Positions 1-64,000 of a stretch of 64,000 nt of DNA are shown in pieces; the first letter of the stretch is position 1; each line of letters starts with the position of its first letter. The stretch lies in contig JAZUOY010000015.1 in the NCBI GenBank assembly GCA_045604885.1, forward strand, positions 1,424 through 65,423, in the 5' to 3' direction. The notes under the pieces are model-generated. The model saw nothing but the letters and a program-made list of their open reading frames with translations. It was not told where the DNA came from and did no database searches. The translations under genes and the position numbers were made by a program. This stretch comes from Candidatus Nanosyncoccus sp. Its GTDB lineage: Bacteria; Patescibacteriota; Saccharimonadia; Saccharimonadales; Saccharimonadaceae.

Positions 1-1711
1 ATTAGGGCTCATGATAGTACTCGCTTTCCATAACAGTATGGATCCTCTCATGCTGGGTGGTGGTCTCTTGGTAACTTTCGCGGGGACAAGATCTGTAATC
101 ACACGAATCACGAGTTACGCCCTCGGTTGTTCTATAGTTGCAATATTTAACAGAATCGGCGGAGGCAATTTCACAAAAGCTGCGGATATTGGTTCTGACA
201 AAGTCGGAAAGATTGACTACGATTTGGAAGAAGACGATTCTAAAAATCCTTGCACTATCGCTGATAATGTAGGCGACAATGTTAATGATGTTGCAGGAAA
301 TGGTTCTGACCTGAATGAGAGTGCTATCAACTCAATCGCAGCGAGTATTGTGACACCACTTGTCACTTACTTAGTGACGGGATTAGCCAGTAGGGAAGCG
401 GTAATGGCGATGATTAACTATTGCGTTATACTATTTTTCATTGGCTTACTCGGTACGGTAGTGGGCGTAATCTTCGTATTGAATCACAAGCCGACTAAGG
501 TCGCAGCGCACGAGCTGGACATTATGAACTACTTCACCTATGGGGCAATTGCTATTGGTGGATTAATATTAACATTTGTTATCTTCCACAGTATAGAATT
601 ACCCAAAGAGTTCAGGTATGGTGAGATGTCAATTTGGTACTCATCTATGTTTGGCAATGTCTGCGCAATATTGGTAGCACTGCTGACGGAATATTACACC
701 AGTGGAGCATGCAAACCGACCCAGCGTTTGGCTTATGATGCTAAGAGTGGTGAAGCAGCTGTAGCGAGCGGAATGTTTGCTATCGGGCTGAAATCTACTT
801 TGCCAATTATGGCTACTATTGGTATGGCGATGGTAGGATGCTTCTATATGGGTGGTGGAGTAGGTGTTGCAATAGGTGCTGTAGCAGTATTAGCTTCAGT
901 AGCAGCGACTGTATCAGCGGATGCTTTTGGACCAATCGCGGATAATGCGGGAGGCATTGCAGAAATGTGTAAATTACCTGAATTTGTGCGTGCTATCACC
1001 GATGAACATGACGCAACTGGTAATACAAAGGCTGCTGTTGGAAAAGGTGCTGCAATAGAAGGTGCGGCTTTTGCAGCGACATCTATGTTAATATCTTTCA
1101 TTTATGGTTATCAAGCTGGTACTCCAGTTCTGAATATCGCTAATACGATTATTTTCGTGGGGACGATGATTGGTGTAGCTACTATTGCTTACTTCGCTGC
1201 TATTATTATTCAGGATACAAATGATTCTTCTGAGAAAATGGCGGAAAGCGCTAGAAGACAGCTCAAGGAACGTCCGGGTATTTTGGCTGGTACGGAAGAC
1301 CCGGATCATAAGGAATTGGTCAAATTAGCAACTAGAGAAGCGATGAAGAAAATGGCATTTCCGGCGCTCTTGGCTATCGTCGTATCGGCAAGTGCAGGTT
1401 GCTTATTCGGTCCGGCGTTCGCTGCGGCGGTTAATGCTGGCATGATCATCGTGGCAATTATGTTTGCGATCTTCTTCGGTGTATCTGGAGGAGCGGCAGA
1501 TAATGCCAAGAAGTTAATAGAAGCTGGTTTCCTCGGGCCCGAATTTGGCAAACATTCTGATGCGCACAAGGCTTCAGTTTGTGGCGACACAATCGGCGAT
1601 ATATTCAAAGATTGTGACGGTCCTGACATGGATGTAATAGTCAAGATTTCCATGACGGCATCCAACACGATGCTACCGATGTTCATGTCGGTGCAGTTGT
1701 TCCATATTTAA
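1..1711 (+). CDS. hppA: Membrane-integral cation-pumping pyrophosphatase (divergent), 5'-truncated by the window edge
   Basis: Motifs GGGNFTKAADIGSDKVGK, DNVGDNVNDVAG, DAFGPIADNAGGIAEM, GNTKAAVGKG and GDTIGDIFKD; many TM helices; the frame is open upstream of position 11 to the window edge. Confidence 0.93.
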   Translation, partial: LGLMIVLAFHNSMDPLMLGGGLLVTFAGTRSVITRITSYALGCSIVAIFNRIGGGNFTKAADIGSDKVGKIDYDLEEDDSKNPCTIADNVGDNVNDVAGNGSDLNESAINSIAASIVTPLVTYLVTGLASREAVMAMINYCVILFFIGLLGTVVGVIFVLNHKPTKVAAHELDIMNYFTYGAIAIGGLILTFVIFHSIELPKEFRYGEMSIWYSSMFGNVCAILVALLTEYYTSGACKPTQRLAYDAKSGEAAVASGMFAIGLKSTLPIMATIGMAMVGCFYMGGGVGVAIGAVAVLASVAATVSADAFGPIADNAGGIAEMCKLPEFVRAITDEHDATGNTKAAVGKGAAIEGAAFAATSMLISFIYGYQAGTPVLNIANTIIFVGTMIGVATIAYFAAIIIQDTNDSSEKMAESARRQLKERPGILAGTEDPDHKELVKLATREAMKKMAFPALLAIVVSASAGCLFGPAFAAAVNAGMIIVAIMFAIFFGVSGGAADNAKKLIEAGFLGPEFGKHSDAHKASVCGDTIGDIFKDCDGPDMDVIVKISMTASNTMLPMFMSVQLFHI

Positions 1712-1723
1712 TTCCCAATTACG

Positions 1724-1754
1724 TTGCCCCGAGCAGAAGCCCGGGGCAATTTTT
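1724..1754 (+). terminator. Intrinsic terminator after hppA
   Basis: ttgccccg...cggggcaa stem followed by ttttt. Confidence 0.8.
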
Positions 1755-1764
1755 GTTCAAAATC

Positions 1765-1839
1765 TGGTGATCTCTGCGAGAGTCGAACTCGCATTGACGG
1801 GATGAAAACCCGTTGTACTAACCGTTATACTAAGAGACC
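1765..1839 (-). tRNA. tRNA-Glu (TTC)
   Basis: Cloverleaf on the minus strand; anticodon arm ACGGG-TTTTCAT-CCCGT; TTCGA T-loop; CCA end. Confidence 0.96.
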
Positions 1840-1877
1840 ATGACAGTATTATAACAAAGAAACAGTGGAAATGCAAA

Positions 1878-2348
1878 TTAACTTGCGTTCCACCAACAAT
1901 CATAAGTGTATTTTACTTCGTAGTCGGTTTTGCCATAAGGAGGGTAAGGGAAAATCTGAATGGAGGTATGATTAGTGTTACAGAAGTACTGTCCGTCAAA
2001 ATAACCTCTGTAATCAGCATGCCTTCCATTATCGAAAAGCAACAATTCGCGGAGGTAAATCCTCTGGAAACCATAATCATGGTAGGTCAAAAAAGCCGTC
2101 GCGTAATCTTCTTCCGGTAAGCCTGAAACGAAAATATCATAATAATAATTCTCGTAATAATCCTTGGCGAGTTCCTCTATCTTCTCTTCCGCAACTCTTT
2201 CTGGATTGAAAATGGCGTGCGCCCCCAAGTTAAAAAACACTAGACAAATGCAGAGAATAATCGCGAAAGTCGTAAATTTGCGCATAAAAGGCTCCAGCGG
2301 AAAATTAAGAGGCTCCGCCTTGTATGGATATGAATAATACCTCCGCAT
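1878..2348 (-). CDS. Hypothetical protein with N-terminal TM helix
   Basis: 156-aa ORF with hydrophobic FAIILCICLVFFNLG segment and a Tyr-rich outer part. Confidence 0.75.
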   Translation of the reverse strand: MRRYYSYPYKAEPLNFPLEPFMRKFTTFAIILCICLVFFNLGAHAIFNPERVAEEKIEELAKDYYENYYYDIFVSGLPEEDYATAFLTYHDYGFQRIYLRELLLFDNGRHADYRGYFDGQYFCNTNHTSIQIFPYPPYGKTDYEVKYTYDCWWNAS

Positions 2349-2420
2349 GATAAGACTATTTTAACATAAAAATTTTTCAGAATACAATAAAAACAAATAC
2401 CCTTATGATATAATCAAGTT

Positions 2421-3854
2421 ATGAGTAAACTATTTAAACGAACAAAGATTCTGGCGACGATTGGACCAGCCACTTTCACGGAAGAAAAGATAGAAGAATT
2501 GATTATGGCTGGGGTGAACGGCTGTAGGCTGAATTTCTCGCATGGTAATTATCAAGAACGTGATCAGCAAATTGAATGGATCAGAAAAGCTGCCACGAAA
2601 AAAGGTCGCTCTGTAGCGATTGTTCAAGATTTACAAGGTCCAAAAATTCGTCTTGGTGAAATTAAAAATAATCACCTAGATTTACACACGGGTGATGAAC
2701 TAATTTTGGATCATGCTTGTGTAGAGCATGACGGGGGTAATATCGTACCTGTACAGTACAATCTAGCAGAAAAAGTCAAAGTAGGTGAGTCGCTTTCTAT
2801 GTTTGATGGTAAAGTCAAATCTACTGTTACGGAAATTGTGAGCAAAACTGCCATTAAGGTAAAAATTGAGAACGACGGTTTTATTATGAGTCACAAGGGT
2901 CTTAATCTGCCAGATACAGACTTTGGCGGTGATATTATCACGGAAAAAGACATGGCGGATATTGAGTTTGGTGCTTCACGCGATTTTGACTATGTAGCAC
3001 TATCTTTTGTGCAGAGCGCTGACGACATAGAAAAGTTACGCCAAATTTTACTCAGTCATGGCTCCTCCGCTCAAATTATTGCCAAGATTGAGACTAAGAA
3101 AGCCATAGAGTCAGATGAGGCAATGGAAGCAATCGTCAAAGCTACAGATGGTATTATGGTGGCGAGAGGTGATATGGCGGTAGAAGCTGGGGCAGAGGTA
3201 GTACCGATTGTCCAGCGCAAGCTGATCGCAATGTGCCGTGAGCATAGTAAATTATGTATCGTAGCAACACAGATGATGGGGTCAATGGTGGATAATCCTG
3301 AGCCGTCACGTGCAGAGGTGTCTGATGTAGCAAATGCCGTGATCCAGGGCGCGGACGTCGTGATGCTATCGGATGAGACCGCTAATGGTAAATACCCAGT
3401 AGAAGCGGTGAAAGCCATGAAAAAGGTGATTTTGTATACGCAAAATCACGCTCATGTTTCTCCGATTAATCATGATGTAACTGGCGAGTTCAAAAATTAC
3501 GATGTTATCGCAGAAGGGGTAGTTAAGTTAGCAGAAAAAATTGATGCCGATGTAATTGTTTGTCAAACAGCTTCAGGCGCAACGGCGGCGGCAATTGCTG
3601 CACAGCGTCCGACTTTACCAATCGTAACTGTCACCAGTAGCAATAGAGTGGCGGGGCAATTGGCTCTTGCATATGCCAATTCGGCTTTCGTGCGAAGTTA
3701 CTCAGAAAATTACGGCTTGGATTTGGCGCAAGAACTGAAAGAAAATGGATATTTACAGGTTCGTGAAGGACACGAAGATATTTTAGCAGTTATCATGTCT
3801 GGGCATAAGGATACTGCGGGTGGTACAGATACAATCAAGATAGTTCGTATATAA
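2421..3854 (+). CDS. pyk: Pyruvate kinase
   Basis: RTKILATIGPA, RLNFSHG, DLQGPKIR, MVARGD, MLSDETA motifs. Confidence 0.98.
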   Translation: MSKLFKRTKILATIGPATFTEEKIEELIMAGVNGCRLNFSHGNYQERDQQIEWIRKAATKKGRSVAIVQDLQGPKIRLGEIKNNHLDLHTGDELILDHACVEHDGGNIVPVQYNLAEKVKVGESLSMFDGKVKSTVTEIVSKTAIKVKIENDGFIMSHKGLNLPDTDFGGDIITEKDMADIEFGASRDFDYVALSFVQSADDIEKLRQILLSHGSSAQIIAKIETKKAIESDEAMEAIVKATDGIMVARGDMAVEAGAEVVPIVQRKLIAMCREHSKLCIVATQMMGSMVDNPEPSRAEVSDVANAVIQGADVVMLSDETANGKYPVEAVKAMKKVILYTQNHAHVSPINHDVTGEFKNYDVIAEGVVKLAEKIDADVIVCQTASGATAAAIAAQRPTLPIVTVTSSNRVAGQLALAYANSAFVRSYSENYGLDLAQELKENGYLQVREGHEDILAVIMSGHKDTAGGTDTIKIVRI

Positions 3855-3875
3855 TGATGAATAATTGGAGGTAAT

Positions 3876-4961
3876 ATGTTTCACAAAGAAAGTCTAGAAA
3901 ATACAAAAGTCCGTAATCAAACCGTGCTAGTTCGTGTTGACTATAATGTACCGATGAAAGATGGGAAAGTAACAGATGATCTACGTATCAGGGCCAGTTT
4001 GCCGACAATTGAGCTACTGGAGAAAAAAGGTGCTAGACGTATTGTTCTGATGTCGCATTTGGGTAGACCGAAAGGAGAAAAGCATCCAGAATTATCATTG
4101 GCACCCGTCGCAGAAAGGCTAAAACGGCTTTTGCCAGAGAGGAAGGTGTTTTTTGTAGCAGATGTTTCTGGGCCAGATGTGGAGGAGGCAGTAGAAAAAT
4201 TACCAGTTGGAGGGATTCTATTATTGGAGAATTTACGCTTCTTCCTCGGAGAAGAGGCTAACTCGTCAGACTTTGCAAGAGAAATTGCCGAGTCTACCCA
4301 TGCGGATATTTTTGTTCAAGATGGCTTTGCAGTGGTCCATCGGGCGCATGCATCTACCTCTGCGATTACCTCAGAATTACCTTCTGTGGCAGGGCTATTA
4401 TTAGAGAAGGAAGTAACCACTTTGCAGACAATTTTGGAGAAGCCAGCACATCCCTTTATAGTTGTAATTGGTGGAGCAAAAGTTGATGATAAACAGCCTC
4501 TGATTGACAAATTCTCTAAAATTGCCGATAAAATCGTCGTAGGAGGCAAGATTGCCGCAGATGGCTATACTAGCTCACATGAGAATGTCTATGTCGCAGA
4601 AGACTTCAGAGAGGCTACAGAGGGGGAAGATGCCGGAAAAAAGCTGGATATTGGACCGATTTCCTCTGAGAAAATCTGTGATCTCTGTAAAAATGCTAGA
4701 ACTGTCCTCTGGAATGGGCTGCTAGGAGCCGCAGAAAGGCCAGAATTTGCCATTTCTTCGCAAGAGTTGGCAGAGACACTAGGTAGAGCAGAAAAGCTTA
4801 CTAGTATCATCTGTGGAGGCGATACGACCGGTTTTGTAGAAAATTTACAGAAAAATGAGCCAGATTTGCATTATTCGTTAATTTCTACTGGTGGTGGGGC
4901 AGCACTAGAACTTCTCTCAGGAGTGGAATTGCCAGGTATAGAGGCGCTAGACAATAAATAG
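3876..4961 (+). CDS. pgk: Phosphoglycerate kinase
   Basis: VRVDYNVP, SHLGRPKG, LLENLRF, HRAHAS, GGAKV, ISTGGGA motifs. Confidence 0.98.
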   Translation: MFHKESLENTKVRNQTVLVRVDYNVPMKDGKVTDDLRIRASLPTIELLEKKGARRIVLMSHLGRPKGEKHPELSLAPVAERLKRLLPERKVFFVADVSGPDVEEAVEKLPVGGILLLENLRFFLGEEANSSDFAREIAESTHADIFVQDGFAVVHRAHASTSAITSELPSVAGLLLEKEVTTLQTILEKPAHPFIVVIGGAKVDDKQPLIDKFSKIADKIVVGGKIAADGYTSSHENVYVAEDFREATEGEDAGKKLDIGPISSEKICDLCKNARTVLWNGLLGAAERPEFAISSQELAETLGRAEKLTSIICGGDTTGFVENLQKNEPDLHYSLISTGGGAALELLSGVELPGIEALDNK

Positions 4962-5084
4962 CCTTTTTTCTATCATTTTTTGCTAAAACGTGCTATAATG
5001 TAATTACTAGATTATTACTTGTATCGTTTTTCTCCCTGAGGTAAGGGAAAAACCTGCATATTTTACAAAAAAGAAGGATTTTTT

Positions 5085-7229
5085 ATGAATAAACAAGAAC
5101 AAGAGCGTCGTGCAAAATTGTTGGCGACGGCTAGAGAGAGGATCCCAGGGATCAAGGAACAGTTTGAAGAGGCACAAAATCGGCATTTTAACAGCAATTT
5201 TGAGCCAGGTGGTAAGGATGCCCACTTAGTAGGAAGCGGCCGTAAAACGGCCTCTAAAGGAGCAAAGAGGGCAAAACCTACTCAGAAAACCGCTAAAAAT
5301 ACTAAAAAATCAGATAATAATCAGAAAAAGGTGGATGCGTCTGCAAAAGTTTCTCTTTCGGTTTCTACTCGCAAGGGAGAAATGGTGCATCACCAGAAGA
5401 TGTTATCTCAGGACGTTAATGCACAAGCCACTCAGCATATTATCGGTGTACCAGTGAACAAATCACGCTACAATGGTTATAACGGTGCTCAAGTGACTAA
5501 TGCGATGTTGAAATCTGCTCGTCCTGATCCAGAATCTGTCAAAATTATTCCAATTGGGGGTGTTGGCGAGTTTGGTATTGGTAAAAATATGACGATCATA
5601 GAATACAAAGGTGAAATGATTGTGATTGATATGGGTGTACTCTTTGCTGGAAGTGATTATCCAGGGGTGAATTACATGATCCCGGATATTAAATTCCTAG
5701 AGGACAACAGGGATAAGGTAAAAGCTCTACTCTTTACACATGCTCACCTTGACCATATTGGGGCATGCCGTCATCTGTTGCCGAAATTTAACCCTTTAAC
5801 ACCAATTTACGGTACTGATTTTACAATTGGCATGATTAAGAAACAGATGAGCGAGTTGGATGATGAACCAGATCTTAATTACAATGTAGTGGATCCATTT
5901 AAGCACGAGAAGATTCAGGTTTCTGAGCATCTTTCTGTAGAATTTATCCATGTTCTACATTCTATTCCTGGTAGTACTGCGATTGTTGTGCGCACACCTA
6001 ATGGTTTAATTTATTTTTCTGGAGACTGGCGTCATGAAGAGAATCCTTATGGCAGACAGACCGACTACGAGCGGATAGATGAAATTGCCAAAAATGAAGG
6101 TATAGACCTGATGTTTAATGAGTCAACTAACATTGACTCTCCTGGACATCATCCTCATTCTGAGTATGATGTCGGTGATAATTTAGGGAAAGTGATGGAT
6201 CATTATGCGGACGGTCGGGTGATAATTTCCTGTTTCTCTTCTCAAGTATCCCGAATTGAGTCCACTCTGCGTGAAGCGGCGAAGCGTGGTCGCAAGGTAG
6301 CATTTGCTGGTTTCTCCATGATTAACAATGTTGAGGTGGCACTCAGAACCAAAGAAATCAAAGCGCCAAAAGACACCATCATGAAGATGGAAGACATTAT
6401 TAAACTACCAGATGATAAGATCACAATTGTCTGTACTGGTTCTCAAGGGGAATTGAATGCCGTGCTGAATCGTATGGTAACTGGAGCACATAAATACATC
6501 AAGATTAAAGCGACTGATACAGTTGTATTTTCGTCTAACCCAATTCCAGGTAATGAGCCGCATGTCGTCAATACGGTAGATGGTCTTTTGCGAGAAGGCG
6601 CACAGGTTATCCAAAATGGTAAGACGCACCTAACCAACATTGGTCCATTACACCTTTCCGGACATGCTTACTATGAGGACCATGTAGATTTTGTAACGCG
6701 TTTGCAACCAAAAAATTACTGTCCTTATCATGGCGAATTTTATATGTTGCAACATAATGCAGAAATGGCGGAAAATGTAATTGGTATTCCGCGAGATCAG
6801 ATTATCGTGTCTGACGATGGCGATATTATTGAGTTTACAAAGGACAAAAAAATCAAAAAGAATGGTCGTGTACACGCTGGCAATAAACTTTATGATGATG
6901 CTGATCAGCCTGTGCATGAGGCGGTAGTAAAAGATCGTATTCATATTTCGCGCGAGGGGATTTTTGTGATTGTCTTAACAATCAGTAAAAAGACTGGTCG
7001 TCTAGTCAAGACTCCAGATATTGTCTCACGGGCATTTATTTATTTGGATAATTCAGAGGATTTAATTGGTAAGATTCGGCATTATTTGCGTGTTAAGGCG
7101 GAGAAGACTGTTTCTTCTGATCCGGCCATGAAAGACCTTAAAGAAGAGATAAAAGAAGATGTAACGCACATTCTTTATGATGCTACGGGGCATACGCCGA
7201 TTGTGATTCCAGTTATCAACAAAGTATGA
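5085..7229 (+). CDS. rnj: Ribonuclease J with a basic N-terminal extension
   Basis: THAHLDHIGA metallo-beta-lactamase motif, SGDW, GSQGE, HLSGHA, PIVIPVI C-terminus. Confidence 0.96.
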   Translation: MNKQEQERRAKLLATARERIPGIKEQFEEAQNRHFNSNFEPGGKDAHLVGSGRKTASKGAKRAKPTQKTAKNTKKSDNNQKKVDASAKVSLSVSTRKGEMVHHQKMLSQDVNAQATQHIIGVPVNKSRYNGYNGAQVTNAMLKSARPDPESVKIIPIGGVGEFGIGKNMTIIEYKGEMIVIDMGVLFAGSDYPGVNYMIPDIKFLEDNRDKVKALLFTHAHLDHIGACRHLLPKFNPLTPIYGTDFTIGMIKKQMSELDDEPDLNYNVVDPFKHEKIQVSEHLSVEFIHVLHSIPGSTAIVVRTPNGLIYFSGDWRHEENPYGRQTDYERIDEIAKNEGIDLMFNESTNIDSPGHHPHSEYDVGDNLGKVMDHYADGRVIISCFSSQVSRIESTLREAAKRGRKVAFAGFSMINNVEVALRTKEIKAPKDTIMKMEDIIKLPDDKITIVCTGSQGELNAVLNRMVTGAHKYIKIKATDTVVFSSNPIPGNEPHVVNTVDGLLREGAQVIQNGKTHLTNIGPLHLSGHAYYEDHVDFVTRLQPKNYCPYHGEFYMLQHNAEMAENVIGIPRDQIIVSDDGDIIEFTKDKKIKKNGRVHAGNKLYDDADQPVHEAVVKDRIHISREGIFVIVLTISKKTGRLVKTPDIVSRAFIYLDNSEDLIGKIRHYLRVKAEKTVSSDPAMKDLKEEIKEDVTHILYDATGHTPIVIPVINKV

Positions 7230-7261
7230 TATTATAGATATAACGTAAGAGGTTATATTAA

Positions 7262-8791
7262 ATGAATAGAGTAAAAAAATTTGTTACGGCGATGGTGCTA
7301 GCGTTGATAAGTTTGTTGTTGCCAGTTACTCAAGTGAGCGTTTATGCTGAGCCGACTTCGCCAAGTTCGGATCCTGCCCACAATGCTAGTGCGGGTATTA
7401 CTGTTACGGCTGGTACAGGTACTTATGCGATTTCGCGGCAGAATCCTGTCACGGGTGAGCCGGTGATAGTAAACGAGCCTTATGATGAGGGAGGAGAAAT
7501 CTACATTAATGATACAATGTGGGACCATAATGCGAACCTTGAGTATGACGTAGCACCTGGTGATACTACAGTCAATTTTACATTTGAAACGTTTTGGAAC
7601 GAAAGATTCTATGATGACATCATCATCAATGATGTTCCATATATGGTGGCAGATTATTTAGACTTTGACGATAGAGATGAGTGGTTATTAGCAAACCATG
7701 GTACTCAGTTAATTGCTTTTACAATTCCTGGAGTAGCTAAGGCTGATAATTATAATGTCGTAGTCAAGCACGGAGAGAATAATGGCACCAGATGGAATGC
7801 TACCTTCCTTTGGACTGCTGATCCTGCGCAAGCAGGTGGCTTTGACTATATTGGTCATTCCACATTAGAATTTGTCAAAGCAGAATATACCGTAGCTAGC
7901 ACTAATTATGTAGTGACAGAAGACGATATTGCTACCGATGTTACGCGTGACGGTGGTCGGTATGTCTTTAACTCGCCTGATGGTTATATGAGCTACATGA
8001 GGTTGGCAGATGTAAATTATGATGACGGTGGTGTTACCCTGCCAGGCGGTGCTAAAGTTACCATGCGTGTTGTTCCGGAATACGGTTATCAGGTAACCAG
8101 TGTTAATGGCGGCTCTGATTTTGCCACTACGGATGCTGATGTTTCTGAGTTTACCGTTACGGTAGGTAATGGCGAAGCAGGATATTTCCAGGCTGAGGTT
8201 ACATTTATTGGTGATGAGGTAACGGCTAACTCAGAGAAAGTTACAAGTGGCACAGTGGTGATTGCTGATGGAGAGTTTGATTCCGGTACGGTTCAGTTGA
8301 CAGTTGATGATGTTGAATTAAATCAAGATAAGACGAATGATTTTGAGGAAGCGGCAGGCAACTACCAGATTAAGTCATATCTTGATATCAATTTGAGCAA
8401 AGTCCTATATAAAGGTTCTGAAGATAGTACTGATATTTGGGAAGAACAGGTTCATCATCTGAGCAACAAGGCCTTAGTCTCGCTCCAGCTAGAAGACGGA
8501 ATAGATGGTAATGATATTGTAATTGTTCACAATATTGATGATGGTGACGAATATGAGGTAATAGAAATAGAATCTTATGATCCGACCACTAATACGATCA
8601 CTTTTTGGACGGATAGCTTCTCTAATTATGCCATTGCGGCACGTACGGTAGTTTCTCCAGATACTGGCTATATGAGTAAAAAGGCTGAAGTAATTTCATG
8701 CGTAGAATCTTCATTTTCAGTGGCGACAGTATTTGTTGCTACCGTTATTGTCGCTAGTGCATGGCTAGTGTTTAGGACAAACAAGAAATAA
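7262..8791 (+). CDS. Secreted acidic cell-surface protein with a C-terminal sortase-like anchor (SPDTG + TM + basic tail)
   Basis: Signal peptide; Asp/Thr-rich beta-type body; VSPDTG followed by a hydrophobic helix and RTNKK. Confidence 0.8.
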   Translation: MNRVKKFVTAMVLALISLLLPVTQVSVYAEPTSPSSDPAHNASAGITVTAGTGTYAISRQNPVTGEPVIVNEPYDEGGEIYINDTMWDHNANLEYDVAPGDTTVNFTFETFWNERFYDDIIINDVPYMVADYLDFDDRDEWLLANHGTQLIAFTIPGVAKADNYNVVVKHGENNGTRWNATFLWTADPAQAGGFDYIGHSTLEFVKAEYTVASTNYVVTEDDIATDVTRDGGRYVFNSPDGYMSYMRLADVNYDDGGVTLPGGAKVTMRVVPEYGYQVTSVNGGSDFATTDADVSEFTVTVGNGEAGYFQAEVTFIGDEVTANSEKVTSGTVVIADGEFDSGTVQLTVDDVELNQDKTNDFEEAAGNYQIKSYLDINLSKVLYKGSEDSTDIWEEQVHHLSNKALVSLQLEDGIDGNDIVIVHNIDDGDEYEVIEIESYDPTTNTITFWTDSFSNYAIAARTVVSPDTGYMSKKAEVISCVESSFSVATVFVATVIVASAWLVFRTNKK

Positions 8792-8823
8792 AATAATGCC
8801 CTACAGGCATTCTTTTATTTCTA

Positions 8824-8910
8824 TGGTCCCCGAGACTGGACTCGAACCAGCACATCCTTACGGACACTAGCACCTGAAGCTAGCGCGTCTACCAATTCCG
8901 CCACTCGGGG
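8824..8910 (-). tRNA. tRNA-Leu (CAG)
   Basis: Anticodon arm CTAGC-TTCAGGT-GCTAG, long variable arm, CCA end. Confidence 0.96.
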
Positions 8911-8933
8911 ACATACGATTATTTTAACATATT

Positions 8934-9704
8934 TCAGAGGTAATAGCTACTCAATTTTTGCCAATCAGTTAAACTAAGATCTGACGGTCTAACATTTGTA
9001 GAGAGACCAATTTCTGTGAAGATTTTTTTTGCCTCATCTTTGGACTTTTGGCCTAAGTTTTTGATTAATTTTTTGCGAGGAGCGGCAAATCCACGTCTGA
9101 TTAAGAGGAAGATCTCTGGTGATATTTGGGGCTGTGATAACGGTGAAATGATTATAATCCTACTATCCACTTTTGGAGCTGGCGTGAAAAGTTCTTTTTT
9201 AACTATTGGTCCGAGAATTACGGTAGCTTTATTTTGAACAAAAAGTGATAATAAACTATGATCCCCCTTTTGTGCGGCAATACGTTCAGCGACTTCCTTT
9301 TGTACCAAGAGAACTATTCGCTCTGGTTGGTTTGGAGTGGAGAGCAATTTCTCTATGATTGGAGAGGTAATATAATAGGGAATATTGCCAGCTACAATAT
9401 ATGGTGGTCTAATCAAATTAGTATCCTCCAGATTAAATTGTAAAAAATCTTCGTTGATGACAGTGAGATTTTTGCCAGGAAAAGACTTTGGGAGGTTTCG
9501 TGCTAGTTTTTCGTCGTATTCAACTGCAACTACCCTAGAAAAAACTTTTAGCAGACTAGATGTGAGAGTGCCAAGTCCTGGTCCAATCTCCAGACAAAGC
9601 GAAATGTCCTGGGTATCATTTTTCGCTAAGTTTGCGATTATATCTAGTGTAGTTCTGTCTTTGAGCCAATTTTGCCCGAGCGATTTTTTATTTTGAAGTG
9701 CCAT
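8934..9704 (-). CDS. rsmA: 16S rRNA adenine dimethyltransferase
   Basis: KKSLGQNWL, EIGPGLG, GNIPYYITSPI, VQKEVAERI motifs. Confidence 0.97.
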   Translation of the reverse strand: MALQNKKSLGQNWLKDRTTLDIIANLAKNDTQDISLCLEIGPGLGTLTSSLLKVFSRVVAVEYDEKLARNLPKSFPGKNLTVINEDFLQFNLEDTNLIRPPYIVAGNIPYYITSPIIEKLLSTPNQPERIVLLVQKEVAERIAAQKGDHSLLSLFVQNKATVILGPIVKKELFTPAPKVDSRIIIISPLSQPQISPEIFLLIRRGFAAPRKKLIKNLGQKSKDEAKKIFTEIGLSTNVRPSDLSLTDWQKLSSYYL

Positions 9705-10781
9705 TTAGTACCAATGTCCAGATTTAGAAGTGCCATTACAAGTGCCAGTACACCACCAGAAATCAAGGGCTTGTGACCAACCACCATAGCGTCTGGTGAC
9801 GTAATCTGCCATCCACCGGATTTGGGTGACCGGATTAGTCTCCCAGTCGTCCCCCATACTAGACATTTTGCTACCTGGTAGAGCTTGTGGGATGCCATAG
9901 GCACCAGAGTAGCTATTAGTTGCACCAGTACGACAGCCAGATTCGTGATAGATTAGAGTTAGAGCATTACTTAGATCGGCTTCTGATACGCCAGCTTGTC
10001 TTACCCATTCGGCACATGTTTCCCATTCAGGTGGGATGTTAGAGGCAGCTTGCTTAGAGCCGACTTTGGTGATTTTCTCTACTGGAGCTTTTACAATCTC
10101 TTCTGAAATTAATTCGCGAGAGACTTCTACTCCATCTACGAACTGTACGGCATAACGCATTATTTTACGACCAGATTCACCCTCTTGGGTAACCTTTGTT
10201 TCACCTGCTTCTAGAGAAGAATCTTGTTCAGTCTTTTCTGTAAACGGAATGGAAACTTCTGTAGTGATGGTTTCTCCGCTATTGCGAGTGATCTTATAAG
10301 TGGTAGAAATACCTGTCTCTAAGAAATTCTCACTTTCTACCATAGTTATTTCATCACCGTCATAGATGGTGAGGCCAGCGTTTTCCGCAATGGTGCGCGG
10401 ATCATAACTTGCAGTCATTAGATATTTTTTTATTTTTCCATCTATGAGTAAGACTGGTCTGGAACGGTAAATGTTAATATGGAAATTATCCACATTAATG
10501 AGCGTATTACGATCAGGGTCAACAATGTCGGTATCGGATAATGAATAGCCAGCTCTGGTTAGTGCCTCACCAACAGTTACAGCATCAGTTTTGACGGTTA
10601 ATTTTTTATCTTTATCATGAATAGTAACAAAATGAGGCTCAATTAGTCGGTGATCACTTTCGCTATCATCAGCAAAAGTATCATGGGTAACTACTTTCAT
10701 GACAAAAGCAAAAACCATAGCGATGATCGCTATACTAAAAATTATAAGAGACACTCTGGTACGATTGCGTGAAAGTCTCAT
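9705..10781 (-). CDS. RpfB/YabE-like protein (DUF348-like, G5, lytic transglycosylase); probable start 10781
   Basis: N-terminal TM; G5-like TQEGESG...EEIVKAP; HESG catalytic Glu; AYGIPQALPG; adjacent to rsmA as in the rpfB/yabE-ksgA arrangement. Confidence 0.85.
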   Translation of the reverse strand: MRLSRNRTRVSLIIFSIAIIAMVFAFVMKVVTHDTFADDSESDHRLIEPHFVTIHDKDKKLTVKTDAVTVGEALTRAGYSLSDTDIVDPDRNTLINVDNFHINIYRSRPVLLIDGKIKKYLMTASYDPRTIAENAGLTIYDGDEITMVESENFLETGISTTYKITRNSGETITTEVSIPFTEKTEQDSSLEAGETKVTQEGESGRKIMRYAVQFVDGVEVSRELISEEIVKAPVEKITKVGSKQAASNIPPEWETCAEWVRQAGVSEADLSNALTLIYHESGCRTGATNSYSGAYGIPQALPGSKMSSMGDDWETNPVTQIRWMADYVTRRYGGWSQALDFWWCTGTCNGTSKSGHWY

Positions 10782-10884
10782 ACCGTTTAAGTATATCACA
10801 AATGGGCTTTTTTCTCAAATAAACCTTGCAGTATTTAAGCATAAACATTATAATAAAGGTAACAAGTCAAAAGGAAATTTTTTC

Positions 10885-12405
10885 ATGAATCCGGAAGAAG
10901 ATCAAAAAAATCCAACTCAATCACCAGATGCACAGAATACCTCAGACACTTCATCTGAGTTGCCATCTCTTGATCAAGTGGCGGCAGATCTCGTATCTGC
11001 AAGCGCAACGGAGACAACTACTCCTGAAAGTGCGACAACTCCAGAGTCGGTAACATCAACGGTACCAACCGAGCAGGCAGATGTGGCCCAACAGCCTGAA
11101 GAATCGTCAGCTGCTCAATCTAGTGAGATAACTGTTCAGTCAGAGAATAACACGACACAACCAGAAGCCAGTGTGGAGCCAGTTCTTCAGCCAGAATCAA
11201 TCGTCCAACCTGAGTCAGCTACTCAGACGGAGACCACAATCCAGCCAGAAACTCTTGCACAGCCTGATACTCCTACGACTCCGGATGTCGTATCTGATCA
11301 GCCAGCACAAACGACTGAAAGTCCAGCAACAATAGATCAGACTACGCCTAGTGCTGAAGTTGTCTCTCCGGAACCAGAGCAACAAACTTCCTTTGGGGCA
11401 GTGGAAAATCCTGATCTCTCTGGCGTTTCTCCAGTGATGGATACTAATCTTGATGGTAGTCCAGCTGAATCTTCTTCTGATGATAATGATACTTCTACGG
11501 CTAACGATACGGCCTCTACTAACCCCGAGACCAATAATGATGTTACTGACGCTTCTTCAACTGATACAGAAGCGACTACTGATAATGAGTCTCCGTCTGT
11601 TACCTCGGCAAGTTTTATTGGTGATGCGCCTAAGCCGAAGAAACAAGAGACGAATCCAGAAGATGAAGAACCGCTCGTTCCAGCAGAACCCGTTCCTGGA
11701 TCAATCGGCAGCGCCCTAGCTTACTCAGAGACTGCACCTGGTCATTCAGCTCCAGTTGCGAAGAAACAGAAACGAAAACTTTTTGCGAGGTCGTCTGATG
11801 CGTCAGAGGCAAATGCTACTACAAATGGTAAAAAGATCAGCACGAAGACTTTAATCGTCATTATTGCGACATTCGTCCTTGTAGTACTCGTTGTAATTAT
11901 ATTATTCTTTGTCTTTAGCGGGTCATCCAATAAGAATAAGACATCCACCAAGACGGAGCAACCAGTAGTAACGCAGCCTGTGGCATCTAGTCTTATTTGC
12001 GAACGTGATAGTGCAGAGGGGGCAATTTTCACGGATTATCCGGATGCTTTATCGGCAAGTGAGGAGATAATCGTTATGTATAACAATGACGTTTTGGCAA
12101 GCTTTGGTGATAATCTTACACTTTCCTATGAAACTCCTGAATTGGCGACGGCAAAAATGAATGATATTCGCACGAAATATGTAGATGCTTACACTGCCTT
12201 AAAGTTCACTTCTGATCCATTTGAGAGTTCATACAATGCTAAAGGTACGGTCGTTACAACGAACCGCCAAGCAGATGGTGAAGACATTGATGCTACGAGT
12301 GCACGGTTATTGGGCTTTACAGTGCTGAAAGGTGAAGTTTATGATGACATTGATACCCTTCAGGATCAGTATGAAACCGCTGGTTTCGCTTGCTTAACGA
12401 AGTAA
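10885..12405 (+). CDS. Membrane protein with a long acidic low-complexity N-terminus; probable start 10885 (MNPEED)
   Basis: aaggaaa upstream of the ATG; ~330 aa rich in E/T/S/P/Q; one TM helix; folded C-terminal domain. Confidence 0.8.
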   Translation: MNPEEDQKNPTQSPDAQNTSDTSSELPSLDQVAADLVSASATETTTPESATTPESVTSTVPTEQADVAQQPEESSAAQSSEITVQSENNTTQPEASVEPVLQPESIVQPESATQTETTIQPETLAQPDTPTTPDVVSDQPAQTTESPATIDQTTPSAEVVSPEPEQQTSFGAVENPDLSGVSPVMDTNLDGSPAESSSDDNDTSTANDTASTNPETNNDVTDASSTDTEATTDNESPSVTSASFIGDAPKPKKQETNPEDEEPLVPAEPVPGSIGSALAYSETAPGHSAPVAKKQKRKLFARSSDASEANATTNGKKISTKTLIVIIATFVLVVLVVIILFFVFSGSSNKNKTSTKTEQPVVTQPVASSLICERDSAEGAIFTDYPDALSASEEIIVMYNNDVLASFGDNLTLSYETPELATAKMNDIRTKYVDAYTALKFTSDPFESSYNAKGTVVTTNRQADGEDIDATSARLLGFTVLKGEVYDDIDTLQDQYETAGFACLTK

Positions 12406-12424
12406 AATAGGTTAAAATATAGAT

Positions 12425-13849
12425 ATGTCAAATATCTATCTTACCACTGCTATACCTTATGTGAACGGTGCTCCTCATATTGGACACGCCATGGATTATT
12501 TGATTGCAGATGTTTATGCGCGTTACCAAAAAGGGAAGGGTAATCAGGTGCGTTTCCAAGCTGGCACAGATGAGCATGGCAATAAGAATTATAAGAAGGC
12601 AGAAAAGTTAGGTATTCCAGTACAACAATTTGCTGACGAAAATTCTGCGAAATTTCAAGATTTTATCAAGAAGCTGGGAGTAGAAAATACAGATTTTATT
12701 CGTACGACTGATAAAGTGCACGAACAGCGTTGTCAAGAGATCTGGAAATTGTTGAGTGACCATATTTATCGTGATAGTTACGAAGGTTGGTATTGCGAAG
12801 GATGCGAAAGATTTATCACCCAGAAAGAATATGATGATAATCATGGAATTTGTCCGGATCATAACAAGTCGTATGAGAAACTAAAAGAAGATAATTATTA
12901 TCTTAGAATCGCAGATTTTAAAGATCGTATCAAGACTGCAATTGAGTCTAAGGAAATGCAGATACTACCCGATTTTAGAGCGAAGGAGATTTTGCGTTTA
13001 CTAGAGGATAGTCCGGACGTATCTATTTCGCGCCCAGTAGAGCATTTACCGTGGGGCGTGCCAGTTCCAGATGACGATGGACAGGTGATGTATGTTTGGA
13101 TTGACGCGCTTGCGAACTACATTACAGTGTTAGGGTTTCCGGATCAGGATATTTCAGAATATTGGCCAGCAGCAGCACAATTCGTCGGGAAAGATGTTTT
13201 GCGTTTTCATACGATTATTTGGCCAGCAATGCTTCTTGCGTTAGGATTACCGCTTCCAAAAGTTGTATGTTCACATGGTTTTATCTTGGCGGATGGACAG
13301 AAAATGAGCAAAAGTATTGGCAATGTAGTTGACCCGATAGAAGTCTTGGAGAGCAAAGGACTTTCTGCTTTTCGGTATTATTTTTTGCGTCATGCAGATT
13401 CTTTTGCAGACTCTGATTTTACTTGGGAAAAATATAATTCGGCATACAATAATGAGCTTGCTAACGACTTAGGTAATCTCGTTCAGCGGTTGGCGAATTT
13501 ATGTAAGAAGCAAGGTCTACCTGGTCGCCAATATGATGTACGACAAGATCCAGAATACAATGAAATCATGGATGAATTTTATTTTAGTAAGGCGTTTGAT
13601 TATATTTGGGAGAAAATTCAAGGATTAAATCGTCTGATCGACGAGAAGAAACCTTGGGAACTTGCAAAAGACGAGACTCAGCACAATCAATTAGTGCAAA
13701 TCTTAAATAATTTAGCGGATCAGTTACTACAAGTAGCGTACTTGCTACGTCCGTTCTTGCCAGATACGACCAGAGAAATTGAATCTATCTTTACTAGTGC
13801 AAAAATTATTCCGCCAAAGACGCCACTTTTTCCGAAGGCACGCGAATAA
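12425..13849 (+). CDS. metG: Methionine--tRNA ligase (short form)
   Basis: YLTTAIPYVNGAPHIGH, GTDEHG, YVWIDAL, KMSKS motifs. Confidence 0.98.
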   Translation: MSNIYLTTAIPYVNGAPHIGHAMDYLIADVYARYQKGKGNQVRFQAGTDEHGNKNYKKAEKLGIPVQQFADENSAKFQDFIKKLGVENTDFIRTTDKVHEQRCQEIWKLLSDHIYRDSYEGWYCEGCERFITQKEYDDNHGICPDHNKSYEKLKEDNYYLRIADFKDRIKTAIESKEMQILPDFRAKEILRLLEDSPDVSISRPVEHLPWGVPVPDDDGQVMYVWIDALANYITVLGFPDQDISEYWPAAAQFVGKDVLRFHTIIWPAMLLALGLPLPKVVCSHGFILADGQKMSKSIGNVVDPIEVLESKGLSAFRYYFLRHADSFADSDFTWEKYNSAYNNELANDLGNLVQRLANLCKKQGLPGRQYDVRQDPEYNEIMDEFYFSKAFDYIWEKIQGLNRLIDEKKPWELAKDETQHNQLVQILNNLADQLLQVAYLLRPFLPDTTREIESIFTSAKIIPPKTPLFPKARE

Positions 13850-13850
13850 T

Positions 13851-15668
13851 TTATTTTATAAAATACTGTTCACCAGCAGAAAGATCGTAAGTCAATAACT
13901 GATAGGATGACAATGCTGTATTCATAACTGGAGCATCTTCGCCAAAGTAATTATCGCTTAGGATTGGCTCGCTTGTACATATTTCATCTAAGAGATAGAA
14001 AGAAGTCGGTTTGGTTATTTGTAAAGTATTTAGCAGAGTATTTGGTAAACAGTTTGGTGTGGTCGTTGGTAGATTGCCAGAGAAGGTAGTGTAATTGGTA
14101 TAAATAAAATATGGTGTTAAATGAATGAGGTCAGAAACAGATTTATCATCGTTTTCATGAACTTGCATAAATACGCCAGGGCTGTGATCACCATAAAATA
14201 GAACTACCACCTTTTCGTCATAAGATTCAAGTTTCTCTATAAATTCTCCCAGAAATTCATCTGATTTATGGAGACTCATTAAGTAGGTTTCTATGGCATT
14301 TTTTTCTGCTTCATTTTCAGCATTTGTCACTTCATAATTTGGATCGCCGTACTCGTGGGGATTATATGGAGCGTGATTTTGCATAGTGATAAGTGAGATA
14401 AAATCTTTACCTTCTGTTTGCCGCATGTAATCTAGGGTTTCATTATAGGCGGAACGATCATTAATATATTCACTTTCACCTTCTTTTTCGTCATAAGAAA
14501 AATCTTTTTGTTCATGAAAATGATCAAAGCCAAGTTTTGGTAAAACAGTGTCGCGTTTATACATACCGCCGCTGAAAGGGTGGATTGTTGTGGTATTAAA
14601 ACCCTGTTCTTTTAGATAGCTTGCAAGACTTGGCACACGCGAAACATGGGAAAGTAGATTAGTGTAGGGAACTGTACGTAACCAGTAATTCGTTAGTCCG
14701 GTAATCGCTTCGTATTCTATATTAGCTGTTCCGCCTCCGTAATCTGGTGAATACATATATCCACTAAGAGTTTCTTGCTGGATTTTGTGTAGATTCGGTG
14801 TGACGTCACCACCGGTGTAATGATAGTAATCTGCGATGATGGACGGATCATAAAATGATTCATTTAGAATAATAATCAGATTGTAATCTACTTGAGAGGC
14901 TGATGTGAGGTCGTGAATGACAGTAGATTCTTGTGCCGTTAAATTATCGCGAATCGTAGCCAATTCTGCTTTGCTATATCCATCTGGGGCAGTAATAGTG
15001 AGTTTGGCAGTATTATATAAAAAACCGAGAAGGAAACCATTGTCAGCATAATTATCAGTCTGATTCCAATCAGTAAATTTACTACTGAGGAACGGTAACT
15101 CAATTTCTCGTTCTTTACCGTGATGCCGAACAAAATCCGTTGTAACAAGAAAAGCTGATAATGCTATAGCAACAATTGCGATACGTGAAACGATGCGATA
15201 TCTAGGCTCTTTTTGTAACCATTTCGTACTTAACTTGTCTAGCAATATACCTAATATTATTACGAGGATTACAGCGATAATTAAACGCATGATATCAGAA
15301 AAGTCTACGAATTTAGTTAGTGCGCCGGCTTGTGAACTTAGCTGAAAATCTTCTGGTAGAAGCGGAGTGCCACGAAAATTAAATTTAGCAATGTGAATAT
15401 AACCAAAAATTAAGATTAGAGCGGTACTAATGGAAATACTTGTAAAAATCTTTCTAACAATACCATATATAATAGTTAGTAGTGTCAGCATGATTAGAGA
15501 GTTGTACAAGAAAACTTTTGTTCGCGTAAACACAAATTCCCAAGCATCTGAAGTGTCGTTGAGAAAATGACGATATTCTAGTAGCCATGTCAAAAAGAGG
15601 GCAGCAATAACTAGAACGAACATTTTAATGACTATTTGCTTGGTGCGTGGGTTTATTTTACGGCACAT
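13851..15668 (-). CDS. LTA synthase family / membrane sulfatase-fold protein
   Basis: N-terminal TM bundle; NESF, GGGTANIEYE, TMQNHAPY, YGDHSP motifs; start codon uncertain. Confidence 0.88.
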   Translation of the reverse strand: MCRKINPRTKQIVIKMFVLVIAALFLTWLLEYRHFLNDTSDAWEFVFTRTKVFLYNSLIMLTLLTIIYGIVRKIFTSISISTALILIFGYIHIAKFNFRGTPLLPEDFQLSSQAGALTKFVDFSDIMRLIIAVILVIILGILLDKLSTKWLQKEPRYRIVSRIAIVAIALSAFLVTTDFVRHHGKEREIELPFLSSKFTDWNQTDNYADNGFLLGFLYNTAKLTITAPDGYSKAELATIRDNLTAQESTVIHDLTSASQVDYNLIIILNESFYDPSIIADYYHYTGGDVTPNLHKIQQETLSGYMYSPDYGGGTANIEYEAITGLTNYWLRTVPYTNLLSHVSRVPSLASYLKEQGFNTTTIHPFSGGMYKRDTVLPKLGFDHFHEQKDFSYDEKEGESEYINDRSAYNETLDYMRQTEGKDFISLITMQNHAPYNPHEYGDPNYEVTNAENEAEKNAIETYLMSLHKSDEFLGEFIEKLESYDEKVVVLFYGDHSPGVFMQVHENDDKSVSDLIHLTPYFIYTNYTTFSGNLPTTTPNCLPNTLLNTLQITKPTSFYLLDEICTSEPILSDNYFGEDAPVMNTALSSYQLLTYDLSAGEQYFIK

Positions 15669-15733
15669 TATACTCTATATTTTACAAAAAATAGCACCTG
15701 TGAACAAGTGCTATTCAGCGCAAAATCAAAAGT

Positions 15734-16672
15734 TTATTTTTTCGCAATTTCTTTACAGTGACGACATTCGCCGCAGTGATGGCATTCACCAGAAAGGCGA
15801 GAAGAGAAGTCGCCGATGGCAAAGCCGATCACACCTCCCAACATCGGGAAGATGACGTATGTGAGCAGGGCCAAGCAGACATTGCCAAGTACTGCGCCAA
15901 ATGTATCTCCGCTAGTTGGAAGAATTTGATACATTAATGCTGCTGCAGGGTTGAGAATGAAATTATTCTGCAATTGCAAGAAACTTGATGAAATAACGAT
16001 AGTGATGAGTAATGCTACACAGATACCAGTGCCGTAAATTGTTGCAAAGGTAAGAGTGCTTCGCTTGTAAGCTAGTGCACGTACGAAGAAGAATCCTAGC
16101 ATAATTGCGCCAACGAATTCAATCATCGTAACGACCCAGAACTTACCATCTGGAACTTCCGCCATGACTGGTAGTTGTGCACCTGCGTCATCGCCAGCTG
16201 TGTTGATGAAAGCACTAGAAAGTAGATAAGCAAGCCATGCGCCAAGTACCTGAGAAAGGATATAGACGACGCCGCGGATTGCAGAAATGCGGCGGCTAGC
16301 CATCATACCAACGGTAATGATAGGGTTGAGATTTGCTCCAGATAAACCATATACAGCGCCGGTGATTGCAATCATACCAAACATGATATACATTGGCTGA
16401 TAAACACCGAGTAGGAGCAGAACCATCGTCAAGAGCATCGTACCGACGACCTCACCGATGATTGCACCATAGATGCGTGGGGTTTTGAAGATTGTTAAAA
16501 TGTTTTCGTTTGGATCACACTTACGCCCGAAAAATCCTTTCATTGGACTCTCATTCGTAGGGGTTTCCACAACAGACTCTTTAGTCTCTACCGCTTTCGT
16601 AGTAGTAGAAACTGTAGTCTTTGGCCGCGAAGTGGTTTTCTTCGCAGTCTTTTTAGACTTGGTTGTAGCCAT
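15734..16672 (-). CDS. MIP/aquaporin-family channel
   Basis: GEVVGT, SGANLNPI (first NPA variant), LNPAAA; six TM helices. Confidence 0.85.
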   Translation of the reverse strand: MATTKSKKTAKKTTSRPKTTVSTTTKAVETKESVVETPTNESPMKGFFGRKCDPNENILTIFKTPRIYGAIIGEVVGTMLLTMVLLLLGVYQPMYIMFGMIAITGAVYGLSGANLNPIITVGMMASRRISAIRGVVYILSQVLGAWLAYLLSSAFINTAGDDAGAQLPVMAEVPDGKFWVVTMIEFVGAIMLGFFFVRALAYKRSTLTFATIYGTGICVALLITIVISSSFLQLQNNFILNPAAALMYQILPTSGDTFGAVLGNVCLALLTYVIFPMLGGVIGFAIGDFSSRLSGECHHCGECRHCKEIAKK

Positions 16673-16773
16673 TATTCCTCCTTAATTGGTATATGGTTTT
16701 ATTATATCACACTTGTCAATAGGGTGAGAAAAAGTTTACAATATAAAAACCTTTATGCTATAATCAAGACATT

Positions 16774-17001
16774 ATGGGAATTATGGTATCAAAAAACAAT
16801 GAGGAAAACTCGCGTCTGAACGACAGAATTGCGTCTGATCTTCGCGAAAGAGCAAAAGAAACTGACAGAGGACAAGATCCTGATTTAGTAGAGGACTCAG
16901 ATTATGCAAAAGATCTCAAAAAAACTGGGAAATATACCTGGATTTGGATTGTTTTGGTGATTTTAGCAATTATATCTATCGTTGTAATGGTGATGATATA
17001 A
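16774..17001 (+). CDS. Small membrane protein
   Basis: 75 aa with a C-terminal TM helix; TATAAT at 16759-16764. Confidence 0.75.
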   Translation: MGIMVSKNNEENSRLNDRIASDLRERAKETDRGQDPDLVEDSDYAKDLKKTGKYTWIWIVLVILAIISIVVMVMI

Positions 17002-17025
17002 ATCATCTTATGATATAATATATAC

Positions 17026-17967
17026 ATGTCAAATGTAGAAAAAATCAAGGCAGAGATTAAAGCACTGAATGCTGAGTATGCGAAGATTAAAACGATTATG
17101 AAGGAAGAGCGCAAGGCTTTTGGACAAGAATTGAACAAAAGACGTGCGGCATTACAGAAGCAACTTCAGCAAGCATTAGACCAGGAGACTTCAGAAAAAA
17201 TTACTCCAATAGATATTACTGCTCCAGTAGCACCAAATATGGATATCCCTACTTATAAGCGTGGTAGCAAGCATCCATTAATGGCTGAGCTAAATCGTGT
17301 CTTGGATATTTTTTCACGCATGGGTTTTGATATTATGGAAGCACAACAGCTTGATGATGAGTTTCACATGTTTGAATCCCTAAATTTTCCAGAAGGTCAT
17401 CCTGCTCGTGATGGCTATGATACATTCCGTACAGCAGAAGGTTTTATTCCACCTGCTCATACCTCTACTATGCAACATCGTGCGCTAAAGAAATACAAGA
17501 AGAACTTGGAACATGGTGGTCAAATTGCTGTTGTGATCCCCGGACGAGTTTTTCGCAATGAGGATGTTGATGCTACGCACGAGCATACATTTTATCAGTG
17601 CGAGGGGATTTTTGTATCGCGCGATGCGACGATGGGGCAATTACTCGGTACATGGAAAAGTTTTTATGAGGCGTATTATGGGCAAAAATTGAACATTAGA
17701 ACACAACCAGGCTATTTCCCATTTACGGAGCCGTCTGTGGAATTTTTGATTGAAAAGCCTAAATCTTTAGGCGGTGATGGTTGGCTGGAAATGGGTGGCT
17801 GTGGCATGGTACATCCAAATGTACTAAAAATGGCAGGAATTGACCCCACGATTTATAAGGGTTTTGCTTGGGGTGGTGGAATCGATCGTCTCGTGATGCT
17901 GAAATACGGGATAAGCGATGTACGCTATTTTGAATCTGGTAAGTTGGATTTTCTGAAGGAATTTTAG
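17026..17967 (+). CDS. pheS: Phenylalanine--tRNA ligase alpha subunit
   Basis: GSKHP, HPARD, HTSTMQ, GRVFR, FPFTEPS, FAWGGGIDRL motifs. Confidence 0.98.
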   Translation: MSNVEKIKAEIKALNAEYAKIKTIMKEERKAFGQELNKRRAALQKQLQQALDQETSEKITPIDITAPVAPNMDIPTYKRGSKHPLMAELNRVLDIFSRMGFDIMEAQQLDDEFHMFESLNFPEGHPARDGYDTFRTAEGFIPPAHTSTMQHRALKKYKKNLEHGGQIAVVIPGRVFRNEDVDATHEHTFYQCEGIFVSRDATMGQLLGTWKSFYEAYYGQKLNIRTQPGYFPFTEPSVEFLIEKPKSLGGDGWLEMGGCGMVHPNVLKMAGIDPTIYKGFAWGGGIDRLVMLKYGISDVRYFESGKLDFLKEF

Positions 17968-17979
17968 GGAAGGAAAAGT

Positions 17980-20463
17980 ATGAGAGTATCGTTAAATGAA
18001 ATCAAAAAACTAGTTCCGCAAGCTGCAAAAATTGGGACAGATGAGCTAGTAAAACTGATTGGTGCAAGGTTAGTAGAAGTTGAGGAAGCAATCTCTCTTG
18101 CCCCAAAATATACTGGTATATATATTGTAAAAGTCGTAGAATGTGAAGCGATCCCAGACACCCACTTACATTTATGTAAAATTGACGCAGGAAAAAACGA
18201 ATTGATTCAGGTGGTTTGCGGTGCGCCAAATGTACATTCTGGGATGCTTGCCGTTTGGATTGCTCCTGGCAGTATTGTACCGCAAACTTACGGGGCAGAA
18301 GATTTCAAGCTAGATGTTAGAAAATTACGAGGCTATGAGAGTAACGGTATGCTCGCGGCGATAGACGAGCTAGATCTTGGTGATGACCATGAGGGAATTG
18401 CAGTGGTTAACCCTGCACAGAGGAATGCAAAAACGGGAGAAATAGTTCAGCCAGGTGATCGGTTTGCAGAGGTGTATGATTTAGATGATATCGTTCTTGA
18501 TATAGAAAATAAATCTCTTACGCATCGTCCTGATACTTTTGGACTCATTGGTTTCGCAAGAGAAGTAGCGGGCATTATGGGGGAAAAGTTTGACGAAAAG
18601 AACGAACTTCGTGTTGATAAAATGAAATTGCCTAACACGCTTGCACCAGTTATTACGATCTCTGACACTACTCTTTGTTCGCGTTATTCTTGCGCGGTGA
18701 TAGAATATGATGATAGCTTGAAAGACGATAAGTTTTTGACGGACATGGATATTTTCTTAGCGAAAGCTGGAATGCGTGGTATCTCGCGAATTGTAGATAT
18801 CACTAATTATCTCATGTTAATGACTGGACAGCCACTACATGCTTTTGACTATGATAAATTTATCGCGGTTGGACAATCTGGTGAGAATACAACGGACACC
18901 CCCCGCATTCTTATTCGTACCGCAAAAGATGGCGAGGAATTACAATTACTCGACGGAAAGATTATCACATGTGATGCGAACGATATTCTAATCACTAGCA
19001 ATGATGTTCCAGTTGCGCTAGCTGGAGCAATGGGTGGAGCCTCCACGGAAATTGATGCCTCAACAAAGAAGATTATTCTAGAATCAGCAAGTTTTTCACT
19101 CTATCATTTACGTAAAACTCAGATGAAACACGGCATCTTTTCTGAGGCAATTACACGATTTACGAAGGGGCAACCAGCTTCACAGACGATGTCAGTTCTA
19201 GAGAGTGCATGTCAGATGCTTGTTCCAAATGAAAAAGGTAGCAATGATGCGATACTCGCTATTGTAGATCAATATCCAGAACCGACCAAGGAAAGTGTTG
19301 TAAAAATTACAACATCTGAAATCAATGACTTATTAGGAACAAATTATGATATTGCAACAATAAAGCAAACCTTAGAAAATGTTGGTTTTGTAATTAAGAC
19401 TGAGCAGTCTCAGCTAGAAATTACAGCACCACTCTGGCGCACGGATATTCACATTAGAGAAGATATTATAGAAGAAGTGGGTCGTCTATTAGGCTATGAT
19501 AACATAGCTTTAGACTATCCGTTACGTCCTTTTGCCTGTGCGGAAAGTGATCCTTTGTTAAGACTCAAAAACCAATTGCGTACAATTCTTTCTGAACGTC
19601 TATCAGCACACGAGGTTTTATCCTACTCGTTTGTCAGTAAGAGATTGCAAGAAAGCGTGGGGGAAGATCCGTCTGATTCGTACGAAATTATCAATAGCAT
19701 ATCTCCAGAATTGCAATGTTTTCGTCAGAGTATTGTACCGTCACTACTGGAAAAAGTTCACGACAACTTGAAGGCTGGTTATAAGGATTTTTCACTGTAC
19801 GAGATTAATCAGGTGACGAAAAAATCCTACGGTTATGATGGTGATAACGTACCTAGGCTCTATACTCATCTTGCGTTCGTGACAGTAGGTGATTATTATC
19901 AGATGAAAGCAAATTTGGTTGCACTTTTAGATGAACTTGGTTTTTCTGGCAATTACGATTTTCGCCAATATGATGGTCATTTTCCGTTTTTGGAATCACG
20001 ACATTCCGCAACTATTACTACTCCACATATTTGTTGTGGCGAAGTCAAAATGTCTGTACTCAAAAAACTCAAGATTGATACGACAGTTAGTGCTTATGAA
20101 ATCGTATTAGAACATTTGCTAGAAGAATTACCGGCTACGACAGTGCAAGTGCCGCGTATCTCGCGTTATCCATCTACGGAAAGAGATCTTACTTTGAAGG
20201 TGTCTAACAATTATTCATTTGCACAGACGGAAACTGCGATTCGTCAAGCATTTGATCAGAATACGGAGTTAGTATATGATTTGGCAACCGTCTCAATTTA
20301 CCAGCCAAACAGTGCACCAGGTCGTGAAGTGACTAGTCGTAACATCACTTTCCGTCTGCATTTTGCAAGCTTGAAAAAAACTCTCACCAATGCAGAAATA
20401 TCTGTTATAATGGACACAGTTATCAAGAGTGTGAAGTCGGCAGTGGGCGCTGAAATCATCTAA
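17980..20463 (+). CDS. pheT: Phenylalanine--tRNA ligase beta subunit
   Basis: VVCGAPNV, LRGYESNGM, HRPD, QPLHAFD, WRTDI, ferredoxin-like C-terminus; directly after pheS. Confidence 0.97.
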   Translation: MRVSLNEIKKLVPQAAKIGTDELVKLIGARLVEVEEAISLAPKYTGIYIVKVVECEAIPDTHLHLCKIDAGKNELIQVVCGAPNVHSGMLAVWIAPGSIVPQTYGAEDFKLDVRKLRGYESNGMLAAIDELDLGDDHEGIAVVNPAQRNAKTGEIVQPGDRFAEVYDLDDIVLDIENKSLTHRPDTFGLIGFAREVAGIMGEKFDEKNELRVDKMKLPNTLAPVITISDTTLCSRYSCAVIEYDDSLKDDKFLTDMDIFLAKAGMRGISRIVDITNYLMLMTGQPLHAFDYDKFIAVGQSGENTTDTPRILIRTAKDGEELQLLDGKIITCDANDILITSNDVPVALAGAMGGASTEIDASTKKIILESASFSLYHLRKTQMKHGIFSEAITRFTKGQPASQTMSVLESACQMLVPNEKGSNDAILAIVDQYPEPTKESVVKITTSEINDLLGTNYDIATIKQTLENVGFVIKTEQSQLEITAPLWRTDIHIREDIIEEVGRLLGYDNIALDYPLRPFACAESDPLLRLKNQLRTILSERLSAHEVLSYSFVSKRLQESVGEDPSDSYEIINSISPELQCFRQSIVPSLLEKVHDNLKAGYKDFSLYEINQVTKKSYGYDGDNVPRLYTHLAFVTVGDYYQMKANLVALLDELGFSGNYDFRQYDGHFPFLESRHSATITTPHICCGEVKMSVLKKLKIDTTVSAYEIVLEHLLEELPATTVQVPRISRYPSTERDLTLKVSNNYSFAQTETAIRQAFDQNTELVYDLATVSIYQPNSAPGREVTSRNITFRLHFASLKKTLTNAEISVIMDTVIKSVKSAVGAEII

Positions 20464-20488
20464 TTCAGTTTTTATATAAAGGAGGTAT

Positions 20489-21193
20489 ATGGACGAATCA
20501 TTATTAAAAACTAGTGTAACACAGAGAATTTGGATCATTATTATTGCCATCTTTCTGCTCGGCTCTACGATCGCTACTTACGTTGCAATTGTGGCGTCGT
20601 CTAATAATACTAACACTAGTAGTCAGAGTGAGCTAGAGCAGCAATACTCTGACAAACAAGATGAAATTACGGCTTATGCAAATACACTTTCGGAGCATTA
20701 TTTACCAGAATTTTCTGGTGTGCGATCACAGGTGAAAGCATATAATGCGGAAGCTGCAAATAGTTCTGGTGTCCAGAAGAACGACCTTAAAGAAGGCGAC
20801 GGTAGGGAATTAACTACTGGCGATTTGGATTATTTTGCTTACTATGTTGGTTGGTGTGCGGACGAGACAGTTTTTGATTCATCTTACGACGATTTTTCCA
20901 ATCCGACTTCCCTCAAGGTACCACTCTACGCCGGACAAGGTTTAATTGAGGGATGGAACGAGGGCGTCGTGGGTATGAAGCTAGGCGGCATTAGAGAAAT
21001 CACAATGCCAGGTGAGTTGGCTTATGGTGAAACGCGTGAAATCTGTGGCGGCACAAATTCTCCGCTGAAGTTTATTATCCTCGCATTAGAATCAGATGAT
21101 AAATTGACTACGCTTAATAATGAACTTCAAGAACTATATATGCAAATTATGCAGCGTTACTATGTAAATTCTGGTAGTAACTCTAGCTATTAG
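20489..21193 (+). CDS. Membrane-anchored FKBP-type peptidyl-prolyl isomerase
   Basis: VFDSS, GLIEGWNEGVVGMKLGGIREITMPGELAYG; N-terminal TM; AAGGAGG RBS. Confidence 0.92.
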   Translation: MDESLLKTSVTQRIWIIIIAIFLLGSTIATYVAIVASSNNTNTSSQSELEQQYSDKQDEITAYANTLSEHYLPEFSGVRSQVKAYNAEAANSSGVQKNDLKEGDGRELTTGDLDYFAYYVGWCADETVFDSSYDDFSNPTSLKVPLYAGQGLIEGWNEGVVGMKLGGIREITMPGELAYGETREICGGTNSPLKFIILALESDDKLTTLNNELQELYMQIMQRYYVNSGSNSSY

Positions 21194-21218
21194 ATGAAGA
21201 AAGATTGAATAAACCGAT

Positions 21219-22430
21219 ATGATTTATCTAGATCATGCCGCTGCTACACCTGTTAGTAAAAAAGCTCTAGCTGCTATGATGCCATATTTTGCTGAGCAGT
21301 TTTTTAATCCATCATCGCCGTATCTTCCGGCTCATCATGTGAGGCAGAACTATGAATTTGCCAAATCCCAAATTGCACATACAATTGGCGCGAAAGGTAA
21401 TGATATTATCATTACTGCCGGTGCGACAGAATCCATTAATTTAGCTTTCACGGCAATTTCCTCAATCATAGCGGAACAACCAGATTACGAAGAGGGAAAA
21501 TTTAATATTATAATTTTATCTACGGAACACGCCTCTGTACGCGACACTGCTCGTGCAGTTGCGGAGCGTGATGGGCTAGAGATAAGAGAAGTTAAGGTAG
21601 ATAAAACTGGTTTAATTGACATAAAAAATTTTTGTGAAATGCTTGACCATAATACTATATTCGTGTCAATATCATTAGCGAATAATGAACTTGGTACGAT
21701 TCAGCCTTTGGCGGAAATTGGTGAAGCAATAGAAAAGGAACGACAGCAGCGCCTGACAAGAGCACGGATTTTGCCACTTTTCTTTCATTCTGATGCTTCT
21801 CAGGCATTTAATCTGTGTGATATTTCAGTTTCTAGAATGAATACTGATCTTTTAACGATCAACGCCGCAAAAGTCGGTGGTCCGAAAGGGGTCGCAGCAC
21901 TCTATGTAGCGCATGGTGTAAAACTAACTCCGCTTGTTCATGGAGGCGGTCAAGAGTTGGGATTGCGTTCTGGCACGGAAAATGTTCCAGGAGTAATGGG
22001 CTTTGCAGCAGCAGTGACAGAAGCTAAAGAACACTTGTCCGGTAACCGTAAAAAATATGAGAAACTTCGTCAGATTCTACGAGACGAACTACAAAAATGT
22101 GAAATTGAACCAATTTTCTTAGGAAATCAGAAACATCAGTTAACCAATTTTTTGCCGGTGAGTTTTCCAGGGGTAGATGCAGAACGTCTGATCTATCGTT
22201 TAGAAGAAAAACAAGTTTATTTATCAACTGGTGCGGCGTGTGCCGCAAACAAAGGCACGATTTCCCATGTGTTAACCGCAATTGGTTTGCCAGAAGAAGA
22301 GATTGCTGGTTCGTTACGAATTTCTTTGGGTGTGCTGAATACGGAAGAAAATGTTCGTGAAGCAGGCAAAATTATTTGTCAGGCGGTAGCGGCAGAATTA
22401 TCATTAGTAAAGGGGCAGGAAAATGCCTAA
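21219..22430 (+). CDS. iscS: Cysteine desulfurase (IscS/NifS type)
   Basis: IYLDHAAATP, NNELGTIQP, HSDASQA, AKVGGPKG, RSGTEN, STGAACA motifs. Confidence 0.95.
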   Translation: MIYLDHAAATPVSKKALAAMMPYFAEQFFNPSSPYLPAHHVRQNYEFAKSQIAHTIGAKGNDIIITAGATESINLAFTAISSIIAEQPDYEEGKFNIIILSTEHASVRDTARAVAERDGLEIREVKVDKTGLIDIKNFCEMLDHNTIFVSISLANNELGTIQPLAEIGEAIEKERQQRLTRARILPLFFHSDASQAFNLCDISVSRMNTDLLTINAAKVGGPKGVAALYVAHGVKLTPLVHGGGQELGLRSGTENVPGVMGFAAAVTEAKEHLSGNRKKYEKLRQILRDELQKCEIEPIFLGNQKHQLTNFLPVSFPGVDAERLIYRLEEKQVYLSTGAACAANKGTISHVLTAIGLPEEEIAGSLRISLGVLNTEENVREAGKIICQAVAAELSLVKGQENA

Positions 22431-23481
22431 TATGAAAACAGTTTTTTTGGGAATGTCAGGCGGAGTGGATTCGTCGCTTTCAGCAGTATTACTCAAAGAG
22501 CAAGGCTATCATGTAGTTGGTGTGTATATGAAAAACTGGTCGCGTGATTTGCCAGGCATGAAATGTCCTTGGGCGGAAGATCTAGCGGATGCGAAGCGTG
22601 TAGCGGTGAGGTTAGGAATTGATTTTAGAGTGTATGATTTTGAAAAGGCTTACAAACAACGAGTTGTAGATTACATGCTGGATGAATTTAAAAAAGGGCG
22701 CACGCCAAATCCGGATATAATGTGCAATCAAGAAATTAAGTTTAAACTATTCTATGAAACGGCAAGAGAACAGGGCGCGGATTTGATTGCGACTGGACAT
22801 TATGCACGCATTTCCGCTTCTGGTCAGCTTTTACGTGCGGTTGACGAGAACAAAGATCAGACTTATTTCTTGTATAGAATTTCTGATGATGCTCTTTCTC
22901 ATACATTGTTTCCAATTGGTAATATGATGAAAAGCGAAGTCAAAGAAATGGCGGCTAAAAAAGGGCTAGACAATGCCTACAAAAAAGAGTCCATGGGTGT
23001 ATGTTTTGTCGGTGAAGTTGGAATGAAAGATTTTCTAAAAGAGTATATTGATATACGGCCAGGAGAAATACGTGATGCGGAAAGTGGGGTTGTACTCGGT
23101 ATGCATGAAGGGGCAGTATTTTATACGGTTGGTCAACGTCATGGTCTAAAAGTGGGTGGTGGCCTGCCATACTATGTTGTAAAAAAAGATATGCAACAAA
23201 ATATCGTATATGTCTCTAGTAACTTAAATAATGAGGACTTGTGGACGACGGAACTAAAACTAGAAGATGTGATTTTGCGTAACGAGCAGAGTAATGCGGC
23301 AGATTTGCCAATTTTGGTGCGTTTGCGTCACCGCGCGCCGCTCTTACCAGCGAAATTAAATTGTACACAATCCAATTCAGCAACAGTATCTTTTGAAAAC
23401 GCGGTCAAAGCACCTGCAACTGGACAGTCCGTGGTGTTTTATGGCGACGAGGTCTGTCTTGGCGGTGGCATCATAGTCTAG
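22423..23481 (+). CDS. mnmA: tRNA 2-thiouridylase
   Basis: GMSGGVDSS, PNPDIMCN, ATGHYA, KDQTYFL, ESMGVCF, TGQS motifs. Confidence 0.98.
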   Translation: MPNMKTVFLGMSGGVDSSLSAVLLKEQGYHVVGVYMKNWSRDLPGMKCPWAEDLADAKRVAVRLGIDFRVYDFEKAYKQRVVDYMLDEFKKGRTPNPDIMCNQEIKFKLFYETAREQGADLIATGHYARISASGQLLRAVDENKDQTYFLYRISDDALSHTLFPIGNMMKSEVKEMAAKKGLDNAYKKESMGVCFVGEVGMKDFLKEYIDIRPGEIRDAESGVVLGMHEGAVFYTVGQRHGLKVGGGLPYYVVKKDMQQNIVYVSSNLNNEDLWTTELKLEDVILRNEQSNAADLPILVRLRHRAPLLPAKLNCTQSNSATVSFENAVKAPATGQSVVFYGDEVCLGGGIIV

Positions 23482-23534
23482 ATTTTTTCGCGGAATTGGT
23501 GTATAATGTTACAGTTTACGAGGTAACAGGCGGC

Positions 23535-26420
23535 ATGGATGATAATGTAATCAAAATCAGGGGCGCGAGGCAGCACAATCTCAAAAATATAGATGTAGAT
23601 ATTCCGCGCGATAAGTTAGTGGTCCTGACTGGATTATCTGGTTCAGGTAAGTCTAGTCTGGCTTTTGACACAATTTACGCTGAGGGTCAGCGTCGCTATG
23701 TAGAAAGTTTGTCATCTTATGCCCGAATGTTTCTCGGCGTAATGGATAAACCTGATGTAGATACGATTTCAGGGTTATCTCCAGCGATTTCTATTGATCA
23801 AAAATCTACTTCACGTAATCCGCGTTCTACGGTTGCAACTGTGACGGAGGTTTACGACTATTTGCGTTTGCTTTTCGCGAGGGTAGGAGTGCCGCATTGT
23901 CCGATTTGTCACTCTGAAGTATCTCGCAGAACCGCAGAAGATATCGTAAATGAAGTGATGAAATTACCACTTGGTAGTAAATTGATGCTACTTGCGCCAA
24001 TCGTTCAACAGAAAAAAGGTGAGTTTCTTCACATTCCAGAGCAATATCGTGCTAAAGGTTTTTCTCGTGTTCGTGTGGATGGTGTGATTTATGCTTTGGA
24101 TGAGTTTCCGGAGCTAGCTAAGCAAGAGCGTCACGATATTGAAATCGTAGTGGATCGTTTTATCTTATCGCCAGATTTATTGTCGCGCATCTCTGGCAGT
24201 ATTGAACAAGCACTTGATCTTGGGCAGGGTATCATTCAAGTTCTAAAGATTACGGATAATTCCACTGCTCTGGATGAAAAAGGTACTGGCGTTGATAATA
24301 CTGAAGTTCTGACTTATTCTCAGCGTTACGCCTGTCCGAATCACCCAGACGAGTTGATTCCGGAGCTAGAACCACGCCTCTTCTCTTTCAATGCGCCGCA
24401 AGGTGCATGTCCGACTTGTACTGGACTTGGTACACGTTTAGAAATTGATCCAGAGCTGGTCTTTAACCCAAATTTAACGATTGCGGAAGGTGGGATTCGT
24501 CCGTTTAATCGGGTGACTCAAGATTCTTGGTGGCTGAAGCGGTTAGATGCTGTCGGCAAGAAAAATGGCTTTTCTATTCATGTACCGATTCGCGATCTAT
24601 CTGACGAAGTAAAGCAGAAGATCCTTTATGGTACTGGCGCACAGAAATACACTGTGAGAATTTCTGGTTCTGGTAAATGGAAAGAAGGTGCGGTCTATGA
24701 GTCAACTTATGAAGGTGTCATTCCGACTTTAGAGCGTCGTCACCGTGAGACAGATTCAGATTTTATTCGTAAAGATATTGAACGTTTTATGCGAGTACGA
24801 GAATGTCAAACTTGCCATGGTGCAAGATTAAGGCCAGTAGTTCTAGCTGTAACGATTCACGGACTTAATATTATAGATATGTGTAATTTAGACGTGGATG
24901 CAACTCTAGAAGTACTAAACAAAGATTTGGAATTTACAGAAGCGGAGCATCAAATTGCCGATCCAATTTTAAAAGAAATCCGCGAACGCGTGAAATTTAT
25001 GCAAGATGTTGGTCTAGGCTATTTGGAACTTGGTCGAGCAGCGAACACATTGTCAGGTGGCGAAGCGCAACGGATTCGTTTAGCAACTCAAATTGGTTCA
25101 GGCTTGCAAGGAGTATTATATGTTCTTGATGAGCCTAGTATCGGTCTTCATCAGCGCGACAATGACAAATTAATTGCTACGCTTAAACATTTGCGTGATC
25201 TTAAAAATACAGTTCTCGTTGTAGAGCATGATGAAGATACGATGCTCTCTTCTGACTATGTGATTGACATTGGACCGGGTGCAGGTGTGAATGGTGGTAG
25301 AGTTGTGGCTGCTGGTACACCAACGGAAGTAATGCAAAATCCTAATTCGTTAACAGGACAGTATCTGGCTGGGACAAAGAAGATCACTGTGCCGAAGAAA
25401 CGACGCAAGGCGAAGAAAGGTCAATTTATAGAGGTAATCGGTGCGAGGGAAAACAACCTGAAAAATATCAATGTTAAGTTTCCACTTGGAGTGATGACGG
25501 TAGTCTCTGGGGTATCTGGTTCTGGTAAATCAACCCTTGTTAATGATATTCTCGCCAATGAACTTTTGGCGCGTCTTCATCGTGCGCAAACTGTGCCTGG
25601 TACTCACGAGAGAATTGATGGTATAGAAAACTTGGATAAATGTATCGTGATAGATCAGAGTCCGATCGGACGTACGCCGCGTTCTAATCCAGCAACTTAC
25701 ACTGGGGTATTTAACCAAATTAGGGAATTATTTGCTGCGCAGCCCGAAGCAGAGGTACGGGGTTATAAGGCGGGACGTTTTTCCTTTAATGTCAAAGGCG
25801 GTCGCTGTGAAACCTGTCAAGGCGATGGCGTCAATAAGATAGAAATGCACTTTTTACCGGATGTTTATGTTACCTGTCCGGCTTGTCATGGTAAACGTTA
25901 TAATCGGGAAGCACTAGAAATCAAATACAAAGACAAGACAATTGCTGATGTGCTTGATATGACGATAGATGAGGCAGTAGAATTTTTCGCGAACATTCCG
26001 TCTATTGCCCCGAAACTTCGCACTATTCAAGAGGTTGGACTAGGCTACATTCGTCTAGGTCAGCCGGCTACTACTTTTTCTGGTGGCGAGGCACAGCGGA
26101 TTAAACTTGCCACAGAATTAGCACGCCGTAGCACAGGCAAGACTCTTTATATTTTAGACGAGCCGACTACTGGGCTCCATACAGCGGATGTTGGGCGCTT
26201 GCTTGATATTCTCAACCGTCTAGTAGATGGTGGTAATTCCATGATTATCATCGAACATAATTTGCATGTCATTAAATCTGCAGATTGGGTGATTGATATG
26301 GGACCAGAAGGTGGACAACATGGTGGCATGGTGGTAGCAGAGGGGACGCCAGAAGAGCTAGCGAAGTCCGCTCAGACTCCGACCGGGCAATACCTGCGCC
26401 TTTATCTTGACAAAAAGTAG
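23535..26420 (+). CDS. uvrA: Excinuclease ABC subunit A; probable start 23535
   Basis: [10 protein letters not shown], two Walker A motifs ([16 protein letters not shown]), zinc fingers, LSGGEAQR. Confidence 0.98.
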
Positions 26421-26525
26421 AAAGTGTGCTATAATGAAGACATGTGGGACTAAAGGTCCCTACTCTTGCATTTTCTGCCAAAATAAGGTAAAATAGTCAG
26501 AAGTTAGAAGAAAAAAGGAATAATT

Positions 26526-27215
26526 ATGTCTGACAATAAATTGTCTTTAGAAAAGCGTACTTTGACTGGAAAAAAACTTTCTGGTCTACGTGCAGATGGT
26601 TTAATCCCATCTGTGATTTATGGCGAGGGTGAGCCAATTCTTGCACAGTCTGCATATAATGAAACAGAAAAAGTTTTACATAATGCAGGTTATCATTCCA
26701 CCATTGATATGGATGTTGCAGGCCAAAAATCCATGGCGATTGCCAAAGATGTTGCAATTGATCCAGTTTCTCGCAAAATTATCAATATTGAATTTCAGGC
26801 GGTATCTGCTGATAAACCAGTAGAGGCTACTACGCCAATTGTCCTAGAAGGCTATGATGCGTCTGAGGCTAACAAGTTGCACTATACTCTACTCCAGGTG
26901 ATGGAAGAAATCAGTGTCAAGGCGAAACCAGCTGACCTGCCAAAGCAATTAACAGTTGATGCGTCCAAGATGGCAACATTAGAAGATAAAATTACCGTTT
27001 CTGACATTGTGTTGCCAGAAGGTGTCGTTTTAGCGGATAAGGAGCTTGACAAAGATCAGGTTATTGCTAATCTTTATGATCCAGCTGCTGAGGCTGCTGC
27101 TCGTGAGGCTGAAGAGGCTGCCGCCAAAGAAGCAACTGATGCTGCAGACGTTCCATCTGATAATGGTAGCAAGCCAGAAGAAGCAGGCGAGACAAAAGAA
27201 GAAAACAAAGAATAG
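26526..27215 (+). CDS. rplY: 50S ribosomal protein L25 (long/CTC form)
   Basis: LRADGLIPSVIYG, DPVSRKIINIEF, acidic C-terminal tail, high-expression codon use. Confidence 0.93.
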   Translation: MSDNKLSLEKRTLTGKKLSGLRADGLIPSVIYGEGEPILAQSAYNETEKVLHNAGYHSTIDMDVAGQKSMAIAKDVAIDPVSRKIINIEFQAVSADKPVEATTPIVLEGYDASEANKLHYTLLQVMEEISVKAKPADLPKQLTVDASKMATLEDKITVSDIVLPEGVVLADKELDKDQVIANLYDPAAEAAAREAEEAAAKEATDAADVPSDNGSKPEEAGETKEENKE

Positions 27216-27282
27216 ATTTTCATACTTGAAATAATTTTTCTTGTGCGATACAATTACTTTACCGTAAAAAGGATAATGTGAA

Positions 27283-27642
27283 GTGAGTCATACTCTTAAT
27301 GAAGTTTTGAGCAACCCTGCCGTTCGTAGTATGAACGAACAGCTAGGTAAACTGTCTGGTGGGTTGCAGTTTAAAATTAAAACATTTCCATCGGGAGAAT
27401 GGACCGCCGAGTCTACAAATATTAGTGGTATTGTAACTGGTGGCGGTCAAGATGACGATATGGATGGGATGATTAAGGATGCAATCTTTACTTTCTTTGA
27501 AATACCAAAAGATTATTGTATTGGTAAACTATTAAAACAGGTGGGCGAAAACGAAAAGGAACGGGGGAAGGCCACCTATTTGATTGATCCTGGTGTTGTG
27601 TCCTTGCAAGACATATCCAGAAATGAACAAGAAAATTTATAG
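27283..27642 (+). CDS. HicB-like antitoxin-domain protein
   Basis: EWTAES...GIVTGG...MIKDAIFTFF resembles the HicB N-terminal fold; GTG start after aagga. Confidence 0.55.
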   Translation: MSHTLNEVLSNPAVRSMNEQLGKLSGGLQFKIKTFPSGEWTAESTNISGIVTGGGQDDDMDGMIKDAIFTFFEIPKDYCIGKLLKQVGENEKERGKATYLIDPGVVSLQDISRNEQENL

Positions 27643-27705
27643 AGATCTCAAAAAACTTGGTTTTACAGATCGAGAATTAAATGAAGCGTTGAAGAAATCT
27701 TAGTA

Positions 27706-29514
27706 TTATTTCTTCTTCAACGCCTCGCAGTTAGCAATTAATCGTTCGCGGAAAGCGTCCTGAGCAGCGGAACGGTTGTCATTATTGCCATGCCAAGTTT
27801 CTAGGGCTGGGGTTTGCAAGGCACGGGAGAACGAGAAAGTAACAGGCCATGGGAAAGGACCATTATTGGTGACGGCTTGTAGGTTGTTGGTGGCTTGTTC
27901 TACATTCTGACCGCCAGATAGGAACACGACACCAGCAATGTTTTCTGGTACATGTGACTTGAGTACATCGGCAGTGGTACGACCAACCTCTTCTGGCGTA
28001 GATTGAACTGGATATTTTTTGCCAGCTAACACCATATTGACCTTGAGGATGCAAGCGTCTAGCTTGACGCCGGCCTTGGCTAATTCATCAAAGAGCATAT
28101 CTAAGACCTTGCCTGTAATATCGGCTGACTGTTCTAGGGTGTAATTACCATCATAAACAACTTCTGGTTCTACGATCGGTACAAGGTTGTTGTCCTGACA
28201 GAGTTTAGCATATTCGGCGAGGAGCTGACTGTTTTTGGTGAGAGCCATTTCGCTCGGCTTGCCCAAGTCAATTTCGTAAGCGGCACGCCATTTGCAGAAA
28301 CGTAAGCCCTGAGCATAATAGGCTGGTAAGCGTTTCTTAAGGGATTCTATGCCTTTGGTGTATTTTTCATCGCTATCTGGGAAATCTGCTAAACCTTCAT
28401 CTACTTTGACGCCTGGAACGATCCCATGGGCAGTCAAATAAGAAACGAAATCACGTCCATCGTCAGCTTTTTGGTGGGTAGTTTCATCAAAGAGAATTAC
28501 AGCATTAACATAGCGCTCCAGCTCTGGGGTAGAAAGTAGAATGTTACGATAGTCGCGACGATGCTGCTCGTCATCTGGGATCATTAGACCTTGGAACTTC
28601 TGATGGATGTTGCCACCAGATTCGTCAGCTGCGAGGATGCCCTTACCAGCGGCTACCATAGTTGCGGCAACTAGGCGAATATCGGTCTCTTCGGTTTTTT
28701 GCGTGTTGGCGATGGATTTAATTTTTTCATACGGTAAAGTACCAGAGAGGGAAGATCCTTCGGCGTTGATTTTGGCGTAGCGTAGAGCATCCTTAACGGA
28801 AACCCCCTTTACTAAAGCTCCAAAAACAGTAGCAGCAATAATGGAATGTACGGTCAAGTGGGTCATAAGATCTGTACGTTCAACACGCCAAAGCTGAGTA
28901 TGACCATTTAGAGTAATATCTTGATCAGAAATGTAGCAAATTGAAGCGTTAGTATTGATTCCGCTCAAATCTTCTTCGCTGAAGATGAGACTTGCCATTT
29001 CTAAGAGTTTGCGATCGGCATCCGTCAAATCCTTTGCGGCATAAACAGCTACTCGTGTCCTAGAAGACATTGCGAGGAAGTTTTTTAGCTCTTTGATCAG
29101 GCCGTCAGTCACGCCAGTGGTGCGGTCAATATAGATCCAATCTACAGCTTCTTCTGGATTAATCCAGGATGTTTCCTCTCTTTCGTTTGGGACGAGATAA
29201 GAAATCTTGTTGCCATGGCAGAGCATATAGCGGTAACCATCAGCGTGTTGACCATTGGAAACGATTTCTCCACCAGCGAATCCAAGTTTCGCTCCGGCGA
29301 TGCGAGCAGATAGATCATAGCGATTAAGCACCTCTAAGGCAATTGCGGCACCACCGTAAATACTAATTCTACGGAAGAACTTATGCGAGCTACCGTCAAA
29401 ACCAAAGTCTAACCATGGTGTGCCATGCTCGTCTGTTTCAAAGTTGTTTAAGCGTTCGTCCATCCGGAGATAGACATCTTTTAGTACATTCCCAATTATC
29501 AATATATTACTCAT
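27706..29514 (-). CDS. fba: Fusion of a degenerate PfkB-like domain and class I fructose-bisphosphate aldolase; probable start 29514
   Basis: C-terminal half has KGILAADES, KVDEG, FCKWRA, IVEPEV, ILKVNMV, FLSGGQ, FSFSRALQ; N-terminal half has PfkB-like IGNVLKDVY and GGAAIA. Confidence 0.9.
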   Translation of the reverse strand: MSNILIIGNVLKDVYLRMDERLNNFETDEHGTPWLDFGFDGSSHKFFRRISIYGGAAIALEVLNRYDLSARIAGAKLGFAGGEIVSNGQHADGYRYMLCHGNKISYLVPNEREETSWINPEEAVDWIYIDRTTGVTDGLIKELKNFLAMSSRTRVAVYAAKDLTDADRKLLEMASLIFSEEDLSGINTNASICYISDQDITLNGHTQLWRVERTDLMTHLTVHSIIAATVFGALVKGVSVKDALRYAKINAEGSSLSGTLPYEKIKSIANTQKTEETDIRLVAATMVAAGKGILAADESGGNIHQKFQGLMIPDDEQHRRDYRNILLSTPELERYVNAVILFDETTHQKADDGRDFVSYLTAHGIVPGVKVDEGLADFPDSDEKYTKGIESLKKRLPAYYAQGLRFCKWRAAYEIDLGKPSEMALTKNSQLLAEYAKLCQDNNLVPIVEPEVVYDGNYTLEQSADITGKVLDMLFDELAKAGVKLDACILKVNMVLAGKKYPVQSTPEEVGRTTADVLKSHVPENIAGVVFLSGGQNVEQATNNLQAVTNNGPFPWPVTFSFSRALQTPALETWHGNNDNRSAAQDAFRERLIANCEALKKK

Positions 29515-29567
29515 GCTTTCAGTATAGCACAAGATAATAAAAGAGGTCAAAAAATTATGAAAATCAC

Positions 29568-29840
29568 TTATCTAACTTCTACGCGGACACGCGGTAAGCT
29601 TTTACCAGAGAAGTGAGTCTTCTTGGTTTTAACAAAGGCTACGACGCCGTCTTTGGCGGCATGAATCGTGAAGTTACGGGACATATAAGTACCAGGACCA
29701 GCAATTTTGGTGCTGCCAGTTTGGCGAACAATTACCTCGCCGTTTTTGACCTGTTGTCCACCAAAACGCTTTACACCAAGGCGCTGACCAGCGTTATTAT
29801 GTATATTCTTGGCGGTACCACCAGCTTTAACATGTGACAT
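29568..29840 (-). CDS. rpmA: 50S ribosomal protein L27
   Basis: MSHVKAGGTAKN...GQRLGVKRFGGQ...IVRQTG. Confidence 0.97.
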   Translation of the reverse strand: MSHVKAGGTAKNIHNNAGQRLGVKRFGGQQVKNGEVIVRQTGSTKIAGPGTYMSRNFTIHAAKDGVVAFVKTKKTHFSGKSLPRVRVEVR

Positions 29841-29841
29841 A

Positions 29842-31026
29842 TTATTTTTTCCTTAAAACTATTATTTCTCGCGCTACAATCTGACCCTCCCTATAATAGA
29901 GTAAATCTTGTAGGCTCAAATTTTGATACTTTACCACATTATACCCCAGTTGGTTGACTTCGTCAAGGGTTTCTGGTTTCGTGAGATCAAACAAACGGTG
30001 ATAACTATGATCAGGGCGTAGCCAGGCGGGAACCGCAATCACGACAGGAGCGCCAGGAGCTATCTGTCTTGACAAATTACGCAAAGTGTGATAGTATAGA
30101 GGTATAAGGTCTTTCATGACCGATTTCATCTTGATGTCTGGGGGAATTTGGCTCATTGGTGGGCCTAAGTAACCTTCACAAGCGACCGCATTAAGGGGTT
30201 GTTCCCATGCAAAATCTGAGGCGCTACCTACGGCTAGTCGGAATGTAGAGGTCCGTGCAATGTTTTCTGTCAGCCATGTCAGATTCTTTTTGCTATATTC
30301 TATCATTCGCGCACTGAGATCTGTACCATAGGCATGATAACCCATCAGGACAGCCTCCTGTAAAACTACTCCAGTTCCACAAAAAGGATCAAGGACAGTA
30401 GCGCCTTCTGGAAGTGGTCCACAGAGATTGATGAGGATTTGGGCAAGTTTGGGTGGTAGCATCCCCACTCTAGCATCGCGTGCAGGACGGGCTTGATCAC
30501 GCGCGGTGTAAGAAGTGATGTTTTGCACTCCTATGCCAACGAACCACCTTTTCTGGAAGTGAATAAATTCATAATGGCCGGGCTTGTCGCCGAGATGGTT
30601 ATGAAACACCGTTGCAGTGGACAAAATAGCAGATTTATTATCTAATACCCGAACACTATAATGCTGTTTACGAAGTTCTTTTTTGAGTTGCAATGCGGTA
30701 ACTTGACAAGTTTTACGATTTGCTTTTTTGGAATAATCTGATATACCTATGATTAGTTTTCCAGAAAAATGAGAATCATTTATATCATTTATGATATATT
30801 CAAGGGGATCATTGATTTCTCTAGCCAACTTGAGAGAGCCGCCTAGGCGGTCGTTATCAGGTATTTTTGAGCCAGAATAGTTGGATTTGACGGGGGAATT
30901 GTCGCCCAGAGTGAAAGTTGCAAGTTGAGGGGAGATCTTCTTAACATCCAAAAAAAGACTTTCTAATTCCGCTAATGATAAGGCAGATTGCCTACCTAAT
31001 ACTGCCAAGAAAGTCGCATTCTTCAT
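29842..31026 (-). CDS. Trm11/TrmG10-like SAM-dependent RNA methyltransferase
   Basis: LPPKLAQILIN, VLDPFCGTG, ACEGYLGP motifs. Confidence 0.85.
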   Translation of the reverse strand: MKNATFLAVLGRQSALSLAELESLFLDVKKISPQLATFTLGDNSPVKSNYSGSKIPDNDRLGGSLKLAREINDPLEYIINDINDSHFSGKLIIGISDYSKKANRKTCQVTALQLKKELRKQHYSVRVLDNKSAILSTATVFHNHLGDKPGHYEFIHFQKRWFVGIGVQNITSYTARDQARPARDARVGMLPPKLAQILINLCGPLPEGATVLDPFCGTGVVLQEAVLMGYHAYGTDLSARMIEYSKKNLTWLTENIARTSTFRLAVGSASDFAWEQPLNAVACEGYLGPPMSQIPPDIKMKSVMKDLIPLYYHTLRNLSRQIAPGAPVVIAVPAWLRPDHSYHRLFDLTKPETLDEVNQLGYNVVKYQNLSLQDLLYYREGQIVAREIIVLRKK

Positions 31027-31073
31027 AATGTATATTATAACATATTTTAGTGTTTTGTAGTATAATAATAGAT

Positions 31074-32858
31074 ATGGTAAAAAAGAGTAAAAAACCGGTT
31101 AGTCTAACCAGAAGAACATTGCATTACTACTGGCAAGGGCAGAAACGACAGAAAGGATTAACTCTGGGTACTTTTTTGAGCACGCCAGTTGTAATTTTGT
31201 GGCGTGATGTGTTTTTTACCTATATGCTTTCTGATATTATCGCCAAAGTGACGGAGCATCCAGATTTAGAATACACGATAAGAGAGGTACTTCCGGAGGC
31301 AATTTTGGTAGTCGTGTTGCGGATTATTTTCTCAGCCATACTCGGTGAACTGAGAGTATATTGGCATTGGAAGATGGAGATTAATACGATTTACTATTTG
31401 CAGAATCTATGTTTTGACACGGTAGCGGCGCAATCTATGCAATTTCACAATGATCGTTTTTCTGGATCCTTAGTTTCGCAAGTTAATAAGTTCACGAGCG
31501 CCTATGAATTATTTATGGATGAGATTGTCTGGGAGATTTTGCCAGTCGGTGTGACAATTATTGCCTCGTTGGCTGTACTATTCGTGCGAGTACCAATTTT
31601 TGCAGGTTTGATGACAGTTTTCATCATTGCTTATATTATTGCGGCGTACTTTGCCTTTAGAAAAATGGCGCCACTTAATCGGGAGATGGCAAGTGCGGAG
31701 AATAAGCGTACGGGGCAGCTATCAGATAGCATCTCTAATATATCCGCGGTCAAATCATACGCAAGGGAAGCACACGAGCATCGCCGTTTCAAAGGCTATA
31801 GTAAAAAAGTGGCGGATGCTACCATTAATTTACTTAATCAAGAAATTAAGCGTAATGTGCAATTTGATTTTGTCTATGTGGGAATTACGGTGATTGTCTT
31901 GGCATTTCTCTTGACTGGGCAAGGACTATTTGGTGTATCGCTTGCAACCCTGATTCTGGTGTTTCAATATTCACTAAACATTACAAATTATCTTTGGGGT
32001 TTTAATAATATTTTTAAGCATATCAATCGGGTATTTGGGGATGCAAAAGAGATGACAGAAATCTTAGATACTGTAGATGATGTAATAGATGAACCAGATG
32101 CAAAGAAACTTGTAATCACACAGGCTGAAATTACTTTTCGTGATATTTCCTTTCAGCATCGTGATGCGAAAACTCCGCTCTTTTCTAATTTCTCATTGAC
32201 AGTGTCGCCCGGAGAACGAGTGGGTCTAGTAGGCATATCTGGTTCTGGTAAAACTACGCTCACCAAATTACTCTTGCGTTTTGCAGATGTGAATGAAGGA
32301 GAAATTGACATAGACGGGCAGAACATTCGCTATGTTACACAACAATCACTCCGAGAAAACATTGCCTATGTACCACAAGAAACTGCACTTTTTCACCGTA
32401 GTATTGCTGAGAATATAGCTTATGGAAAACCTGGCGCTAGCCAGACAGAAATCGTCAAAGCGGCCAAACTTGCTAATGCTGACGAATTTATTCGGGATTT
32501 ACCAGATGGTTATAATACCTTGGTGGGGGAGAGGGGAGTAAAACTTTCTGGTGGGCAGCGACAGCGGGTGGCAATTGCACGAGCGATCCTGAAGGATGCT
32601 CCGATTTTAGTACTAGATGAGGCGACTTCTGCGCTTGATTCTGAATCAGAGGCGTTGATTCAGGATGCACTCAAAAAACTAATGAAAGGGCGTACTAGTA
32701 TTGTGATTGCGCATCGTTTATCTACGGTGGCAGACTTAGACAGAATAATAGTCTTGGATAAAGGAAAGATTATAGAACAGGGAAGTCACCAGGAATTACT
32801 GGAAACTGGTGGGGCATATAGTAAGTTATGGGCACGACAGTCGGGGGCATTTCTATGA
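31074..32858 (+). CDS. ABC exporter, fused permease/ATP-binding; probable start 31074
   Basis: TM domain, GISGSGKT, LSGGQRQR, LDEATSALD. Confidence 0.95.
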   Translation: MVKKSKKPVSLTRRTLHYYWQGQKRQKGLTLGTFLSTPVVILWRDVFFTYMLSDIIAKVTEHPDLEYTIREVLPEAILVVVLRIIFSAILGELRVYWHWKMEINTIYYLQNLCFDTVAAQSMQFHNDRFSGSLVSQVNKFTSAYELFMDEIVWEILPVGVTIIASLAVLFVRVPIFAGLMTVFIIAYIIAAYFAFRKMAPLNREMASAENKRTGQLSDSISNISAVKSYAREAHEHRRFKGYSKKVADATINLLNQEIKRNVQFDFVYVGITVIVLAFLLTGQGLFGVSLATLILVFQYSLNITNYLWGFNNIFKHINRVFGDAKEMTEILDTVDDVIDEPDAKKLVITQAEITFRDISFQHRDAKTPLFSNFSLTVSPGERVGLVGISGSGKTTLTKLLLRFADVNEGEIDIDGQNIRYVTQQSLRENIAYVPQETALFHRSIAENIAYGKPGASQTEIVKAAKLANADEFIRDLPDGYNTLVGERGVKLSGGQRQRVAIARAILKDAPILVLDEATSALDSESEALIQDALKKLMKGRTSIVIAHRLSTVADLDRIIVLDKGKIIEQGSHQELLETGGAYSKLWARQSGAFL

Positions 32859-34033
32859 ACAGGATTCCATTAGCCGAACGAATGCGCCCACAAACCCTAG
32901 ATGGAGTAGTTGGGCAAGAGGATATTATTGGAGAGGGTAAAATTCTGACTGAGATTGTAAAAAAAGGCGAGCCAGTAAACCTGATTTTTTGGGGACCTCC
33001 TGGTACTGGAAAGACTACACTCGCCCGTATTTTGGCGCACGAGTTTGAGGCAGATTTTGTGGAGCTTTCTGCGGTGACAGCACATAAAAGTGATGTTGAG
33101 AAAGTAGTAGAGCGTGCTAAGCAAAACTGGAATTTACAGACTAGAACCGTACTTTTCGTAGATGAAATTCATCGTTTTAATAAAGCTCAACAGGATGCTT
33201 TTTTGCCACATGTAGAATCAGGATTGATTATTTTGATTGGTGCCACGACGGAGAATCCGAGTTTCACGGTCATTTCGCCACTTTTGTCACGTTCGCGGGT
33301 AGTGGTAGTAGCTCCACTCAAGAAAGCAGATATCGTTACGGTTATTGAACGTGCAATTAAAGCAGAAAAAGCTACAAAACGTGTTACGAAAAAAGCGATT
33401 GACTATCTTGCGGAATTGTCTGGTGGAGACGCTAGAAGTGCATTGGGTGATTTAGAATTAGCATTGTCTTTATCGCAGAAGATAGATGAAAAAGTTGTCA
33501 AGGAAGCAGCTGGACGCAAGGTACCAGGTTATGATAAAAAAGGCGATAAACACTATGATAACATTTCAGCATTCATTAAGTCTATGAGAGGTAGTGATGT
33601 AGATGCAACGTTATATTACTTGGCGCGTATGGTTGAAGCAGGAGAAGACCCGCTGTTTATTGCCAGAAGGATGGTAATTTTCGCAAGTGAGGATATTGGT
33701 ATCGCCGGAAATGGTGCATTGAACTTAGCTGTTTCGGCGTTTCAGGCGGTTGAACGAGTTGGGATGCCGGAAGGTGGGATTATTTTGTCGCATGTTGCAG
33801 TGGTACTTGCTAAATGTAAGAAAAATCGCAAGACGATAGACGCTTGGTATAAAGCACAAGATTTAGCACATAAATCTATGGGTTTACCAGTGCCAATCCA
33901 CTTGCGAAATGCGCCCACCAAGTTGATGAAAGATTTGCACTTTGGTGAGGGGCAGAAATGGGAAGCTGGATTTCATCTGGATAAAAATTATTTGCCAGAT
34001 GACATTGCTGACCAGAAGATTTACGAAGAGTAA
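32855..34033 (+). CDS. rarA: Replication-associated recombination protein A (MgsA); probable start 32855
   Basis: PLAERMRP, WGPPGTGKT, DEIHRFNKAQQD, SAFIKSMRGSD, HLRNAPT; ATGA overlap with the upstream stop. Confidence 0.96.
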   Translation: MNRIPLAERMRPQTLDGVVGQEDIIGEGKILTEIVKKGEPVNLIFWGPPGTGKTTLARILAHEFEADFVELSAVTAHKSDVEKVVERAKQNWNLQTRTVLFVDEIHRFNKAQQDAFLPHVESGLIILIGATTENPSFTVISPLLSRSRVVVVAPLKKADIVTVIERAIKAEKATKRVTKKAIDYLAELSGGDARSALGDLELALSLSQKIDEKVVKEAAGRKVPGYDKKGDKHYDNISAFIKSMRGSDVDATLYYLARMVEAGEDPLFIARRMVIFASEDIGIAGNGALNLAVSAFQAVERVGMPEGGIILSHVAVVLAKCKKNRKTIDAWYKAQDLAHKSMGLPVPIHLRNAPTKLMKDLHFGEGQKWEAGFHLDKNYLPDDIADQKIYEE

Positions 34034-34127
34034 TATATATGATATAATTATGACGAGTGGGATTATGTGATTCCATTTTTTTGTAGGAACAAAATGTGAA
34101 TAGAACATTAAGAAGGGAGTGATTTAT

Positions 34128-34763
34128 GTGAAGCTTGGTAAAGTGGTCTTGATGGATCATCCGCTGATTGAGCATAAAATTGGCATTATTCGGAACAAGG
34201 ATACGGGAACCAAAGAATTTCGTAAAATTGTCGGTGAGATTGCTGGTTTGATGTGCTACGAATCTACGCGCGATCTCAAGTTGCAGGAGATTGAGGTGGA
34301 GACCCCACTAGAGTCTACTACGGCGAAGAAACTAAGTGGCAAGAAATTGGTGCTGATACCGATTTTGCGCGCTGGCCTTGGGATGGTGAATGGAATTTTA
34401 GAACTTATCCCTTCGGCAAAAGTCGCACACATCGGCATGTATCGCGACGAAAAAACCGCTCAACCGGTGGAATACTATTATAAGATTCCTGCCGAGAGCG
34501 AGGAAAGGGAATTTTTCGTTTTAGATCCGATGTTGGCTACGGGAGGTTCTGCTATCATGGCAATTGATCGTCTGAAGCGCGACAATATTAGACATATTAG
34601 GTTTATGTGTATCATTGCCGCACCGGAAGGTCTGGCCGCACTCAGGAATGCGCATTCAGATGTGGACATTTATATTGGCGCATTAGACAGATGTCTTAAT
34701 GAGACCAAATATATTCTGCCTGGTCTTGGAGATGCTGGAGATAGAATCTTCGGTACCAAATGA
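34128..34763 (+). CDS. upp: Uracil phosphoribosyltransferase; probable GTG start 34128
   Basis: [43 protein letters not shown]. Confidence 0.97.
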
Positions 34764-34771
34764 TAAATCGC

Positions 34772-34801
34772 TAAAATGCCCGCTAAGATGCGGGCATTTT
34801 A
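34772..34801 (+). terminator. Bidirectional-type intrinsic terminator after upp
   Basis: taaaatgcccgc / gcgggcatttta perfect 12-bp stem. Confidence 0.8.
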
Positions 34802-35104
34802 TGAAGTGGACGATAAAATTGAAAAGGGGTGATTTTTTGGAAATATTAGTGATACCAGCAGAAGGCGATAATACCGAAACTGAAACTTGGTATATGAACG
34901 ATGTGCGTCGGCGATATGAAAATACTAAAGTAAGTACGTTGGGTATAAAGAGCGGTACGAATATTGGCAAAGATGTTGACGACAGTATTAGACATTTGTT
35001 TGATATTCAATCTAGCAAGATGTACGAAATACATGCACAAGGTGGCTTTTCTCGCCCCAAAATCTATAAAAAAATTGTATTATATGCTATAATAACGAAA
35101 GGTT

Positions 35105-35180
35105 GGCTCTGTAGCTCAGTTGGTAGAGCAGAGGCCTGAAGAGCCTTGTGTCACTGGTTCAAGTCCAGTCGGAGCCACCA
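35105..35180 (+). tRNA. tRNA-Phe (GAA)
   Basis: Anticodon arm GAGGC-CTGAAGA-GCCTT; CCA end. Confidence 0.97.
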
Positions 35181-35320
35181 ATTTGCTTTGCAAATTGTAA
35201 AACGAAACTTGGTTTCGTTTTTTTGTTGCTTCGTAACAAGTAGCTTCTTGAGTCTATCCCAACGTAATTGGTATGGTATAATTTCAATATGTATCACCGA
35301 TATAATGCGGAGAGACGATA

Positions 35321-37387
35321 GTGACATCTGAACTTATTACCTCTCAGCCAAGAATAAGAAAGGATCATGATTGGTTGGGTGACGATGTGCCAGAATTTTC
35401 TGCTGATAAGAAAGAGAAGGATTTTAGAGGCGTTTCTTTTAATAAGCATTTTGTAGAGTGCTTTTCTGACAAAATGTACGAAAAAATTCTTAGTGATAGG
35501 GAAGTATTAGCTAGTGTAGGCGACAATTATTTACATCAATATGACGATAACTCTTCCGCCTCAGCTGTCAAGCTAGCCTTTAAGGAATCACTAGACCATT
35601 ATATTTTGTCACAACTTACCAGTGAGAATACCGAAAAATTTATACAGAGTGAAGCGTTTTCAAATTATTCATCATATATCATGAATATTGCAGAAAATAA
35701 TTTCATGAAAGTTAGAAATGGCGAGTTATTTTCTGAAATTGTTGCTAATCCAGTTCTGAGAAATGAAAAAATGCGTGAGCTTATTTTGGAAAAAACATAC
35801 CCGCCAGAAAAAGCGCGACGATATAGCGATAGTATCAAAAAACAAATTGATTTTTATCAAAAAGGGCTTTCCTCAGTAGAAGAAATTATGGACAAGCGGG
35901 GGAAATTATCGCAAAAACAGGTGGATTATCTTGGTGATTATTTATATTCCAGCAAAAAATATGATGACGGATTGGCGAAGAAATTTGCAGAGTATTGTTT
36001 TAATGAGATTCATGCAGATTCTGATATTAAGCCGTCCACGCAGATGATTGGTGCGCTGACGAATTACTTTGCGTATTGTTATTCGTTGGATGAAAAGGTC
36101 AGACGGGATAGCAGATTTATTATTGCAAATTATTCTCATGAGAGGACAGACGAATCTGGCAATATTCAGAGAAAATCAGTCCATGTGGGGGTATCTACTT
36201 CATTTGGTTGCGTATTAGAACAGAATCATTTTACTCGGATGTCGCTTATGTCGGATGACTCATTGAGCAAATCGCGAACTAACACCTATAACGATATTTA
36301 TCGCTTGATGATGGTGTCATTTCACGAATTAACCCATGATCATCAGCGAAATCAAATGATGGCAGGAGATGATAGTAGCAGTAGTATGTCCTATATTTTG
36401 CATAATGTCTTGATGGAAGATAAAAGAGAATGTTTTCCACGAGTTGGGAAAGACGGCTCTATTCACGAGACATCATATTACAAGGCCAATCACGATTGTG
36501 ATGAAATAGAAATTGAGGCAGATGAAGAGGCATGGCGTCAGTGTCGAACTTTTTTAGTCAATCATCGTCAGCAATACGCTTGGGATCATCATGATGATGA
36601 TATTTATCGGCAGTATTCCGAGCAGAGAGGAAAATGTCTGGATAATGAAGAAGAAGTGCGAACGAGGCGTGCTTTTACGAGAAAAATTGATGCGACTGGG
36701 CAAGAAATGTCATATATCCAGTATGATATTGAAAACCTCAAGTCATTTGTGGCGAATGACCCAAAATTACTTCAGAGATTTCCCCAACTTAATAAATATC
36801 TTGATCAGGACGGAAATTTAAGGTCAGAATTATTATTAGAAAAGCGCATTGGGGGAATTGATACGAGTGATAATTTGTATCATCGCACGGACGATTTTGG
36901 AGTGGAAGTTGGAACTTATATAATCACTAATAACGAAGATGTGAAAAACATTATCAGTCATATTAATAACAGTACATTATCTAGTCAACAGGTGCAAAAT
37001 TTAATGACGAATCTTTGGAATATAATACATCAAAATGCGCTCAAAGTACGTCAGTTGAAGAAGGCTAATTTTGATAACTATGACGAGACCGAGACGCGTA
37101 TGGGGTTCACACCTCAAGAGATGAAAGATGCATTTTTGAAGCAATATCTCAGACAATTGTATAATTCTGTGCATATTGCAGAGGTGATACGCGGTACACA
37201 TCCAGAATTAGGAGACTATATTACTAGGCAAGAAGAGGGATATATGAGTAGTTATTATGATGAACTGCAACATGAAGGCAAAGTTAAGTACGAAGAAGCG
37301 AAGAAAATATATGACAAATATCAGCGTACGAATAATCCTGTTCTTATGAAGATTGCTACAAAAATTGCAAGAGATTATCAATTATGA
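35321..37387 (+). CDS. Large hypothetical protein with an HExxH zincin-like motif
   Basis: 688 aa, no signal peptide or TM; SFHELTHDHQ followed by EIEIEADE. Confidence 0.75.
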   Translation: MTSELITSQPRIRKDHDWLGDDVPEFSADKKEKDFRGVSFNKHFVECFSDKMYEKILSDREVLASVGDNYLHQYDDNSSASAVKLAFKESLDHYILSQLTSENTEKFIQSEAFSNYSSYIMNIAENNFMKVRNGELFSEIVANPVLRNEKMRELILEKTYPPEKARRYSDSIKKQIDFYQKGLSSVEEIMDKRGKLSQKQVDYLGDYLYSSKKYDDGLAKKFAEYCFNEIHADSDIKPSTQMIGALTNYFAYCYSLDEKVRRDSRFIIANYSHERTDESGNIQRKSVHVGVSTSFGCVLEQNHFTRMSLMSDDSLSKSRTNTYNDIYRLMMVSFHELTHDHQRNQMMAGDDSSSSMSYILHNVLMEDKRECFPRVGKDGSIHETSYYKANHDCDEIEIEADEEAWRQCRTFLVNHRQQYAWDHHDDDIYRQYSEQRGKCLDNEEEVRTRRAFTRKIDATGQEMSYIQYDIENLKSFVANDPKLLQRFPQLNKYLDQDGNLRSELLLEKRIGGIDTSDNLYHRTDDFGVEVGTYIITNNEDVKNIISHINNSTLSSQQVQNLMTNLWNIIHQNALKVRQLKKANFDNYDETETRMGFTPQEMKDAFLKQYLRQLYNSVHIAEVIRGTHPELGDYITRQEEGYMSSYYDELQHEGKVKYEEAKKIYDKYQRTNNPVLMKIATKIARDYQL

Positions 37388-37428
37388 TCACCTGTCTTCT
37401 CTAGTATCATGTATGGTATAATTTAATT

Positions 37429-38751
37429 ATGAAAAAATTTAATACCTCTCCAATTTCTGGCATGCAAGAGCTTTTGCCGCCTTTGCAAGCTGTTTTCAAT
37501 AATTATAAAGCAAAAATTGCTGAGGTATATCATCTGCATGGATTCCAAAATATAGAAACGCCTATGATTGATCGCAATGAGATTTTATTTGCGAAAGCTG
37601 GCGGTGATACTGAGAAGCAAATTTATCGCGTCATTAAGACGGATGAGACGGCGGAAGCGTCGTCGCAATCACTTCGTTTTGACCATACGGTGCCGCTAGC
37701 AAGATATGTTGTGGAGCATGAAAGCGAGCTAAATTTTCCGTTTCGCGTTTCTCAAATTGGGCGCAATTTTAGAGGGGAACGAGCACAAAAAGGGCGTTAT
37801 CGCGAATTCTATCAGTGTGATGTGGATGTAATTGGGCGCAATGCTTTACCGATTTTCTACGATGCACAGGTAATTGATACTTTTTATTCTGCAGTCAGTT
37901 CATTCGTAAAGACGCCAGTAAGAATCCGCCTCAATAATCGTAAATTCGTCTCTGGTTTTATTGAGGCGCTTGGAATATCGGATTTAGCGAGTGATGTTTA
38001 TAGTATTATCGACCATGCAGAGAAAGTTCCAGAAGAAAAAACAATTTCTTTTTTGAGGGAACTTAATATCCCAGAAGAAATTGTTGTAAAAATTACAACA
38101 TTTATTCATACGCACGGTAATTATGACGAGATTGTTACCATGTTAAAGGAAATTGGTATGATGGATGCAGACGGCATGGTAGAAAATGTGCAAATGAGAG
38201 ATGGTCTAGCGGAGCTAAAAATTGTTACGGGTGAGCTAGCTAAAATTGGGATGAAAGCTGAAAATGTGGAAATTGATTTAAAGATCGTGCGCGGGCTGGA
38301 TTATTATACGGGAACTGTGTTTGAGGGAATCTTACCAGAGTACCCACAGGTAGGATCCATTGGTGGCGGTGGCCGTTATGATAATCTTGCAAGTAATTTT
38401 TCTGATCAAAAGTTTCCTGGAGTTGGTGCGTCTATTGGTTTGTCGCGGCTATTTTATATTTTGACGGAAAATAATCTTCACGACGAAGAATCCAGGACAC
38501 CAATAGATTATGCAATTATTCCGATGACGTCAGAGCAGAATGAGATGGCATATAAGATAGCGGATATAATTCGTAACCGTGGTGAATCTACGGATATTAT
38601 TTCAGTGGAAAAGAAACTCAGCGATACAATGAAAATTGCTTCACGAGTAGCAAGCTATGGAATTGTACTTGGTGAAAATGAAGTCAAAAATAAATCTTGC
38701 ATGGTAAAAAAATTTGCAACTGGTGATCAGAATTTGATGAAACTAAGCTAA
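37429..38751 (+). CDS. hisS: Histidine--tRNA ligase
   Basis: GGDTEKQIY, LRFDHTVP, GRYREFYQCD, VRGLDYYTG, GGGGRYD motifs. Confidence 0.98.
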   Translation: MKKFNTSPISGMQELLPPLQAVFNNYKAKIAEVYHLHGFQNIETPMIDRNEILFAKAGGDTEKQIYRVIKTDETAEASSQSLRFDHTVPLARYVVEHESELNFPFRVSQIGRNFRGERAQKGRYREFYQCDVDVIGRNALPIFYDAQVIDTFYSAVSSFVKTPVRIRLNNRKFVSGFIEALGISDLASDVYSIIDHAEKVPEEKTISFLRELNIPEEIVVKITTFIHTHGNYDEIVTMLKEIGMMDADGMVENVQMRDGLAELKIVTGELAKIGMKAENVEIDLKIVRGLDYYTGTVFEGILPEYPQVGSIGGGGRYDNLASNFSDQKFPGVGASIGLSRLFYILTENNLHDEESRTPIDYAIIPMTSEQNEMAYKIADIIRNRGESTDIISVEKKLSDTMKIASRVASYGIVLGENEVKNKSCMVKKFATGDQNLMKLS

Positions 38752-38790
38752 TTTGACTTCCTATTCCTACTTTCATCTTATCATTCTAGC

Positions 38791-38997
38791 ATGCGTTCGT
38801 ATCCACTATCGTTTGTGTTGGGAGGATACTTTCGCTTGGATAATAGCAAATTATATAATCAAAAAGCATACGGTAACTATTGGTCTACTACTGTCTACTC
38901 GGACGCTAATGGGTACAATCTAGAAACAAGTGGTTCATCCGTCAATCCGACAGACTATAGCAGAAAACTTCATGATTGGGGAATTCGTTGCGTCTAA
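38791..38997 (+). pseudogene. Orphan CLec/FISUMP-like C-terminal cassette 1
   Basis: RSYPLSFVLGG...YWSTT...WGIRCV; no N-terminal domains or signal peptide. Confidence 0.7.
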
Positions 38998-39437
38998 GTT
39001 CTACTATTGATTCGGTCTTATCCACTGTCGTATGTATTGTCAGGTACTTTCTACTGGAATAGTAGTCAATTATACAATCAAGGTGTCTATGGTAGTCGGT
39101 GGTCTAGCACGATATATTCCAAAAATAATGGATGTCGTTTACTTATGGATAGCTCTACTGTTGATCCAGCAGATAATGTTGGCAAATTCTATGGATTCAC
39201 TGTTCGTTGAAATTAAAAATATCATGCTAATTGCGATATATAACGAAGCGCCCTACCAACATATTTATTAAAATAATCCGACGTTCCGACAGAGGAATCA
39301 AGCAGCATCATGTAGTATGCTCGTGCACGAGAATTGACAGTAGCAGGATACCAACAACCGTGAACTCCCTGATTATATACCCTACCAGTATCCCAGCCGA
39401 AACTCCCTCCCAACACAAACGATAGTGGATACGAACG
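38794..39437. repeat. Perfect 32-bp inverted repeat (38794-38825 / 39406-39437)
   Basis: cgttcgtatccactatcgtttgtgttgggagg and its exact reverse complement. Confidence 0.97.
39007..39210 (+). pseudogene. Orphan CLec/FISUMP-like C-terminal cassette 2
   Basis: RSYPLSYVLSG...RWSST...YGFTVR then TGA where cassette 1 has TGC (Cys). Confidence 0.7.
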
Positions 39438-39440
39438 TAT
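39222..39440 (-). pseudogene. Orphan CLec/FISUMP-like C-terminal cassette 3 (inverted)
   Basis: Frame extends upstream of the tracked ORF as IRSYPLSFVLGG...VGRALRYI; collinear with cassettes 1 and 2. Confidence 0.7.
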
Positions 39441-39465
39441 ACTAGCAGATGATATATAAAGGGAT

Positions 39466-40170
39466 CTATCTTTTTAGGCCAGCGTCTAAGTATTTTTTGA
39501 CATAATCCCATCCCCAATTATTGTCAAAGCCGCTAGTTGTGAAATTGCCAAATTTAAAATATGGTAGTCCGCCACCAATTAAATTCCAAGCGCGTTCGGT
39601 ATCCTCTGTTACTTTAGACAAGAGCTTGTGCTCAGAAATACAACTTTCAAAAGTCTCACTTAAACCGATCGACTGACCAATTTTCAGCCAGTAGTTATCT
39701 GGTAAATCTTCTATTGGTTCTGAGGTTTTTGATACGCCGATTCCTTGTGATTGATAATCATCCCAGAGTGCTGCCAGTGCAGCATGATAGTATTCCCAGA
39801 ATTTCCCCTCGTCTTTTGCGCAATAAATTGCTTCAGCGCTATTGCGGGACATTTCGCTATGATTTTCGCCGTATTCGTAGAGTATATCTGTTACGCGAAC
39901 TTCATATAAAATATCTTTCCCGACGATATAATCTTTTTGGAATTCGTCCTCATGCTTCATGATTGCGCGCGAAAAAGCGCTACAGTATGGACAGGCAAGA
40001 TCAGTATACATAATATAATAGTTTTTTGCATCTAATGCTCCGATAGTAGCGTTTTCGTCCCAGACACTATCTGAATGATTGGTCTTTGTAGAAGAGCTAT
40101 AAATAAATAATGCCACCAGCAAAACCGCAATAACACCAATAATAATCCATTTAATGGCTTTTTTCATCAT
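39466..40170 (-). CDS. Membrane-anchored DsbA/thioredoxin-fold protein; probable start 40170 or 40167
   Basis: YTDLACPYC active site, AEAIYCA, GGGLPYF; AAGGAGG RBS. Confidence 0.88.
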   Translation of the reverse strand: MMKKAIKWIIIGVIAVLLVALFIYSSSTKTNHSDSVWDENATIGALDAKNYYIMYTDLACPYCSAFSRAIMKHEDEFQKDYIVGKDILYEVRVTDILYEYGENHSEMSRNSAEAIYCAKDEGKFWEYYHAALAALWDDYQSQGIGVSKTSEPIEDLPDNYWLKIGQSIGLSETFESCISEHKLLSKVTEDTERAWNLIGGGLPYFKFGNFTTSGFDNNWGWDYVKKYLDAGLKR

Positions 40171-40795
40171 CCTCCTTTTTCTTCTGACGCCACTGTTCAT
40201 CTTTTATTATAACATAGCTCTCTACGCCAACCCTTTTGATTGACAGTAATAAGATGATAATTGCGACACCAGTTAAAATGCCTGATATTGCTCCGGCTAT
40301 CGCATAACTTCCACTAGAGAAAATAGAACCGATAATGGGCGTAATTAAGGCAGTGCCACAAGTAGGGCAGCCACTTCCAAGTAATGCAAGCCCAGCTGCA
40401 ATACCGGCGTTCTGCACAGATGAGGCAGAATCATTTTGTTCGTTTTGCTTAGGTTTGGTATTATTGAGTCGTTTTTTCCAGACTAGAACAATGAGAGAAA
40501 TAAGAGTTGCCTGTAAAAACGTAATAGAAAATAATAATAGCCAGTCCCAGAAAGTCTTGCCAACTCCAAAAAGTGATAAGAGGCTATCTCTTAAGATGGT
40601 AATTTTGCCTTCTAGATCGGTAGCGAAGAACAAATTAAGAGGTCCAAATCCGCCCGATAAGAGGCTAAGTAGGATACCAAATATTACAAAAACCATTAAA
40701 AAAACAATCCAGAAACGAAGTCTTCTAGTGGCAAGTATGATGCCGAGTATGGCAAGATGCCATTCATCACACCATTTTGCGATCTTTTTTTGCAT
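40151..40795 (-). CDS. Integral membrane protein with a CxxC motif (GCPTCG)
   Basis: Four hydrophobic segments; overlaps the DsbA-like gene. Confidence 0.8.
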   Translation of the reverse strand: MQKKIAKWCDEWHLAILGIILATRRLRFWIVFLMVFVIFGILLSLLSGGFGPLNLFFATDLEGKITILRDSLLSLFGVGKTFWDWLLLFSITFLQATLISLIVLVWKKRLNNTKPKQNEQNDSASSVQNAGIAAGLALLGSGCPTCGTALITPIIGSIFSSGSYAIAGAISGILTGVAIIILLLSIKRVGVESYVIIKDEQWRQKKKEDDEKSH

Positions 40796-40949
40796 AAACT
40801 TATTATAGCATCTAGAAGACTAACTTAGAAAAATATGGGAGATCAATTTAATTTCCTATAATAATATTAAAATTTGTCAAGGTGATTTTGTTTGGTTGCC
40901 TCTGTAAATTACAACAATTTTATATCATCAAAAATCTTAAAAATCAATA

Positions 40950-41089
40950 TTGACACAGTATTTGCTCATGCTAAAATAGAATTAGGGTAAGGGCGAAGTT
41001 GAGAGCCGTCTTTCACCCGTGGAGTTTCTAGCTTAGATCAGTTCACCTAGAAACGCAAAAAAGTGCACCCATAAAAAGGTGCATTTTTT
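40950..41089 (+). ncRNA. Candidate small RNA: promoter, two hairpins, terminator
   Basis: TTGACA (40950) and TG-TAAAAT (40972); stems 40985-40995/41007-41018 and 41024-41031/41047-41054; terminator 41057-41089; no ORF. Confidence 0.45.
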
Positions 41090-41144
41090 ATGAAAATAAC
41101 GACTAGCTATTGAAAAAAATCACAAAATGTGATATAATGAGAGT

Positions 41145-41876
41145 ATGGAACGCTTTTCTAGAGAAAAATACGAAGATTTTTTAAAAAAGATAGATTTAGC
41201 GAAATATCGAGAGAAGTATGCTAAGGTGAAGACTGTGGAGATGGATTTGCCATACGAAATTCAGGCTTTGCCAACAATTTATGCTGAGTACTGGGATAAC
41301 GTGAACCATAGAGAGGAACCACTTTCCTATGAGGAATATTACAAGTTATATTGGAATTCTTGTAAAGATGAGATTATGGCATTTCGTAAGAAAACTGGTT
41401 TTGGCGAAGATTGTGATTGTTATGAACGTGGCTTAGAAGCAAGAATCTATCGCACCTGGGCATCTTTAATTACTCAGATTCAGGGTGGATACGTAGCTGA
41501 GGAGGTTTTTGGCAAGGGAAGCGTCAGAATGAGCCCTGAGCTTGATCGTAAGAAAATTGATATTATGATCGTTAATAAGGATGGCAGTGAGCGTTTGCGG
41601 ATTCAAGTCAAAAAAGTTACTCATCGTCCAGAAATTGCCAGGATGCATAAGAATGTGAGAAATGAAAATGGTTCCGTAGATTTGTATTATGTAGTACCAT
41701 CTCCGCGTAATTATGAGCATCCGACCTATCTCATTAATGGTCGTAATCACAAAAGAGGCGAATTACGTCCATTTACGAAAGATTTCGTGAAATGGAATCC
41801 GGCGACCGCAACTATGGATAGACTAGATAATGGATTTATCATTTTCACAAAGAATGCTTTTTTGGGACTAGAATAA
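41145..41876 (+). CDS. TaqI-family type II restriction endonuclease
   Basis: KY..VKTVEMDLP, GLEARIYRT..S..TQ and PELD...ID...IQVKK match my recollection of TaqI-family motifs. Confidence 0.8.
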   Translation: MERFSREKYEDFLKKIDLAKYREKYAKVKTVEMDLPYEIQALPTIYAEYWDNVNHREEPLSYEEYYKLYWNSCKDEIMAFRKKTGFGEDCDCYERGLEARIYRTWASLITQIQGGYVAEEVFGKGSVRMSPELDRKKIDIMIVNKDGSERLRIQVKKVTHRPEIARMHKNVRNENGSVDLYYVVPSPRNYEHPTYLINGRNHKRGELRPFTKDFVKWNPATATMDRLDNGFIIFTKNAFLGLE

Positions 41877-43062
41877 TTTGGTAGTCGGGGCTTAGCCCCT
41901 TTTGCGTTAAAAAGGATCGTAGGCGATAGTCTAGAATTTGGTCAATGCTCGGTTTGATGCCCAGCTCCTGACATTTTTTGTAAGCAGTAGATTTTCGTGA
42001 GACAATCTCTGGGATTTGGACAAGGATATATTTATTATTGCGTCCATCTTCCAGGTTGGTCTCGTAAACTGCTTGACCAGTTGATCCAGACCCAGCAAAA
42101 AAATCTAAAATGATAGAGTTAGAAGTATTAGTCATGCGAATAAAATATTTTAGCATTTCTACTGGCTTCGGAGTATCAAAAATCCCTTGTAATCCTAATC
42201 TTTTGAGGTCATGTGTGCCTTGCCGTGAATAAAAATTAAGAATTGATGGAACATTATCTTCACTTTCTGTAAGGTATTTGATGGCGTAAGGGCGACCGTT
42301 TTTGAAATTGAGGCGATGTTTTTTCGCAAGTTCTATAAAATGTTCATCGGTAGCCCACCCTCTTGTCGGTAAAGGACTGAGGTGAAGATTGATAGACGGA
42401 ATATCGACTGCTCGGGGGGTACTAGGAGTAGAAAGATCTACGGCGAAAAAAATCCTACCCTTGTTATCTAACTGTGAATAATTTCTCAGCCACGTGATGT
42501 TTTGCTCATGACAGATAGACTTGATTCGTTTCGTAAGAGTTTTTTCTGCAGCGGATCTGCCTTGTTGCTTGAAAATAGTTTTAATTTCATTTTGAAGATC
42601 ATTGATCATTTGTTTTTGCTCCGGAATATCCGTGCGATGTACTATAAATTTCCGAATATTCTTCCTGTTTTTTGCATAACAGAGGACATATTCATGAACG
42701 GTGTTAATTAATTTGGAGTTACTACGCTGAGCTTGTTTGGTGATAAAGGTGCCAATAAAATTTTCGCTTCCAAAAACGCCATCACAGCAGATTCTCAGAT
42801 GAGGAAATTCGTTATCGTCTATAGAAATTAAAATCACCGCATCATCCGCCATGAGTCTTCGAGCTGCCTCTAAACGTGCGTGTATAAAAGCGACCCAATC
42901 ATTGCTGGTATTCTTATCTTTGTAGCTTTTCTGGGTCTGAGTATTATATGGTGGGTCGATGTAGATTAAGTGAATTGCATTCTGGTATTTCGTTAAAAAA
43001 TCAGAATCTTGCATTACATCAAGATTGTCTCCAATATAGACTTCATGATTAAGCGATTTCAT
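41845..43062 (-). CDS. Beta-class (Mod-like) amino DNA methyltransferase; probable start 43062
   Basis: IYIDPPYN precedes TPKP and LDFFAGSGSTG; convergent with and overlapping the REase. Confidence 0.92.
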   Translation of the reverse strand: MKSLNHEVYIGDNLDVMQDSDFLTKYQNAIHLIYIDPPYNTQTQKSYKDKNTSNDWVAFIHARLEAARRLMADDAVILISIDDNEFPHLRICCDGVFGSENFIGTFITKQAQRSNSKLINTVHEYVLCYAKNRKNIRKFIVHRTDIPEQKQMINDLQNEIKTIFKQQGRSAAEKTLTKRIKSICHEQNITWLRNYSQLDNKGRIFFAVDLSTPSTPRAVDIPSINLHLSPLPTRGWATDEHFIELAKKHRLNFKNGRPYAIKYLTESEDNVPSILNFYSRQGTHDLKRLGLQGIFDTPKPVEMLKYFIRMTNTSNSIILDFFAGSGSTGQAVYETNLEDGRNNKYILVQIPEIVSRKSTAYKKCQELGIKPSIDQILDYRLRSFLTQKGLSPDYQIILVPKKHSL

Positions 43063-43102
43063 TAAGGTCATTATAACAAAAAAGGTCTATTGCGACCAAT
43101 TT

Positions 43103-43187
43103 TGGTAGCCGAGACGGGACTTGAACCCGTATGAATTTCTTCATTCGATTTTAAGTCGAACGCGTATACCAATTCCGCCACTCGGCC
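43103..43187 (-). tRNA. tRNA-Leu (TAA)
   Basis: Anticodon arm TTCGA-CTTAAAA-TCGAA, long variable arm, CCA end. Confidence 0.96.
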
Positions 43188-43440
43188 AATTTTGCTTGGA
43201 GGACTATTCAACCCAAATGTTGAACCATCCCTTATTATTTTATCAGAATATCTTTGTAGTGACAAGTCGGCGGAGTTAATGGAATATACTCCTCTCTCTA
43301 GAATAGAGGTGGAAAGGGCTAGGGCGATGGAGGATTATGTCTTATAACGTACCAACTAAAACCTAATTAAACCATTTGTTACCTAGCATAGTTCTCCCAC
43401 GTCTCTCTCAAGCGCCCGAAGGGCGCTGTATTGGTTAGCC

Positions 43441-43579
43441 TGGTGAAATCGGGCGCTCATCAAACCCGTTTGTTTGGAATGATAGTGTATATCTAATACT
43501 GGAGATTACTTTGGTTGGAGTGCGGTCCTCTTCACAGGCAGGTATTGTCTTTTTAATGGTGAAATCGGGCGCTCATCAA
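43441..43579 (+). repeat. 23-bp direct repeat tggtgaaatcgggcgctcatcaa (43441-43463 / 43557-43579)
   Basis: Exact match at 116-bp period; weaker similarity continues for about 25 bp. Confidence 0.93.
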
Positions 43580-43844
43580 GCCCTTCCTGTTTAGATATAT
43601 GAGTATACCCTACCTAGGGACTCCCAGGCTACCCCGTTTAGGACGAAATACGTGCCTTATTTGCTAGCATCTTTGGTGATTTCGTCTGGTAGTATCACTC
43701 GTGTAGTTTCTTTGGATTTATTTTACTAACAGATTAGTTCATATGATAGCAGGGTTTTCCCGCCCGGCCTGCTTTTAATTAAAACACTCTACCGCTAGCA
43801 TTGTTTCTCTGATGTTTTTTCTTGGTGGCTGTTGATGCTAGTGC

Positions 43845-43873
43845 TTGCCATGATTAAAATTATCTGGTATAAT
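43845..43873 (+). promoter_or_regulatory. Sigma70-type promoter
   Basis: TTGCCA-17 bp-TATAAT with a TGn extension. Confidence 0.8.
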
Positions 43874-43881
43874 CATGGCAT

Positions 43882-44003
43882 CATCCAATTCCCACATTTA
43901 CAACTCAAACGGTAACCCAGAGACCTACATAGCGTCCAGAAAGGATGTCACGTAGGTACATAGGGCACTATGCTCTAGGTTACCGAAAAGTGGGAGTTGG
44001 ATG
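43882..44003 (+). ncRNA. Candidate structured RNA / leader (multibranch)
   Basis: Nested stems 43882-43895/43990-44003, 43910-43922/43973-43985, 43923-43928/43952-43957, 43959-43963/43968-43972. Confidence 0.6.
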
Positions 44004-44053
44004 CTAACACCTCGTGGCATCCTTTTTGTGGATGTTGCAGAAAGAAGGATACT

Positions 44054-44887
44054 ATGCAAGACCACAGCGATAATCAACAACCCCAGCCTTACCGAGTCAG
44101 AGTTGGCTGTTTCGTGACACTTAGAAACAATGATGATAATCGCGTCACTAAGTATAAAGTAGTAAGGTCGCTATACTCGTCAAATAATGCGTGGGCGGAA
44201 ACAAGCATTAAGGAGACTCCTACTTCTGGGAGTCTTTCTGTAAGTTCCCCACTTGGAGCTAGTCTGATTGGAAAAAAAGCTGGTGACATTGTTGGCAAAT
44301 ACAAAGTCATGCTAATAGAAGGTGGCGACCATGTAGTGCAAAATATTCAAGACTCGTATGAGCAGGATACCGCTGATAAAGCTAATAAGCTAAAAATGCT
44401 ATTGGAAAAGATACGGTCTGGAGAATGGGTCAAAGCATACGTTACGCGCATTCATCACGTCTGCATCCCAGTCAAAACTCGTCGCGCCAACATTAAGACC
44501 TCATTCCTTCCTGACGGTGTTATGGAGTCTATCGTTATATCGAACATGGCAGCCGAGGCAACAAATCTCTATAGGATAGATTTGTTTCTCTATCTCGACG
44601 ATGACCATGAAATTGGTGCCATGGCGGAAATGCTAATTGAGCGAGACACAGTGAGTGTTCTATGTAGCGACGTTCATAATCCATTGCCAAAAAATTGCTT
44701 AAACGAGAATTATGATTATGTCGTTGCTGATGAACAATCCTCTGAAGAGGGGATGGAATTAGTTCATGGTTTAGAAGTAAAATTATCGCCTGAAGACAGT
44801 AGCTTCACATGTAGGACCGCGCCTCACTCGACAACTAATCACCACTACATGAGAATAGTCCACGAGGACAGTTGTGAGTGTTATTAG
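44054..44887 (+). CDS. Protein with an N-terminal GreA/GreB C-terminal-like domain plus an unknown domain; probable start 44054
   Basis: VRVGCFVTL...LSVSSPLGASLIGKKAGDIV; aagga RBS before ATG 44054. Confidence 0.7.
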   Translation: MQDHSDNQQPQPYRVRVGCFVTLRNNDDNRVTKYKVVRSLYSSNNAWAETSIKETPTSGSLSVSSPLGASLIGKKAGDIVGKYKVMLIEGGDHVVQNIQDSYEQDTADKANKLKMLLEKIRSGEWVKAYVTRIHHVCIPVKTRRANIKTSFLPDGVMESIVISNMAAEATNLYRIDLFLYLDDDHEIGAMAEMLIERDTVSVLCSDVHNPLPKNCLNENYDYVVADEQSSEEGMELVHGLEVKLSPEDSSFTCRTAPHSTTNHHYMRIVHEDSCECY

Positions 44888-45467
44888 TGTTTTTGGAAAA
44901 ACGGAATACGCAAGTAGTAGCACGATTGGCGTCGCTATGTTTTTCGGTATACTTGCAACAGTTTTTTTATTTTTCCTAGCTAGCTCTAAAAACCACAACA
45001 AAACGACTAGAAATAGAAAGCACAACACCTTTGTGTATCGACCTCGCTCGATCAATGATGTACAGGAGCACCAGAGAATTAGACGCTGGGAGATAAAGCG
45101 CGCTGCTTTTGAGGAACAAAAGAAAACACCATTCTTCAAAGACTGGAAGCGCGAGCAATATCAGTGTCAATATGGTAAGTGTGCTTGGTGTAGGAAGTCG
45201 ATAGACCTTCATTCGCCCGATACCCAAGTCGATCATATTAAGCCATTGATGTGGTGGGGGACTAATGAGTACGATAACTTGGTTCTAGCTTGTAAAGAAT
45301 GTAATGAGGAAAAAGGCGATAGTCAATTTGGCTGGGCTGGTGCTAAAGGCATGCCTGGCGAGAATAGAAAACCAGCCTGGATTAGGCCTAATAGATGCTG
45401 TAGAAATTTCAAAGAGCAGAACTCTCAGACAGTATCATATACTACTCTGAACTCAGACAAGCCTTAG
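44874..45467 (+). CDS. Membrane-anchored HNH endonuclease
   Basis: N-terminal TM helix; CAWC...VDHIKP...GTNEYDNLVLACKECNEEKG. Confidence 0.88.
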   Translation: MSVISVFGKTEYASSSTIGVAMFFGILATVFLFFLASSKNHNKTTRNRKHNTFVYRPRSINDVQEHQRIRRWEIKRAAFEEQKKTPFFKDWKREQYQCQYGKCAWCRKSIDLHSPDTQVDHIKPLMWWGTNEYDNLVLACKECNEEKGDSQFGWAGAKGMPGENRKPAWIRPNRCCRNFKEQNSQTVSYTTLNSDKP

Positions 45468-45569
45468 AGAGCCTCTTATGGCCTCACAGAGGGTGTTTTG
45501 ACGGGGTGTTTTTGAGGTTGTCTTTCTCTTCGGAGGCTTTAGCCGACGAAAGCGCGTTAGCGCTTGCCC

Positions 45570-45598
45570 TTGCCTTAGTGTTTTAGACTTGATACAAT
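45570..45598 (+). promoter_or_regulatory. Sigma70-type promoter with no downstream ORF
   Basis: TTGCCT-17 bp-TACAAT with a TGn extension. Confidence 0.72.
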
Positions 45599-45604
45599 GA
45601 AGTC

Positions 45605-45990
45605 CTACACAACGGTATCAGGTAAGGAACGCTGGTACTGTGCTAGCTGAAATAATGCTAGGAGGAAACGCACCTTCCCGTGGTGGGCTGGCTAATGATT
45701 TCCTCGGATAGGTTGCCCATTGCTAAAACAGCCTTGATGGTAGCAGTAATGCCTGGACTAGTAGGCATGAAGTATCATCTGCCACACTATTGTAGCAAAA
45801 GGCGGACAATGGTTTTAGCGAATAATCCGATTCCAAGCCTGACGAAAGCAGGTTGCCGATGGACCTTCTAGCTGCCTTGGCACTAGGTCTGTAGGCAGAG
45901 GGATTATTTGCTATGCCAAAAAAAGCTAGCATAAATACAGGCGAGCAACATGAAGCTGGGAGAAACCTCGGCAAGCTGGTGACCTACCTT
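45605..45990 (+). ncRNA. Candidate large structured ncRNA (~385 nt)
   Basis: About ten stems, many with G-U pairs, downstream of a clean promoter; no credible ORF. Confidence 0.55.
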
Positions 45991-46108
45991 AAGTCTATAG
46001 AAGAGAAAAATATAACGCGATTCAAGGGTGATTCTTCCAGTAGTATGGTTGAGCCTGTTAGCGGCATCACAATTCTCTTTTAGAAGTGTTTCTGGTATAA
46101 TGATGGTA

Positions 46109-47677
46109 ATGTCATTGCTGCCAGGAGAGATAGATAAGACCAAGCTACGTTACATTGTTTACGTGCGCAAATCTACTGATGAGAAGGGAAAGCAGGAGAG
46201 GTCTGTTGAGGACCAAATCGCTGATTGCCTAGACTTAGCCAAACGTAGAGGGTTAAATATTATTGGTGAGCCTATTGTTGAAAAGCGTTCTGCTAAGGTT
46301 GATGGAGGCAGACCACTTTTTGCTAAAATGATTAAATTAATTCGTGACGGTAAGGCTGATGGCATTATTTCCTGGCATCCGGATCGTTTGTCTCGTAATC
46401 CGATTGATGCGGCCACGATTGTAGACATGCTGGACAAGAACATAATCAAAGACCTTGCCTTCCCTACTTGTGAGTTTTCAAACGACTCCAGCGGCAAGAT
46501 GCTACTCAATATATTATTCGCTATCTCAAAGCAATATTCGGAGCATATCAGCGAGGGTGTTACTCGTGGGCTTCGTAGAGGTCTTCAAGAAGGAAAATCT
46601 CAAGGTCGTTACGTCTGGGGTTATACCCGTAGCAAAGAAACTGGACTATATGAGCCAAGTGAATATTTTGAGATTGTCCAAGAAGCATGGGAGATGAAGG
46701 TGAACGGTGCTACGGATGCCGCAATTCTAAAGTTCTTAAAGAAAAATAATCTACGGAGAGCGGTCGAATCAAATCCTGGAAGATTTATAGAGCCTGTCAA
46801 GGAAACCCCAAAGAACATCTTCAAGAACCCAATTTACTATGGTGTTTTGGAGCAGGCAGGACAAGAAGTGGACCTAATTGAAGTTACTGGTGGCGCTTTT
46901 CAGCCTATGATTACTTATGAAACCTTTGCCAAAGTACAAGCTATGGAACGTAGCGGCAAATCGCATGGTGGGCGCAAGAAATCTGGTGGTATTTTCTACC
47001 CACTAAAGCACATGGTAACTTGTGGCGTCTGCAACCAAACTATGGTCGTCTATAAAAGCCGTAGCGGCCATGGGAAACGTGCTAACTACTTGTATTTTGA
47101 GTGTAGGAATAAAGATTGCACTCGTAGTCCCAAGGCTATAAGAGCAAGGGAAATATTTGAGCCGCTATTTGAAGCTGTCCGCCAGTTGCAGTTTACTGAG
47201 GAAGAAATAGAGAAATACAACCAAGAGATTGATAGCTTTAGCGAAGAGAGAATTGTTGAGCTACGTCAGGAAAAGAATAGTATAACTGCCGCTATTGCCC
47301 ACAAGAACAAAGAACTTGAGAAACTGTCTCTTAGCACACCCAATTTGACTAGTAGAGCATTAACTCTAATACGAAAGAGGATTGATTCGCTGTCCAATGA
47401 ACTAGATGAACTTGAGGAGAGCTCTAAATCTATTGATGCTCAAATAAAATCAGCTCAGCGAAGTAAGGTTTCTACTGAGCAAGTGTTGAACCTCCTAAAA
47501 ACGCTTCCTGACAAGATGGAGAATGGCTCCGCCGCTGAAAAAGATGCGATTGCCCGATTATTGTTATTGAACCTCACTATTGACGCACAAAAAAGGCCTC
47601 ATTTCCTCTGGAAAGAGCCTTTTGCTAGTCTGCTTGAATCCCGAAAAGGTGATTCTGGAGGCGCCTACCGGAATTGA
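46109..47677 (+). CDS. Large serine recombinase (resolvase, recombinase, zinc ribbon and coiled-coil domains); probable start 46109
   Basis: YVRKST catalytic motif, DRLSR, CGVC...C...C zinc ribbon, coiled coil; own TG-TATAAT at 46096-46101; last codons are antisense to tRNA-Cys. Confidence 0.93.
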   Translation: MSLLPGEIDKTKLRYIVYVRKSTDEKGKQERSVEDQIADCLDLAKRRGLNIIGEPIVEKRSAKVDGGRPLFAKMIKLIRDGKADGIISWHPDRLSRNPIDAATIVDMLDKNIIKDLAFPTCEFSNDSSGKMLLNILFAISKQYSEHISEGVTRGLRRGLQEGKSQGRYVWGYTRSKETGLYEPSEYFEIVQEAWEMKVNGATDAAILKFLKKNNLRRAVESNPGRFIEPVKETPKNIFKNPIYYGVLEQAGQEVDLIEVTGGAFQPMITYETFAKVQAMERSGKSHGGRKKSGGIFYPLKHMVTCGVCNQTMVVYKSRSGHGKRANYLYFECRNKDCTRSPKAIRAREIFEPLFEAVRQLQFTEEEIEKYNQEIDSFSEERIVELRQEKNSITAAIAHKNKELEKLSLSTPNLTSRALTLIRKRIDSLSNELDELEESSKSIDAQIKSAQRSKVSTEQVLNLLKTLPDKMENGSAAEKDAIARLLLLNLTIDAQKRPHFLWKEPFASLLESRKGDSGGAYRN

Positions 47678-47729
47678 ACCGGTGTAAAAGGTTTTGCAGA
47701 CCTCTGCGTAACCACTCCGCCAAAGCGCC
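47656..47729 (-). tRNA. tRNA-Cys (GCA)
   Basis: GGCGCTT...AGAGG-TCTGCAAA-ACCTTT...AGGCGCC-TCCA. Confidence 0.95.
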
Positions 47730-47821
47730 ACAAGTATATTTTATCATAAGATAGGAGAAAACGAAATCCCCGTTTTTTTCTTGCTTATTTAGTTAGTCTT
47801 TGGTATAATGAAACCAGATAT

Positions 47822-47898
47822 GCGAATGTAGCTCAGTTGTTTAGAGCGCTTCCTTGCCAAGGAAGAGGTCGAGAGTTAGAGTCTCTTCATTCGCACCA
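47822..47898 (+). tRNA. tRNA-Gly (GCC)
   Basis: Anticodon arm CTTCC-TTGCCAA-GGAAG; atypical T-loop TTAGAGT; CCA end. Confidence 0.92.
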
Positions 47899-47904
47899 TT
47901 TTTT

Positions 47905-48798
47905 TTACTTGTTTTTTATTTCTACCAAACTTATTTCAGCGGCCTTAATGAAATTTAGGGACTGACCGATTTTCGGTGCACAAAATTGGGCGCCGACCAT
48001 GCCAGGGTTGATCAAGGCGAAGGTGGATTGACTAGTCCTAAACACCCCCCTAGAGTGTCGTGGTAGAGGCATACGATTTGGTGAAATTAGTCCACGATGA
48101 ATATGTAATTTCGCAAAAATTTCATCTAAGCCCTTCGGTACGATACCGCCATGTGTGTGCCCGAATGATAAGATGTCAAATATACTTAATTTCTCGGCGG
48201 TTTCTTTGATTAGATATGGTGCATGAGCAGCGAACCAATTGATTTTTTTATCATTGACAGGGGAAAAATCGTAATCTTTGACTTGTCTATAAAATGCACG
48301 GGGATTATCGCGAAATTTTTGTTTTTCCGTGATCATACATTTCTCATTCTGAAAGGCTCCAAAAATACGAATTTTGGGCGTTTCATACCATTCATCACAC
48401 AAAAGTTTTACGCCGGTTTTTTGGCAGATTTTCCGCCAAAATGGTAGCGCAAAGTCTTTCATAATTCTTGCTGGATTGGTTGGAGTAATGTAATCATGTG
48501 AACCAAGTACTAGCACTGTAGGTGCAGCTTTTACACAGAGACGGAGGCTAGCAATTAATTTTTTGAGAGAAGTCTCACGTTTTAGTTCGGTAGGACTATC
48601 AATGAGGTCGCCCTGTAGAATTATCACATCAGGTTGTGTTGCTTCTAATGCTTCTTTTAAATAATGATATTGTCGGTCGGAAACGATTGGACTAATATGC
48701 CAGTCACCGGCGATCATCACTTTGGTAGTTGCAATATCACGATTCAATGTGATGCTGTGTAGGCGAACTTTCAAGGTATTTGGCTCATGCAAATTCAT
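47905..48798 (-). CDS. Calcineurin-like metallophosphoesterase (YkuE-like)
   Basis: GDWH, QGDLID, LGSHD, AH, GHTHGG motifs. Confidence 0.9.
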   Translation of the reverse strand: MNLHEPNTLKVRLHSITLNRDIATTKVMIAGDWHISPIVSDRQYHYLKEALEATQPDVIILQGDLIDSPTELKRETSLKKLIASLRLCVKAAPTVLVLGSHDYITPTNPARIMKDFALPFWRKICQKTGVKLLCDEWYETPKIRIFGAFQNEKCMITEKQKFRDNPRAFYRQVKDYDFSPVNDKKINWFAAHAPYLIKETAEKLSIFDILSFGHTHGGIVPKGLDEIFAKLHIHRGLISPNRMPLPRHSRGVFRTSQSTFALINPGMVGAQFCAPKIGQSLNFIKAAEISLVEIKNK

Positions 48799-48894
48799 TT
48801 GTTTTATTATATCATTTTTGTTATAATTAATATATCTAGATAGAGAACGACTCTCTGTTTGGGTGTGGAATAATAATTATCAAAGGAGGAAAAA

Positions 48895-49473
48895 ATGAGC
48901 GCAGGTGCAGTTGTGGCGATTGTGATAGGTGCCATTGTATTATTCGTTATTATTTTAATCTGGAGCAGTTACAACAGTTTAGTACGTTTGGATGAACGTG
49001 TCAACGAGGCTTGGTCTGATATTACCGTTCAACTTAAGCGCCGTTCTGATTTGATTCCGAATCTCGTAGAGACAGTAAAGGGCTATGCTAAGCATGAGAA
49101 TGACGCTATCCAGGCCGTATCAGATGCACGCGCCAAGATGATGGGTGCTCGTTCTGTTAAAGATACCGCCGAGGCAGACAAGTCATTCATGGGTGCGCTC
49201 TCTCGCATTATGGCAGTCACAGAATCCTATCCAGAACTAAAGGCGGATAAGAATTTCCAGCAACTTTCTTCTGAGTTGTCAGATACGGAGGATAAGATTC
49301 AGGCGGCGCGTCGCTATTACAATGCCGGAGCAAAAGATCTTAACACCAAGATTAAGATTTTTCCGATCAATCTTTTCCACGGTTTTGGCTTTAAGAAACG
49401 CGAATATTACGAAGTCGCAGAAGACGAAAAAGCTAAGATCCAGAATGCTCCAGAAGTGAAGTTTGACTCTTAG
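48895..49473 (+). CDS. lemA: LemA family protein
   Basis: AWSDITVQLKRRSDLIPNLVETVKGY, YPELKAD, ARRYYN. Confidence 0.96.
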   Translation: MSAGAVVAIVIGAIVLFVIILIWSSYNSLVRLDERVNEAWSDITVQLKRRSDLIPNLVETVKGYAKHENDAIQAVSDARAKMMGARSVKDTAEADKSFMGALSRIMAVTESYPELKADKNFQQLSSELSDTEDKIQAARRYYNAGAKDLNTKIKIFPINLFHGFGFKKREYYEVAEDEKAKIQNAPEVKFDS

Positions 49474-49489
49474 GAGGATAATAATCATC

Positions 49490-50345
49490 ATGATGCAAAA
49501 GCAGATTGCCGCTAATAAAAGAAATACAATCTTCGTAATTCTTTTCTTTGTAATACTGATTGGAATAGTCGGTGCTGTTTTTGCATATATTTTTCGCGAT
49601 GTATGGGTAGAGGTTTGGATATTGTTAATCGCAGTTATTTATGCTGTGATCCAGTATTTTGCGGCCGGATCTATTGCGGTAGCAATGACTGGTGCGCATG
49701 AAATACAGAAAAAAGATAACTCAAAACTCTATAATATAGTAGAAAATCTTGCGATTACGGCTGGGTTGCCAATGCCAAAAGTCTATATCATTGACGATCC
49801 AGCTCCAAACGCCTTTGCAACTGGTCGCGATCCGAAGCATGCCCTCGTAGCGGCGACAACTGGTCTGTTGGATGTTATGGATAAAAGCGAGCTTGAAGCA
49901 GTGATGGCGCATGAGCTATCTCATGTTAAAAATTACGATATTAGGGTTTCTATGATCACTTTCGGTCTCGTCTGCGTGGTGGGATTTATTGCCGACATTG
50001 GTCTGAGGATGATGATTTTCAACGACCGTGATGATGACAGAAGTCCAGTAGGTGCAGTCATTGTACTATTGACCGCTATTTTTGCGCCAGTTGCCGCTTC
50101 GTTAGCGCAACTAGCCGTTTCAAGAGAGCGGGAATATCTTGCTGACGCTTCTGCTGTCAATATTACGCACTACCCAGATGGAATGATTAACGCTCTAAAA
50201 AAATTAGAGACTCATTCGCGTCCGATGAAGCGTCAAAACTCTGCCACAGAAGCATTATATATTAACAATCCACTCAAGAAAGGAAGAATATCTAATCTAT
50301 TTAGTACTCATCCTCCGCTAGAAAAACGCATAGAGAGATTGGAAA

Positions 50346-50365
<20 letters not shown>
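49490..50365 (+). CDS. htpX: M48 zinc protease HtpX; probable start 49490
   Basis: PNAFATG, AHELSH, SREREYLADA, FSTHPP; follows lemA. Confidence 0.95.
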
Positions 50366-53334
<2,969 letters not shown>

Positions 53335-53354
53335 AAACGCCTGTTTTGTGAGAG

Positions 53355-54653
53355 CTACTGTGTCAAGAAAAGGTCTTTTGCTCGTGTGATACCAAGTTTG
53401 GTGTTCGCTTCTGCGATTCTCATTAGTTCATTATATTTTGCAATTCTTTCAGAACGAGAGAGCGACCCAGTTTTAATTTGACCAGCGCCTAATCCAACTG
53501 CTAGATGGGCGATGGAAGTATCTTCTGTTTCGCCAGAGCGATGAGAGATAATCGTATTGTAACCAGCTTTCTTAGCGGTCAACACTGCGTCTATAGTTTC
53601 TGTTAGGGAGCCAATTTGATTTGGCTTAACTAGAATAGCGTTAGCAACACCTTCCTTAATACCTTTTTTGAGTAATTTTGTATTGGTGACAAATAAATCA
53701 TCTCCGACTAATTGACACCTTTTTCCGAGACGTGCTGTCATATCTTTCCAGCCGTCCCAGTCGCTTTCTGAAAGACCGTCTTCAATTGACACGACCGGAT
53801 AATTATCTAAGATCCAAGTGTACCAGTTAATAAGATCATCAGCTGTTTTCCAATCGCCATTAGTTTTTAGCTCGTAGTGGTCATAATTATAAAACTCAGA
53901 CGAGGCAATATCCATGGCAATACAGACTTCTTTGCCTAAAAGATAACCGGCTTTCTCAATAGCAAGTTTGATACATTCTAGAGGTTCATTATCGCCGTCG
54001 CGCACATTTGGTGCATAACCGCCTTCGTCACCTACCGTAGTTGGGTAGCCACGTTCTTTCAAGATGGATTTCAGTGCATGAAAAACTTCTGCGCCAATTT
54101 GCATAGCTTCGTTCATACTGGTAGCACCAACTGGGATGATCATGTATTCCTGAAAATCCGTACTCCAATCGGCGTGAGCGCCTCCATTCATAACATTCAT
54201 CATTGGGAGCGGAAGAGACATTTGGTTGGTGGTACCAGCAAGTTCAGCGATGTATTCGTAAAAATATAGCTTTTTTGCCTTTGCTACGGCTTTGGCGGTC
54301 GCAAGAGAGACTGCTAGAATAGCATTGGCACCGAGTTTGGATTTATTTTCCGTGCCGTCCAAGTCTAACATTAGCTGATCTACAATTTTTTGTTCGGCAG
54401 AATTGCCTACAAGGACATCGCGAATTTTAGAATTGACATTCCAGACGGCTTTTAAAACGCTTTTGCCATTGTAGTATTTTTCGTCACCATCACGTAACTC
54501 TAAAGCTTCACCAGATCCAGTGGAAGCGCCAGATGGTACGGCTGCTCTTCCTATATGTCCACTATTTAAATAAACATCCGCTTCTACGGTCGGATTACCA
54601 CGGCTATCCAAGATTTGCCGTGCCTTAATATCAGAAATTGTAAATTTATCCAT
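53355..54653 (-). CDS. eno: Enolase
   Basis: [40 protein letters not shown] motifs. Confidence 0.98.
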
Positions 54654-54723
54654 AATATCATTATAACACTTATGCTAAAAATAACTTAAAAATAGGAAAA
54701 AAAGAAATGTTATAATATAGAAA

Positions 54724-56001
54724 ATGACAGATGCACTCAAAACGAAACTGAAGACTTTGCCGGCTGCTCCGGGTGTTTATTTTCATAAAAACAGAGATGG
54801 AGAGGTTATTTATGTTGGTAAGGCGGCAGTTCTAAAGAATAGAGTAAGGCAGTATTTTCAGAATACAGAGAAAGATCCCAAAACTACCGCTTTGGTAGCG
54901 GAAATCTATGATACGGACTGGATCGTGGTGGATACAGAAATGGATGCACTCTTTCTTGAATCAGAAATGATTAAGCGATACATGCCAAAGTGGAACATTC
55001 TTTTAAGGGATGATAAAACAGTTTCTTATGTTCGGATAGATATGAAATCAGAAGTACCGTTTGTCTCATTAACGCGTCAACCGCAGGATGATAAAGCGAC
55101 TTATATCGGACCATTTTACGCTAAAAATACCGTCTTGACGGCATTGAGGATTCTACGTAAAGTTTTTCCGTACTATGATAAGCCTTACGATGGCAAAAAA
55201 ACGCTTAATACGGATCTTGGATTAACTCCTGGCATAGAGGTCAATAAAACTACGCCTGCTGAATATAAGCAAAATCTGCGTAAACTTATACGCTATCTTG
55301 AAGGTGATAGGCAGAAATTGATTAAGGAATTAGAAAAAGAAATGAAGAAAGCGGCGGCACTAGGAGATTATGAGAAGGCAGTGGAGTATAGAAATCAGTA
55401 TTTTGGACTAAAGGGATTAAAGAAAAAAATTGTATTCTCCGATAAGGAGTTTTTGGATATTTCATCTGATCAAGCATTGCGGCAATTACAACGTCTTCTT
55501 CAGTTAGACGAGCCACCTCGCAGGATAGAGGGTTATGATATCTCCCACGAGCAGGGAACAAATGTAGTAGCTAGCATGGTGGTGTTTACGAATGGTGCAT
55601 CTGAACGGACGGAATATCGCAAGTTTAAGCTCCGTCATCAGAAGAATGATGATGCGGCAAATATGCGAGAAGTCATAGAACGCAGACTTAAACACCACGA
55701 ATGGGCCTTTCCTGATCTTATCATTCTGGATGGCGCGGAGGGGCAAATTAGTGCAGTCTGGGATTTGTTAAGGGAGGTCAAAATTCCAGTTATTGGGCGT
55801 GATAAATCAGGTGATCATACAAAAAATGCTAATGTAGTAATTGTAATACCCGTAGTTAGCGATGATGGCACTAGCTTTCGCCATGAGGTGTTACCGCCAG
55901 ATTCTCACGTCGCAAAATTAATTGCCCGAATAGATGATGAGTCACATCGTTTTGCAATTTCTTACCATAGATTACTCAAACGTAAAACTATGCTAAAATA
56001 A
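54724..56001 (+). CDS. uvrC: Excinuclease ABC subunit C (short, no HhH tail)
   Basis: GIY-YIG region (PGVY...YVGKA..LKNRV), UVR domain, RIEGYDISH, PDLIILDG, DESHRFAI. Confidence 0.93.
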   Translation: MTDALKTKLKTLPAAPGVYFHKNRDGEVIYVGKAAVLKNRVRQYFQNTEKDPKTTALVAEIYDTDWIVVDTEMDALFLESEMIKRYMPKWNILLRDDKTVSYVRIDMKSEVPFVSLTRQPQDDKATYIGPFYAKNTVLTALRILRKVFPYYDKPYDGKKTLNTDLGLTPGIEVNKTTPAEYKQNLRKLIRYLEGDRQKLIKELEKEMKKAAALGDYEKAVEYRNQYFGLKGLKKKIVFSDKEFLDISSDQALRQLQRLLQLDEPPRRIEGYDISHEQGTNVVASMVVFTNGASERTEYRKFKLRHQKNDDAANMREVIERRLKHHEWAFPDLIILDGAEGQISAVWDLLREVKIPVIGRDKSGDHTKNANVVIVIPVVSDDGTSFRHEVLPPDSHVAKLIARIDDESHRFAISYHRLLKRKTMLK

Positions 56002-56006
56002 TCAGT

Positions 56007-56375
56007 ATGATTAAACGGCAATTTTTAGCGTTTGTATTGAGGTGGATCCTATCAAGCTTTGGCATGTGGATTTCCATTACGCTTTTTGCACAGATTAATG
56101 GGGAGCCGACATGGTGGATTTATGTTGTGGCAGGTTTAATTTTCTCTCTGTTTAATGCTTTTGTGCGGCCACTCGCAATGACTTTTGCTTTACCGTTGGT
56201 GGTTCTAACAATGGGGCTATTTACGGTTCTAATCAATACGGCGATGGTTTCTTTGACGATCCGTTTTCTGCCTAATATTACGATGAATTTCTGGGGCGCA
56301 GTTTTGTCTTCTTTAGTTATGAGTGTGGGAAATGGTCTTGTCAATTTTTGGTCTACGCCGTATAATAAGAAATAA
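56007..56375 (+). CDS. Phage holin family (YvlD-like 4-TM) protein
   Basis: NAFVRP...LPL..LTMGLF...IN pattern. Confidence 0.85.
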   Translation: MIKRQFLAFVLRWILSSFGMWISITLFAQINGEPTWWIYVVAGLIFSLFNAFVRPLAMTFALPLVVLTMGLFTVLINTAMVSLTIRFLPNITMNFWGAVLSSLVMSVGNGLVNFWSTPYNKK

Positions 56376-56377
56376 TT

Positions 56378-56605
56378 ATGGAAATTGGTTCATTTATTCA
56401 GACGATTACACTTATCTCTGCAATTTTGTCAATTTTGTTGATTTTGCTTCAGAGACGAGGGGCATCATTAGGGGCAGGGTTCGGCGCTTCAGGAGAATTA
56501 TACACAACACGGCGTGGTTTGGAGAAGTCACTTTTTGTCACCACGGTCGTGATGGTATTGATTTTTGTGCTTTCCATCATCGCATTGTTAATAATCCCTT
56601 CATAG
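56378..56605 (+). CDS. secG: Preprotein translocase subunit SecG
   Basis: LILLQRRGASLGAGFG...TRRGLEK; two TM helices. Confidence 0.93.
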   Translation: MEIGSFIQTITLISAILSILLILLQRRGASLGAGFGASGELYTTRRGLEKSLFVTTVVMVLIFVLSIIALLIIPS

Positions 56606-56611
56606 GAGCAT

Positions 56612-58345
56612 ATGAAACACGGTATCAAAAAAAGTGGGCGGAAACTAGTTAGGCGTTTTTCGCGTTTTTCTAAAAAAGCTGGCGAAGAGGGCAAGGAACA
56701 TCTACGCGAAAATGTGGTGGATAGGATTTCCCATATTAAGAATATCAAGTTATTAATCTTAGAGTGGTCACTCCTAGTTCTTATTATAATCATGCTTTCC
56801 ATTACGCAGTCTTTCTTATATTCAGAATCCTATGCGACAACCACTTATACGAAGGGTGGCACCTATTCTGAAGCGACGCTTGGAAGGATAAACTCTCTTA
56901 ACCCTCTATTTGCGAATACAAATAGTGAAAAGGCTTTAAGTAAGCTGATGTTTTCAACATTGGCGGCGGTAGATTACTCTGGTCATATTGGGTTAGGCCT
57001 AGCATCTTCTATTACGGCGGACGATACCGGATCAGTTTGGACGGTAGTTCTGCGTGACGGCGCTGTGTGGTCTGATGGGGAGCCGATTACGAATGAAGAC
57101 GTAATTTTTACAGTTGGCTTGTTACAGTCTCCGTCTGTAATTTCCGCTTATTCTACTAATCTTTCTGGTGTACGAGTAGAAGATCATGATGGTAATTTAA
57201 TTTTCTATCTGCCGTCTGCTTATGCTGGATTTGCTTCCGCGCTAGAATTCCCAATTTTACCAGCACATATTTTAAAGGACGCCAATCCAGCATTGCTATT
57301 GGAACATTCTTTCTCTAATACGCCGATTACTTCTGGTCCATTTACTTTTAAAGCTTCCCAATCGGTTGGCAATACTGGAGAAAAAGTAGTCTATCTATCG
57401 GCGAATGAGGCATATTATAAAGGCACTCCGCTAATAGATAGCTTTGCTATTCATGCCTATATGACAAGTGATGATATTATCGCGGCAGTTAATGCTGGTA
57501 TGGTGACAGCTACAGCAGAATTATTACCGACAGATGCGGATGCAATTACCGCAACGAATATTTATGAAAAACAAACCGCATTAAATTCTGGAGTTTTTGT
57601 CTTCTTCAACTTAAATAGTCCAGTTATGTCCAATAAACTTGTCCGTCAGGCTTTGCAGAGGGGAATTGATATGCGTTCTTTGCGGGCACCATTGGGAGAT
57701 GAGATTGCATTAGACTACCCACTACTTCCTAATCAGATCAGTATGACAGATTTGCCGCCATTACCAGAGTATGATCCAGATACTGCAAAAGATTTGATTC
57801 AGCGCGCTGGAATAGAGAATGGACAATCCATTTCACTTGCGACCATTAGTTCTGGCTACTTTCCAGCTTTGGCAGAAAATTTGAAGTTCCAGCTAGAGAG
57901 GTTAGGTTTAACTGTTAACGTAGATATTTATAATCCTGGACAGGAATTTCTCATGACGGTAATTAGACCGCGCAATTACGATATTTTGCTTTATGAGATT
58001 GAACTTGGCTCAGATCCAGACTTGTTTGCTTATTATCATGCGTCACAAGTTTCAGAAAATGGGCTAAATTTATCCAACTATCGTAATACCATTGTATCTG
58101 ACGCAATTTTGGCCACTCGTACGACTCTAGATGAGAACTTAAGGAATGTGAAATACAAAACATTTCTTAAAGCTTGGGTAGAAGATGTGCCGGCTCTGGG
58201 AATATATCAGGTTAATTTGTCGTATTTTGTTAATAAAAATGTGAGAAGTTTTTCTGAAGATGCAAGGCTAGTATCCGCAGTGGATCGTTTTACGGATGTG
58301 CAATATTGGGCAACGGAACGCACCACTAAAAATCGTACGCCATAG
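56612..58345 (+). CDS. Family-5 (OppA/DppA-like) ABC substrate-binding protein
   Basis: LNPL, WSDGEPITNEDVIFT, SGPFTF, VRQAL motifs; N-terminal TM. Confidence 0.88.
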   Translation: MKHGIKKSGRKLVRRFSRFSKKAGEEGKEHLRENVVDRISHIKNIKLLILEWSLLVLIIIMLSITQSFLYSESYATTTYTKGGTYSEATLGRINSLNPLFANTNSEKALSKLMFSTLAAVDYSGHIGLGLASSITADDTGSVWTVVLRDGAVWSDGEPITNEDVIFTVGLLQSPSVISAYSTNLSGVRVEDHDGNLIFYLPSAYAGFASALEFPILPAHILKDANPALLLEHSFSNTPITSGPFTFKASQSVGNTGEKVVYLSANEAYYKGTPLIDSFAIHAYMTSDDIIAAVNAGMVTATAELLPTDADAITATNIYEKQTALNSGVFVFFNLNSPVMSNKLVRQALQRGIDMRSLRAPLGDEIALDYPLLPNQISMTDLPPLPEYDPDTAKDLIQRAGIENGQSISLATISSGYFPALAENLKFQLERLGLTVNVDIYNPGQEFLMTVIRPRNYDILLYEIELGSDPDLFAYYHASQVSENGLNLSNYRNTIVSDAILATRTTLDENLRNVKYKTFLKAWVEDVPALGIYQVNLSYFVNKNVRSFSEDARLVSAVDRFTDVQYWATERTTKNRTP

Positions 58346-58392
58346 CTTTACACTGTAACTTCGTTTATGATATAATATATACGTACATTTTT

Positions 58393-58481
58393 GCGCCTGT
58401 GGTGGAATTGGTAGACACGCTACCTTGAGGTGGTAGTGGCGATTTTAAGCTGTGCTAGTTCGAGTCTAGTCAGGCGCACCA
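58393..58481 (+). tRNA. tRNA-Leu (GAG)
   Basis: Anticodon arm CTACC-TTGAGGT-GGTAG, variable arm, CCA end. Confidence 0.95.
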
Positions 58482-58493
58482 AGATGAATCATT

Positions 58494-58518
58494 TGACCCT
58501 CTGAAGGGTCATTTTTTT
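58494..58518 (+). terminator. Intrinsic terminator after tRNA-Leu(GAG)
   Basis: tgaccct/agggtca stem followed by T7. Confidence 0.8.
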
Positions 58519-59159
58519 ACTCTGGTTGTTCGTAATAGTACGAGTAGTCAACGCCTTTCATAAACATTTCGCGGTCATCTATTTTATTAGTCAATGCCGC
58601 TTTGATAAGATACTTTATATCTGAGCAAGAATTGAACTGGCGCAAATTGGAAATTATCTTTTGCAATGTTCTTTGTACGAATTTTGCCGGCAAAATCATA
58701 TAGACCGCCAAAAATAAATGAATGAATTTGCTGCAGGCCTTTAACGGTTCCAACTTCGATATGGCTGTAAACTGGACTATCGAAGAGTTCGTAGGCCTTT
58801 TTCTGGCTACGTCCATCAATTGTCTTGTCTGAATATTCGAACCATTCGAGAAATTCGTTAGCTTTCTCGTTATGAATAGCGCGGGCGAGTTGAGAAATTC
58901 CAGTCTGATCTAGGACGGTAGTCATATATCTCTTGCCGTCATCTGCAGTTATTTTCAGTTCGTTACTATTTGTCACGAACTGACTACCTTTATTGCGGGA
59001 TTTGAGTTGGCGCCAATAGTTGTCGGCTTTCTTATAATCTGCCTCTTCATTAATTGCGGCGACAACATCAACAGCGGAAAACCACCACTTATTTGTCTCA
59101 TCATCCCAAACAGCACGAACTTCGTAATCTTTGTAAAATCTGATGGACATTTTGCTCAT
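58517..59159 (-). pseudogene. BRO-N-like/Fic protein pseudogene (internal deletion and frameshift)
   Basis: N-terminal part runs to FAPVQFL; the family C-terminus DIKYLIKAALTNKIDDREMFMKGVDYSYYYE is in another frame; no HPFxxGNGR in between. Confidence 0.75.
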
Positions 59160-59287
59160 GCTATGGAACTCCTTTTATAACCTTATTATATCATGGTTTT
59201 TATTTTTGCCTTGACATAAGCGAATTACAGCTATAAAATAACTATAAGGATATTTAGATACTATTACTAATAAAAGGGAGATGAGAG

Positions 59288-59998
59288 ATGTCTAAAATAA
59301 AAAAAGTTATTGTTGGGACTAGTGTTCTAGCTGGTTTGAGTGTGTTGAGTATTCCGGCATTATCTTATGCTGATACGCAATGTGTGACAGGAACGACCTG
59401 TAGCGAGTCTGCTACGCTTGACACTACCATCAATGTTGCAGAAATGATTAGCGTCCAATTCATCTCCTATTCTGGCGCTAGCTCCGTAACGAAGAACTGT
59501 AATTCTCAGGATCAGACTGAAAGTTCTGATGGTTGTACTGGCGCAGACCAGATTGCTAGCTCCACTCTCCTCCCTGGCACTTCCAACGTAGCGAATAACT
59601 CATCTTCAGCTTATACAGAGCTTCGCGTAAGTACTAATGCTCCAGGCGGCTATATCCTGACCTTAATAGACGCAGATGAGAATACTAGCCTCGTGAATAC
59701 AGCAGGTGATGTTATTAGTGCAATTAACTCTCAGCCCGTTGGCACTTCCAATCCAGGTTGGGCAGTATCTATCAACGGTACCGGTTGGCAAATTATGAAG
59801 CATAACAAAAGTTCTGACAATACAATCACCGCTGAGACTCCAATCACTGTGAAGACGAACAATCCTTCTACTTCTGGCACGACATCCACTACTATATCCA
59901 ATGATCTCTCCACTGTATATTATGGAATTGCAACGTCTTCTGCTCAGCCAATTGGTATATATACAGATATTGTAGAATATACTGCTACAACACAATAA
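59288..59998 (+). CDS. Secreted WxL-like surface protein A
   Basis: Signal peptide; VSTNAPGGYILT; C-terminus YGIATSSAQPIGIYTDIVEYTAT. Confidence 0.72.
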   Translation: MSKIKKVIVGTSVLAGLSVLSIPALSYADTQCVTGTTCSESATLDTTINVAEMISVQFISYSGASSVTKNCNSQDQTESSDGCTGADQIASSTLLPGTSNVANNSSSAYTELRVSTNAPGGYILTLIDADENTSLVNTAGDVISAINSQPVGTSNPGWAVSINGTGWQIMKHNKSSDNTITAETPITVKTNNPSTSGTTSTTISNDLSTVYYGIATSSAQPIGIYTDIVEYTATTQ

Positions 59999-60024
59999 TA
60001 TATTATATAGTGATGATCATAATT

Positions 60025-60047
60025 TAACCCCGTAAGGGGTTATTTTT
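60025..60047 (+). terminator. Intrinsic terminator
   Basis: taacccc-gtaa-ggggtta followed by ttttt. Confidence 0.8.
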
Positions 60048-60094
60048 ATTAAAGTGACTACAGGGGTGAACTTATATTGGTGGAAAAGATCCTG

Positions 60095-60163
60095 AAAAAA
60101 GTCTAAAAAAGTCTAAAAAAGTCTAAAAAAGTGCTTGACTTTAACATAAGCAAGATATAAAAT
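60095..60163 (+). promoter_or_regulatory. (AAAAAAGTCT)x3 plus a partial unit directly upstream of TTGACT-17-TAAAAT
   Basis: Tandem units at 60095-60132; -35 at 60135-60140; -10 at 60158-60163. Confidence 0.85.
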
Positions 60164-60215
60164 AGAAAATACAAAGGTCATATAAATAAACAACAAAATA
60201 GAAAGGAAAATAAAT

Positions 60216-60905
60216 ATGTCCAAAAAATCTACAAAAATTATCGCTGCTGCAGGCGTAGTTGCAGGTCTTGGTGTTGCTGCTCTTCCAGCAATGACATTTG
60301 CTACTTCAACTGTTAAAGGTCAAGTTAATCTTACCGCTGAAGTCAACGAAGCTATTGCAATGACGATCAAGGGTAATGTTGCTGCTGAAGCTTCTACCCC
60401 AGGCGTAGATGTTTTCACTCCAACTGGTGCTTCAACGATTGATGGTCACGCTGTTGGTACAGTTTATGATGCTGATAATCTTCAAGCTTCTTCATCTTAT
60501 GTTTCTTTGCTTCCAAACGCTGCAGACACGACTACTGCAACTTCAGAGATCAAAGTTTACACTAACGCTATTGGTGGCTTCTTCTTAACAGTTGAAGATG
60601 CTGACTCTGAGACTTCTCTTGTACGTACGGGTGCTACTCAAAGTGGTGATCCTCTAGCTTATGCTTCTACCGATATCATTGAAGCTAACGCTACTATTAC
60701 TGCTGGTCAAAATCACTGGGCATACAAAGGTGGTAGCGTAACCAACTTTGCAGCTATCACTGGTACTGCTGCTACTGTTTATACTCAGAGTGCTCCAACT
60801 TCTGGTGGTGCTACGATCAATATGACTTACGGTGTTTCTACTTCCTCTGATCAGAGTACTGGTACTTACACAGATACCATCATCTACACTGCTACAACTA
60901 ACTAA
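60216..60905 (+). CDS. Secreted WxL-like surface protein B (probable major subunit)
   Basis: Paralog of 59288-59998; strong GCT/ACT/TCT/GGT/GTT codon bias; own promoter and terminator. Confidence 0.75.
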   Translation: MSKKSTKIIAAAGVVAGLGVAALPAMTFATSTVKGQVNLTAEVNEAIAMTIKGNVAAEASTPGVDVFTPTGASTIDGHAVGTVYDADNLQASSSYVSLLPNAADTTTATSEIKVYTNAIGGFFLTVEDADSETSLVRTGATQSGDPLAYASTDIIEANATITAGQNHWAYKGGSVTNFAAITGTAATVYTQSAPTSGGATINMTYGVSTSSDQSTGTYTDTIIYTATTN

Positions 60906-60923
60906 TTTAGTAGTTTAGATGTT

Positions 60924-60948
60924 AATCCCCCAGCAATGGGGGGTTTTT
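60924..60948 (+). terminator. Intrinsic terminator
   Basis: aatccccc-agcaat-ggggggtt followed by ttt. Confidence 0.75.
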
Positions 60949-61012
60949 GATGAAATGCCTCTTGTAATCTTACCTTAAAACATATATAATAAGATAAATA
61001 ACAAGGAGGTTA

Positions 61013-61978
61013 ATGGCTAAAAAACTAAAAGTATTTCTTGCTGCATTTCTGGCAGTCGCAACTTTCTCTATTTATCAAGTTTTTTCTGTAAATACGGTAT
61101 TTGCGGATGAGGTTGAGCGTCACCCGATCCTATTGCAGATTTCCCCGACTAAGCAAAAAATTTCTCTCACACCAGGGTCTTCCTATGTTGGATCATTTAT
61201 TGTGCATAACGCCGGTACGCAGAAGTTCCGTTATTCTGTCTCTGCTACTCCGTATAGTGTCAAGTCGGAACAATACGATCCGAATTATTCTGAGTTAACA
61301 GCATACGCTCAAATGTCCGAATGGATTACTTTTGACAAAGATACTCAGAGTGGTGATCTAGAACCTGGAACGATGGTAGATGTTGCCTTTACGGTGAATG
61401 TTCCAGCGGATGTCCCAGCCGGTACGCAGTATGCAGCCCTGATGGCGCAGACGGAAGACGGCAATGCTGAGGATGCTACGATTGCCGTAGTGCACAGAGT
61501 AGGTATGATTCTAGCTGCGACGGTTCCAGGTGATACTCGTTCTTCTGCAGAAATTGTCAAAAACAATGTTAGTACCTTTTATTTTAACCCCCCAGTTACT
61601 ATGTCTTCTCTCGTAAAGAATACTGGTAACATAGAACAAACAGCTAGCTATACATACAAGATTTATCCACTTTTCTCTAACGAGGCAATCTATAGCAATG
61701 AAGAGACTCCTCAGAAGTTGGATATTTATCCAGACACGAGTAGATTTAACTCTATGACTTGGGAGGGTGCACCGACACTCGGCATCTTCTGGATGGAGCA
61801 AACCATAGAAGTAGCGGATCAGGTTTCCGTGGTGGGGAAGTTTGTGCTCATCTGTCCACTCTGGCTGATCTTTATCATCTTTGCACTACTCTTCCTTGCG
61901 ATCTTCTGGTTAATTTCTCGCGCAAAGAATCGCAACAAGAGATCAGAGAATACTCATAAGGAGGAAGATAATGCTTAA
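61013..61978 (+). CDS. DUF916/DUF3324-like (WxL-interacting) membrane protein 1
   Basis: Signal peptide, two Ig-like halves (VNVPADVPAGTQYA; VKNTGNI), C-terminal TM and basic tail. Confidence 0.72.
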   Translation: MAKKLKVFLAAFLAVATFSIYQVFSVNTVFADEVERHPILLQISPTKQKISLTPGSSYVGSFIVHNAGTQKFRYSVSATPYSVKSEQYDPNYSELTAYAQMSEWITFDKDTQSGDLEPGTMVDVAFTVNVPADVPAGTQYAALMAQTEDGNAEDATIAVVHRVGMILAATVPGDTRSSAEIVKNNVSTFYFNPPVTMSSLVKNTGNIEQTASYTYKIYPLFSNEAIYSNEETPQKLDIYPDTSRFNSMTWEGAPTLGIFWMEQTIEVADQVSVVGKFVLICPLWLIFIIFALLFLAIFWLISRAKNRNKRSENTHKEEDNA

Positions 61979-62936
61979 AAACTTTAAGAAAATAGTGGTT
62001 GCGGCGTTGGCGGCGGTCACTATCATGGCTTTGCCAGTTGCTAATGTGTGGGCGGAAGATGCTGGCGACGCTTCAAGTAGCTCTTGGCTACAGGTCGCTC
62101 CAGTATCAAATAGAATTAAACTAATTCCTGGTAGCGAGCTTGATTATTCTATCGTAGTGACAAATGTTGGTGAGAAGAACTTCAATTTTACCACTTTTGC
62201 AGCACCATACACAATTATAGATGAAGGATATAATCTCAGCTTTACAGATGAGACTCTGCGCACTCAGCTTTCACACTGGATTCAATTCATCAATCCAGAC
62301 GGATCATTGACAGATAAATACACTGGTTCTGTGGCAGCTGGTCAAGATGCAGTTGTGAATTATCGGGTTTCTGTACCTTCTGATGTCCCATCCGGCGGTC
62401 AATATGCGGTAATTCTTACACAGACAGAGGCTTCATCTGATGACATTGATGCTGCTGGCGTGATTACGGTTTCTAGGATTGGTATGGTGGTCTATGGCAG
62501 AACTGATGGTGAGACGACAGAGCAATCTGAGCTTGTTAGCTACGAGATCCCAAACTTCATGACTGGTGGCAAGATTACGGCTTCATCAGTCGTGAAAAAT
62601 ACTGGTAATGTGGATTTTGAGACCAAATATCACTTCACGGTGACTTCTATTGTTGGCAAGGAGCTATACACGTCAAATCCTGTTTCTAGCCTGATTTTAC
62701 CGGATACACAGCGTCGTGAGGAATTTGTCTGGGAGGATACGCCAGCGATCGGCATTTTCCAGGTACGCTATGCTATAGAAACTTATGGCGAAACGATCAA
62801 GGATGAGACGACTTATGTACTAATCATTCCAATTTACCTGATTGTGGTTACGATTTTACTCTTGACAATTATAATCATATGGATTATAATGCTAATCAGG
62901 AAACGCAAAGAGCGTAAGTCTCGCCTCTTGGTCTAG
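61971..62936 (+). CDS. DUF916/DUF3324-like membrane protein 2
   Basis: Paralog of the upstream gene (VSVPSDVPSGGQYA; VKNTGNV; C-terminal TM and RKRKERK). Confidence 0.72.
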   Translation: MLKNFKKIVVAALAAVTIMALPVANVWAEDAGDASSSSWLQVAPVSNRIKLIPGSELDYSIVVTNVGEKNFNFTTFAAPYTIIDEGYNLSFTDETLRTQLSHWIQFINPDGSLTDKYTGSVAAGQDAVVNYRVSVPSDVPSGGQYAVILTQTEASSDDIDAAGVITVSRIGMVVYGRTDGETTEQSELVSYEIPNFMTGGKITASSVVKNTGNVDFETKYHFTVTSIVGKELYTSNPVSSLILPDTQRREEFVWEDTPAIGIFQVRYAIETYGETIKDETTYVLIIPIYLIVVTILLLTIIIIWIIMLIRKRKERKSRLLV

Positions 62937-63021
62937 AACAAGAAAAGAGATTTACAACTGCGAAATCTTTGCGCAAGCCAAAACAAAAATTACAAAATAT
63001 AAATAATAAAGTGAGTGTGGA

Positions 63022-63630
63022 ATGAAAGTGAGCAAGAAAAAATTGCTGGGTTTCAGCGGGTTGGCTCTGGTTGCGGGACTGACCACCTATGCTGCAACTA
63101 TTCCTGTTGGCGCAACATCTGTCAGCGGGGAAGTAAATGTGATGGTTGATGTCTATAGTATCAACTATGAGACGCGGATTGATTCTCCGCTAGACGGTGC
63201 AACCTTTGATCAGCCTGTGGTTGATTTTGAAGAGCGGCACAGTAGAGTAGATAGTGTAAAGTACTATTTGACCAATGTGACGACTGGAACGACGTATGAA
63301 CTCAGCCAATATGAGATCTCTGGAACTGATGTAAGTGGCGTGACTACATTTACATTGGATCTTGATAACTACGGTGGTTACGGAGAATACATTTTCCGTT
63401 CCGTAGTGTTGTCCTATGGATCACATCTTGAAGGTGAGGATTCTGTACAGTTTACTTATGTATCTCCAGATTCTCCAAACGTGCCGGATACAGGTGGTTC
63501 TGGGCTAGGTGCGTTCTATGAATCGTTAAACATTTCTAAGTCTGATCTAATTACAACTGGTTTAATTGCCTTCTTGGCGGTTAGCTTGTTGTCGCTATAC
63601 GTAATTCGTAAATCAAAGCGCGAAGAATAG
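63022..63630 (+). CDS. Small secreted protein with an LPXTG-like anchor (VPDTG)
   Basis: Signal peptide, Ig-like body, PNVPDTG, TM helix, RKSKREE. Confidence 0.75.
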   Translation: MKVSKKKLLGFSGLALVAGLTTYAATIPVGATSVSGEVNVMVDVYSINYETRIDSPLDGATFDQPVVDFEERHSRVDSVKYYLTNVTTGTTYELSQYEISGTDVSGVTTFTLDLDNYGGYGEYIFRSVVLSYGSHLEGEDSVQFTYVSPDSPNVPDTGGSGLGAFYESLNISKSDLITTGLIAFLAVSLLSLYVIRKSKREE

Positions 63631-63770
63631 TTGCTATCCAGATGGAGCTTGGCTAGCTTTATCTGTAACTCAAAAGGATTTTGTTTTTGGCTATTTCTTT
63701 GGGTGAGCACCATGCGAGGGGTGCTCATCTCGCTTGAAATTATGGGGCGACTGTGCTAGAATAATCATGC

Positions 63771-63847
63771 GGGCGGTTAGCTCAGTTGGCTAGAGCGCGT
63801 CTTTGACGTAGACGAGGTCAGAGGTTCAACTCCTCTATCGCCCACCA
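63771..63847 (+). tRNA. tRNA-Val (GAC)
   Basis: Anticodon arm CGTCT-TTGACGT-AGACG; CCA end. Confidence 0.95.
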
Positions 63848-63861
63848 GATTTCTCAAGTTT

Positions 63862-63938
63862 GGGTCGGTAGCTCAGTTGGTTAGAGCACGGGCCTTTTAA
63901 GCCCGGTGTCGAGGGTTCGAACCCCTCCCGACTCACCA
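63862..63938 (+). tRNA. tRNA-Lys (TTT)
   Basis: Anticodon arm CGGGC-CTTTTAA-GCCCG; CCA end. Confidence 0.97.
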
Positions 63939-64000
63939 TTTTTTTGTCATGATTTTTATGTTTTTTGTGCTATACTAAGTCTAACTAAGGAGGATAAATA

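Follow-up and report, generated by a model that had tools for sequence, protein, structure and literature searches.

The perfect inverted repeat downstream of hisS in the window (the whole 64-kb stretch of DNA that was analysed) forms the shared 5′ start, or head, of two out of three truncated cassettes encoding a protein tip. We put at about 0.5 the probability that these cassettes are a silent archive whose heads are crossover blocks for recombination. The sequence-only reading of this DNA had proposed that nucleotide identity confined to the repeat reflects a recombination site or recent homogenisation rather than protein selection alone. Our analysis supported this proposal. Synonymous sites are frozen only in the head shared by the first and third cassettes (c1 and c3). 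In related Saccharibacteria, the equivalent head is the exact joint of alternative bodies, and heads are 96–100% identical within a genome while the bodies are only about 50% identical.

An inverted repeat at the starts of two convergent cassettes

The 32-mer CGTTCGTATCCACTATCGTTTGTGTTGGGAGG has exactly two copies in the window, one on each strand, even when 3 mismatches are tolerated (Table 1). The two arms, read directly, are exact reverse complements of each other; no such match is expected by chance, and none of 100 dinucleotide-preserving shuffles yielded one. Outward, the repeat lengthens to 40 bp with 2 mismatches (38/40), the 8-bp extensions CTAGCATG and CTAGTATA agreeing at six of eight positions. 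Inward, identity ends abruptly at GGAGG, after which c1 continues with ATAC and c3 with GAGT. A repeat finder reported wider arms, 115 nt long and 72% complementary, since the two coding cassettes that begin with the arms are homologous. The middle cassette, c2, carries a degenerate copy of the 32-mer that is identical at 25 of 32 positions, and four of its seven differences are synonymous. The perfect repeat and its imperfect extension, the abrupt stop, the mostly synonymous changes in the middle copy and a segment of roughly 0.6 kb between the arms had all been described in the sequence-only reading; direct reading and a pattern search of the window bore them out, the last as geometry. The 32-mer has no conserved internal dyad, and no direct repeat or target-site duplication flanks the 660-bp unit that the 38/40 inverted repeats bound. 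Degenerate head patterns gave no match in species-representative genomes and JGI metagenomes, and the source genome apparently lies outside these searched sets. An exact look-up of the HisRS protein of the window likewise had no match.

Table 1. Repeat arms, cassettes and neighbouring genes, with positions in the window
Feature	Position	Strand	Remarks
hisS (histidyl-tRNA synthetase), left flank	37429..38751	+	No terminator-like site before c1
8-bp outward extension of left arm, CTAGCATG	38786..38793	+	Includes the ATG of the c1 ORF
c1, 68 codons + stop	38791..38997	+	5′-truncated FISUMP-like C-terminal third; terminal GIRCV retained
Left arm, c1 head	38794..38825	+	Encodes RSYPLSFVLGG
Segment between arms, 580 bp	38826..39405		Bodies of c1, c2 and c3; would be inverted by a crossover between the arms
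c2, 67 codons	39007..39210	+	Homology from 39010; ends ...GFTVR-stop where the family has Cys
c2 head, degenerate copy of the 32-mer	39013..39044		
c3, 72 codons	39222..39440	-	Convergent with c1 and c2; terminal Cys replaced (..RALRY..)
Right arm, c3 head	39406..39437	-	Reading register same as c1
8-bp outward extension of right arm, CTAGTATA	39438..39445	-	ATA in place of the c1 ATG
DsbA-like thioredoxin-fold gene (CPYC motif), right flank	39466..40200	-	
Membrane protein with CPTC motif, after the DsbA-like gene	40151..40795	-	
Large serine recombinase	46028..47677		Beside tRNA-Cys

The three cassettes are short ORFs that fill the 714-bp gap between hisS and the DsbA-like gene. On the left, hisS stops 40 bp short of the repeat arm; on the right, about 25 bp separate the arm from the end of the DsbA-like gene, which is in another frame. 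hisS, c1 and c2 share one reading frame, with single TAA stops between them. No promoter-like site was found upstream of c1 or c3, nor any terminator-like site at the cassettes, and an Rfam search of the window and four related loci returned tRNAs only. The window contains no fourth cassette copy and no N-terminal part of the FISUMP-like domain. Lacking promoter signals and an N-terminal part, the cassettes are best read as silent. The relatives of the HisRS protein indicated Saccharibacteria of animal guts, the best match being a sheep-ileum MAG (77% identity), followed by Candidatus Nanosyncoccus.

The cassettes align without gaps over about 66 codons. c1 matched PF09603 (Fib_succ_major) at profile positions 125–186 of 187, with an E value of 0.011 and a score of 16.5 bits, below the curated gathering cut-off of 33.9 bits; c2 and c3 gave no match to this profile. 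Full-length relatives also scored below the cut-off (locus L016, 27.3 bits, E 5e-6; L018, 19.2 bits; L008, no match), the L016 protein aligning at its C-terminus to positions 50–186. One of 13 'long' cassettes matched PF09603 (E 0.068), and an NCBIfam search gave no match. Judged by these alignments, the cassettes are a distant Fib_succ_major-like (FISUMP-like) branch that does not reach certified PF09603 membership: they resemble the PF09603/TIGR02145 FISUMP domain in the C-terminal alignment of c1 and differ from it in scoring under the curated cut-off.

In L008, L016 and L018, full-length secreted proteins of 558–676 aa end in a stretch of ~66 aa with which c1 aligns, and the cassette module is likely the ligand-binding tip of a C-type-lectin-like (FISUMP-like) surface protein. 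The cassette profile had no PDB relative by sequence. When c1 alone was modelled with AlphaFold2 from an alignment of 47 sequences, the predicted fold was not confident (pLDDT 41); thus, a free-standing 68-aa c1 product is improbable as the purpose of the ORF. A word-based protein search with c1 matched only c1 itself, and IMG/VR viral contigs held no relatives of c1 or of a typical family member.

Conservation of the heads and divergence of the bodies

Outside the head, the cassettes are 55–61% identical in pairwise comparison. In the in-frame alignment of c1 and c3 (61% identity), the longest exact run was 32 nt, a length reached by none of 100,000 column shuffles. The heads of c1 and c3 showed no synonymous differences at ~9.7 sites, versus five at ~9.8 sites between c1 and c2. 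In the cassette bodies, pS was 0.63–0.81 (saturated) and pN was 0.37–0.43, indicating that the bodies diverged as coding sequence under protein-level constraint. Because synonymous sites are saturated outside the c1/c3 head, the identity of that head must have been maintained at the DNA level. Codon constraint was ruled out as its cause, since synonymous sites are frozen only there, and a recent duplication was ruled out because the bodies are much too divergent. Given the homology requirement of RecA, an island of identity flanked by ~57% identical sequence is an unlikely product of ordinary homologous conversion. Taken as sequence comparisons, these results point to the c1/c3 head as the place of exchange itself or as a block selected as DNA.

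We consider it unlikely, though the best of the alternatives, that the cassettes are inert relics, that is, decaying 3′ fragments of a former full-length FISUMP-like gene whose head identity stems from one recent, functionless recombination. The neighbourhood in related genomes gives this explanation some weight. Full-length secreted proteins of ~560–680 aa, sharing the terminal module ...PMYFVRSG...GFPVRCVAR, are encoded near hisS in L008, L013, L016 and L018, the equivalent neighbourhood, and the gene pair of dsbA and the membrane protein adjoins full-length FISUMP-like adhesin genes in relatives, as in L008. In L001, the closest relative, the interval from hisS to dsbA contains a methyltransferase-like ORF and no cassette. 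The terminal Cys, present in c1 and in the family, is lost in c2 and c3, which is compatible with decay; the cluster in the window lacks a promoter, an adjacent recombinase and an N-terminal part; and some cassettes of relatives are invariant across samples. Against decay, however, all three fragments begin at the same codon of the alignment and have kept ~66 codons open although their synonymous sites are saturated, and dN is far lower than dS. The layout of the window is also kept in L015, whose HisRS is only 52% identical: hisS is followed by a cassette on the plus strand, and a cassette on the minus strand by dsbA and the membrane protein, so that the cassettes converge as they do here. 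Thousands of comparably truncated ORFs with homogenised heads are also known from the protein searches, and a 32-bp island amid ~57% identity would be an improbable outcome of gene conversion.

The size of this family was apparent from protein searches. A profile search with the cassettes of the window and the related loci returned 195 proteins, the best 120 of which were all short ORFs (68–141 aa), most of them on contigs shorter than 2 kb. HMMER searching of cluster representatives yielded 5,720 matches at E ≤ 1e-3 and 1,203 at E ≤ 1e-10; short proteins made up about 99 of the best 150 matches, counted from their listed lengths. The HMMER matches also included full-length proteins that end in the module (P0157, P0188, P0189, P0190 and P0230). 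P0157 (569 aa) contains ...CPKGWMLPTAGSQADNKSGSFQNML...PLYFVRSG...GFPLRCLSTVIDI, and the last ~115 residues of this protein are the counterpart of the 'long' cassettes, which gene callers begin at an internal Met. In P0137, P0139 and P0141, the module forms in-frame tandem arrays.

In relatives, cassettes occur in both orientations, scattered among housekeeping genes: four or five surround gyrB-gyrA in L081, L082 and L102, L022 has four, and L019, L093 and L107 have pairs. Comparison within a genome gave 90–100% DNA identity for the head, and often for the tail too, versus ~50% for the bodies; a conserved head and tail around a body of ~50% identity were found within L015, L019 and L022. The tail block of these cassettes is G+C-rich. 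The head sequence varies from genome to genome. Where cassettes alternate in orientation, their heads of 52–57 nt are 96–100% identical in both orientations. In four runs holding L022, head bins had a summed contig depth ~6–25 times as high as the flanks, and the sequence on either side of the head continued in many different ways; the excess is read as roughly ten or more head copies per genome or population. Several longer contigs of relatives stop at a head.

Proposed exchange at the heads and its candidate agents

Loci of one species (L094–L101) contain an 820-bp module, consisting of cassette 1, a spacer and the head of cassette 2, that is 99–100% identical and is joined to four different bodies. 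The joint falls exactly after ...TTAGCTTTTGTCCGTAGTGGG, the end of the head. The downstream genes differ too, and what lies to the left, a tRNA or a mobile element, varies independently of the body. Single crossovers in the head would be expected to leave such a pattern. A second pair of loci, L082 and L102, is 93% identical over 9.2 kb and has five cassettes in the same positions and orientations; identity is 90–100% in the flanks, heads and tails but drops to 45–55% in four of the five bodies. In terms of sequence, this is body-only replacement, as would arise in two-sided conversion. Two full-length proteins, P0215 and P0270, are identical over their first 514 residues and have 44 differences in the last ~250. 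These differences are often at N/Y/S/D positions.

Inversion of a cassette pair was not seen among the related loci compared: no pair occurred in two orientations. A convergent pair resembling c1 and c3 (L107–L112; heads identical at 23 of 24 positions) was identical and in one orientation in all six loci returned. The joints in the L022 runs come mostly from paralogous copies and were not counted as inversions; one 'opposite strands' joint extends over just 33 nt, and such copies account for it. For the window itself, one run matched positions 35300–45000, with zero depth over 38540–40159, and no run was listed for 38300–39900.

Recombinase genes were searched in the window and in relatives. 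Among non-shadow ORFs of at least 110 aa in the window, no tyrosine recombinase (PF00589) was found, and the only recombinase is a large serine recombinase. The earlier statement that no invertase is adjacent and that this enzyme is the nearest recombinase therefore held in the Pfam search of the window ORFs, with a distance of ~6.6 kb. In L022, L019 and the window, the distance between a large serine recombinase and a cassette is 0.15–6.6 kb. One related cassette (L083) adjoins a tyrosine recombinase of 190 aa, which has its own 27-bp repeats (GATGTAACACTTTGTTGA...) around an upstream 124-bp segment seen in both orientations. We rejected this enzyme as the agent acting on heads, since its repeats are unrelated to cassette heads and, to judge by them, it acts on a separate 124-bp switch; no homologue of it was found in the window or in L001–L082.

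A dedicated invertible element like a shufflon or the vsa locus of Mycoplasma, in which an unlinked tyrosine or serine recombinase would recognise the 32–40-bp site and flip the segment, or larger chromosome segments between dispersed heads, and so switch the expressed body, has a low probability in our judgement, lower than that of inert relics. Its geometry is appropriate: convergent cassettes open, in frame, with the repeats, which end at an abrupt identity boundary, and cassettes of relatives alternate in orientation with nearly identical heads. In L094–L098, body and downstream flank vary jointly, in line with single reciprocal crossovers, and recombinases of both kinds just described are found near some cassettes. 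The enzymes nevertheless fit poorly, as none is adjacent to the repeat and the 190-aa recombinase neither has a homologue in the window or L001–L082 nor has repeats related to the heads. Moreover, the 32-mer lacks a conserved internal dyad, neither border has a constant gene part, and no cassette pair was found in two orientations.

The term 'shufflon-like', which the sequence-only reading had used for the geometry, is thus not supported in its functional sense. The segment has no constant 5′ gene part, promoter-like site or recombinase gene; therefore, inversion of the 580 bp would only exchange two silent bodies.

A diversity-generating retroelement (DGR), in which the cassettes would be template and variable repeats (TR/VR) diversified at adenines by a reverse transcriptase, is very improbable. 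DGRs are common in candidate-phyla-radiation bacteria, and the lectin-like domain, the C-terminal variable region ending in GF.(L/V)RC, the G+C-rich tail block of relatives and the restriction of the P0215/P0270 differences to the last ~250 aa, often at N/Y/S/D positions, are what such an element might display. It was rejected on the mismatch spectra, in which the A-specific TR/VR signature is absent: mismatches fell on all four bases in every pair tested (four genomes), with A accounting for 37 of the 82 c1–c3 mismatches. The pairs are no more than 55–60% identical and contain indels, and no window ORF of at least 110 aa matched a reverse-transcriptase family. An assembly artefact, or a MITE with 40-bp terminal inverted repeats, is hardly credible either: a 660-bp unit bounded by 38/40 inverted repeats and the frequent breaks of relatives' contigs at heads would suit it, but the flanks are syntenic with L015 and L001 (hisS ... 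dsbA), there is no target-site duplication, homologous coding cassettes begin in frame with the repeats, and neither the window nor public scans contained a second copy of the unit.

Under the preferred reading, in which the heads are crossover blocks of silent cassettes, the head would act as the block of homology for exchanging bodies among cassettes and presumably also with an expressed full-length gene elsewhere. Repeated crossovers would keep the heads identical by concerted evolution, and selection would keep the bodies diverse. The tails of the window cassettes have only TTCGTT in common, so the sole possible exchange between c1 and c3 would be a single head crossover that inverts the 580-bp segment. 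This inversion would be in frame and would have no expression consequence by itself. The step that would matter is exchange with heads elsewhere in the genome, including those of a candidate full-length gene. RecA acting on 32–40 bp and an unlinked site-specific recombinase are candidate agents.

Searches for the expressed partner covered the window, related loci and public data. No expressed full-length gene with the head of the window was found in the 64 kb or in public genome and metagenome scans. In L105 and L014, a full-length gene has an inverted cassette next to it (22 bp apart in L105), and the two have heads that differ at synonymous sites or have no repeat in common. The full-length genes of L104 and L106 have no cassettes nearby, and when the 'constant' part of the long cassettes served as the query, all matches were short ORFs.

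Tentatively, and at somewhat less than even odds, the reading may be extended to Saccharibacteria in general and possibly to other carriers of FISUMP-like proteins. Each genome would then possess a genome-wide cassette-shuffling system of ~10–25 silent tip cassettes in both orientations, which exchange bodies through a homogenised head of 20–60 bp (and a tail where present) and diversify the tips of host-binding adhesins; the repeat described here would then be among its active crossover sites. Saccharibacteria live as obligate epibionts, have genomes of ~1 Mb and rely on surface proteins for attachment and host range. If the extension is true, a recombination-driven archive of alternative adhesin tips would let them change how they bind hosts or escape phages or immunity, and it would explain the frequent contig breaks at cassette heads in Saccharibacteria assemblies. 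Taken alone, the window is of modest interest: its repeat is genuine and not random, but no phenotype would be evident from inverting the segment locally. The main interest lies in the family-level pattern.

Comparison with known systems

We found no description in the literature of such cassettes in Saccharibacteria or for the FISUMP-like domain. The 'hypervariation' described for Gracilibacteria concerns an unrelated PTD repeat (PMC6851277).

Compared with orphan C-terminal modules of CdiA/Rhs, the cassettes are alike in being 5′-truncated 3′ modules with a short conserved junction that would allow recombination onto a full-length gene; those in the window and in relatives differ in having no toxin or immunity content, in occurring in both orientations and in being dispersed.

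Several inversion systems have a similar geometry. In phage Mu G and P1 C (Gin/Cin), convergent 3′ segments lie inside ~34-bp inverted repeats at the junction of constant and variable parts. The window likewise has two convergent alternative 3′ segments inside inverted repeats, but it differs in having no phage context, no adjacent serine invertase and no Sc-like constant part. The vsa locus of Mycoplasma pulmonis uses HvsR and 34-bp vrs sites, and the R64 shufflon uses the tyrosine recombinase Rci and sfx sites. The cassettes resemble the segments of both systems in having an inverted, in-frame repeat of ~30 bp at the 5′ start of silent 3′ segments, through which a crossover swaps C-terminal parts. 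They differ from both in having no linked recombinase, no constant 5′ part at the border and no alternative orientation among the loci compared, and in that cassettes of relatives are scattered among housekeeping genes and not clustered.

Silent cassettes that act as donors in gene conversion are found in Anaplasma (msp2/p44 'functional pseudogenes'), Neisseria (pilS/pilE), Borrelia (vls) and Mycoplasma genitalium (MgPar). The likeness to these lies in promoter-less, 5′-truncated copies with a hypervariable centre between short conserved blocks. Of these blocks, the head is perfect in c1 and c3 and 78% conserved in c2; the tail is reduced to TTCGTT in the window, and head and tail are both well conserved in L015, L019, L022 and L082. 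Further likenesses are the presence of both orientations, sometimes with in-frame arrays (P0137 and P0139; c1 and c2 are one stop apart), and, between the related strains L082 and L102, the replacement of the body with the flanks kept; in L094–L098, by contrast, the flank changes with the body. The differences are the FISUMP-like lectin tip, the Saccharibacteria host, cassettes that are known without an expression site sharing their head, and, in the window, the lack of usable tail homology for two-sided conversion. By analogy, the anatomy of the cassettes appears closest to that of the msp2/p44 donor pseudogenes, pilS, vls and MgPar, and it is also near that of the vsa and R64 segments. If the proposed shuffling is true, it would parallel what is known from Mycoplasma, Neisseria and Anaplasma, but in another phylum and with another protein fold.

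Other genes in the window

We found that the genes for a DsbA-like protein and an overlapping membrane protein form a pair whose position beside hisS is conserved in many Saccharibacteria. The neighbours of this pair were either a Cys-containing FISUMP-like adhesin or the cassettes of that adhesin, and its orientation relative to hisS was inverted in the window and in the related loci L001 and L015 as compared with L008. Further along the window, the genes for a TaqI-family endonuclease and an N6/N4 methyltransferase were convergent and overlapped by 32 bp; they appear to constitute a complete type II restriction-modification pair (41145-43071).

Two other ORFs were examined. Searches of Pfam and NCBIfam with the 688-aa ORF gave no match; it contains a HEXXH motif (FHELTHD), suggesting that it may encode an uncharacterised metallopeptidase. 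In the 614-aa ORF, the aldolase domain was confined to residues 293-612, and the N-terminal ~290 residues matched no family; a similar protein of 633 aa is encoded in the related locus L094.

Features of the window and of related loci
Feature	Source	Coordinates	Strand
614-aa ORF with class-I fructose-bisphosphate aldolase domain	window	27706-29550	
688-aa ORF immediately following tRNA-Phe	window	35321-37387	
DsbA-like protein (CPYC) and overlapping membrane protein (CPTC)	window	39466-40795	
TaqI-family restriction endonuclease	window	41145-41876	+
N6/N4 DNA methyltransferase	window	41845-43071	-
tRNA-Leu	window	43103-43187	
tRNA-Cys	window	47656-47729	
Two neighbouring LSR genes (448 and 534 aa)	L022	947-3897	
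Conserved boundary motif and hairpin	L094; L083; L022	7790-7860; 5640-5700; 4815-4850	
124-bp segment between 27-bp inverted repeats (GATGTAACACTTTGTTGA...)	L083; L084; L088	6950-7072; 1550-1800; 1237-1414	

Large serine recombinases and module boundaries

The stretch between tRNA-Leu and tRNA-Cys (43103-47729) carries a GreA-like ORF, an HNH endonuclease gene and the gene for a 549-aa large serine recombinase (LSR), whose 3' end overlaps tRNA-Cys; the stretch is probably an integrated element. The one public run that was found contained parts of the window at 43.1-45.0 kb, as a few small contigs with up to 99-100% identity, and its depth was zero across 38540-40159, the cassette-containing part. 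LSR genes were also located near cassettes in relatives: the pair in L022 ends 150 bp from a four-cassette cluster, and L019 encodes an LSR, 40% identical to that of the window, 3 kb from its cassettes. This association may have arisen from mobile elements inserting near cassette loci.

The edge of cassette-bearing modules was marked by a hairpin (AAGGCGTTTGCCC...GGGT.AACGCCTT) preceded by the conserved motif ...ACGTCACGTTTGATACAA.... The boundary lay immediately past the 3' end of a tRNA in some loci and after unrelated DNA in others; the motif and hairpin are possibly the attachment-site remnant of an integrative element.

Tandem modules and a 124-bp segment in relatives

Some ORFs, namely P0141 (930 aa), P0139 (282 aa) and P0137 (202 aa), were built solely of 3-10 in-frame tandem C-terminal modules. 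Because the motif FFPASGYR...GFPVRCVQ of P0141 is Bacteroidota-like, cassette arrays may, judging from this sequence likeness, also occur outside Saccharibacteria.

The 124-bp segment lies directly upstream of a gene for a 190-aa tyrosine recombinase and was present in two orientations across samples, one in L083 and L085 and the other in L084, L088 and L090. It resembles an invertible switch of the fimS type, carried by an element associated with Saccharibacteria.

Follow-up and report, generated by a model that had tools for sequence, protein, structure and literature searches.

An array of three short coding units was identified between hisS and a DsbA-like thioredoxin-fold gene in the window, by which the whole 64-kb stretch of DNA that was analysed is meant. 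Two of the units lie on the plus strand and one on the minus strand, and the 5′ ends of the first and the third are formed by the two arms of an inverted repeat, which is called the 5′ handle here. The features of the locus are as follows:

37429-38751, plus strand: hisS, the left flank of the array (closest relatives 70-75% identical and named Candidatus Saccharibacteria)
38786-38825, plus strand: left arm of the 5′ handle, encoding (S-M)RSYPLSFVLGG; 38794-38825 is identical to the right arm
38791-38997, plus strand: unit 1, with ATG, RSYPLSFVLGG and 54 codons to Arg65, then Cys-Val-stop (IRCV-stop)
39013-39210, plus strand: unit 2, from RSYPLSYVLSG to FTVR, with a TGA stop
39437-39222, minus strand: unit 3, from RSYPLSFVLGG to ALRYISQLA-stop; ATA at 39440-39438 precedes it
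39406-39445, minus strand: right arm of the 5′ handle, perfect over 39406-39437
39466-40200, minus strand: DsbA-like thioredoxin-fold gene, the right flank
46028-47677: large serine recombinase, the only recombinase in the window, 6.6 kb from the array

The coordinates agree with an earlier note on this DNA, which had described three collinear units, two on the plus and one on the minus strand, between these two genes. A gapless alignment of all three units also bore out the common RSYPLS start and the distance of 54 codons to a conserved Arg without indels, and the conserved scaffold amid variable residues was recovered with 21 of 65 columns invariant. Each unit consists of 11 motif residues and 54 codons up to the invariant Arg65 (65-71 codons in total) and carries its own stop codon; internal stops and indels amount to zero. 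Unit 1 is the sole unit with every family hallmark (W30, RC). Its frame is that of hisS and its start is located 13 codons (40 nt) past the hisS stop. The mechanical ORF of unit 2 starts at a TTG (39007), and unit 3 is convergent with unit 2. A search of the six frames of the 64-kb window with a profile of the units returned these three copies and no fourth, and a looser 20-mer occurs three times in the window (0.08 expected).

None of the units has a start context, a signal peptide or the N-terminal half of its domain. The absence of a signal peptide, an N-terminal body and an RBS, as noted earlier, was thus confirmed, and the promoter and terminator scan revealed no site serving the units above shuffle expectation. 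No Shine-Dalgarno sequence was found upstream of unit 1, whereas the neighbouring dsbA-like gene has AGGAGG. Unit 1 is preceded by the stop codon of hisS and unit 3 by that of the dsbA-like gene, and no constant 5′ gene part is present at either place. An Rfam scan of the array gave no match; no public sequencing runs were found for the array region and no database record for the unit-1 protein of the window.

Because the HisRS is 70-75% identical to its relatives at best, the organism is considered a Saccharibacterium (TM7) without a close sequenced relative. In the closest relatives (6 contigs), hisS is followed by an rsmD-like methyltransferase gene and the DsbA-like gene (minus strand), with no cassette between them, and an ortholog of the methyltransferase gene is absent from the window. 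Since the nearest relatives have no cassettes at this site, the array represents a lineage-specific arrival in place of that gene. The neighbours of the array are housekeeping or R-M genes. The large serine recombinase, located in a setting that looks like a mobile island, was rejected as a driver of inversion; it is unsupported in this role, and no counterpart of it was found beside arrays elsewhere.

For the assignment to a protein family, the units were compared with Pfam and NCBIfam. Unit 1 matches the last third of the Fib_succ_major/FISUMP domain (PF09603, TIGR02145), with PF09603 aligned at positions 125-186 of 187 (16.5 bits, E = 0.011), which is below the cut-off of 33.9; the Pfam scan of units 2 and 3 gave no PF09603 match and the NCBIfam scan of the units no match. 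Of the family motifs, G.YWSST and the C-terminal G(F)xxRC(V), unit 1 has the forms YWSTT and GIRCV. Full-length relatives also contain the N-terminal-half motif CPxGW(R/Q)LP, in the form CPKGWTLP in P0119 and CPLGWQLP in P0069. It is absent from the window, and the units are therefore regarded as half-domains. P0151 and P0155, by comparison, cover PF09603 from model position 5 to 186 (E = 2e-6 and 1e-5, also below the cut-off).

An exhaustive search of a representative protein library with the unit profile resulted in 2091 related proteins, while a word-indexed protein search with the three units found one outside relative only. Three kinds of related proteins can be told apart, namely giant multi-FISUMP surface proteins like P0016, short proteins without a signal peptide that consist only of 2-6 units in a single frame (...GFALRSTSARRYPLSYVYSG...), and proteins of ~680 aa that are anchored in the membrane at their N-terminus, continue with beta-rich domains and carry a single FISUMP domain at the C-terminus. 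P0119, a protein of the third kind, ends in a unit (...SEGL followed by RSYPLSFVFSGNYYWGHGSLYYQ...GFGVRCVSL, also given as ...GL followed by RSYPLSFVFSGNYYW...GFGVRCVSL). It has 234 relatives, of which many carry a precomputed PF09603 and several are named Candidatus Saccharibacteria. Full-length genes with the 5′ motif therefore exist in other Saccharibacteria, and the complete lack of such genes, which the earlier note had named as a refutation, does not apply. An origin of the units as remains of a decayed multi-FISUMP giant of the P0016 type was rejected, as their mixed orientation, exact handle starts and separate stops disagree with it.

Unit 1 is 44% identical to the C-terminus of the DGR target P0151. 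A full-length protein from another metagenome, unrelated otherwise, matches unit 1 with E = 2e-14, which speaks against a chance pattern in the same way as the motif counts in the window. [quoted passage not shown] A Foldseek search of this model, in which the tip is of low confidence, against the PDB returned only Ig-like chains, which are attributed to the stalk domains, and a PDB sequence search gave no match to any solved structure. Altogether, the units are very probably stand-alone copies of the variable-region segment of Saccharibacteria adhesins, i.e., of the last ~67 residues, which form the C-terminal FISUMP half. The proposed likeness to FISUMP-type C-terminal tips is upheld by the match of unit 1 to the end of PF09603 (below the cut-off) and by the whole domain in the full-length relatives.

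The same segment is diversified by DGRs in relatives. Locus L046 comprises, in this order, the anchored gene P0151, a 283-aa accessory gene and a 393-aa reverse transcriptase (RT) with the motifs YVDD and IGNLSSQ (RVT_1 E = 4e-6, below the cut-off). An opposite-strand copy of the last ~200 bp of P0151 is located 2.2 kb downstream, with the RT in between, and copy and gene differ only at adenines of the copy (AAC/AAT versus TAC, CGC, GAC, GGC and GAT). L046 is a textbook DGR. The layout is the same in L056 and L059 and a variant one in L058, and in all four loci the homologous segment is a verified pair of variable region (VR) and template repeat (TR), the differences being confined to template adenines. 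The VR/TR homology ends just past the stop codon and starts within RSYPLS ('(P)LSFVFSG' in L046, 'YPLSYIF' in L056), only a few bases away from the start of the units. Owing to this common start in RSYPLS, the units of the window can be described as VR-sized segments with the 5′ boundary of a VR.

The statement of the earlier note that segments of this class are diversified by DGRs is supported by these four verified pairs. Its picture of an epibiont that does not use a DGR is not supported in general, as the lineage applies DGRs to this very segment, cassettes of another Saccharibacterium bear the mutational signature of a DGR, and it is the window that has no RT. The observation that the units differ at all four bases, which had been raised against a DGR, has no bearing on a DGR origin, because it compares VRs with each other and not with the template. 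For the window itself, the absence of an RT was borne out: phmmer searches with the L046 proteins in all six frames gave no match for the DGR RT or the accessory protein, and no RVT_1 was found in Pfam scans of 46 of the 48 window ORFs of at least 150 aa. Neither the unit profile nor the N-terminal half-domain profile revealed a full-length anchored FISUMP gene in the 64-kb window, which belongs to a contig of 70.8 kb, and a DGR template differing only at adenines was not found either, the unit profile having matched just the three units.

The 5′ ends of units 1 and 3 form a perfect 32-bp inverted repeat (38794-38825 and 39406-39437), and the 32-bp motif occurs twice with 0 mismatches in the window, compared to 0.00 expected. 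The repeat stretches to 41 bp with two mismatches, 7 of the 9 bases further upstream being in agreement. Inverted repeats at the 5′ ends of convergent coding segments, the arrangement typical of shufflons, are thus present. The handle of the window is CGTTCGTATCCACTATCGTTTGTGTTGGGAGG; unit 2 carries a variant, which differs from the unit 1 handle in 8 of 33 bases. A scan of JGI metagenome contigs with the window handle pattern (TATCCACTNTCGTWTGTNTTG) revealed 17 loci, which are considered chance matches because none of them encodes a unit.

Outside the handle, the units have diverged strongly. The bodies of units 1 and 3 are 54% identical in register (51-54% across the units), and their synonymous sites are near saturation with a pS of 0.63. 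For the three unit pairs, pN is 0.37-0.43 and thereby lower than pS with 0.63-0.81, at a nucleotide divergence of ~46%. Since pN is lower than pS and neither indels nor internal stops occur, the units have diverged under protein-level constraint. The differences concern all codon positions and all base types. By arithmetic from the body pS of 0.63, zero synonymous change over the 11 handle codons has a chance of ~1e-4. The handles of units 1 and 3 being identical with bodies at 54% identity and a pS of 0.63, a DNA-level process maintains the identity of the 5′ ends. The three 3′ ends have TTCGTT in common and nothing further.

Two of the units deviate from the family at conserved positions and look partly degenerate, a point that the earlier note had not considered. 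Unit 2 has a TGA stop where the family has a conserved Cys codon, with RWSST present, and in unit 3 the Cys is changed to Tyr and YWSST is scrambled and reads CWYPAT. The stop at the Cys codon in unit 2 and the loss of both Cys and YWSST in unit 3 suggest relaxed constraint. The loss of Cys may also mark a cassette boundary rather than decay.

Stand-alone cassettes are widespread in Saccharibacteria of animal guts, and they were found in much larger numbers there. A peptide-motif scan of species-representative genomes detected only two sheep-ileum Saccharibacteria MAGs. For RGIG5736, at least 99 distinct units were counted in ~200 kb of fetched loci; they are distributed over at least 25 loci in both orientations and form arrays of 2-10 units. 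No unit is located inside an ORF longer than 190 aa, the start codon is mostly absent, and about 21 of 27 loci run up to the end of a contig. The cassettes fall into an RSYPLS type (with native upstream linker or array linker), a second FISUMP subtype and whole-domain copies. Other Saccharibacteria MAGs contain in-frame tandem arrays that are annotated as hypothetical proteins, and loss of the Cys is the rule in such arrays (...ALRSTSARRYPLS...).

In 51 collinear RSYPLS units of RGIG5736, 13 hypervariable codons have the form NNC/NNT, with entropies of 1.7, 1.4 and 0.64 bits at codon positions 1, 2 and 3, compared to 0.40, 0.35 and 0.72 bits for the scaffold codons. Of 16 hypervariable codons, 12 correspond to AAY codons of the L058 template (Mann-Whitney p = 1e-6). 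In a subfamily of 22 units, 54% of the pairwise differences fall on positions 1-2 of the 13 hypervariable codons, and A is present in nearly all multi-state columns. The NNC/NNT codons and their coincidence with AAY indicate that the RGIG5736 cassettes descend from DGR-mutagenised sequence. They also vary at non-adenine sites (92% identity outside the hypervariable positions), and for this reason not all of them can be fresh copies of a single template. Several conserved blocks are found in these units, and purifying selection acts on their scaffolds. In RGIG5736, the sole match of the N-terminal half-domain profile was a fragment that comprises a whole domain without an anchor and is located where a contig ends, and a search for the L046 RT and accessory protein in ~220 kb of this genome found none. 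Retro-insertion of DGR cDNA was considered as a candidate route for the dispersal of the cassettes, and it is an attractive one in that the units are template-sized.

Anchored genes next to cassettes were found at two further loci. L047, which is syntenic with the DGR loci, contains the anchored gene P0155, then three inverted in-frame cassettes and then the contig end. Gene and cassettes have a common 5′ block of ~50 bp, in which the gene differs from an inverted cassette by 2 mismatches, and a common 3′ block of 13 bp, with ~50% identity between the gene body and the cassette bodies. The architecture is the one found in the window. At L058, cassettes that comprise the whole domain and are shifted in frame come after the anchored gene P0172. 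An ORF of 243 aa without an anchor contains the proximal VR of the DGR there, and another VR-like copy is located in a cassette.

A difference between strains was observed for L001 and L006, two assemblies of one species, the cassette-rich sheep-gut species (RGIG5736 / ERZ27270767), at a locus adjacent to pilM/ftsA; they are 96.7% identical over 5.6 kb. The identity amounts to ~98-100% for the flanks and for the B cassette alongside. Two cassettes, in contrast, are replaced as a whole, and the sequences part at the handle and at the end of the unit; both assemblies are based on short reads and can be chimeric at repeats. The swapping of tips by recombination, as proposed in the earlier note, thereby gains indirect support from relatives, namely from the sharing of handles in L047 and the cassette difference between L001 and L006. 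The gene conversion that had been named as one of its routes is hard to reconcile with the window, since the units share only the 6 bp TTCGTT at their 3′ ends, which makes a two-sided conversion implausible.

The reading that we favour, at a probability somewhat below one half (about 0.45), is that the array is a small silent cassette store that is used by recombination at the 5′ handle. It would hold alternative adhesin tips, the cassettes would descend from DGR-diversified variable regions, and the 32-41 bp handle encoding RSYPLS(F/Y)VLGG would be the sequence at which recombination takes place. Through a crossover of its handle with that of a cassette, an anchored gene would have its body joined to a new tip that brings its own stop. 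For inverted copies the crossover would be a shufflon-like inversion, and gene conversion would be possible where 3′ homology exists too. Within the window, a crossover of the unit 1 handle with the unit 3 handle would invert the intervening 580 bp, which would explain both the mixed orientation and the identical handles despite saturated bodies. As the handle varies synonymously between genomes (Ser codon TCT/AGC/AGT), the recombination would be driven by homology rather than be site-specific. We infer that the window array continues to be used and that it has a partner gene. Against the store count the lack of an anchored FISUMP gene in the 64 kb, the lack of an adjacent recombinase, the 3′ homology of just TTCGTT, the degenerate units 2 and 3, and the nearest relatives, in which this site is free of cassettes. 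A one-sided crossover with a distant gene would also invert or delete large segments of the chromosome, which counts against the proposal as well.

The main rival reading, which we consider less likely, is that the array is a decaying relic, i.e., an unused leftover or stray copy of a DGR or cassette locus, with the identical handles resulting from a recent inverted duplication or conversion. The stop at the Cys codon of unit 2 and the altered Cys and YWSST of unit 3 would fit such a relic, as would the 64 kb free of an RT, a template repeat and a full-length gene, the lack of a common 3′ block, the methyltransferase gene that occupies the site without cassettes in the closest relatives, and the small number of three units compared to ~100 in RGIG5736. 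Neutral decay, however, should have produced several stops or frameshifts at ~46% divergence, whereas the frames are open over 65-71 codons. The pN below pS and the perfect 32-bp handle despite near-saturated synonymous sites elsewhere are likewise not expected of a relic, and loss of the Cys is also typical of the in-frame tandem arrays, in which it may mark a boundary.

It is improbable that the units are accessories of a DGR located elsewhere, either as remote VRs or as spare templates, that are rewritten by mutagenic retrohoming. They do cover the segment of the verified VR/TR pairs of relatives, the RGIG5736 cassettes bear the signature of adenine mutagenesis, and at L058 the VR in an anchorless ORF and the VR-like copy in a cassette provide examples of such an arrangement. 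The differences between the units, however, are found at all codon positions and at non-adenine sites, and together with the body identity of 51-54% this argues that the units of the window were not rewritten from one template. Their 3′ ends offer no common sequence as an initiation (IMH) site, the units are not rich in Asn/AAY, unlike templates (6 Asn in unit 1 versus 15 in the L046 template), and the window has no RT or accessory gene. Least probable of all is an invertible small gene, in which inversion at the handles would alternate the bodies of units 1 and 3 as peptides of 68-75 aa expressed by read-through from hisS: the ATG (38791) three bases ahead of the unit 1 handle, the inverted handles flanking an inverton-like segment and the position of unit 1, co-directional with hisS and 40 nt downstream, would suit it, but there is no Shine-Dalgarno sequence, no promoter above shuffle expectation, no signal peptide and no adjacent invertase, half a FISUMP domain is unlikely to fold alone, and homologous cassettes elsewhere mostly have no start codon.

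The silent cassette store might be part of a two-tier system, an extension that we regard as doubtful. In a first tier, a DGR would randomise residues in the tip of a FISUMP adhesin and sometimes in anchorless copies. In a second tier, VR-sized segments would be kept as dozens to ~100 promoterless cassettes across a genome of ~1 Mb and would be redeployed into anchored adhesin genes by recombination at the conserved 5′ handle. The array of the window would then be a small outpost of this archive, in a lineage for which no DGR is visible.

Several known systems can be compared with the array. DGR VRs are located in C-terminal ligand-binding domains, as in Mtd of the Bordetella phage BPP-1, Treponema TvpA and Legionella LdtA, and DGRs are also known from the Candidate Phyla Radiation. 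The units resemble them in their homology and in the 5′ boundary at RSYPLS, which they have in common with the Saccharibacteria VR/TR pairs, as well as in the conserved scaffold with varying contact positions and, for the cassettes of the relative, in the NNC/NNT hypervariable codons. In contrast to DGR VRs, they occur in a window without an RT, a template repeat, an adenine-only pattern or a common 3′ initiation site (IMH), and they are not part of a full-length gene there.

Variation from silent cassettes is known for pilE/pilS of Neisseria, vlsE/vls of Borrelia, MgPa/MgPar of Mycoplasma genitalium and the tprK donor sites of Treponema pallidum. Promoterless partial copies with intact frames, as seen in the window, and conserved blocks around variable stretches are features of these systems, and so is the combination of arrays and dispersed loci, which together account for a few per cent of a small genome. 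The vls cassettes also have in common with the present ones that they are lined up head to tail in one frame, and L047 combines an expression-type gene with adjoining inverted cassettes. Unlike in these systems, the homology in the window is one-sided (32-41 bp at the 5′ end and 6 bp at the 3′ end) instead of consisting of two blocks, each cassette has its own stop, and the cassettes appear to be derived from retroelement-mutagenised sequence. With one-sided homology and own stops, replacement of the whole tip by a single crossover fits better than segmental gene conversion.

Invertible tips are represented by the R64 pilV shufflon with Rci, the G segment of phage Mu and the C segment of P1 with Gin and Cin, and vsa of Mycoplasma pulmonis with HvsR. 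In common with the shufflons, alternative C-terminal segments are present here in both orientations, start at a repeated intragenic site and have their own stops, and inverted repeats enclose the convergent pairs, as is the case for units 1 and 3 and for many pairs of RGIG5736. The differences are that no constant 5′ part reads into the array of the window, that no recombinase is adjacent, and that the repeat is longer (32-50 bp), conserved as protein and subject to synonymous variation between genomes.

Several VRs or TRs per element are described in the DGR survey literature, and term searches in DGR surveys found no dispersed arrays of anchorless VR-sized cassettes. In the full-text literature on Saccharibacteria in combination with antigenic variation, cassettes, gene conversion, FISUMP or DGR, such cassettes were not described, and for DGRs in combination with silent cassettes no description was found. 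We rate the picture at the level of the family as more interesting than the three-unit instance in the window. In practice, cassette arrays break short-read assemblies (~21 of 27 loci lie at contig ends), and they are annotated as 'hypothetical proteins' composed of tandem units, which probably do not exist as proteins.

Saccharibacteria are obligate epibionts. To our knowledge, their host recognition and host switching are largely unexplained, and for a role in both, the hypervariable tip of an adhesin is a candidate that readily suggests itself. The tip segment is diversified by DGRs in several lineages, and in others it occurs as orphan cassettes that belong to very large families. If the two-tier system is real, it would constitute a cassette archive fed by a retroelement, which was not found described in the literature searched. 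If the cassettes are used, mutagenesis by a retroelement and recombination of cassettes, which have been treated as separate so far, would be joined in one system.

The reading frame of hisS continues into unit 1, the first tip cassette of the array (38749-38793): after the TAA of hisS, 13 sense codons lead up to the M-RSYPLS of the unit, and a ribosome reading through this stop would produce a fusion of HisRS with unit 1. With one chance in three, this common frame is probably a coincidence.

On the left side of the array, the interval between the UPRTase gene and hisS contains the following ORF, for which no Pfam match was obtained:

35321-37387, + strand, 688-aa ORF with an HExxH motif (FHELTHDHQ)

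In the closest relatives (L048, L050, and L051), the same interval is occupied by a small DUF5684 gene instead, which is a second lineage-specific difference located directly beside the array. On the right side, an rsmD-like 16S methyltransferase gene, which lies between hisS and the DsbA-like gene in relatives (L049, L053), is missing at 39441-39465. No ortholog was found elsewhere in the 64 kb, where the only match is a KsgA-type paralog with 33% identity (8934-9704). Further downstream, the region 41145-47677 is a probable mobile island.

Members of the probable mobile island (window positions; strand where assigned)
41145-41876, TaqI-like endonuclease
41845-43071, - strand, N6/N4 DNA methylase
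within 41145-47677, GreA-like gene
44874-45467, HNH endonuclease
46028-47677, large serine recombinase (549 aa)

No homolog of this recombinase was detected near the cassette arrays of the other loci.

The template repeat of three Saccharibacteria DGRs is located 3′ of the RT on the strand opposite to the RT and the target gene, and template and variable region therefore form an inverted repeat spaced 2 kb.

Template repeats of the three DGR loci
L046, 14258-14455
L056, 14567-14761
L059, 14350-14631

A further DGR (L058, 5476-15572) has its proximal variable region inside an anchorless 243-aa whole-domain ORF (7784-8515, - strand). Its template does not match the anchored gene P0172 (10001-12259). 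On the 3′ side of P0172 lie four or five whole-domain cassettes, and the reading frame shifts from each one to the next (e.g., 'FIDGTVAG' is read one base off as 'SSTARWQ').

Cassette arrays probably also affect annotation and assembly. Three entries from Candidatus Saccharibacteria MAGs, two of them from one MAG, are annotated in GenBank as 'hypothetical proteins' but contain nothing except tip units, 3-4 each in a single frame, and lack a signal peptide (P0003, MBR5408769.1; P0006, MBQ3470075.1; P0010, MBR5408847.1); these are probably erroneous gene calls on cassette arrays. In the sheep-ileum MAG RGIG5736 (JAFWHE01), about 21 of the 27 cassette loci (L002-L028) adjoin a contig end, and in L022, a contig of 5.7 kb, units are located at both ends. 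The fragmentation of this assembly appears to be due mainly to the arrays. The loci L047, L055, and L057 likewise stop at, or just past, a tip segment.

A fixed head-to-head module is repeated in L001 (8287-8640), L006, L015, L016, L019, and L027. It combines a second-subtype cassette (NPTDPNAGTNRTNAVSRDN...GRAVRCV) with an RSYPLS cassette carrying its native linker (SWSYLFTTYGYGDNESG), both pointing outward from a common centre of ~30 bp. The copied entity seems to be the head-to-head module and not the single unit.

Follow-up and report, generated by a model that had tools for sequence, protein, structure and literature searches.

A serine recombinase gene probably split by its own attachment site in an integrative element of Saccharibacteria

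The sequence analysed here (the window, 64,000 nucleotides of a Candidatus Nanosyncoccus sp. contig) contains a large serine recombinase (LSR) gene that runs into a tRNA gene of the opposite strand. The six nucleotides at which it does so recur at the other end of a putative mobile element, in front of an open frame in the phase of the LSR gene. Does this recombinase carry its att site inside its own coding sequence, and would the circular and the integrated element then encode different proteins? Our data were in agreement with this assumption: an att site inside the 3' end of the LSR gene, with an isoform switch between circle and integrated state, was given a probability of roughly 0.88, a figure that covers the split-gene architecture and the switch and does not include the functional step.

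The element and the two endings of its recombinase

An integrative element of 4,459 bp extends from 43197/43203 to 47655/47661 in a Saccharibacteria host, seated between tRNA-Cys(GCA) and tRNA-Leu(TAA) and put there by its own LSR. Its features and those of its borders are as follows.

43103-43187, minus strand: tRNA-Leu(TAA) (ARAGORN; Rfam RF00005, 61 bits)
43197-43202, plus strand: attL core TGGAGG, left boundary of the element (direct reading)
43198-43347, plus strand: detached 3' end of the LSR gene, made up of the Gly-Gly codons at the junction, the 47 codons of the tail and a stop (ORF in LSR phase)
43220-43225, plus strand: TTGAAC at +23 to +28 of the P' arm, putative motif recognised by the zinc-ribbon domain (ZD), read xTT GAA Cxx (Val-Glu-Pro)
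43237-43265, minus strand: promoter-like site TTGTCA-17-TAAAAT with TG, inside the tail ORF (10/12 matches plus extended -10)
43411-43427, plus strand: GC-rich hairpin AGCGCCC-GAA-GGGCGCT (terminator scan)
43441-43467 and 43557-43583, plus strand: two 27-nt direct repeats (repeat search, family D2)
43997-44887, plus strand: cargo ORF with a GreA/GreB C-terminal-like domain (Pfam PF01272, E=3.9e-8)
44874-45467, plus strand: cargo ORF, HNH endonuclease (Pfam PF01844, E=1e-9; PHROGs HNH families)
45913-46083, plus strand: small acidic ORF of 56 aa, candidate RDF, directly upstream of the LSR gene
46100-47677, plus strand: LSR, integrated isoform (Pfam Resolvase, Recombinase and Zn_ribbon_recom; PHROG integrase, E=3e-68)
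47656-47661, plus strand: attR core TGGAGG (direct reading)
47656-47729, minus strand: tRNA-Cys(GCA), target gene (ARAGORN; Rfam, 63 bits)
47674-47679, plus strand: TTGAAC, antisense of the tRNA-Cys T-loop, putative ZD motif of the B' arm, at +18 to +23

The tRNA-Leu(TAA) gene is a host gene on the B side of the insertion site, its 5' end lying 9 nt from the core, and tRNA-Cys(GCA) is still intact after insertion. The direct repeat at the element ends is only 6 nt long, TGGAGG, and its attR copy is the antisense of the tRNA-Cys CCA end, the discriminator U and the first two acceptor-stem bases. A preliminary description of this locus had located the left copy correctly; its coordinate for the right copy was slightly off and is corrected here to 47656-47661. 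A strong promoter-like site (43845-43873; promoter scan, 11/12) and a long hairpin (43882-44028; inverted repeats I8 and I19) precede the GreA/GreB-like cargo ORF.

The integrated LSR is 525 aa long if translation starts at 46100 and 522 aa long if it starts at the ATG at 46109, and an extended -10 element, TGGTATAAT, is present by its start at 46093-46101. The ORF ends ...GAT TCT GGA GGC GCC TAC CGG AAT TGA, with the stop at 47675-47677, and overlaps the CCA end of the antisense tRNA-Cys by 22 nt. Direct reading of the sequence bears out the earlier proposal that the enzyme borrows its final codons and stop from this tRNA: the last four codons and the stop are tRNA-derived. The 47 open codons announced behind the left core are likewise present, since the LSR codon phase continues there as LFNPNVEPSLIILSEYLCSDKSAELMEYTPLSRIEVERARAMEDYVL up to a stop at 43345-43347, and the tail HMM matched this ORF at E=1.5e-10. 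The P arm of attP encodes ...PFASLLESRKGDSGG, the tail is encoded by the P' arm with the DNA past it, and the predicted circular junction reads ...ggtgattcTGGAGGactattc... In the circular form, an enzyme of 565 aa (counted from the ATG at 46109) with a 47-residue acidic tail would thus be made. Integration would move the tail codons 4.5 kb away to attL, and the integrated gene would read into the antisense tRNA-Cys and stop after four residues, giving 522 aa. By our own arithmetic, a 47-codon open frame has a chance of roughly 5% at the base composition of the window and, the repeat being only 6 nt long, the window alone is no more than suggestive.

Relatives, circular forms and attachment sites

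The LSR of the window has 368 homologues. The relatives are Saccharibacteria and other Patescibacteria, which agrees with the CPR setting supposed earlier. Of 73 species-representative Patescibacteria loci, 58 have an LSR whose 3' end overlaps an antisense tRNA; among the other 15, most are truncated by a contig end or terminate in tRNA-like residues. Target tRNAs of related loci are Leu, Pro, Lys, Ala, Met, Gln, Ser, Ile and Val, bringing to ten, with the tRNA-Cys of the window, the isotypes used by this family, and the cargo varies. At E<=0.01, 34 of 80 loci gave a tail HMM match to an ORF that lies upstream of the LSR gene and on its strand; on the opposite strand, none of the 80 did. Altogether, 27 attL/attR pairs (26 loci and the window) were mapped, in elements of 3.0-11.4 kb, with the shared core in frame before the tail. 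The split-LSR architecture is common to a large element family across Patescibacteria, with hundreds of related elements organised alike.

Between them, two relatives exhibited both states. In locus L001, an LSR (P0003) with 79% protein identity to that of the window runs through TGGAGG into a 47-residue tail of equal length and same stop position, about 53% identical to the window tail (own count). Past this fused tail, the DNA is homologous to the left end of the window element (43214-43454), so that L001 carries the predicted circular junction, i.e. the attP form. The LSR of L002, 89% identical to that of the window, ends in tRNA-Cys, the same target. The fused tail of L001, the same-strand tails and the 27 in-frame cores place the split att site beyond chance.

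Further support for circularisation was provided by L089 (5,488 nt) and L090 (9,352 nt), two contigs from independent samples which carry long-tail LSRs without tRNA and display exact 30-nt terminal overlaps, absent from two control contigs of the same source. Conversely, the empty-site arrangement, with tRNA-Leu joined directly to tRNA-Cys, was found on contigs of five ruminant-gut runs, and the two genes are 7-15 nt apart at the empty joints of related genomes. The claim that circularisation yields a longer, conserved tail is upheld by the attP form of L001, these two contigs, the 27 attL/attR pairs and the empty tRNA joints. Neither the attP nor the attB junction of the exact window element was recovered from the runs holding it, where its depth is only 3-5x, and searches of JGI metagenomes and IMG/VR for exact patterns found no match. 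A further observation counts against the architecture: a long-form LSR, P0007 (L003-L005), sits in a chromosomal contig.

Other parts of the left end are also shared. The hairpin at 43411-43427 starts 64 nt past the tail stop codon and an identical stem-loop occupies the same place in L001; it probably ends the LSR-tail transcript made from the circle. The 27-nt repeats, 96% alike and 116 nt apart, lie within conserved non-coding DNA. Related units are present in L001, and the repeat block (43441-43583) is also kept in an X6 contig with different cargo; these repeats may be protein-binding or origin-like sites.

In all mapped pairs across the family, the shared core includes +2 to +5, counted from the T of TGG. 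This is consistent with the crossover inside TGGAGG proposed in the preliminary description, and we infer that it takes place within 43199-43202. These four nucleotides, GAGG, are the antisense of C74, the discriminator and acceptor positions 72-71. In 50 of the 51 cases where CCA is encoded, the T of TGG is the third base of a codon. According to att-site logos, with 32 attP sites reconstructed, TYGAAC is nearly invariant at +23 to +28 of P', which puts it 5 bp more distant from the core than it is in the B'/tRNA arm (+18 to +23). The same shift of the ZD motif between attB and attP is part of the LI integrase model (PMC3783163). The TGA at 47675-47677, which lies within the T-loop TTGAAC, is the stop codon of the integrated isoform; the TTGAAC of P' is read as an invariant Glu in the circular form. 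It is thus because of the LSR-typical 5-bp register shift that one state stops and the other reads through.

Possible functions of the tail

The truncated LSR is the sole recombinase that the integrated element can make, so both isoforms must be active: the full-length isoform would integrate and the truncated isoform would excise. The preliminary description stated that no RDF was evident, which appears doubtful. Nearly every locus has a conserved homologue of the ORF at 45913-46083, of 41-60 aa, that ends shortly before the LSR gene, and these homologues align well. This ORF had no Pfam or PHROG match and was unrelated to the tail by hhalign; its product is a candidate recombination directionality factor.

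The tail is acidic, with an amphipathic helix 15-20 residues in and a C-terminal aromatic-x-hydrophobic motif. As the most likely reading, though at less than even odds, we propose that it acts at the zinc-ribbon/coiled-coil surface, beside the C-terminus where RDFs bind. There it would keep the episome-made enzyme on attP x attB, insensitive to the small upstream protein, and the tail-less enzyme would respond to that protein for attL x attR. In phiC31 integrase, the extreme C-terminus is at the ZD-RDF interface, and an RDF fused to this C-terminus via a 32-residue linker is functional (10.1101/2025.05.02.651858).

Another explanation, possible if rather unlikely, can be based on stability: the non-polar C-terminus (Tyr-x-Leu/Tyr/Phe-COOH) would act as a degron, making the episome-made integrase short-lived and the integrated isoform stable. 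Such tags are usually disordered, and the tail is predicted to be so, with pLDDT below 50 in two AlphaFold2 models whose alignment included a tail in only 6 of 73 sequences. Tyr is found at position -3 in 19 of 25 aligned tails and the final residue is Tyr, Leu, Phe or Ile in 24 of 25, in keeping with a degron, as are the polar endings of many integrated isoforms (e.g. ...RERT, ...APD and ...AYRN) and the BPs-type precedent for tag loss on integration. The contrast is not clean, however, since Leu is the last residue of 16 of 60 integrated isoforms as well (e.g. ...KRLVL in the tRNA-Lys clade), and the conserved amphipathic helix would be superfluous for a degron. Tails also appear to reassort between LSR clades: in L043, a P0007-type tail is paired with an LSR of another clade (compare L003), which argues against tight co-evolution of tail and enzyme and suits a host-recognised motif better than an enzyme-docking tail.

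It is improbable that the tail has no protein function, its open frame and conservation being by-products of the P' half-site, an outward promoter and a terminator. Some observations do point to DNA-level signals. The P' half-site of attP makes up the first ~10 tail codons, TYGAAC falls on the invariant Glu and the residues around it, and the most conserved part of the tail, hydrophobic-Glu-Pro, largely reflects DNA-level constraint and is not evidence of protein function. The minus-strand promoter-like site at 43237-43265 faces outward, to tRNA-Leu; its DNA is conserved in L001, and the ILSEYLCSDKS identical within the window clade coincides with it. As a 28-nt identical stretch of the window and L001 tails overlaps this site, part of their conservation is at the DNA level. 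Between these two tails, dS is 0.6, well below the 2.4 of the LSR body, and NG86 omega is 0.6, or 0.49 beyond codon 10, indicating weak constraint. Against a DNA-only explanation, an outward promoter is not general in the family (4 of 27 elements reach the score threshold, versus 5% of control windows), and the frame is open over 42-56 codons in more than 30 divergent elements, with a conserved C-terminal motif. Past the half-site, there is a large excess of synonymous over non-synonymous changes: beyond codon 10, pooled pN/pS is 0.35 (eight independent pairs; Fisher p=1e-22) and the L018/L023 tails differ by 13 synonymous and 0 non-synonymous changes, while the L046/L048 tails gave an omega of 0.03-0.07. 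Judging from these substitution patterns, the codons after ~10 are under purifying selection at the protein level, which is shown for this part of the tail only.

It is very improbable that the tail ORF is a small gene in its own right at the left end, translated alone when integrated. Gene callers do give hypothetical proteins of 48-92 aa there (P0121-P0129), and the window has an in-frame TTG at 43192. However, the N-terminal parts of these proteins derive from unrelated host flanks, with no common start codon or ribosome-binding site among them. Homology always starts exactly at the core, in LSR codon phase, and attP-form and circular contigs have LSR and tail fused, with no stop between them. 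Finally, the absence of any mobile element (an LSR merely overlapping a tRNA in a compact genome, a second TGGAGG and frame due to chance, and long forms as assembly chimeras) would fit the 6-nt repeat and the unrecovered junction of the exact element, but is refuted for practical purposes by the empty tRNA-Leu/tRNA-Cys joints in relatives, the ten isotypes with varying cargo, the homologous tails at attL in 34 loci, the attP-form contig running on into left-end DNA and the circular signatures in independent samples.

Comparison with known systems

The window LSR has the same domains as phiC31, Bxb1, A118/LI, TP901-1 and SPbeta SprA (catalytic NTD, recombinase, zinc ribbon with coiled-coil insert), and P0003, modelled with AlphaFold2, matches the full-length integrases of SPbeta, Bxb1 and phiC31. 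As is typical of these canonical LSRs, the common core is short and a distal half-site motif is 5 bp nearer the centre in attB than in attP; the small adjacent ORF could be an RDF. In canonical LSRs, however, attP lies beside the integrase gene, whereas here it lies inside the ORF, and the protein therefore differs between circular and integrated states. The family also differs in its targets, tRNA CCA ends, and its hosts, Patescibacteria. No published precedent for an att site inside its own gene was found in the literature on serine integrases.

In SSV1-type integrases, the integration site lies within the int ORF, integration partitions the gene, excision restores it, and tRNAs are the targets. 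The window LSR is likewise split at its own att site and tRNA-targeted. SSV1 integrase is, however, a tyrosine recombinase of archaeal viruses and plasmids, broken into two sizeable fragments, and its integrated copy is regarded as disrupted; the present serine recombinases lose only their last 42-56 codons and keep all catalytic and DNA-binding domains when integrated. Mycobacteriophages BPs, Brujita and Charlie carry attP within the 3' end of one of their own genes, and integration alters the C-terminus of the product of that gene. Broussard et al. are said to have described in 2013 that a degradation tag is removed in this way (integration-dependent immunity). In these phages, it is the repressor gene that is truncated, their integrase being a tyrosine recombinase; here, the serine recombinase itself is truncated and the degron is hypothetical. 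In Tn4451, the junction of the circular form creates the promoter of TnpX, a serine recombinase. The state of the element changes recombinase gene output in both systems, but the Tn4451 joint alters the amount of enzyme and the joint described here completes a coding sequence and alters the protein. Islander-type islands also insert at the 3' part of a tRNA and leave it intact; they use tyrosine integrases and their duplicated tRNA 3' segment forms a long direct repeat (PMC4383910). The present family has a core of 4-15 nt, no duplication and a serine enzyme with putative recognition of the T-loop sequence.

Engineered phiC31 integrase-RDF fusions offer a last comparison, as a C-terminal polypeptide on a flexible linker controls the direction of recombination in them. 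That fusion is artificial and permanent and drives excision, whereas the window tail is natural and would be present in the episomal state only, when integration is needed. If the tail does act on directionality, its sense would be opposite to that of the phiC31-RDF fusion.

Genes and att cores of the element

About 4.5 kb separates tRNA-Leu from tRNA-Cys, and the three clear genes inside this interval all lie on the plus strand. The features of the element and of its two flanking tRNA genes (both found by tRNA prediction and Rfam) are as follows.

Features of the element and its borders
43103-43187, minus strand, tRNA-Leu(TAA)
43237-43265, minus strand, strong promoter-like site (TTGTCA-17-TAAAAT plus TG) within the tail ORF, directed outward at tRNA-Leu
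43411-43427, likely terminator hairpin downstream of the tail stop
43441-43467 and 43557-43583, two 27-nt direct repeats, 116 nt apart
43845-43873, strong promoter-like site ahead of the GreA-like ORF
43882-44028, long hairpin ahead of the GreA-like ORF
43997-44887, plus strand, ORF with a GreA/GreB C-terminal-like domain
44874-45467, plus strand, HNH endonuclease
45913-46083, plus strand, small ORF (56 aa) upstream of the recombinase
46100-47677, plus strand, large serine recombinase (LSR) with Resolvase, Recombinase and zinc-ribbon domains
47656-47729, minus strand, tRNA-Cys(GCA)

The 3' end of the LSR gene reads GAT TCT GGA GGC GCC TAC CGG AAT TGA, and its final 22 nt are shared with the CCA end of tRNA-Cys. 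TGGAGG cores were located at 47656-47661 (right) and at 43197-43202 (left, 9 nt from the tRNA-Leu 5' end), the left one being followed by 47 sense codons in the LSR codon phase, hereafter the tail, with a stop at 43345-43347. The preliminary description had placed an att core within the recombinase gene and a displaced tail at the opposite end of the element, and the gene ending, the left core and the in-phase frame were all read exactly so in the window; its left coordinate stands, and the right TGGAGG lies one base further right than it implied. Taken alone, the window makes a weak case for an att site in the LSR gene, since it offers a 6-nt repeat and an open frame with a roughly 5% chance by our own arithmetic.

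The interval 43350-43990 is conserved non-coding DNA that may be an origin or a regulatory region, and it had no match in Rfam. An extended -10 element (TCTGGTATAATGA-like) occurs at 43860-43875, 46088-46103 and 47796-47811, that is, before the GreA-like ORF, the recombinase and the host tRNA-Gly; from these sites the element appears to use host-type promoters, and transcription of the recombinase would begin at its ATG (46109) or close to it. The insertion has parted tRNA-Leu from tRNA-Cys, and the minus-strand promoter-like site at 43237-43265, which faces tRNA-Leu, is kept in L001, a contig carrying a related LSR; in the circle it would run antisense into the recombinase gene. An outward promoter was rejected as a family trait (4 of 27 elements versus 5% of controls).

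A 5,155-nt contig from X6, a ruminant-gut sequencing run, carries a related element that retains the flanking non-coding blocks 43380-44030 and 45462-45566, with 2,040 other bases replacing the GreA-like and HNH genes (window 44030-45462). The cargo thus appears to be an exchangeable cassette. Outside the element, an N6/N4 DNA methyltransferase gene (41845-43071, minus strand) adjoins tRNA-Leu and is overlapped convergently by an ORF of 243 aa (41145-41876), possibly its restriction partner.

A serine integrase with integrated and circular forms

The enzyme is a genuine LSR in its domains, its predicted fold and the logic of its att sites. The N-terminal resolvase-type catalytic domain, which has the nucleophilic Ser, was recognized (PF00239, E=1.2e-23) with its YVRKS and HPDRLSRN motifs invariant in the alignments, followed by the recombinase domain (PF07508, E=1e-6) and by a zinc ribbon (PF13408) scoring 24.9 bits, slightly below the 25.3-bit cut-off, whose four cysteines (Cys308, 311, 335 and 340) are invariant. 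The model of P0003, the LSR of L001, contained long paired helices at residues 377-447, a predicted inserted coiled coil, and Foldseek matched it best to full-length integrases, those of SPbeta, Bxb1 and phiC31 (E=4e-20 to 4e-14).

Homologues of the LSR numbered 368 at E<=1e-10, the named ones being from Saccharibacteria, and their C-termini fell into two classes. Most end a few residues past a conserved Ser/x-Gly, within translated antisense tRNA 3' ends, with peptides such as SGARDWT, SGAPD, SGARERT and GEPGGTRTHDTKLKRLVL. Among them is the 89% identical LSR of contig L002, which ends in tRNA-Cys just like that of the window. Six homologues extend 42-50 residues further. The closest of these long forms, P0003 (79% identity, 563 aa), ends ...SRKGDSGG-PNTTNVEPMVTILSEYLCSDKSIEMADLSFPSRIEVERSMVTDTYIL, a tail homologous to the left-end frame of the window and equal to it in length and stop position. 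In L001 the junction reads ...ggtgattcTGGAGGcccaaac... and, once past the tail, goes on into a stretch that is homologous to window 43214-43454 and contains the identical hairpin AGCGCCC-GAA-GGGCGCT. The P-O-P' junction that had been predicted for a circular form is therefore present in a sister element.

Two further long-form contigs without a tRNA, L089 (P0019, 5,488 nt) and L090 (P0054, 9,352 nt), displayed an exact 30-nt end-to-end direct overlap, which we read as marking a circle assembled at k=31, our assumed value for Logan assemblies. No such overlap was seen in two control contigs of the same origin, the integrated form L091 and the long-form fragment L092. Empty sites were also found: in five ruminant-gut metagenome runs, contigs join tRNA-Leu (43180-43188) straight to tRNA-Cys (47651-47656) with spacers of 7-15 nt, from which the adjacent arrangement of the two tRNAs is common in relatives. 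For the window element itself, the predicted junctions are ...aaaggtgattcTGGAGGactattcaaccc... (attP) and ...ggccaattttgctTGGAGGcgcctaccgg... (attB); neither was recovered in Logan contigs of eight ruminant-gut runs, in which element depth was 3-5x, and exact-pattern scans for attP in JGI metagenomes and IMG/VR and for attB in JGI metagenomes gave 0 matches. In runs X5-X8, many contigs of different strains break or diverge exactly at the tRNA-Cys 3' end (47656), with unrelated sequence beyond, and this position looks like an insertion hot spot.

A survey based on one genome per species yielded 80 loci, nearly all labelled Patescibacteria. The LSR 3' end overlapped an antisense tRNA in 58 of the 73 loci with a delimitable LSR ORF (Leu 18, Pro 17, Lys 11, plus Ala, Met, Gln, Ser, Ile and Val), the remaining ones being mostly cut by contig ends or having tRNA-like ending residues without an ARAGORN call. 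The T of TGG (antisense CCA) occupied the third position of a codon in 50 of the 51 loci that encode CCA, so that the LSR frame is fixed relative to the tRNA. The tRNA-end hexamer was found again upstream, followed by in-frame ORFs of 45-56 codons with a common pattern, and 27 attL/attR pairs could be mapped, delimiting elements of 3.0-11.4 kb. A tail profile matched 34 of the 80 loci at E<=0.01 (about 16 of which had gone into the profile, the rest being new detections), always on the LSR strand, either as a separate frame upstream of the recombinase or joined to its C-terminus; on the opposite strand no match was better than E=0.43. The architecture is found throughout the family. A protein search with a tail profile (37 word-index candidates) gave 9 matches, all orphan attL ORFs and none fused, and a general LSR-profile search gave 51,460 matches at E<=1e-3, with the tail in 0 of the 150 matches listed.

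P0007, the long-form LSR of L003 (one of the contigs L003-L006 of this locus), sits in a chromosomal contig with no tRNA gene at the locus (L003 7719-7742 and 11551-11560); a lone 24-nt copy of the core with a B' (tRNA-Leu) half-site lies 2.3 kb upstream of it. In another contig, L043 (2018-4310), the tail and cargo seen in L003 (96.7% identity) are attached to a recombinase from a different clade. Judging from such sequences, tails and enzyme bodies seem to reassort between LSR clades.

The block shared by attL and attR measured 4-15 nt and always included positions +2..+5, counted from the T of TGG, which places the crossover dinucleotide within +2..+5. In the tRNA these four positions correspond, read antisense, to C74, the discriminator and acceptor positions 72-71. 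Further out, a TYGAAC motif was nearly invariant at +23..+28 of P' in 32 reconstructed sites and was found at +18..+23 of B', where it is the tRNA T-loop read antisense; it was seen in the P' and B' arms only, the P and B arms being without it. In the LI integrase, the zinc-ribbon domain motif lies 5 bp nearer the centre in attB than in attP, an arrangement proposed for LSRs generally by Rutherford et al. (PMC3783163), and the register shift of TYGAAC agrees with this model. The short shared core and the shifted distal motif are both as expected of an LSR; as for two other LSR traits, 2-bp staggered cleavage at a central dinucleotide and excision dependent on a recombination directionality factor (RDF), crossover was confined only to +2..+5 and the RDF candidate is the small upstream ORF.

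In the window, TTGAAC occurs at 43220-43225 (register +23), where it supplies a Glu codon of the tail, and at 47674-47679 (register +18), where the other phase, T TGA AC, supplies the stop of the integrated isoform (47675-47677). With TCGAAC as T-loop, the integrated frame extends by 17-27 residues. The 5-bp shift thus causes one state to terminate and the other to read through.

The tail and the small upstream ORF

The sole invariant residue of the tail, Glu9, is encoded with its hydrophobic and Pro/Gln/His neighbours by xTT GAA Cxx; being the translation of the TYGAAC DNA motif, its conservation is no evidence of protein function. Selection was assessed beyond codon 10, outside the half-site, in eight independent pairs. 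These contained 107.6 synonymous changes over 184.5 sites and 143.4 non-synonymous changes over 709.5 sites, a pooled pN/pS of 0.35 (Fisher p=1e-22), so that this part of the tail is under the purifying selection by which the preliminary description had proposed to judge it. In L018/L023, 13 synonymous and 0 non-synonymous changes were counted, and omega was 0.03-0.07 in L046/L048. The window/L001 tail was less constrained (omega 0.5-0.6); both its low dS and a run of 28 identical nucleotides fall together with the promoter-like site on the minus strand (43265-43237).

The tails, which count 44-55 residues as aligned with the junction residue, are acidic, their mean net charge being -2.8. An amphipathic helix lies at about residues 12-20 of the tail, and in the majority the C-terminus is Tyr-x-(Leu/Tyr/Phe). 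PHROGs gave no match to the tail. AlphaFold2 models of P0003 and P0064 had confident LSR bodies, and in these two models the tail formed short helices only, with pLDDT below 50; as the underlying alignment contains just six tail-bearing sequences, docking on the enzyme may still occur.

The preliminary description had found no RDF evident. This was not borne out, as a small acidic ORF of 41-60 aa ends directly before the LSR in nearly all loci, including the contigs with circular signatures. Its copies align well, with a helix ...nLvELvelLxxID... followed by ...N..sisDnnGgrIxL and a stop, and it had no credible Pfam match and no match in PHROGs. RDFs of similar small size exist elsewhere, and this conserved ORF is an RDF candidate. 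A paralogous relationship with the tail was rejected (hhalign probability 0.5%).

Control of direction and relation to known systems

The circle encodes a 565-aa enzyme (ATG 46109) with the hairpin terminator 43411-43427 downstream. When the element inserts at the CCA end of tRNA-Cys, the tRNA gene is preserved and the final 47 codons of the recombinase are carried to the far border, so that the integrated copy yields a 522-aa enzyme with four tRNA-derived residues. As anatomy, this split-gene architecture is well supported. We infer that each isoform must be active, given that circles exist and that an integrated element can make no recombinase other than the truncated one; the tail would then be a feature of the episomal phase. 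The C-terminus of the phiC31 enzyme is located at the zinc-ribbon/RDF interface, where an RDF attached via a 32-residue linker is functional (10.1101/2025.05.02.651858), which puts the 47-residue tail in a good position to influence RDF binding or the behaviour of the coiled coil.

Our preferred reading, to which we give a probability of roughly 0.35, is that the tail may commit the enzyme made by the episome to integration, blind to the RDF candidate. The fuller proposition of a built-in directionality device, by which the enzyme made from the circle only integrates and the tail-less enzyme of the integrated copy can excise, seems somewhat doubtful. The tail would exclude the small upstream protein in cis, and excision by the tail-less enzyme might require this protein or proceed without it. 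If true, a whole serine integrase family would encode the direction of recombination in its own gene topology, and the 5-bp attB/attP shift would double as a switch, one motif being a stop codon or a sense codon according to the state. The main rival, rather unlikely in our estimation, is that the tail would be a degron, as in BPs-type systems; the apparent reassortment of tails between clades (L043 versus L003) mildly favours it, in pointing to a motif read by something besides its own enzyme body.

Gene-splitting att sites are known from the SSV1-type tyrosine integrases and the BPs-type repressors, and the element belongs to neither group, because recombinase class and cut gene both differ. 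As in the SSV1-type, attP lies inside the integrase ORF and integration parts the gene, but those enzymes have a tyrosine recombinase fold and the likeness is architectural only. In BPs-type immunity, it is a repressor gene that is cut at its 3' end and loses a degradation tag, whereas here the cut gene is that of the recombinase. Islander-type islands in tRNA genes use tyrosine integrases and have a long direct repeat, made up of a displaced 3' piece of the tRNA, at their far end (PMC4383910); here only TGGAGG is repeated, and the far end carries tail codons instead of tRNA sequence.

Serine integrases are major genome-engineering tools, and the control of their direction is the central question of the field. 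To our knowledge, the characterised systems all have attP outside the integrase gene and a separate RDF. [quoted passage not shown] A natural family whose enzyme changes with the state of the element represents a new control principle to test for serine integrases, and possibly a source of compact, self-limiting integration tools. For annotation, recombinases that enter antisense tRNAs and the orphan "hypothetical" ORFs of about 50 residues near tRNAs are two halves of one gene. Finally, abundant small elements (3-11 kb) and their exact attB sites (tRNA CCA ends) are now defined in Saccharibacteria and other Patescibacteria, and they provide a handle on bacteria that are very hard to manipulate genetically.

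Follow-up and report, generated by a model that had tools for sequence, protein, structure and literature searches.

A serine-recombinase cassette inserted between the tRNA-Cys and tRNA-Leu(UAA) genes of a Saccharibacteria genome

We are highly confident that positions 43203–47661 of the analysed stretch of DNA (64,000 nucleotides, below referred to as the window) are a 4,459-bp site-specific integrative cassette, the border being uncertain within a 6-bp core. The Saccharibacteria genomes are about 0.7 Mb long, little has been written about gene gain in them, and a literature search yielded no paper on serine-recombinase integrative elements in Patescibacteria. The locus is a cleanly delimited example of gene gain, as it can be described from its two att junctions, from relatives with the site unoccupied and from a sister element in the attP form. 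The four-gene cassette aims at the tip of a tRNA gene with a serine, not a tyrosine, integrase, and it features two adaptations to a tiny genome: the single tRNA-Cys is spared, and the displaced single tRNA-Leu(UAA) has apparently received a new promoter. The features of the locus are listed in Table 1.

Table 1. Coordinates of the cassette features and of the flanking tRNA genes in the window.
Feature	Position	Strand	Remarks
tRNA-Leu(UAA), flanking host gene	43103..43187	-	ARAGORN and Rfam; single copy in the genome; severed from tRNA-Cys by the insertion
attL core TGGAGG	43197..43202		common to attL, attR, attP of L021 and attB of relatives
P' arm of attP and detached recombinase tail, 47 codons	43203..43347	+	TTGAACC at 43220-43226; in phase with the recombinase ORF in the circular form
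Predicted outward promoter TTGTCA-17-TAAAAT, TG-extended -10	43237..43265	-	faces tRNA-Leu; TTGTCA-17-TAGAAT in L021
GC-rich hairpin, candidate terminator for the full-length recombinase gene on the circle	43411..43427	+	conserved in L021
Two 27-nt direct repeats TGGTGAAATCGGGCGCTCATCAA(A/G)CCC	43441..43583		116 nt apart; 118-nt spacing in L021
Cargo operon promoter TTGCCA-17-TATAAT (11/12)	43845..43873	+	its -10 region TCTGGTATAATCATGG is found again at 46091-46106, at the recombinase promoter
Structured leader	43880..44053	+	multibranch domain closed by a 14-bp outer stem, followed by a terminator-like hairpin at 43999-44022
Cargo gene 1, 277 aa, GreA/Gfh1/Rnk C-terminal-like domain and a domain of ~180 aa	44054..44887	+	near-orphan family
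Cargo gene 2, 197 aa, HNH nuclease	44874..45467	+	a single N-terminal hydrophobic (membrane) segment; begins at a GTG within the 3' end of gene 1
Promoter-like TTGCCT-17-TACAAT and a moderately structured untranslated stretch of ~310 nt	45570..45912	+	before the small ORF; not conserved in L022
Small ORF, 56 aa	45913..46083	+	just upstream of the recombinase; partner in >20 family loci
Large serine recombinase, 525 aa (ATG 46100) or 522 aa (ATG 46109)	46100..47677	+	last 22 nt antisense to tRNA-Cys
attR core TGGAGG	47656..47661		equals the CC-U73-CCA end of tRNA-Cys
tRNA-Cys(GCA), target gene	47656..47729	-	ARAGORN and Rfam; left intact; single copy in the genome
tRNA-Gly(gcc)	47822..47898	+	ARAGORN and Rfam

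Borders, empty sites and attachment sites

The hexamer TGGAGG is read from the sequence at both ends of the cassette. One copy is separated by 9 nt from the 5' end of tRNA-Leu, as observed in an earlier note on this DNA and borne out by the sequence and the tRNA calls; the other is the reverse complement of the last six bases of tRNA-Cys (CCUCCA). The hexamer alone is weak evidence, with the probability of a chance occurrence in a 20-nt target zone of about 0.4%, and it is the comparative data that carry the case. When the intervening DNA is deleted in silico, the order tRNA-Cys, 9 nt, tRNA-Leu(UAA) is restored, in agreement with the earlier note. Comparison with related genomes, which that note had proposed, reveals the Cys–Leu(taa) tandem in five relatives with the spacers of 6 (G019), 11 (G027), 12 (G015), 81 (G003) and 83 nt (G022), and a search of 400 genomes of this family did not turn up the intervening DNA in any of them.

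Both borders are fixed by a sister element, L021, a 2.2-kb metagenome contig with a recombinase 79% identical to that of the window. Here the 3' end of the recombinase gene is joined directly to the left end of the element, and no tRNA sequence is found at the joint. The contig crosses the predicted circular junction in one blastn HSP (41–1636 of the contig corresponding to 46069–47662 of the window, and 1647–1876 to 43214–43454). L021 is the attP form of the sister element; a tandem array could be the source of this junction instead of a free circle. The second sister element, L022 (recombinase 89% identical), is integrated at tRNA-Cys/tRNA-Gly like the window copy. These two, each on a short metagenome contig, are the only close sister elements, and the source assembly itself has no contig with an attP or attB variant. 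The empty or near-empty sites, the attP form of L021 and the position of L022 at the same tRNA-Cys support the claim that an element has split an ancestral Cys/Leu(UAA) pair.

The attP site was reconstructed as 47625–47661 followed by 43203–43240. In a blastn-short search of positions 40000–50000 these 75 nt match the two ends only, with no spare inverted attachment site inside the element. The 2-bp crossover would have to fall inside the TGGAGG core, and the shared 6 bp are consistent with that. The motif TTGAACC is situated 17 nt from the core in the P' arm vs 12 nt in the B' arm, that is, in the T arm of tRNA-Cys. For the P'/B' arms this corresponds to the shift described for serine integrases, whose distal motif is situated 5 bp further inwards in attB than in attP (PMC3783163). 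The P arm contains TTCAAG 17 nt from the core; the B arm, on the tRNA-Leu side, varies among the genomes compared and has neither a matching motif nor any other recognisable recombinase motif. Since attP brings an identical TGGAGG, tRNA-Cys stays intact.

It is very probable that the locus is best explained by a tRNA-targeting large-serine-recombinase cassette of Saccharibacteria. The cassette attP probably recombined with an attB whose centre is at the CCA tip of the only tRNA-Cys gene, and the integration has pushed the co-transcribed partner, tRNA-Leu(UAA), 4.46 kb away. The predicted outward promoter, a consensus match about 43 nt upstream of tRNA-Leu, lies in a block of about 28 nt (43241–43268) that is the same in the window and in L021, within a region that is only 73–76% identical. 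The suggestion that the element supplies transcription of tRNA-Leu thus has in silico support from a conserved outward promoter and the single-copy state of tRNA-Leu(UAA), and this P'-end promoter most likely restores it.

Recombinase, its tail and the cargo

The core module comprises the conserved 56-aa protein and the recombinase, with the recombinase frame running through attP. The recombinase has the architecture of the large serine recombinases, with a Recombinase domain, a zinc ribbon and an inserted coiled coil. The catalytic domain is of the resolvase type (PF00239, E 1.3e-23; N-terminal motif YVRKST) and can be aligned to TP901-1 integrase and a conjugative-transposon recombinase; it is followed by PF07508 (1.2e-6), the zinc ribbon PF13408 (3e-5, 24.8 bits vs the cut-off of 25.3, CxxC...CxxxxC) and coiled-coil-type matches at residues ~350–490. 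The PHROG integrase match is strong (1.7e-68), and the NCBIfam similarity to CcrB and CcrA is weak, 7e-20 and 9e-14, far under the cut-off. The dN/dS values relative to the sister copies are 0.058–0.066. This recombinase family is present in 25 of 121 genomes of the genus, with three copies in the source genome, and in 31 of the 35 surveyed Saccharibacteria genes the stop codon is inside a convergent tRNA gene. The window ORF, overlapping tRNA-Cys by 22 nt, has the same family trait.

The recombinase gene spans attP, and integration swaps a 47-residue tail for GGAYRN; the former end would come from the circle, and the latter, six codons antisense to tRNA-Cys, from the chromosome. The 47-codon extension is in frame and homologous between the window and P0004, and tails alike in length and pattern are seen in distant long-form homologues. 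The tail dN/dS is 0.60, almost neutral at the protein level, with dS of 0.60 vs 2.5 in the recombinase body. Near-neutral protein evolution combined with unusually conserved synonymous sites means that constraint at the DNA level (the attP arm and the promoter) explains much of the conservation.

The small ORF upstream is under purifying selection (dN/dS 0.125), and its product is a candidate directionality factor or regulator. With this ORF the cassette has four genes, not three as had been counted. Genes for replication, transfer or phage structure were absent in Pfam, PHROGs and NCBIfam, as the earlier note had supposed, and hence the cassette presumably spreads passively: the excised circle may be taken up, or the element may be transduced or hitch-hike. 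An integrative mobilizable element is not indicated: the same three collections yielded no relaxase domain, though an oriT may escape detection by sequence alone.

A joint reading may be offered tentatively, although we do not favour it: the recombinase gene as an integration-state switch and the donated tRNA-Leu promoter would together make a self-regulating, host-neutral shuttle, spread by DNA uptake in Patescibacteria. If the gene is such a switch, the full enzyme with a C-terminal module of ~45 residues would be encoded by the free circle only. A module of this kind, with a hydrophobic helix and an acidic-aromatic end, is also seen in distant members of the family. The truncated chromosomal enzyme would need the conserved 56-aa partner for excision. 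The family is a testable case of an integrase with an integration-state-dependent C-terminus and, should the switch be real, a source of compact tRNA-directed integrases. Its many natural attP/attB pairs on different tRNAs could become integration tools for these bacteria.

The cargo is a two-gene operon, preceded by a strong promoter and by a leader with pronounced structure, in whose predicted fold the ribosome-binding site is paired too. The product of cargo gene 1 has a PF01272 match above the cut-off (3.9e-8), and its profile matches the Gfh1, GreA and Rnk structures over the motif S-x-x-SP-h-G-x-A-L-h-G. The N-terminal coiled coil with which GreA reaches the polymerase active site is absent: the domain occupies residues ~10–99 with nothing ahead of it, and full-length GreA models score 28 bits vs the cut-off of 139. 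We infer that this GreA-C-terminal-like protein docks to RNA polymerase. The HNH nuclease encoded by cargo gene 2 is probably membrane-anchored, judging by its sequence. In 200–400 family genomes neither cargo gene has true homologues, save for one HNH homologue in G022. Weak matches to cargo gene 1 in these genomes are housekeeping GreA.

The earlier note also reported about 1.5 kb of structured non-coding DNA. The length proved to be about 1.15 kb, and the structure is seen only in part: compared with shuffled sequences, folding is strong at 43880–44060 (z = −7.7 (−7.66)), weaker at 45604–45915 (z = −3.1) and absent at 43348–43845 (z = +0.5). The latter region retains conserved blocks and the repeat spacing between elements that are 74% identical, and its 27-nt direct repeats are probably protein-binding DNA rather than structured RNA.

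Alternative explanations

An anti-phage defence island is unlikely, if the best of the alternatives. In such an island the GreA-like protein would sense phage takeover on RNA polymerase and free or activate the HNH nuclease, leading to abortive infection. The nuclease indeed resembles PtuB (Septu), Cas9/IscB and retron-associated enzymes, the two cargo genes overlap and share one strong promoter, both are foreign to the family, and sister islands of the same recombinase family have restriction-modification or ATPase-type cargo. However, PADLOC produced only domain-level HNH matches (PtuB/Cas9 HNH, E ~1e-7 to 1e-8), with no PtuA, no complete known defence system, and no model that fits either the GreA-like protein or the two cargo proteins together. 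Few residues are invariant in the GreA-like family and no catalytic motif stands out, and its distant member P0125 has no adjoining HNH gene. The search for phage association of this protein in PHROGs and, by tblastn, in 50,697 phage records gave nothing. Thus the earlier label of a minimal defence or satellite island is not upheld; hallmark genes of satellites are missing as well. The two cargo genes may form a new accessory system.

Less probable still is an integrative mini-plasmid, or episome, with the origin at 43348–43845 and one of the cassette proteins as the initiator. The sister element was assembled as the attP and not the integrated form, and the candidate origin has conserved blocks, nearly constant repeat spacing (116 vs 118 nt) and no RNA fold, as would suit it. 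On the other hand, the four proteins have no Rep, primase or helicase domain, the repeat has only two copies, an AT-rich unwinding stretch is absent, and on a single 2.2-kb contig a circle is indistinguishable from a tandem dimer.

The very small size and the lack of transfer, replication and phage genes might also suggest a fixed, immobile remnant of a larger element (a prophage, an ICE or a longer island), the more so as recombinase-less inserts and short scars are present in the Cys–Leu gap of G009, G011, G003 and G022. We regard this as quite improbable: no pseudogene fragments are present inside, neither att arm is damaged, and purifying selection acts on the recombinase and on the small ORF, both of which are intact. 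Moreover, L021 joins the same two ends in the same layout, hence the short form is the moving unit. Finally, a phage satellite packaged by a helper would be small and non-autonomous like this element, and its HNH nuclease could act in packaging-site cleavage, given that in some cos phages HNH nucleases cooperate with terminases, but this is highly improbable, since primase/replicase, repressor, capsid- and terminase-related genes are absent (PHROGs match only the integrase and HNH), relatives of the recombinase and of the GreA-like protein are absent from viral contig collections and phage records, respectively, the HNH protein appears to be membrane-anchored, and 4.46 kb is far under the known satellite sizes.

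Comparison with known systems

A close parallel to the tRNA-targeting cassette is provided by the ssrA-specific islands of Dehalococcoides. They have a serine recombinase of ~540 aa, DsiB, at the island edge, with the ORF overlapping the 3' end of the single-copy tRNA-like target on the complementary strand, and it has already been asked whether this recombinase is complete only on the circular element (McMurdie et al. 2011, PMC3146451). Common features are the edge recombinase, 3'-end integration, ORF overlap, variable cargo and the lack of conjugation genes. The cassette differs in that it uses a true tRNA, with many tRNAs used across the family, where the islands use tmRNA; it crosses over at the CCA tip, not in the T loop; and its direct repeat has 6 bp as opposed to 20 bp, DsiB being compared by description. 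The six-gene integration module of the islands (DsiB, DsiA, RecF-like, ParB-like, Mom-like and one more) is not found: the core is one recombinase and a conserved protein of 45–60 aa, without DsiA or Mom, and no second recombinase, ParB or RecF domain was detected.

Serine-recombinase integration into a tRNA gene has been called rare, the examples being Mycobacterium AICEs in tRNA-Leu and phage phiRSM1 in tRNA-Ser (Ghinet et al. 2011, PMC3218068). AICEs have replication and transfer genes, and phiRSM1 is a filamentous phage with a small resolvase-type enzyme; the 4.46-kb cassette is neither. As in SCC/SCCmec (Ccr), cargo is moved only by large serine recombinase activity to the 3' end of a conserved single-copy gene, which is not inactivated, and both types of elements lack transfer genes of their own. 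Unlike SCC/SCCmec, the cassette has one recombinase in place of the CcrA/CcrB pair, targets a tRNA and not rlmH, is much smaller and resides in another phylum. In streptococcal ICEs with a single serine integrase at rumA, one direct repeat is inside the integrase gene (Ambroset et al. 2016, PMC4701971), and the att site overlaps the integrase ORF in the cassette as well; those ICEs are conjugative and insert into a protein-coding gene.

With the serine integrases of phages (A118/LI, phiC31, Bxb1, TP901-1) the cassette shares the domain architecture, short att sites and, in the P'/B' arms, the TTGAACC shift, but these phages have protein-coding or intergenic targets, attP outside int and full phage genomes. 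In mycobacteriophages such as BPs, attP is inside a coding sequence, and integration alters the C-terminus and the behaviour of the protein. There, this applies to the repressor gene in a system with a tyrosine integrase, whereas in the cassette it is the serine recombinase itself that is altered, presumably with a functional effect.

Organization of the Cys–Leu tRNA locus and the inserted element

The source genome (689 kb, 98% complete) has gut Saccharibacteria (TM7) assemblies as its closest public relatives, and the window belongs to its contig 15. The tRNA-Cys and tRNA-Leu(taa) genes have one copy each in the genome. The 3' end of the minus-strand tRNA-Cys is ...GGCGCC-U-CCA, its final six bases reading TGGAGG on the plus strand (47656–47661), and this hexamer is repeated at 43197–43202, 9 nt ahead of the 5' end of tRNA-Leu; thus the repeat reported in the earlier note, and its coordinates, are correct. 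Among Rfam matches with E ≤ 1 between 40 and 50 kb there are only three tRNAs, with no HEARO, group I/II intron, retron or riboswitch in the non-coding parts.

Features of the element and the flanking tRNA genes (window positions)
Feature	Position	Strand	Comment
tRNA-Leu(taa)	43103–43187	-	ARAGORN and Rfam agree
Strong cargo promoter	43845–43873		11/12 consensus; drives a 174-nt leader
Cargo gene 1, GreA-like protein	44054–44887	+	277 aa
Cargo gene 2, HNH nuclease	44874–45467	+	197 aa
Small ORF	45913–46083		56 aa; conserved in L022 (metagenome contig), dN/dS 0.125; end visible in L021 (metagenome contig)
Large serine recombinase	46100(46109)–47677	+	Resolvase, Recombinase and zinc-ribbon domains
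tRNA-Cys(gca)	47656–47729	-	ARAGORN and Rfam agree
tRNA-Gly(gcc)	47822–47898	+	ARAGORN and Rfam agree

A six-base repeat alone proves nothing, and it is four comparative lines that point to insertion. First, relatives have empty sites in which tRNA-Leu(taa) comes directly after tRNA-Cys in the same orientation, at a distance of 6 (G019), 12 (G015), 81 (G003) or 83 nt (G022) in genomes of the genus and of 11 nt in one from another family (G027); hence the two genes are adjacent at 6–83 nt in five genomes, in line with the tandem postulated in the earlier note. Removal of 43203–47661 from the window would give a spacer of 9 nt. Second, the left 858 bp of the element have no counterpart among 400 genomes of the family. 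Third, L021, a metagenome contig of 2,206 bp encoding a recombinase 79% identical to that of the window, spans the predicted circular junction in a single HSP: its positions 41–1636 correspond to 46069–47662, and 1647–1876 to 43214–43454. The joint, ...ggtgattcTGGAGGcccaaac..., contains no tRNA sequence. This attP form (joined element ends) fixes both borders to the hexamer. Fourth, the recombinase of another metagenome contig, L022, is 89% identical, likewise ends in ...GGAYRN, and the contig runs on into tRNA-Cys and tRNA-Gly; L022 thus holds a sister element that occupies the integration site used in the window. The proposal of an integrative element splitting a Cys–Leu tandem is thus supported with high confidence. 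The Cys–Leu gap is a general, recurrent insertion hotspot.

Two genomes carry recombinase-less inserts in this gap: one of 1.35 kb with a single ORF of 441 aa (G009, L049), and one of 2.7 kb with three glycosyltransferase-like ORFs (G011, L060). A module of about 67–70 nt lies beside tRNA-Cys in three genus genomes, G003 (L002 1430–1510), G022 and G009. Its borders are duplicated (T)TGGAGGCGCCG, that is, the final 11–12 nt of tRNA-Cys, and it holds a palindromic GGCGCC pair; an acceptor-like minihelix ending in UCCA could form. It could be what an older element left behind as a scar, or else a small tRNA-like feature.

Directly left of tRNA-Leu are genes for a TaqI-type restriction endonuclease (41145–41876, plus strand) and an N6/N4 DNA methyltransferase (41845–43071, minus strand). 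In tblastn, both were without a match at the 20 loci surveyed in the genus, and therefore the pair (41145–43071) is probably a further strain-specific insertion, adjoining the same tRNA cluster. An element extending beyond tRNA-Leu to include this pair is dismissed, since in L021 the recombinase end joins directly to 43203 onward.

The recombinase, its target genes and its attachment sites

The recombinase matches a PHROG integrase family (1.7e-68), and its catalytic domain can be aligned to those of solved serine integrases. Its dN/dS values relative to the two sister copies are 0.058 and 0.066, indicating strong purifying selection. Homologues are present in 25 of 121 genus genomes, and the source genome has two further paralogues (40–41% identity), one adjoining tRNA-Val(cac), the other tRNA-Asn. 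The spacing between stop codon and nearest tRNA was determined for 35 homologues. For 31, the stop codon falls inside a convergent tRNA gene, with an overlap of 10–57 nt (100 nt in one case), and thus the cassette is one member of a tRNA-targeting serine-recombinase family. The targets of the surveyed homologues are Val, three Leu isoacceptors, Phe, Ile, two Lys, Pro, Ser and two Ala; counting Cys in the window and Asn beside the paralogue on contig 17, at least 14 tRNA species are targeted. The cargo varies between the islands. Scans with the recombinase gave no match in viral contigs, and in genome and metagenome contigs only relatives of 31–50% identity with other tRNA targets.

Three further loci of this family deserve mention. 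The third island in the source genome (contig 10, about 50400–55525; L014) has a recombinase ORF overlapping tRNA-Val(cac) by 43 nt, preceded by a small ORF of 77 aa and unrelated cargo. On contig 17 (20129–20400; L015 1233–1500), the 19-nt 3' end of tRNA-Asn (TCCCACCCGGATCACCAGA) is repeated 174 nt downstream, in the 3' end of the paralogous recombinase gene, whose frame continues through the repeat and retains a long tail (565 aa). The layout resembles a tandem or remnant arrangement in which an attP-like joint is preserved in the chromosome. Finally, an 82-kb Saccharibacteria contig (L071/L072, 9001–10689) encodes a long-tail recombinase of 562 aa with no tRNA downstream and with GyrI-like, TfoX_N and isochorismatase genes as neighbours. 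It is an intact attP-type gene in chromosomal context.

The earlier note counted three ORFs in the element and thus missed a fourth gene, the small ORF preceding the recombinase. At more than 20 loci of the family, a small ORF of like pattern (...NLxxLVxYLxxI..., ending in G-x-V/I-x-F/Y) immediately precedes the recombinase. The 56-aa protein has no match in the libraries searched; we interpret it as a putative partner of the recombinase, either a directionality factor or a regulator.

The chromosomal recombinase ORF reaches 22 nt into tRNA-Cys, giving the C-terminal end ...DSGGAYRN. At the other end of the element, 43203–43347 is open for 47 codons in phase with this ORF across the junction. 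The L021 recombinase (P0004, 563 aa) has a homologous tail of equal length, with 25 of 47 residues identical. Both dN/dS and dS of the tail are 0.60, compared with a dS of 2.5 for the recombinase body, therefore much of the tail conservation reflects the DNA sequence itself. Tails of 43–47 residues with the same pattern also occur in distant long-form homologues (P0008/L074, P0020 and the first recombinase of contig L026): a hydrophobic helix shortly past the junction, and an acidic-aromatic terminus (EDYVL, DTYIL, QDFIY, PRYEL, EEFIY). This argues that the tail is probably a genuine, rapidly evolving portion of the enzyme made in the free form. The swap of C-termini on integration may control the recombinase activity. 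The same idea was raised for DsiB of the Dehalococcoides ssrA islands by McMurdie et al. (PMC3146451), and a direct repeat within the serine integrase gene was described for rumA-targeting ICEs by Ambroset et al. (PMC4701971).

TGGAGG is the sole sequence common to attL (the tRNA-Leu-side junction), attR (the tRNA-Cys-side junction), the L021 attP and the relatives' attB sites; therefore it must contain the 2-bp crossover, and the tRNA-Cys gene is restored without change. TTGAACC begins 17 nt past the core in the P' arm, in the window and L021 alike, and 12 nt past it in the B' arm, as part of the T arm of tRNA-Cys. For these two arms, the inward shift of 5 bp matches the one that Rutherford et al. 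(PMC3783163) described for the zinc-ribbon-domain motif of attB relative to attP. In the P arm, the mirror position is occupied by TTCAAG. The B arm, formed by the spacer and the tRNA-Leu 5' end, has no matching motif, and its sequence differs among genomes. A spare internal attP copy is absent from the element (short-query blastn, 40000–50000), and the 12-nt direct repeat AA(G/A)GGTGATTCT (46024 and 47645) was rejected as a second site, since chance alone should give about 20 such matches in 4.5 kb.

Promoters, cargo genes and non-coding DNA

With a spacing of 6–12 nt in the empty sites, tRNA-Cys and tRNA-Leu must be co-transcribed. The promoter scan yielded a minus-strand match, TTGTCA-17-TAAAAT (43265–43237, 10/12 with TG), whose predicted start is about 43 nt upstream of tRNA-Leu. 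Positions 43241–43268 are identical in L021, where the region is otherwise 73–76% identical and the promoter is TTGTCA-17-TAGAAT. Hence the suggestion of the earlier note that the element supplies transcription of the displaced tRNA-Leu has in silico support, in the form of this predicted consensus promoter and the identical block.

The leader preceding the cargo genes has an exceptional predicted fold, at -72.5 kcal/mol (z = -7.66), including a terminator-like hairpin at 43999–44022, and is directly followed by the two overlapping genes. The product of the first starts with a GreA/Gfh1/Rnk C-terminal-type domain (Pfam 3.9e-8; profile matches to Gfh1, GreA and Rnk structures) and has no coiled coil; the remainder is a 180-aa domain of no assigned family. 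A word-indexed search matched the protein to itself alone, and an exhaustive search of 1.84 billion representatives produced five distant relatives only, to which the profile search added one, P0125, on a 1.4-kb contig without useful context. Searches of 200 genomes of the family and 400 of the phylum gave housekeeping GreA but no true homologue, and tblastn against the phage collection gave no match. No block of the family alignment is conserved enough for a back-translation scan, and a single-sequence AlphaFold2 model has a pLDDT of 30.

The second gene encodes an HNH nuclease with a single N-terminal hydrophobic segment, its HNH domain being similar to those of PtuB, Cas9/IscB and retron-linked nucleases. 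Among 300 family genomes a homologue is present in G022 only. There, the interval between tRNA-Gly and tRNA-Cys (L050 6042–8293) holds three minus-strand genes (342, 231 and 185 aa), the last being this homologue, with 39% identity over the HNH core. The cargo pair matches none of the defence-system models or phage families and shows no satellite hallmark; the minimal defence or satellite island proposed in the earlier note is unsupported.

The predicted folding of region 43348–43845 does not exceed that of shuffled sequence (z = +0.5). L021 does retain its sequence blocks, a hairpin and the pair of 27-nt direct repeats at almost the same spacing, and this region is probably protein-binding DNA. 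Region 45604–45915 has a moderate fold (z = -3.1). A conserved non-coding RNA at 45570–45990 was rejected, as the 89%-identical sister L022 has unrelated sequence there. The cargo and recombinase promoters have a 16-nt motif in common at their -10 regions (43863–43878 and 46091–46106), TCTGGTATAAT(C/G)ATGG, which hints at common control. Since the ATG at 46100/46109 is at or just past the -10 region, the recombinase mRNA may be leaderless or nearly so.

Comparison with known systems

Genomic islands that a serine recombinase places at the 3' end of tRNA-type genes, and whose integrase ORF extends across the att site, are already known. Most similar among those described are the Dehalococcoides ssrA islands (PMC3146451), although their Dsi module comprises six genes and the core of the window cassette two. 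The two-gene core also differs from CcrA/B, a recombinase pair. The use of tRNA genes by serine recombinases was stated to be "not known" in 2014 (PMC4383910); the Mycobacterium AICEs in tRNA-Leu demonstrate that it is possible, though called rare (PMC3218068). The literature collection searched yielded no account of such elements in Saccharibacteria or Patescibacteria. Further distinguishing features of the window cassette are the phylum, the many tRNA identities targeted across the family, the crossover at the CCA tip, the minimal size of 4.46 kb, the predicted donated promoter and the orphan cargo.
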